DNA of 5,527 nt from a virus. Positions within the stretch are counted from its first letter, which is position 1; every line of letters starts with the position of its first letter. Location: positions 1 through 5,527 of the IMG/VR virus record IMGVR_UViG_3300045988_000440. The stretch is one strand, 5' to 3'. Below, one piece after another: positions 1 to 5,527 of the stretch. A program made the translations under genes and the position numbers. The notes beneath the pieces were generated by a model, which worked only from the letters and a program-made list of their open reading frames with translations, was not told the origin of the DNA and did no database searches.

Positions 1-33
1 TTGTGCAACTTTTTGTGGAAAACCTGTTGAAAG
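1..33. repeat. Terminal direct repeat: bases 1-33 are identical to bases 5495-5527. This is the circular-permutation overlap of a 5494-nt circular genome.
   Basis: The string ttgtgcaactttttgtggaaaacctgttgaaag occurs at 1-33 and again at 5495-5527, which is the last 33 nt of the window. Gene content is a full microvirus complement with no host flanks. Confidence 0.9.
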
Positions 34-51
34 TGTTGAAAGTGTTGAAAA
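25..51. repeat. Three tandem 9-bp repeats, tgttgaaag / tgttgaaag / tgttgaaaa. They belong to a larger family of GTTGAAA(G) iteron-like motifs in the junction-spanning intergenic region.
   Basis: Copies were read directly at 25-33, 34-42 and 43-51. Related copies lie at 5380-5386, 5455-5461, 5463-5469 and 5521-5527. Confidence 0.8.
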
Positions 52-60
52 CTGTAATTA

Positions 61-135
61 AAGGCAGTCCGGCGAGCGAAACCGGAAAGTTACGTCATGC
101 TCTTCGTACGGCGCACCGCGCCTAGCGCATGGCCT
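61..135. other. GC-rich island inside an A/T-rich intergenic region, with two short perfect hairpins (ccgg-cgagcgaaa-ccgg at 69-85; ggcgc-acc-gcgcc at 110-122). It may be a structured RNA or DNA element involved in ori, packaging or regulation.
   Basis: The stretch aaggcagtccggcgagcgaaaccggaaagttacgtcatgctcttcgtacggcgcaccgcgcctagcgcatggcc is markedly more GC-rich than the flanks. The inverted repeats were read by eye. No ORF with a start codon and RBS is present. Confidence 0.4.
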
Positions 136-159
136 TCTAGAATAAATTGCAAAAAACTA

Positions 160-187
160 TTGACAAATCCCAAAAGTGTGGTATAAT
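160..187 (+). promoter_or_regulatory. Near-consensus sigma70-type promoter: -35 TTGACA (160-165), a 16-nt spacer, an extended -10 TGgTATAAT (179-187), and a predicted transcription start near 194-196.
   Basis: Read directly as ttgacaaatcccaaaagtgtggtataat. Both hexamers match consensus perfectly and a TGn extended -10 is present. The element sits immediately upstream of the first small gene. Confidence 0.75.
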
Positions 188-214
188 ATAATCAAAGAAA
201 GGCAGGTAATAAAA

Positions 215-400
215 ATGAGAAAACCTAGACTGAACGAAAACACCATAGCAAAACTCGAAATCTACGGACAAGCAAAAAGCGGCAAAAACTACTACGAACT
301 AATAGACTACATTGATGAAGCCGGACACTGTTACACAAAGCTTGAATGGACGGACTTAAAAACTGGAGACATTCAAACATTCGACTGGAAAGAGCAGTAA
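215..400 (+). CDS. Hypothetical small protein, 61 aa (MRKPRLNENTIAKLEIYGQAKSGKNYYELIDYIDEAGHCYTKLEWTDLKTGDIQTFDWKEQ). It is the first gene of the A/T-rich accessory cassette.
   Basis: The ORF-track entry 176..400 begins at a GTG that overlaps the -10 box. The first ATG is at 215 and is preceded by the RBS gaaagg at 198-203 with an 11-nt spacer. The ORF ends at TAA 398-400. I recognise no family. Confidence 0.55.
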   Translation: MRKPRLNENTIAKLEIYGQAKSGKNYYELIDYIDEAGHCYTKLEWTDLKTGDIQTFDWKEQ

Positions 401-415
401 AGAAAGGAACATAAA

Positions 416-586
416 ATGCTATACAACGTAAGACTCCACAACTTCAAAGGATACTACAACGACACATATATGGTTGAGGCAGATGACCCGGTACAGGCAA
501 GAGGAGTAGCAATCATGAGACTGGTAGAAGAAACCGGAACCGGACTCGACCAGTGGGAAATCATAGACGTAGAAAAGAGGGCTTGA
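416..586 (+). CDS. Hypothetical small protein, 56 aa (MLYNVRLHNFKGYYNDTYMVEADDPVQARGVAIMRLVEETGTGLDQWEIIDVEKRA). It is below the cut-off of the ORF track.
   Basis: ATG at 416-418 is preceded by aaagaaaggaac (RBS aagga, 8-nt spacing). It follows directly after the stop of the upstream ORF. Its own stop, TGA 584-586, lies in the loop of the downstream terminator hairpin. It has the same codon and A/T bias as its neighbours. Confidence 0.5.
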   Translation: MLYNVRLHNFKGYYNDTYMVEADDPVQARGVAIMRLVEETGTGLDQWEIIDVEKRA

Positions 587-602
587 CAAGCCCTCTTTTT
601 TT
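576..602 (+). terminator. Rho-independent terminator: an 8-9 bp GC-rich stem (agagggctt / aagccctct), a tgaca loop and a 7-T tract.
   Basis: Read as agagggcttgacaagccctcttttttt. The stem arms are perfect reverse complements and the U-run follows immediately. It closes the two-gene unit driven by the promoter at 160-187. Confidence 0.75.
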
Positions 603-610
603 AGTACAAT
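583..610 (+). promoter_or_regulatory. Second near-consensus promoter embedded in the terminator: -35 TTGACA (583-588, which is the hairpin loop and right arm), a 16-nt spacer, and -10 TACAAT (605-610).
   Basis: Read as ttgacaagccctctttttttagtacaat. The hexamers match at 6/6 and 5/6 with consensus spacing. It is followed by the RBS gagggggg (619-626) and the ATG at 632. Confidence 0.55.
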
Positions 611-631
611 AAAAGCAGAGGGGGGACAAAA

Positions 632-838
632 ATGTACGATAGAGCATATTATGAACTGTATAAAGGATACAGAGGACCGGAAACACCGAACGAATGTGAA
701 TATTTCATCCGGAAACTTTACAGACAGCTCAAAAGAGCGTATACTGTAGAGGAGGCGAAAGCCATCATCGAAGAAATCTACAAATACAAAAACCAAAAGG
801 CAGAAATGGAGGTGAAACAGTGGCAATCATCAGTGTGA
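632..838 (+). CDS. Hypothetical small protein, 68 aa, rich in Tyr, Lys and Glu (MYDRAYYELYKGYRGPETPNECEYFIRKLYRQLKRAYTVEEAKAIIEEIYKYKNQKAEMEVKQWQSSV).
   Basis: ORF-track ORF with a strong RBS, agaggggggacaaaaATG. It is A/T-rich like the upstream cassette genes. I recognise no family. Confidence 0.55.
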   Translation: MYDRAYYELYKGYRGPETPNECEYFIRKLYRQLKRAYTVEEAKAIIEEIYKYKNQKAEMEVKQWQSSV

Positions 839-931
839 AGAGTATCGAGAAAGCCATCAAAATCATGATGGACATTCTCGAAAAACTGGACGAAATTTAT
901 CACGCGCTGCACGACAAGGAGGATGACAGCA

Positions 932-1051
932 ATGGCAAAACGCACGAAGATGACCAGCAGTAAAGACAAAAAAATCTTTACCCAGACGGCAAAAAAGACC
1001 AAGGCCGTCAACGTCAGTCCGAAGAACATGAGAGGAGGCACCAGACTGTAA
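932..1051 (+). CDS. Small, highly basic DNA-binding protein, 39 aa (MAKRTKMTSSKDKKIFTQTAKKTKAVNVSPKNMRGGTRL). It is the likely analogue of phiX174 protein J / gokushovirus VP8 (ORF8) and is not in the ORF track.
   Basis: ATG at 932 is preceded by AAGGAGG (916-922) with 9-nt spacing. The protein has 12 Lys/Arg and 1 Asp in 39 residues. The stop TAA (1049-1051) overlaps the next start as TAATG. The size and charge are those of microvirus DNA-condensing proteins. An alternative in-frame ATG at 923 sits too close to the SD to be favoured. Confidence 0.6.
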   Translation: MAKRTKMTSSKDKKIFTQTAKKTKAVNVSPKNMRGGTRL

Positions 1052-1293
1052 TGCTGAGACATTATTATGCAATCTATGACAAGGTAGCCAAAACCTTCAG
1101 CGGCCTTTTCGAGCAGCAGAACGATGCAGTTGCAAGCAGGCTCTTCGAAAGCCAGCAGAAGAACAAGGACAGCTTTATCAGCGTCAAGCCGGAAGACTTC
1201 CGGCTGCACTACATCTGCACCATGGAGGACGAGACCGGCGAAATCGTCGATAACGTCAAAACGTGCGTATGTGAGGGCAAACCCAATGAGTAA
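1051..1293 (+). CDS. Hypothetical 80-aa protein in the position occupied by VP5 in VP4-VP5-VP3-VP1-VP2 type gokushoviruses. It is a candidate DNA-packaging / ssDNA-synthesis accessory protein.
   Basis: It is translationally coupled upstream (TAATG) and downstream (ATGAGTAA, an 8-nt overlap with the next gene). An RBS ggagg lies at 1033-1037. The VP5 call rests on position and size only, not on recognised sequence similarity. Confidence 0.5.
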   Translation: MLRHYYAIYDKVAKTFSGLFEQQNDAVASRLFESQQKNKDSFISVKPEDFRLHYICTMEDETGEIVDNVKTCVCEGKPNE

Positions 1294-1762
1294 GTTTCGA
1301 AGCGCGTACAGCGGACAGGTAAGGCATACGAGCCTGACCGGCAACGGCCACGAGCCGGAATATGAGTACAAGGTAACAGACGAAGGCCGGGAACTGGTAA
1401 AAACCGGCGAAACAGACGTCTATGCACTCATTCAGAGTCGTCTGGATGAGACCAAAATCGAGAACATCATCAAACGGGCAACGTATGACCCGACTGCACT
1501 GGGCAGTCAGGACTGGCAGACCAGCGAGACGATGACCGATATTTCGGACGCACCAACAAACTACCACGAGTGGTATGGGCGTATCAAAGACGCGGAAGCC
1601 GAGTTTGACAAACTGCCCATCGAAATCAAAAACAAGTGGGACAATGATGTAGAAAAATACATCATGGCCTATGGAACCCAAGAGTGGGCAGACAAAATGG
1701 GCATAGCAAAACAGAAAGCCGAAGCGGAAAAACCGGCTGAAAAAAGTGAGGTGAAAGAATGA
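1286..1762 (+). CDS. VP3-like internal scaffolding protein candidate, 158 aa (MSKFRSAYSGQ...KSEVKE).
   Basis: The real start is the ATG at 1286, with a gaggg RBS at 1272-1276. The first 54 codons of ORF-track entry 1124..1762 overlap the upstream gene in another frame and are Arg/Ser-rich out-of-frame sequence. The ORF ends in an ATGA overlap with the VP1 start. It is acidic. Its size and its position directly before the major capsid gene fit the gokushovirus VP3. Confidence 0.5.
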   Translation: MSKFRSAYSGQVRHTSLTGNGHEPEYEYKVTDEGRELVKTGETDVYALIQSRLDETKIENIIKRATYDPTALGSQDWQTSETMTDISDAPTNYHEWYGRIKDAEAEFDKLPIEIKNKWDNDVEKYIMAYGTQEWADKMGIAKQKAEAEKPAEKSEVKE

Positions 1763-3408
1763 ACCGCAACAGTGAATACAACTTTGCACAAAATCCGCAG
1801 GTCGGAGTAAGCCGCAGCCGATTCCAGCGCAACAGCGACAACAAAACGACCTTCAACACGGGCGACCTCATCCCAATCTATCTGGATGAGGTGTTGCCGG
1901 GTGATACGCACCAAATCGACGTTGCCTGTGTCATGCGAATGGCGACACCCATCTTTCCTGTGATGGACAATGCCTACTGCGACTTCTACTTTTTCTTCGT
2001 GCCTAACCGCTTGCTCTGGGAACACTGGAAAGAGTTTATGGGCGAGAACAAGGAAACCGCATGGACACCTAAGACGGAATACAGTGTGCCGCAGGTAACG
2101 GCACCAGCAGGCGGATGGGAAGAAGGTACGCTGGCGGACTATCTGGGACTACCTACCAAAGTTGAAGGCATCAGCGTAAGCGCTCTGCCCGGTCGAGCAT
2201 ACGGCCTCATCTACAACGAGTGGTTTCGAAACCAGAACGTCACGCAGCCAACGCTCGTAGAGGTGACAGACGCAACAACGACCGGCAAAAACGATGGCAG
2301 CGGTACCAACGACAGCGCTATCACGCTGGCAAAGCCTCTCAAGGCAGCGAAGGTGTTTGACTACTACACCGGAGCTTTGCCGGAACCGCAGAAAGGCGAG
2401 CCAATCACGATTCCGCTAGGCGGAAACGCACCGATTTACGGTTTTAAGGACATCGCCTTAACCCAAAAAATCGAGGCAAACCCGTCGTCTCTCAACAGGA
2501 TATGGACGAGTAAACCGGGCGGAGATGGGAAAAGTCTCATCTATGAGGACAGCGGGGCGACCAACAAAGGACAGATTGGGTTATACGAATTTGACCAATG
2601 GGGCAACTACAACGGGAGCGGAATCTTGGGTGCAGACCTCAGCAACGTCACGGCAACAACCATCAACCAGCTCCGTCAGGCATTCCAAATTCAGAAGCTG
2701 CTCGAAAAAGATGCACGAGGCGGCACGAGATACCGCGAGGTACTGCGCGAGCACTTCGGGGTTATCTCTCCTGACTCTCGTATGCAGATTCCGGAGTATC
2801 TGGGCGGCTACAGACTGCCTATCAACGTGTCTCAGGTTATCCAGACCTCTTCGAGCGACGACACGAGTCCGCTGGGCAACACAGCGGCGTTGAGTGTAAC
2901 CACCATGAATAAACCTATGTTTACCAAGTCCTTTACTGAGCATGGCTTCATTATGGGTCTGGCAGTCGTCCGTACCGACCAGACCTATCAGCAGGGTATC
3001 GAGCGCATGTGGAGCCGCAAAGGCCGGTATGATTACTACTGGCCGGTACTGGCAAACATCGGCGAACAAGCCATCCTCAACAAAGAAATCTATGCACAGG
3101 GCAACACGAAAGATGAAGAGGCGTTCGGCTACCAAGAGGCATGGGCCGACTACAGGTACAAGCCCAGCAAAGTAACTGGGCTTTTCCGGAGCAACGCAGC
3201 ACAGAGCCTCGATGCATGGCACTATGCACAAGATTACGACGCACTACCCACGCTGAGTACGGCATGGATGGAGCAGACCGACACCGAAATGAAAAGAACA
3301 CTGGCAGTACAGTCTCAGCCGGACTTTATTGCAGACTTCTACTTCATGAACAAAACAACGCGGTGTATGCCGGTGTACAGCATTCCCGGCCTCATCGACC
3401 ATCACTAA
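1759..3408 (+). CDS. Major capsid protein VP1 (Microviridae F-like jelly-roll capsid protein), 549 aa.
   Basis: The N-terminus MNRNSEYNFAQNPQVGVSRSRFQRNSDNKTTFNTGDLIPIYLDEVLPGDTH is the characteristic gokushovirus VP1 start (the S-R-S-R-F...F-N/T-G-D-L-I-P...E-V-L-P-G-D-T motif block). The 549-aa length is typical for VP1. A strong RBS gtgaggtga precedes it. Confidence 0.93.
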   Translation: MNRNSEYNFAQNPQVGVSRSRFQRNSDNKTTFNTGDLIPIYLDEVLPGDTHQIDVACVMRMATPIFPVMDNAYCDFYFFFVPNRLLWEHWKEFMGENKETAWTPKTEYSVPQVTAPAGGWEEGTLADYLGLPTKVEGISVSALPGRAYGLIYNEWFRNQNVTQPTLVEVTDATTTGKNDGSGTNDSAITLAKPLKAAKVFDYYTGALPEPQKGEPITIPLGGNAPIYGFKDIALTQKIEANPSSLNRIWTSKPGGDGKSLIYEDSGATNKGQIGLYEFDQWGNYNGSGILGADLSNVTATTINQLRQAFQIQKLLEKDARGGTRYREVLREHFGVISPDSRMQIPEYLGGYRLPINVSQVIQTSSSDDTSPLGNTAALSVTTMNKPMFTKSFTEHGFIMGLAVVRTDQTYQQGIERMWSRKGRYDYYWPVLANIGEQAILNKEIYAQGNTKDEEAFGYQEAWADYRYKPSKVTGLFRSNAAQSLDAWHYAQDYDALPTLSTAWMEQTDTEMKRTLAVQSQPDFIADFYFMNKTTRCMPVYSIPGLIDHH

Positions 3409-3419
3409 AGAAAGGAGAC

Positions 3420-3444
3420 AGCCGGGGCAAAACCCGGCTATTTT
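3420..3444 (+). terminator. Hairpin (7-bp stem agccggg/cccggct, 6-nt loop) followed by a short T-run, between VP1 and VP2. It is either a partial intrinsic terminator or attenuator, or a structure that brings the upstream SD (aggag, 3413-3417) to within about 12 nt of the VP2 start.
   Basis: Read as agccggggcaaaacccggctatttt. The arms are perfect reverse complements. Only 4 U follow the stem, so this is a weak terminator. VP2 has no SD within 5-12 nt linear distance. Confidence 0.5.
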
Positions 3445-3449
3445 AGTAC

Positions 3450-4256
3450 ATGTCATTTTTAGCAGCACTAGCAACAGGAGCAAAAGTACTAGGTGGCGTA
3501 AGCGGCCTCATAAACGCCGGAACAGGCATCTTCAACGCGCTCAAAGGCACATCCGGCAGCGGAGCAACAAGCTCAAGTGGATACCAGACAAGCCAAGGCG
3601 CAAGCGGCTCAACCATGACCGGCGAAAGCGGCGTAAATGTTGACCAAACAAAAGACCTAGCCAAATACTTCTTAGGACAGAGCCAGCAAGCACAGGGCAT
3701 GCAAAGCCTACAAAACAACAAAAACAGTCTCACGGCACTGGGATTAAACACACTAGGAGCTATCCAGCAGGGCATTTACAATCGTATCCAGCAAGACGCA
3801 GCAATGTCCTACAACTCCGCAGAGGCAGCAGCAAACCGGGCATGGCAGGAGCGTATGAGTAACACAGCATACCAGCGCGGCATGGCCGACATGAAAGCGG
3901 CAGGGCTAAATCCCATACTGGCCTATGCACAAGGCGGGGCAAGCACTCCAACGGGAGCACACGGAACAATCGGGCAGAGCAGCATAAGCGCGCCGAGCGT
4001 TGGAACGCAGTCGGCAAGTATGCCGACGATCTCCGGCACAATGGCAAACTATAGCCGTCAAAAGGCCGAAAGCTGGTCGTGGACGGACTCGCACGGAGAA
4101 CAGCACAGCAGCGGTTACAACAGCTATCAGACGGACTTCCCGGACTTGACCGGATGGCTCAACCAAAACAACAACAGCGGCAAAAGCACAGCAGCCGGAG
4201 GCGGCAAAAAAGACAAACAAGGCTTCGGCGGCAGCAAAGGAGGCAGTTTTAAATGA
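3450..4256 (+). CDS. VP2 DNA pilot / minor capsid protein, 268 aa.
   Basis: The protein is rich in Gly, Ser, Ala and Gln, with the N-terminus [28 protein letters not shown] and a Gly/Lys-rich C-terminal tail. It lies immediately downstream of VP1 and is coupled to VP4 by an ATGA overlap. The composition and location are those of gokushovirus VP2. Confidence 0.8.
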
Positions 4257-5275
4257 GTTGCGCAAGACCACTCATCAGAATATACAATCCGAATGACCAC
4301 AATATAACAGGGTCAATCATGACCTTAGAAACATACCGCGAAAGAGCACACAATCCAACAGCAACGTATGAGAGCCTCGCATACCGCACAGACGTAATGC
4401 TACTGCCATGTGGCAAATGTCTCGGATGCAGACTCAGACAGCGGCAAGACTGGGAGACGCGAATGTTGATGGAGTCAAAAACACTGACGCCGGTATGGTT
4501 TTTGACGCTGACGTGGAATCAAGAGTATGTGCCGGGAATGGTAAGAGAAACAGGCGAAATCATAAGAGGTGCAGTGCATCAGTGGACGACCGGAGACGCA
4601 CCGGAAGTGGTGCAAATTCTCCTACAAGAGGACATGGTACGCTTTAACAAGAGGCTACGCAAAAAGCAAGAAATGTCCGATAAATGGGGCTTAGACCTGA
4701 GATATTTTTATTGCGGCGAATACGGAGAAAACACGGGCAGACCGCATCACCACGGCATTTATTATGGGCTGGAGATACCAGACCTCAAGAAAAAAAGAGG
4801 TAATAATCCGTACTTCGAAAGCGAAGAGATAAACAAGATATGGGGCATGGGTAACGTCATCATCGCAGAAGCATCACCGGAAACAATGGCTTATGTAGCA
4901 GGATATGTAACCAAAAAAACATACGGCAACGACAACAAAAGGTATAGAGAGTTAGGCTTAACACCGCCATACTGTTGTATGTCGAGAAATCCGGGTCTGG
5001 GGTATGACTACTACACGAGCCATAAAGAGCAGATGTACGCAGATGATGGGCTATACTTCAACGGTAAAAAAAGGCCGATACCAAGGTACTTTGATAAAAA
5101 ATACGAAGCAGAAAACCCGAAAAGCCTATGGAGCATAAAAGAAAAACGACAGTCGAGCGCAATAAACGCCTTAAAACTCAAAATGGCCAATACAGGATTG
5201 ACCATAGAGCAGGAAGCAAAAGTAGAGGAAGAGACAAAGAAACAGAGATTTAAAAAAGCCAGAGGGCTATTATAG
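4253..5275 (+). CDS. VP4 replication initiation protein, a rolling-circle HUH endonuclease of the phiX174 gpA superfamily, 340 aa.
   Basis: The N-terminus MSCARPL is followed by a Cys cluster ([22 protein letters not shown]), an HUH motif ([11 protein letters not shown]) and a double-tyrosine active-site motif ([11 protein letters not shown]). An AGGAGG RBS lies 8 nt upstream of the start. Confidence 0.93.
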
Positions 5276-5279
5276 TGTC

Positions 5280-5326
5280 AGTGGGCCTAATCCTATCAAG
5301 AAGAGGATTAGGCCCACTATTTATTT
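5280..5326 (+). terminator. Strong rho-independent terminator after VP4: a perfect 15-bp stem (agtgggcctaatcct / aggattaggcccact), a 9-nt loop, then a T-rich tail (atttatttt).
   Basis: The left arm (5280-5294) and right arm (5304-5318) are exact reverse complements, read directly. The stem begins 5 nt after the VP4 stop codon. An alternative reading is a structured ori or packaging hairpin. Confidence 0.7.
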
Positions 5327-5340
5327 TCGCTTATTATATA

Positions 5341-5527
5341 TAACTTGTTGTAGTCGTAGTAGTAGGGGCTGTGGAAAAGTTGAAAACCATGAATTTTTAT
5401 CCTTGGAACGATATTTTTTGGATTATTTTGATGTTGATACTTTTGTGGATAACTTGTTGAATTGTTGAAAGCGTAGCAATATGCACAAAACCATTTGTGC
5501 AACTTTTTGTGGAAAACCTGTTGAAAG
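5341..5527. repeat. A/T-rich intergenic region containing iteron-like direct repeats. TTTTGTGGAWAACYTGTTGAA occurs at 5441-5461 and at 5506-5526 (the latter identical to 7-27). TGTGGAAAAGTTGAAAAC lies at 5370-5387. Multiple GTTGAAA(G) copies are present, plus a (TAG/TCG)n trinucleotide run at 5350-5365.
   Basis: Read directly. With the copies at 25-51 this gives at least 6 GTTGAAA copies and 3 TGTGGAWAAC copies within about 200 nt across the circular junction. Confidence 0.7.
5482..5501. other. Perfect 8-bp hairpin tgcacaaa-acca-tttgtgca set among the iterons. It is a candidate protein-binding or ori-associated structure.
   Basis: The arms are exact reverse complements with a 4-nt loop. The hairpin sits between the two TTTTGTGGAWAAC repeat copies. 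Confidence 0.4.

Follow-up and report, generated by a model that had tools for sequence, protein, structure and literature searches.

The window analysed here, a 5,527-nt stretch of viral DNA, is a gokushovirus genome, complete and circular at 5494 bp, with bases 1-33 duplicated at 5495-5527. All genes of the virus lie on one strand, neither an integrase nor a repressor is encoded in the genome, and the core proteins are matched elsewhere in the window: VP5, VP3 and VP4 by Pfam, VP2, VP3, VP4, VP5 and a basic J-like protein by PHROGs, and VP1 by the VP1 of annotated relatives. Hairpin/T-tract terminators, as predicted, close the gene blocks after ORF2, VP1 and VP4. The features considered below are as follows.

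160..187, + strand: P1, putative sigma-70/sigma-A-type promoter (TTGACA, 16 nt, TGgTATAAT), conserved at the end of the non-coding region
215..400, + strand: ORF1, accessory gene of 61 aa, variable among relatives
394..573, + strand: 180-nt insertion relative to ORF1-only relatives, supplying a new stop codon to ORF1 together with a ribosome-binding site and the ORF2 body
416..586, + strand: ORF2, rarer accessory gene of 56 aa, with a predicted compact beta-beta-alpha-beta fold
573..602, + strand: intrinsic-terminator-like hairpin, AAAAGAGGGCTT / GAC / AAGCCCTCTTTT, then a T-tract
583..610, + strand: P2, putative restart promoter (TTGACA, 16 nt, TACAAT; 11/12)
632..838, + strand: ORF3, type A of its superfamily, 68 aa, first gene of the block ORF3-ORF4-J-like-VP5-VP3-VP1
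717..745, + strand: promoter-like element inside ORF3 (TTTACA, 17 nt, TATACT; 10/12)
820..963, + strand: ORF4, 47 aa, GTG start with a GGAGGTG ribosome-binding site, overlapping the end of ORF3

Small genes and base composition

The elements that a sequence-only reading of this DNA had listed are all present: three small ORFs (61, 56 and 68 aa), a pair of promoters close to consensus, a low GC content and a strong hairpin followed by a T-tract. The ORFs are also true coding sequences, as had been supposed, with purifying selection on ORF1, ORF2 and ORF3 (dN/dS 0.31, 0.17 and 0.26, the last a median over 588 pairs). Their lack of a recognised family held as well, in that ORF1-4 gave nothing significant in Pfam, NCBIfam or PADLOC and PHROG matches no better than marginal (best E = 0.005), PDB sequence profiles gave nothing below E = 0.3 for the ORF1, ORF2 and ORF3 families, and these three ORFs matched none of the gokushovirus core proteins VP1-VP5 or VP8/J-like in Pfam, PHROGs or annotated relatives. 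An HHpred/structure-type check on the peptides showed that ORF1 and ORF2 fold confidently (pLDDT 89 and 96) and revealed no functional homology. ORF1 is modelled as a soluble acidic protein of one helix and a four-stranded beta-meander, for which no fold match was found. The predicted fold of ORF2 is eL20/PurS-like and possibly Gp2-like, with ribosomal eL20/LX and PurS as best fold matches; the resemblance is to a very common small fold, and these matches are therefore no specific functional pointer. ORF3 is helical in our own reading of its sequence. Exhaustive profile searching recovered only ~10 genuine small representatives of ORF1; two large matches, to an LRR protein and to a fibre-like repeat protein of 2647 aa, were dismissed because their score was summed over a short repeated motif. 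Some databases call a longer ORF1 of 74 aa with a GTG start (176-400); this version was likewise set aside, as its start lies inside the P1 spacer and ATG 215 has a ribosome-binding site.

The reported A/T- and A-richness relative to the core genes was borne out, with 41.3% GC and 41.5% A at 215-838 against 50.9% GC and 32.6% A at 1286-5275. By gene, GC amounts to 39.8% in ORF1, 46.2% in ORF2 and 40.1% in the flanking ORF3; the non-coding region has 37%, VP4 has 44.8% overall and ~41% at its 3' end (the Rep 3' end), and the lowest-GC 624-nt segment within the core has 42.1%. Low GC was rejected as a mark of foreign origin, because in each of the 57 related genomes the variable slot described below has a GC content under that of the remaining sequence, and the same low GC is seen at the Rep 3' end. 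A GC-rich island at 61-137 was considered as a structured element and discarded (folding z = -0.28).

A variable slot between conserved flanks

Every one of 57 related genomes has a VP4-to-VP5 interval of 833-1671 bp, in a comparison set where several metagenomic contigs are partial and were treated as circles, so that some slot maps may be distorted. The window's own interval of 1269 bp, not the ~0.9 kb first proposed, is typical of this range. The compact VP4-to-VP5 arrangement that had been taken as the gokushovirus norm is thus wrong for this lineage, and with an interval of 0.8-1.7 kb in all 57 genomes nothing has been inserted between Rep and the packaging genes relative to such a norm.

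The upstream flank is shared across the lineage. P1 matches the consensus at 12 of 12 positions (TTGACA-16-TATAAT) and adds an extended -10 TG, which together with the 11/12 match of P2 agrees with the TTGACA/TATAAT-type promoters originally read here; the promoter type itself is an assumption. The window contains 12 promoter-like sites, where shuffled sequence yields 4.7 +/- 2.0, and this excess over chance, the 16-nt spacer and a position conserved among genomes are all consistent with sigma-70/sigma-A-type signals. A promoter of at least 10/12 lies ~50 nt 5' of the first slot gene in about three quarters of the 57 genomes, irrespective of gene family, homology to relatives carrying the families F7/F8 continues through P1 up to 201-218, and in the empty-slot genome L053 P1 runs straight into ORF3. 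P1 is, by these alignments, a putative strong promoter retained by the lineage and not a property of the cassette. The picture of a cassette with its own promoters does not survive this comparison, since P1 is shared with genomes that carry other cassettes or, in L053, none.

The downstream flank is conserved as well. The ORF3 superfamily was called in 54 of 57 slots, always directly 5' of the J-like gene; ORF3 is represented by 119 clusters, is 62-97% identical in ~38 same-core genomes, and its types A and B are related with an hhalign probability of 98.8% (E = 1e-16). ORF4, which extends beyond the 160-840 interval, co-occurs with type-A ORF3 and is 68-100% identical in the genomes carrying it, and in L016 ORF3 and ORF4 (603-961) are jointly replaced by a type-B gene. 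From this distribution ORF3 is not accessory, as its inclusion in an accessory module had implied, but a conserved lineage gene that forms a block with ORF4 and the J-like gene. The promoter-like element embedded in ORF3 occurs in nearly all type-A genomes, and its codons are frozen (L29 CTT 35/35, Y30 TAC 35/35, Y37 TAT 34/35, T38 ACT 35/35), against other invariant ORF3 residues that vary synonymously in 0-14 of 35 genomes. A synonymous-site rank test for this element gave p = 0.006, on sites that are not phylogenetically independent.

Synteny across the 57 genomes is variable at ~219-617, and this segment is, judged by its content and distribution, a recombination-prone accessory slot common to many gut gokushoviruses. 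Its contents are 0-2 small genes whose protein families, at least 7 in all, are unrelated or barely related (ORF1, ORF2 and the alternatives F7, F8, F11, F13 and F18), with no variable gene in 11 genomes, one in 30 and two in 16, in 12 configurations that include the pairs ORF1+ORF2, F7+F8 and F11+ORF1. Relatives with 85-95% VP1 identity lack ORF1/ORF2, which are thus extra DNA in this genome in a way that the conserved ORF3 is not, and ORF1, ORF2 and ORF3/ORF4 assort independently over two clades (VP1 ~85% and ~50% identical). Breakpoints are sharp (201-218, 393/574, 617-631, 603/961), and homology with relatives that carry a different cassette restarts at 617-631, just 3' of P2. This pattern argues that slot genes are exchanged by recombination at conserved flanks. 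Within the slot, three ORF1-only relatives (L017, L018, L019) align to the window until 391-393 and again from 574, and by this alignment ORF2 is a 180-nt insertion in the tail of an ORF1-only cassette. The C-terminus of ORF1 correspondingly reads '...FDWKEQ*' in the window and '...FDWEKYTKEA*' elsewhere, and the L004-type ORF1 ('FDWIDAKKEG') looks like a hybrid left after deletion of an ORF2. Decayed copies are also found, with a start codon changed to ATA in L019, an early stop in L011 and only a remnant in L005.

These distributions bear directly on the view that the whole of 160-840 is one foreign, moron-like module with its own promoters, terminator and low GC. Two strong promoters and a terminator do lie inside the interval, its GC is 41% against 51% in the core, and none of the three ORFs has a known family. 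However, the interval recurs in all relatives, ORF3 and P1 are lineage-conserved, the low GC is common to the slot in 57/57 genomes and to the Rep 3' end, the three ORFs differ in distribution and have separate breakpoints, and all homologues of ORF1, ORF2 and ORF3 are on microvirus-sized contigs, with no sign of an outside donor. A single foreign origin is in our estimation scarcely credible and already largely refuted. What stands of the accessory or moron-like module is ORF1 and ORF2, which are variable or absent in close relatives, shuffled among divergent gokushoviruses, and placed as originally described, behind a strong promoter and 5' of a terminator, as selected coding genes without a recognised family; ORF3 and P1, being conserved, fall outside it. 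We favour the reading that 160-840 is the front end of the main rightward transcription unit, in which three layers (P1, the slot at ~219-617 and the conserved gene ORF3) have different histories, and regard this as probably correct.

Occupancy of the slot raises a further possibility. With at least one slot gene in 46 of 57 genomes the slot may not be freely dispensable, and its genes might be non-homologous versions of one required function, such as lysis by a soluble single-gene factor or host-specific help with replication, each family tuned to a different host strain. The position behind the strongest promoter is consistent with this, as is the lack of an identified lysis gene, a peptidase being found in only some relatives (Roux 2012, PMC3394797; Kirchberger 2020, PMC7062461). 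Set against it are the empty or decayed slots of otherwise intact genomes (L053, L019, L011), the frequent co-occurrence of unrelated families, the lack of a membrane segment in ORF1, ORF2 and ORF3, and the unrelated folds of ORF1 and ORF2, which together make a single required function unlikely.

The hairpin and the putative restart promoter

The element at the end of ORF2 has the geometry expected of an intrinsic terminator, with a stem at 573-584/588-599, a GC core at 577-584/588-595 and T596-602; that is, an 8-bp GC-rich core, 12 bp when extended, a loop of 3-4 nt and 7 T immediately 3'. Folded as DNA it reaches -12.2 kcal/mol (z = -6.6), a value that none of 200 shuffles equalled. A simple terminator scan missed the hairpin owing to pairing between the T-tail and the upstream A-tract, and an Rfam scan of the window returned sub-threshold matches only, including terminator-like ones at 572-601. 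The hairpin shares sequence with the final four codons of ORF2 and its TGA stop (584-586) and is kept in 19 of 20 genomes with an ORF1-/ORF2-family gene or remnant, the stop codon always being overlapped. Four stem pairs are altered on both sides (18 cells) and 86% of cells pair, some of the apparent compensation coming from paired length changes of one base in an alignment without gaps; the covariation score was reached by 0 of 500 shuffles, and all slid registers scored lower. The T-run 3' of the stem has 7-12 T in most of the 19 hairpin genomes and 5 T in L032. A terminator-like scan found no hairpin-type element after the F7, F8 and F13 genes. The hairpin and T-tract thus travel with ORF1-/ORF2-family genes, giving the cassette a predicted terminator of its own, and the strong intrinsic terminator of the original reading is supported as a real predicted hairpin, conserved with compensatory changes.

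Overlap continues into P2, whose -35 falls in the loop of the hairpin and includes the stop codon of ORF2. A TTGACA-16/17-TAxAxT promoter with 10-11 of 12 matches is found again at the hairpin of 11 further genomes; since the TGA within TTGACA is the stop codon, conservation of TTGACA is no proof of P2 function. We therefore treat P1, P2 and the hairpin terminator as putative signals, supported by consensus, position and conservation.

The same overlap could be read differently, with the hairpin at 573-599 acting mainly as an ssDNA element (complementary-strand priming or a recombination hot spot) and P2 arising as a by-product of the stop codon in the loop. The packaged genome is single-stranded and the hairpin would form in it, as the folding with DNA parameters indicates, it lies exactly at recombination junctions, and the TGA within TTGACA is set by coding. 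A DNA hairpin, however, would not need the T-run directly 3' of the stem, a terminator hallmark that reaches 7-12 T in most of the 19 genomes; one would expect a replication signal to be universal, and this element occurs only with ORF1-/ORF2-type cassettes; and the 11 other genomes have a correctly spaced -10-like hexamer beside the hairpin. We accordingly consider an ssDNA role very improbable and retain the reading of a terminator followed by a restart promoter.

Expression, candidate functions and related systems

The arrangement of these signals suggests a scheme for expression and its timing. Host RNA polymerase would start at P1 on the double-stranded replicative form and produce a short, abundant ORF1-ORF2 message that would mostly end at the hairpin, and the conserved genes downstream would be supplied by P2, by read-through and possibly by the promoter-like element in ORF3. 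With such a supply, an accessory unit bearing a terminator could lie 5' of essential genes and still leave them expressed. In phiX174, too, transcription uses multiple promoters and leaky terminators on a single strand, and the present genome resembles that layout in its one-strand genes, several sigma-70-like promoters and hairpin/T-tract terminators after gene blocks; expression could likewise be set by attenuation and restart. It differs in that terminator and promoter are here fused, also encode the end of a gene and travel with a mobile accessory cassette.

As to function, no evidence was obtained for the suggested roles in host takeover, exclusion, anti-defence or lysis. The E protein of phiX174 has an N-terminal transmembrane helix, whereas the translations of ORF1, ORF2 and ORF3 contain no hydrophobic segment and the models of ORF1 and ORF2 show globular, soluble proteins, observations that speak against an E-type lysis protein. 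Dispensable, soluble, well-folded and selected, ORF1 and ORF2 most likely bind host components in takeover, anti-defence or exclusion. The comparison with accessory and anti-defence hot spots of dsDNA phages (anti-CRISPR loci, T7 early genes such as Gp2) is limited by the lack of sequence homology to known inhibitors, of a nearby regulator gene and of any PADLOC or other functional match; ORF1-3 had no sequence match to T7 Gp2 or small phage inhibitors in PDB, Pfam or PHROGs. A bolder proposal, which we hold to be possible but doubtful, is that gut gokushoviruses keep a recombination-driven counter-defence/host-takeover slot behind their strongest promoter, that ORF1, ORF2, F7, F8, F11, F13 and F18 are new small inhibitors of host defence or machinery, that ORF2, with a fold resembling eL20 and possibly Gp2, could target the ribosome or RNA polymerase, and that the fused terminator-promoter serves as a plug-in adaptor. 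If true, Microviridae would thereby gain their first described accessory 'arms-race' locus.

Hints as to the host point to Clostridia/Firmicutes and consist of one distant match to a Clostridia MAG and a 16-kb contig, possibly chimeric, on which a relative lies beside Firmicutes conjugative-element genes. These hints agree with the extended -10 promoters and the strong Shine-Dalgarno sites, the latter of which also argue against a Bacteroidota host. Peptidase affinities are a further hint towards Clostridia/Firmicutes (Roux 2012, PMC3394797); a literature search on hosts found nothing specific.

Several known systems bear comparison with the slot. Phage morons in the sense of Juhala/Hendrix (reviewed in PMC3594210) resemble ORF1 and ORF2 in being extra, absent from close relatives, horizontally exchanged and bounded by transcription signals. 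Here, by contrast, the upstream promoter belongs to the lineage and is found even where the slot is empty, P2 lies downstream of ORF1/ORF2 and would serve ORF3, so that a terminator and then a restart promoter replace a private promoter 5' of the genes; GC is no different from the surrounding slot, ORF3, the non-coding region and the Rep 3' end; there is no evidence for lysogeny or prophage expression; and the gene pool is apparently confined to gokushoviruses. M15 peptidase genes have been acquired horizontally in gut Microviridae (Roux 2012, PMC3394797), and an acquired gene annotated 'similar to peptidase' occupies the VP4-to-VP5 interval of relatives such as MG945447, so the interval tolerates gene gain. 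Those peptidases have clear bacterial/phage donors and a plausible lysis role, whereas ORF1-3 lack homologues beyond microviruses, and no enzymatic fold is predicted for them. A defensive hypervariable region has been attributed to temperate microviruses (Kirchberger 2021, as cited in PMC9239249). It shares with the slot its nature as a variable region in a microvirus genome tied to phage-phage or phage-host conflict. That region reportedly lies inside the VP2 pilot protein, whereas the slot is made up of individual genes in the VP4-to-VP5 interval.

Microviruses rank with the most abundant phages of the gut, and most of their small ORFs lack annotation. Their accessory gene repertoires are described as very limited, with almost no accessory genes (PMC9239249), and a literature search found no publication describing this slot. 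The slot is, by comparative evidence, a well-defined lead of putative function. If confirmed, it would mean that a 5.5-kb virus devotes ~7% of its genome to swappable, selected small genes at a fixed position, and would offer a defined place to seek host-interaction or anti-defence proteins of ssDNA phages; the fused terminator, stop codon and restart promoter would be a compact design reusable in synthetic biology. ORF3, a near-universal and unnamed lineage gene, would, if confirmed, merit a place in the core gene list. Throughout the GenBank relatives the entire interval is unannotated or mislabelled, and the ORF3 homologue in KT264799 is mis-annotated as 'VP5'.

Layers of the VP4-to-VP5 region

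The region at 160-840 consists of three layers of different history: ORF1 and ORF2 form its mobile, accessory part, and P1 (the promoter at 160-187) and ORF3 are conserved. The sequence-only reading, which had taken the whole region for an inserted accessory or moron-like module, therefore stands for ORF1 and ORF2 and falls for P1 and ORF3, with no insertion seen relative to a compact ancestor. The window holds a gokushovirus genome that is complete and circular, 5494 bp long (bases 1-33 recur at the end of the 5527), every gene lies on the + strand, and the nearest GenBank relatives are faecal gokushoviruses from human, pig and dog with 84-92% nucleotide identity across the core. The three small genes are present as first described.

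Genes of the window
215-400, + strand: ORF1
416-586, + strand: ORF2
632-838, + strand: ORF3
820-963, + strand: ORF4
923/932-1051, + strand: basic J-like gene (phrog_10695)
1051-1293, + strand: VP5 (PF20577)
1286-1762, + strand: VP3 (PF09675)
1759-3408, + strand: VP1
3450-4256, + strand: VP2
4253-5275, + strand: VP4/Rep

Our comparison set comprised 15 GenBank relatives and 48 IMG/VR loci encoding homologues of the three proteins, and interval counts rest on the 57 genomes in which both ends (VP4 stop, VP5 start) could be located. The premise of insertion into a compact VP4-VP5 layout proved wrong, as this interval spans 833-1671 bp across the 57 genomes, with the window typical at 1269 bp; it is mostly blank in GenBank annotation. 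The low GC reported for the small genes is real (41.3% at 215-838 vs 50.9% at 1286-5275), and the low-GC zone extends beyond the three ORFs, since GC is also low in the non-coding region (37%) and in Rep (44.8% overall, ~41% at the 3' end). GC in this region, hereafter the slot, is below that of the rest of the genome in 57/57 genomes (means 41.1% vs 49.6%), so composition is a lineage-wide regional mark and does not signal newly arrived DNA here.

Several annotation points emerged alongside. A 74-aa version of ORF1 with a GTG start (176-400), carried by some databases (e.g. protein entries P0001 and P0003), is very likely a gene-calling artefact, because GTG 176 falls within the P1 spacer. 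In KT264799 (L001), the CDS labelled 'VP5' at 4049-4255 is an ORF3 homologue, 85% identical, with the true VP5 homologue downstream. MG945447 (L014; 1769-2215) and several other MG945xxx records carry a ~148-aa gene 'similar to peptidase' in the VP4-to-VP5 interval, which thus takes larger acquired genes too; these probably serve lysis.

Gain, loss and conservation of slot genes

ORF1, ORF2 and ORF3 belong to real protein families, with 50, 12 and 119 clusters, respectively, at 90% identity in a 5.8-billion-protein collection, members nearly all on contigs of <=6 kb, and median pairwise dN/dS of 0.31 (148 pairs), 0.17 (only 3 pairs) and 0.26 (588 pairs). No membrane segment was found in any of the three; ORF3 looks helical from its sequence, and family and PDB profile searches with it returned matches at chance level only.

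Slot maps revealed this order after VP4: ~400 nt of non-coding sequence, 0-2 variable small genes, an ORF3-family gene, ORF4 (in genomes with the type-A form of ORF3), the J-like gene and VP5. The variable genes, drawn from at least seven families (those of ORF1 and ORF2, and F7, F8, F11, F13 and F18), occur in 12 configurations, with none in 11 genomes, one in 30 and two in 16. ORF1 is found in 9 genomes of the window's clade and 12 of a distant clade (VP1 ~50%, Rep ~45% identical), and ORF2 in only 4 genomes, one of them from the distant clade. Segment-wise comparison located the breakpoints: in relatives bearing F7 or F8, similarity to the window extends past P1 as far as 201-218 and resumes at 617-631, just 5' of the ORF3 start, and the ORF1-only relatives L017, L018 and L019 match to 391-393 and resume at 574, which makes ORF2 a 180-nt insertion between the ORF1 'FDW' codons and a downstream hairpin. 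L016, the genome nearest to the window overall (VP1 98%), has 197-602 in common with the window at 98% identity and has ORF3 and ORF4 (603-961) exchanged for a type-B gene. There are also signs of cassette decay or rearrangement, including an ORF1 start of ATA in place of ATG (L019), an early stop in the F13 gene (L011), ORF1 reduced to its 3' end plus hairpin (L005), an empty slot in which P1 runs straight into ORF3 (L053), and the ORF1 3' end plus hairpin left arm duplicated in tandem (L020). An ORF1 variant ending 'FDWIDAKKEG' (L004 type) looks like a fusion of ORF1 with the ORF2 tail after loss of the rest of ORF2.

Three distant-clade genomes carry a 35-aa hydrophobic ORF, MIAVGTGATIIAMCSAAFALIAMGIDIIKNWRKSK, between the J-like gene and VP5, with no counterpart in the window; it may encode a membrane or lysis protein.

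The 35-aa hydrophobic ORF (slot-relative positions)
L005: 1085-1192
L013: 1142-1249
L020: 1301-1408

The ORF3 layer occurs in two forms. About 38 same-core genomes carry type-A ORF3 together with ORF4 (54-97% identical), and type B, a 59-75-aa gene at the ORF3 position, is remotely homologous to type A (hhalign probability 98.8%, E = 1e-16), so that the ORF3 superfamily is called in 54/57 slots. Within ORF3, 717-745 reads TTTACA-17-TATACT and recurs in nearly all type-A genomes. The codons beneath it are near-frozen (L29 CTT 35/35, Y30 TAC 35/35, Y37 TAT 34/35, T38 ACT 35/35), other invariant ORF3 residues show synonymous variation in up to 14/35 genomes, and a rank test of the frozen sites, which share phylogeny, gives p = 0.006. 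ORF4, the J-like gene and VP5 may be transcribed from this element as an internal promoter; alternatively, the codons could be frozen by an overlapping reading frame or some other overlapping constraint.

Promoters and the hairpin junction

Both promoters and the strong terminator claimed from sequence inspection were recovered. P1 (TTGACA-16-TATAAT, plus the TG of an extended -10) fits the consensus perfectly, a 12/12 match expected ~0.002 times in sequence of this size by our own arithmetic, and P2 (583-610) reads TTGACA-16-TACAAT; promoter-like sites number 12 in the window vs 4.7 +/- 2.0 in shuffles. The predicted terminator (stem 573-584/588-599, then T596-602; z = -6.6 vs shuffles) was overlooked by our terminator scan because an upstream A-run pairs with the T-tail.

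Wherever an ORF1- or ORF2-family gene comes last among the variable genes, the hairpin left arm and loop encode its last four residues and TGA stop, with the TGA lying within the P2 TTGACA, and 19/20 such genomes keep the hairpin. Its stem varies by paired changes (GAGGGC/GCCCTC, GAGGC/GCCTC, GGGGC/GCCCC, GGGGAC/GTCCTC, TAGGC/GCCTA). In a 17-genome alignment both partners vary at 4 pairs, pairing holds in 86% of cells, the covariation score is reached by 0/500 shuffles and slid registers score worse. Most hairpin-bearing genomes have 7-12 consecutive T directly after the stem (5 T in L032), and 11 other genomes have a -10-like hexamer 16-17 nt past the TTGACA. No such element occurs in genomes with F7, F8 or F13, and there is a direct overlap between F8 and ORF3. 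Such an arrangement suggests that the hairpin would terminate a short P1 message covering the accessory genes and that P2 would restart transcription of the essential downstream block. The layout resembles that of phiX174, with its multiple promoters and leaky terminators.

Comparable systems, host and non-coding signals

Morons are defined as extra DNA of different GC with their own promoter and terminator and prophage expression (PMC3594210). ORF1 and ORF2 resemble them in being extra DNA with a predicted terminator of their own, but differ in lacking their own promoter and a different GC, and ORF3 departs outright in not being extra DNA. In how they work, ORF1 and ORF2 may bear some likeness to morons or to accessory hot spots in larger phages, though they are not textbook members. 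That Microviridae possess in this slot a locus dedicated to counter-defence or takeover seems rather unlikely to us. The known defensive hypervariable region of microviruses reportedly lies in VP2. Microvirus accessory repertoires are limited, chiefly to peptidases and methyltransferases (PMC9239249), and the searchable literature yielded no published description of the slot.

Several hints weakly place the host nearer Firmicutes/Clostridia than Bacteroidota. These include consensus sigma-70/sigma-A promoters with extended -10, strong Shine-Dalgarno sites and T-rich terminators, and a distant relative (L064, VP1 47% identical) on a 10.7-kb contig binned to a Clostridia MAG. On ENA contig NODE_869 (L065; 16,174 bp), a gokushovirus of this lineage at 1-3400 adjoins genes for DUF4315, CD1107-like and topoisomerase III proteins, a set characteristic of conjugative elements in Firmicutes; the junction may reflect either integration or chimeric assembly. 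A second, different slot variant lies at that contig's end. Gut-gokushovirus peptidases show Faecalibacterium affinity (PMC3394797).

The non-coding region (5276-5494 plus 1-159) holds all six GTTGAAA copies, each on the + strand, against 0.85 expected.

GTTGAAA sites
within 1-52, + strand
5379-5385, + strand
5464-5470, + strand
5520-5526, + strand

Three tandem copies of TGTTGAAAG occupy 25-51, and 1-52 is 96-98% identical in gokushoviruses with very different core genes (GenBank matches H24-H29). These repeats and the conserved segment may represent iterons, or else a signal for replication or packaging. A GC-rich island at 61-137 within this AT-rich region is highly conserved in relatives (e.g. 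L053, L011, L065) and has no significant fold (z = -0.28). Directly 3' of the Rep stop, 5280-5318 holds a very strong 15-bp hairpin (z = -7.9) with a T-rich but interrupted tail behind it. This hairpin probably serves as the terminator of Rep, and it could act in the single-stranded genome too. A weaker predicted terminator follows VP1 at 3420-3439.

Follow-up and report, generated by a model that had tools for sequence, protein, structure and literature searches.

The non-coding stretch behind the replication gene of a gut gokushovirus resembles a compact Ruminococcus oriC and suggests recruitment of host DnaA

Gut gokushoviruses of the kind analyzed here lack a cultured host. Replication of the microvirus phiX174 involves gpA, the Rep helicase, and the PriA primosome, and no microvirus is known to require DnaA, which counts against the answer proposed below. 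The window (the whole stretch of DNA that was analyzed, 5,527 nt) contained the gene for a VP4 replication initiation protein (4253–5275, + strand; Pfam PF23343, E=1.8e-14; PHROG 942, annotated as "replication initiation protein," E=4e-105), followed by a non-coding region with direct repeats and hairpins, and the question is what this region does. A sequence-only reading had interpreted it as a replication-type control region with iterons for Rep (VP4), and had named host-factor repeats as an alternative. The control region and the host-factor alternative stood, whereas the preference for VP4 did not. Judging from sequence, it is reasonably likely that positions 5319–5494 together with 1–51 form a compact copy or mimic (~230 nt) of a Firmicutes chromosomal origin, an oriC-like, DnaA-dependent element that would act on the double-stranded replicative form.

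Extent of the non-coding region and its repeats

Positions 5495–5527 were identical to positions 1–33. This exact copy arose because the ends of the circular assembly overlap by 33 nt; it is not a biological repeat, and the true genome length is 5494 nt once it is removed. The length of ~380 nt previously given for the non-coding region was about right: counted from the VP4 stop, the -35 hexamer is reached after 378 nt and the first ATG after 433 nt. The region contained no Rfam match (scan at E <= 1) and no tRNA (ARAGORN). A minus-strand ORF (5317–5502) was rejected as a gene, since only 18 of the 58 modules keep an equivalent frame open, and the small downstream ORFs (215–1051) harbored no domain recognizable in profile searches as DNA-binding or replicative.

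The enrichment of repeats was borne out, as GTTGAAA occurred six times in the window (0.85 expected) and TGTGNAWAA four times (0.29 expected), and neither count was reached by any shuffle. The composite TAGTAGTAG-N4-TGTGNAWAA was found once (0.00 expected). One TGTGGAAAAC and one GTTGAAAG had been counted twice because the end of the window repeats its start. The figure of at least six GTTGAAA copies was thus correct for the window but falls to five exact copies in the 5494-nt genome, all within the region, with no further copy on either strand of the remaining genome. Only two of three reported copies of TGTGGAWAAC remained in the true genome; at 5370, the third, related site reads TGTGGAAAAG. 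The genome contained three TGTGNAWAA sites, all inside the region and on the same strand (against the window expectation given above).

On their sequence, the two types of "iteron" distinguished earlier are a single 9-mer family, TGTKGAAAR, which includes exact DnaA boxes (the reverse complement of TTWTNCACA). TGTGGAAAA and TGTTGAAAA interchange at homologous positions across relatives, and therefore belong to one family of sites. The majority variant, TTTTCAACA, deviates from TTWTNCACA at position 6, where the consensus fixes C, a point against the DnaA reading. We infer binding of DnaA to TGTTGAAA-type sites solely because such sites abound in dnaA-dnaN spacers. The boxes were arranged in three clusters on the + strand. 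Cluster A (5370–5387) consisted of TGTGGAAAA, an exact TTWTNCACA-type DnaA box, abutting (A)GTTGAAAA(C). Cluster B (5432–5471) contained TGTTGATAC at 5432, TGTGGATAA at 5444, which is a perfect TTATCCACA consensus, TGTTGAATT at 5455, and TGTTGAAAG at 5463, and the positions of its boxes were fixed in 58 modules. Cluster C (14–51) contained TGTGGAAAA at 14, TGTTGAAAG at 25 and 34, and TGTTGAAAA at 43 (spacing 11, 9, and 9), and the tandem 9-mer triplet described at 25–51 was located there. All boxes in the window are direct repeats. Each genome carried ten co-oriented boxes (~340-fold enriched), with a density of 29.8 per kb in the modules vs. 0.088 per kb outside.

The module sits between a terminator and a promoter. 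A perfect hairpin with a 15-bp stem was confirmed immediately behind the VP4 stop codon, which ends at 5275 (arms 5280–5294 and 5304–5318, 9-nt loop; ssDNA fold -17 kcal/mol, z=-7.6). Together with its T-rich tail (ATTTATTTTCGC), it spans 5280–5330 on the + strand and is the probable intrinsic terminator of the VP4 (rep) unit, given the stable stem 5 nt past the stop codon and the tail ATTTATTTT that follows it. The terminator scan missed this hairpin only because its loop limit was 8 nt. Relatives contained other GC-rich hairpins of different sequence at the same place after VP4. The second hairpin, with an 8-bp stem (TGCACAAA-ACCA-TTTGTGCA, 5482–5501, + strand), was likewise found between clusters B and C (-8.1 kcal/mol, z=-2.3), and its right arm overlaps a weak box-like sequence, TGTGCAACT. 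It is confined to one module lineage, in which the stem is kept and the loops vary; other lineages differ in sequence at this place.

The GC-rich island (61–135, + strand) contained a strongly conserved core (92–134) that is co-oriented with the genes. It had been described as structured. However, its folding was no better than that of shuffled sequences (z=-0.4 on the + and -0.5 on the - strand), and no compensatory pairs were detected among 23 relatives; a structured RNA or DNA was therefore rejected. The island is a separate conserved element outside the oriC-like module. Neither hairpin nor island belongs to the conserved module; the repeats are conserved in relatives, whereas the hairpins are not. 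Downstream of the island, a consensus sigma-70/sigma-A promoter (160–187, + strand; TTGACA at 160–165, 16 nt, and TG-extended TATAAT at 182–187; 12/12 match) drives the small ORFs from 215, in line with the earlier prediction. A reading of the repeats as an UP element of this promoter did not hold. UP elements are A/T-rich and lie at approximately -40 to -60 relative to the transcription start, whereas the repeats lie 110–330 nt upstream of the -35 hexamer (the last ends at 51, and the hexamer begins at 160, 109 nt apart), and other genomes have no fixed promoter downstream.

Module layout compared with bacterial and plasmid origins

The basal unwinding system (BUS) of B. subtilis incC consists of DnaA boxes 6/7, GGCC, six DnaA-trios, and an AT-rich 27-mer (Richardson 2016; Pelliciari 2021), and the published definition of a BUS includes a GC-rich gap of ~4 bp. 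By the published criteria, a BUS has a box with no more than two mismatches to TTATCCACA, a spacer not exceeding 16 nt, and a minimum of three NAN trios in a row (consensus 3'-GAT-5') located 5' of the box on the strand where the box reads TGTGNAWAA. Two or more 5'-TnnT-3' motifs on the strand complementary to the trios constitute a DnaD recognition element.

The + strand of the phage module read, in order, an AT-rich stretch, DnaA-trios, a 4-nt GC spacer, two abutting boxes, and two clusters of four co-oriented boxes. The AT-rich stretch (5319–5344, 85% A+T) resembles a DNA-unwinding element on the trio-distal flank, is placed as in the Ruminococcus oriC, and was predicted to be unstructured; for the region 5331–5400, practically no self-folding was predicted (-0.2 kcal/mol, z=+1.6). 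It is followed by the DnaA-trio-like run TTG TTG TAG TCG TAG TAG TAG (5345–5365; conservation 0.94 across 14 divergent genomes), which contains the TAG run already noticed at 5351–5365. Three consecutive TAG trios (5357–5365) end 4 nt from the first box, and another TAG is located at 5351. The complement of 5357–5365 is CTACTACTA, with two overlapping TACT. The spacer is GGGC (5366–5369), compared with GGGG or GGGC in the hosts and GGCC in B. subtilis. The first box (5370–5378), the reverse complement of TTTTCCACA, has one mismatch to the consensus, and the box at 5444–5452 matches it exactly. The adjoining (A)GTTGAAAA (5378–5386) has two mismatches to TGTGNAWAA, and the host pair is arranged alike. 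The trio strand of B. subtilis is TAGTAGAAGTAATAGTAG, and the polarity of the phage module agrees with it.

Thus, the module and the bacterial BUS share order and polarity, the AT-rich stretch, trios located 5' (3'-GAT-5', i.e., 5'-TAG-3') with TnnT motifs on the opposite strand, the 4-nt GC spacer, and tandem TGTGNAWAA boxes. On the other hand, the module is carried by a 5.5-kb ssDNA phage and is not located beside dnaA/dnaN, its boxes are unidirectional, and it comprises only ~230 nt in total. A chromosomal oriC lies on the chromosome, typically beside dnaA/dnaN. The phage module lies between VP4 and the small ORFs on a 5494-nt microvirus genome, and for this reason would work like an oriC without being a chromosomal one.

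The closest counterparts were found in Ruminococcus. A scan of genome contigs for 9-mer arrays yielded 120 matches, most of them unrelated tandem repeats, and only two Ruminococcus loci were relevant. The contig CANQVA010000006.1 of an uncultured Ruminococcus MAG has the gene order yidC-yidD-rnpA-dnaA-[intergenic region]-dnaN (Pfam), and its intergenic region reads AT-rich-(TAG)5-GGGG-TGTTGAAAC-TGTGGAAAA, followed by 33 co-oriented boxes (TGTTGAAAA, 12; TGTTGAAAG, 11; TGTGGAAAA, 8; TGTTGAAAC, 2). The DnaA proteins closest to that of the MAG came from sources named Ruminococcus or R. flavefaciens, and the three origins recovered by way of dnaA genes of this kind all contained TTG/TAG-type trios beside a box. 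Two of these origins (L181 and L183) showed every element of the layout, including a GGGC spacer and paired boxes, and the third (L182) had only one box and a spacer of 2 nt (TC). Trios in the matching place of the Ruminococcus oriC were (TAG)5, TTG TTG TAG TAG TTG, and TTG TTG TTG TTA TAG, and the host equivalents of cluster A were GGTGGAAAA-GTTGAGAC and TGTTGAAAC-TGTGGAAAA. Cluster C matched the arrays of Ruminococcus dnaA-dnaN spacers over 26 of 26 positions at 96% and 20 of 20 at 100%.

The phage module and the Ruminococcus origins (those of the above MAG and of R. flavefaciens-group MAGs) share the box variants in similar proportions, tandem arrays with a 9-bp period, and the (TAG/TTG)n-GGGG/GGGC-box-box core; a 27-nt stretch was 89% identical, and array stretches of 20–26 nt were 96–100% identical. 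The Ruminococcus origins differ in being 0.45–1.35 kb long, with up to 33 boxes and internal repeats of ~258 nt. The anatomy of the module, its conservation, and this near-identity to real Ruminococcus origins were directly observed by computation. The likeness is at the level of motifs and arrays, with no single continuous alignment, and therefore fits capture and convergence equally. The G+C content of the phage was higher, at 48.6%, than the 36–46% of the retrieved Ruminococcus loci, which counts against the proposal. A dif/XerCD-like site was also considered for the TATATA region and rejected, as no match to the E. coli or B. subtilis dif was found.

The origins of P1 (oriR), F, pSC101, and RK2 combine a few DnaA boxes with 17–22-bp iterons for the plasmid Rep. 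Like the module, they have host DnaA boxes embedded in the origin of a mobile element. In contrast, DnaA-type boxes are the only repeats of the phage module, which contains a complete trio module, and the mobile element supplies its initiator in the form of an HUH rolling-circle nuclease. A search of a plasmid collection gave nothing similar to the module.

Distribution among gokushoviruses and competing explanations

More than 150 genomes of gut gokushoviruses carried the ~230-nt module (48 GenBank records and more than 140 IMG/VR genomes). Trio columns were conserved at 94%, box columns at 89%, and other columns of the module at 68%, and the boxes were unchanged while VP4 identity fell to 32–58%. 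No such cluster of DnaA boxes was found in phiX174, Chp2, phiMH2K, or SpV4, and a search of the literature on gokushoviruses and Microviridae found no report of DnaA or DnaA boxes. The module behaves as a cassette, with inversion and/or relocation in no fewer than 7 of ~150 genomes; in three genomes with an inverted module, its place was downstream of VP2 and not behind VP4 (the annotations of L006 and L013 include the flanking VP4). Such cassette-like behavior fits a function on double-stranded DNA. The TAG strand was the coding strand in ~95% of genomes. Strand composition did not discriminate with regard to a switch of the packaged strand, as the coding strand had 34% A and 17.6% T in direct and inverted configurations alike; phiMH2K is similarly A-rich.

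Clusters of DnaA boxes that titrate DnaA or regulate genes are known in bacteria (datA and DnaA-box clusters). The phage array might similarly bind DnaA without firing, and thereby either, through the many copies of the replicative form, titrate DnaA and stall host initiation or tie phage transcription to DnaA-ATP levels. The ten co-oriented and enriched boxes per genome would suit this role, as would the location of the array just upstream of the first strong promoter of the window. However, titration needs no trios, 4-nt GC spacer, or AT-rich flank, and the trios are the best-conserved columns of all (0.94). Furthermore, the layout agrees at every base with the module that unwinds genuine origins, and its position relative to promoters is not conserved. 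A sponge or switch is therefore a rather unlikely explanation.

The TAG strand, which DnaA binds as ssDNA, is the coding and presumably packaged strand in most genomes. This would be consistent with a complementary-strand origin, at which DnaA together with DnaD, DnaB, and DnaI builds a primosome at the trios and boxes for the conversion of ssDNA into the replicative form. The DnaA-dependent "ABC primosome" of E. coli assembles at a hairpin that carries a DnaA box, and in many relatives the module ends with an inverted TTTTCCACA that is able to pair with TGTGGAAAA 16 nt upstream, thus placing a box in a hairpin stem. However, this hairpin-box variant is frequently mismatched, and the direct boxes of the window have no partner that would make them double-stranded, and the core is predicted to be unstructured. 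The module is also inverted in at least seven genomes with strand composition unchanged, and we regard this explanation as distinctly unlikely.

The reading originally preferred, a rolling-circle double-strand origin with VP4-binding iterons and a nick nearby (e.g., TAACTTG/TTG), appears very doubtful. It is favored by the proximity of the region to rep in most genomes and by ATAACTTGTTGTAG, the most conserved 11–14-mer among 12 divergent genomes, to which nothing in VP4 is comparable. The candidate nick shares AACTTG with CAACTTG^ATA of phiX174 (the phiX174 origin sequence was verified). The phiX174 viral-strand origin is a 30-nt element inside gene A (CAACTTG^ATATTAATAAC...). This origin and the module are both cis-acting replication elements of Microviridae and share this hexamer, but the phiX174 origin lies inside the rep gene, contains neither boxes nor trios, and shows no other similarity; a search for the full 30-nt type (CAACTTGATATTAATAACACTATAGACCAC) gave a 6-nt match only. 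The surrounding TTGTTGTAG also occurs in a Ruminococcus flavefaciens-type origin (ATATATTGTTGTAGTAGTTGGGGC), and a second instance of ATAACTTGTTG lies where two boxes join (5449); the hexamer was accordingly downgraded as a phiX-like nick site. In geminiviruses and other CRESS viruses, whose iterons adjoin a nonanucleotide hairpin, and in the double-strand origins of pT181 and pMV158, direct repeats likewise lie in the intergenic region beside rep. However, such iterons co-vary with Rep, flank a nick-site hairpin, and have a fixed orientation. The repeats of the phage module match the box variants of Ruminococcus origins, remain unchanged across VP4 proteins that are 32–96% identical, and have no fixed orientation or position relative to rep and the displaced strand.

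Binding by another host protein, such as Spo0A, which binds the B. subtilis oriC and phi29-family phage DNA and would tie phage replication to sporulation or the stationary phase, is hardly credible: TGTTGAA and TGTGGAA are one position off the 0A box (TGTCGAA), but position 4 was G or T and never C in 58 modules, and the exact TTATCCACA, TTTTCCACA, trios, and GC spacer are DnaA-specific features.

Predicted mode of action and host

The oriC-like, DnaA-dependent element would act as follows. Host DnaA-ATP would occupy the boxes on the double-stranded replicative form, and the trio-proximal box pair would direct a DnaA oligomer onto the TAG strand, leading to opening of the AT-rich flank. The TnnT motifs on the opposite strand may then recruit DnaD, followed by loading of helicase and primase. 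The outcome would be a start of DNA synthesis driven by the host initiator besides the rolling-circle replication by VP4, or alternatively, DnaA may open the duplex for VP4. DnaA binding, unwinding, and an effect on replication are inferred; a DnaA-binding array, however, need not fire as an origin. A bolder version is possible but tentative, namely that this clade has equipped its rolling-circle genome with a functional origin of the host type, at which DnaA melts the trios and the AT-rich flank and either helicase loading (replication resembling that of a mini-chromosome) or handover to VP4 for nicking follows. Helicase loading, if true, would make plasmid-like carriage in Ruminococcus possible. 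The module provides a concrete sequence for established assays of DnaA binding and strand separation.

The similarity of origins alone predicts Ruminococcus (lineages related to R. flavefaciens) as the host of the phage, and this prediction is independent of CRISPR spacers or prophages. Comparison of the box variants and the arrangement of trios with those of bacterial origins could be extended across viromes, and if this clade does carry a working host-type origin, box variants in the intergenic regions of microviruses would be a generally readable signature of the host. Furthermore, the module has been traded between phages with 32–45% identical Rep proteins, indicating an exchange of replication modules within Microviridae. 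If the proposed function is true, the oriC-like module would add a step that depends on the host initiator to the textbook scheme of microvirus replication based on phiX174.

Gene layout and the non-coding region

The window is a gokushovirus-type microvirus that encodes ORF5/VP5 (1051-1293), a scaffold protein (Chlamy_scaf, 1124-1762), the major capsid protein (Phage_F, E = 4e-173, 1759-3408), the VP2 pilot protein (3450-4256), and the VP4 replication initiator (4253-5275). Bases 1-33 recur exactly at 5495-5527, and this 33-nt terminal duplication indicates that the record is a circular assembly whose ends overlap, so that the genome measures 5494 nt; motif counts across the junction were therefore inflated. 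The non-coding region extends from 5276 across the junction to a promoter at 160-187, which comprises 378 nt up to the -35 hexamer, or 433 nt up to the ATG at 215. Elsewhere, a perfect 13-bp palindrome (AAAAGAGGGCTTG/CAAGCCCTCTTTT, 573-599) at the end of an ORF (416-586) overlaps an 11/12 promoter-like site (TTGACA-16-TACAAT, 583-610), and the two probably form a junction of terminator and promoter that separates early small ORFs.

The repeats of the non-coding region are not due to chance, with six GTTGAAA copies in the window (0.85 expected) and four of TGTGNAWAA (0.29 expected). The sequence-only reading had counted at least six GTTGAAA copies, which held for the window, but five exact copies remained once the overlap was removed; all five are located in the non-coding region, and none was present elsewhere on either strand. 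Its three copies of TGTGGAWAAC were likewise reduced to two, plus one TGTGGAAAAG. The other elements that it had described were recovered, including a 15-bp hairpin (5280-5318, -17 kcal/mol, z = -7.6), a TAG run (5351-5365), tandem 9-mers (25-51), an 8-bp hairpin (5482-5501, z = -2.3), and a promoter after the GC island that matches the consensus (160-187).

The 15-bp hairpin and its T-rich tail are the terminator of the VP4 unit, and relatives have different GC-rich hairpins at this position. The stem of the 8-bp hairpin was kept in window-type modules while its loops varied, and other sequence occupied the site in the two other module lineages. The GC island (61-135) had been described as structured; however, its folding was no better than that of shuffled sequence (z about -0.4, both strands). 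Its core (92-134, CGTCATGCTCTTCGTACGGCGCACCGCGCCTAGCGCATGGCC) was nearly invariant in 23 relatives, in which no compensatory changes or covariation were found, and other genomes contained an unrelated "type 2" island in its place. In MT121961, the type 2 island (locus L005, 1436-1522) keeps the gene orientation at ~1 kb from an inverted module, which points to the GC island as a separate, strand-specific element. Conjecturally, it could be one conceivable place for the VP4 nick site or a minus-strand signal.

A conserved and mobile box-trio module

Read in reverse complement, TGTGGAWAA corresponds to the DnaA box TTWTNCACA; positions 5444-5452 form a perfect TTATCCACA. When the region was aligned with 13 GenBank gokushoviruses and 58 modules were compared in register, TGTGGAAAA and TGTTGAAAA interchanged at identical positions; thus, what had been taken for two repeat types is one 9-mer family, TGTKGAAAR. 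These boxes occupy fixed slots in clusters A (5370, 5378), B (5432, 5444, 5455, 5463), and C (14, 25, 34, 43), and all are co-oriented. Directly 5' of cluster A lie an 85% A+T stretch, a run of triplets, and a 4-nt GC spacer, the core reading TATATAAC-TTG TTG TAG TCG TAG TAG TAG-GGGC-TGTGGAAAA-GTTGAAAAC. The composite TAGTAGTAG-N4-TGTGNAWAA occurred once in the window (0.00 in shuffles), and the module core was predicted to be unstructured.

This layout is that of the bacterial basal unwinding system, for which the definition of Pelliciari et al. requires a box with no more than two mismatches, three or more NAN trios on a 5' tail, and a spacer no longer than 16 nt that includes a GC gap of ~4 bp. 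The order also agrees with that described for B. subtilis, in which six trios where the unwinding element begins are followed by a GGCC spacer and box 7. In B. subtilis, the strand that faces the trios reads 5'-CTACTATTACTTCTACTA-3' and has the boxes on its 5' side; the trio strand is therefore TAGTAGAAGTAATAGTAG, followed by the spacer and the box, which is the same polarity as in the phage. Furthermore, the phage complement CTACTACTA carries paired TnnT motifs, the type that defines the DnaD recognition element.

The module was found in 48 GenBank records; IMG/VR added the 46 closest VP4 relatives and at least 100 other genomes. Neither a box cluster nor a (TAG)3 run was found in the reference microviruses phiX174, Chp2, phiMH2K, and SpV4. 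Box density was 29.8 per kb inside the module versus 0.088 per kb elsewhere in the same genomes (~340-fold). Among 14 divergent genomes, column conservation was 94% for the trios, 89% for the boxes, 68% for other module columns, and 55% for the spacer, and the boxes were unchanged in phages whose VP4 was only 32-58% identical to that of the window. In KT264788 (L001, 3647-4019), the module, like the small-ORF region downstream of it, was ~88% identical to the window, but VP4 was 45% identical, a pattern that indicates recombinational exchange of a non-coding cassette between distant gokushovirus lineages. The module, evidently exchanged between lineages to judge from such comparisons, was inverted with respect to every gene in at least seven genomes; in KT264784 and KX513864 the inverted copy lies between VP2 and VP4 instead of after VP4, and in MT121961 it is likewise placed after VP2.

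The coding strand of the window (A 33.8%, T 17.6%) and of all relatives was very A-rich and T-poor, with direct and inverted modules alike; phiMH2K was similar, in contrast to the T-rich viral strand of phiX174. In IMGVR_UViG_3300045988_002433 (module near 5213), cluster A and the following spacer were repeated in an internal ~77-nt tandem duplication, which indicates that the array can expand. Similar modules (AT-rich/(TAG)n/GC/box-box, then more GTTGAAA-type boxes) were present in two non-microvirus "viral" contigs, L283 (~13040-13360, at least 14.3 kb) and L234 (~2000-2313, 23.6 kb), the former encoding an SNF2-type helicase but having neither dnaA nor dnaN in the vicinity. This strategy may also be used by other mobile elements that share these hosts.

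Similarity to Ruminococcus origins

When bacterial genomes were searched for the 9-mer array, most hits were irrelevant tandem repeats, but two uncultured Ruminococcus MAG loci stood out. One (L148, CANQVA010000006.1) has the classical order yidC-yidD-rnpA-dnaA-[1.35 kb]-dnaN (Pfam-confirmed), and its spacer, on the strand opposite dnaA, reads ...TAAATAAATA-(TAG)5-GGGG-TGTTGAAAC-TGTGGAAAA-CTATG..., followed by 33 co-oriented boxes (12 TGTTGAAAA, 11 TGTTGAAAG, eight TGTGGAAAA, and two TGTTGAAAC). Its 9-bp tandem arrays were 96-100% identical to phage cluster C across 20-26 nt, and its trio-spacer-box core was 89% identical to that of the phage across 27 nt. The DnaA proteins closest to that of this MAG carried the source names Ruminococcus sp. 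or R. flavefaciens, and three dnaA-dnaN spacers from their genomes read ATATATA-TTG TTG TAG TAG TTG-GGGC-GGTTGAAAT-GTTGGGAC, ATATA-TTG TTG TTG TTA TAG-GGGC-GGTGGAAAA-GTTGAGAC, and ...ATTGTATAG-TC-TGTGGAAAA; the TTG triplets of the phage run are thus also host-like. Given the match between the phage core and these spacers, the phage region is a miniature of a Ruminococcus-type origin. The putative assignment to a Ruminococcus host is based on this origin similarity; G+C content was higher in the phage (48.6%) than in the retrieved Ruminococcus loci (36-46%).

The L148 origin is unusually long and repetitive, with two or three ~258-nt internal units in the dnaA-dnaN spacer (4464-5809) that share the box spacing pattern 87, 11, 21, 113-115, 15, 9. 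Another locus (L114, uncultured Ruminococcus RUG11850, CACYDZ010000036.1) contained 27 TGTKGAAA-type sites on both strands at ~510-1130, mixed with seven canonical TTWTNCACA boxes, and dnaA did not adjoin this cluster within the available 8 kb. This cluster may be the remaining half of a bipartite origin, or it may be a DnaA-box cluster in its own right.

Possible role of the module

All evidence on the oriC-like module is computational. Most likely, the module is bound by a conserved protein of the host rather than by VP4. Because of such a binder, the tolerated inversion and relocation, the unstructured core, and the location in a transcription-free gap with the terminator on one side and the promoter on the other, the module is most likely a DnaA-dependent, origin-like element whose substrate is the double-stranded replicative form. 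DnaA would occupy the boxes, the trio-proximal pair would nucleate a filament on the TAG strand, and this filament would melt the AT-rich flank, both binding and unwinding being predicted from sequence; DnaD, DnaB, and DnaI could then load the helicase. Possible outcomes include theta-type synthesis, lagging-strand priming, or mere duplex opening for VP4.

One possible alternative is that the module serves purely as a DnaA sponge or switch, but this would not account for trios and spacing being its best-conserved parts. A complementary-strand origin acting on single-stranded DNA is disfavored by boxes that lack inverted partners in the window genome and by the existence of inverted modules. 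The VP4-binding iterons of a rolling-circle origin, as preferred by the sequence-only reading, are also disfavored, since the repeats match a host origin and do not co-vary with VP4. The hexamer AACTTG, which the window shares with the phiX174 nick site, seemed promising, but the TTGTTGTAG beside it resembles host-origin sequence, and ATAACTTGTTG is found again at a box junction. Spo0A-type binding is only remotely conceivable.

Elements of the oriC/trio kind are well known in bacteria. A literature search found no link between gokushoviruses or Microviridae and DnaA or DnaA boxes, and the DnaA-trio literature searched made no mention of such a phage element. A conserved, mobile oriC-like cassette in a rolling-circle ssDNA phage thus appears to be new.
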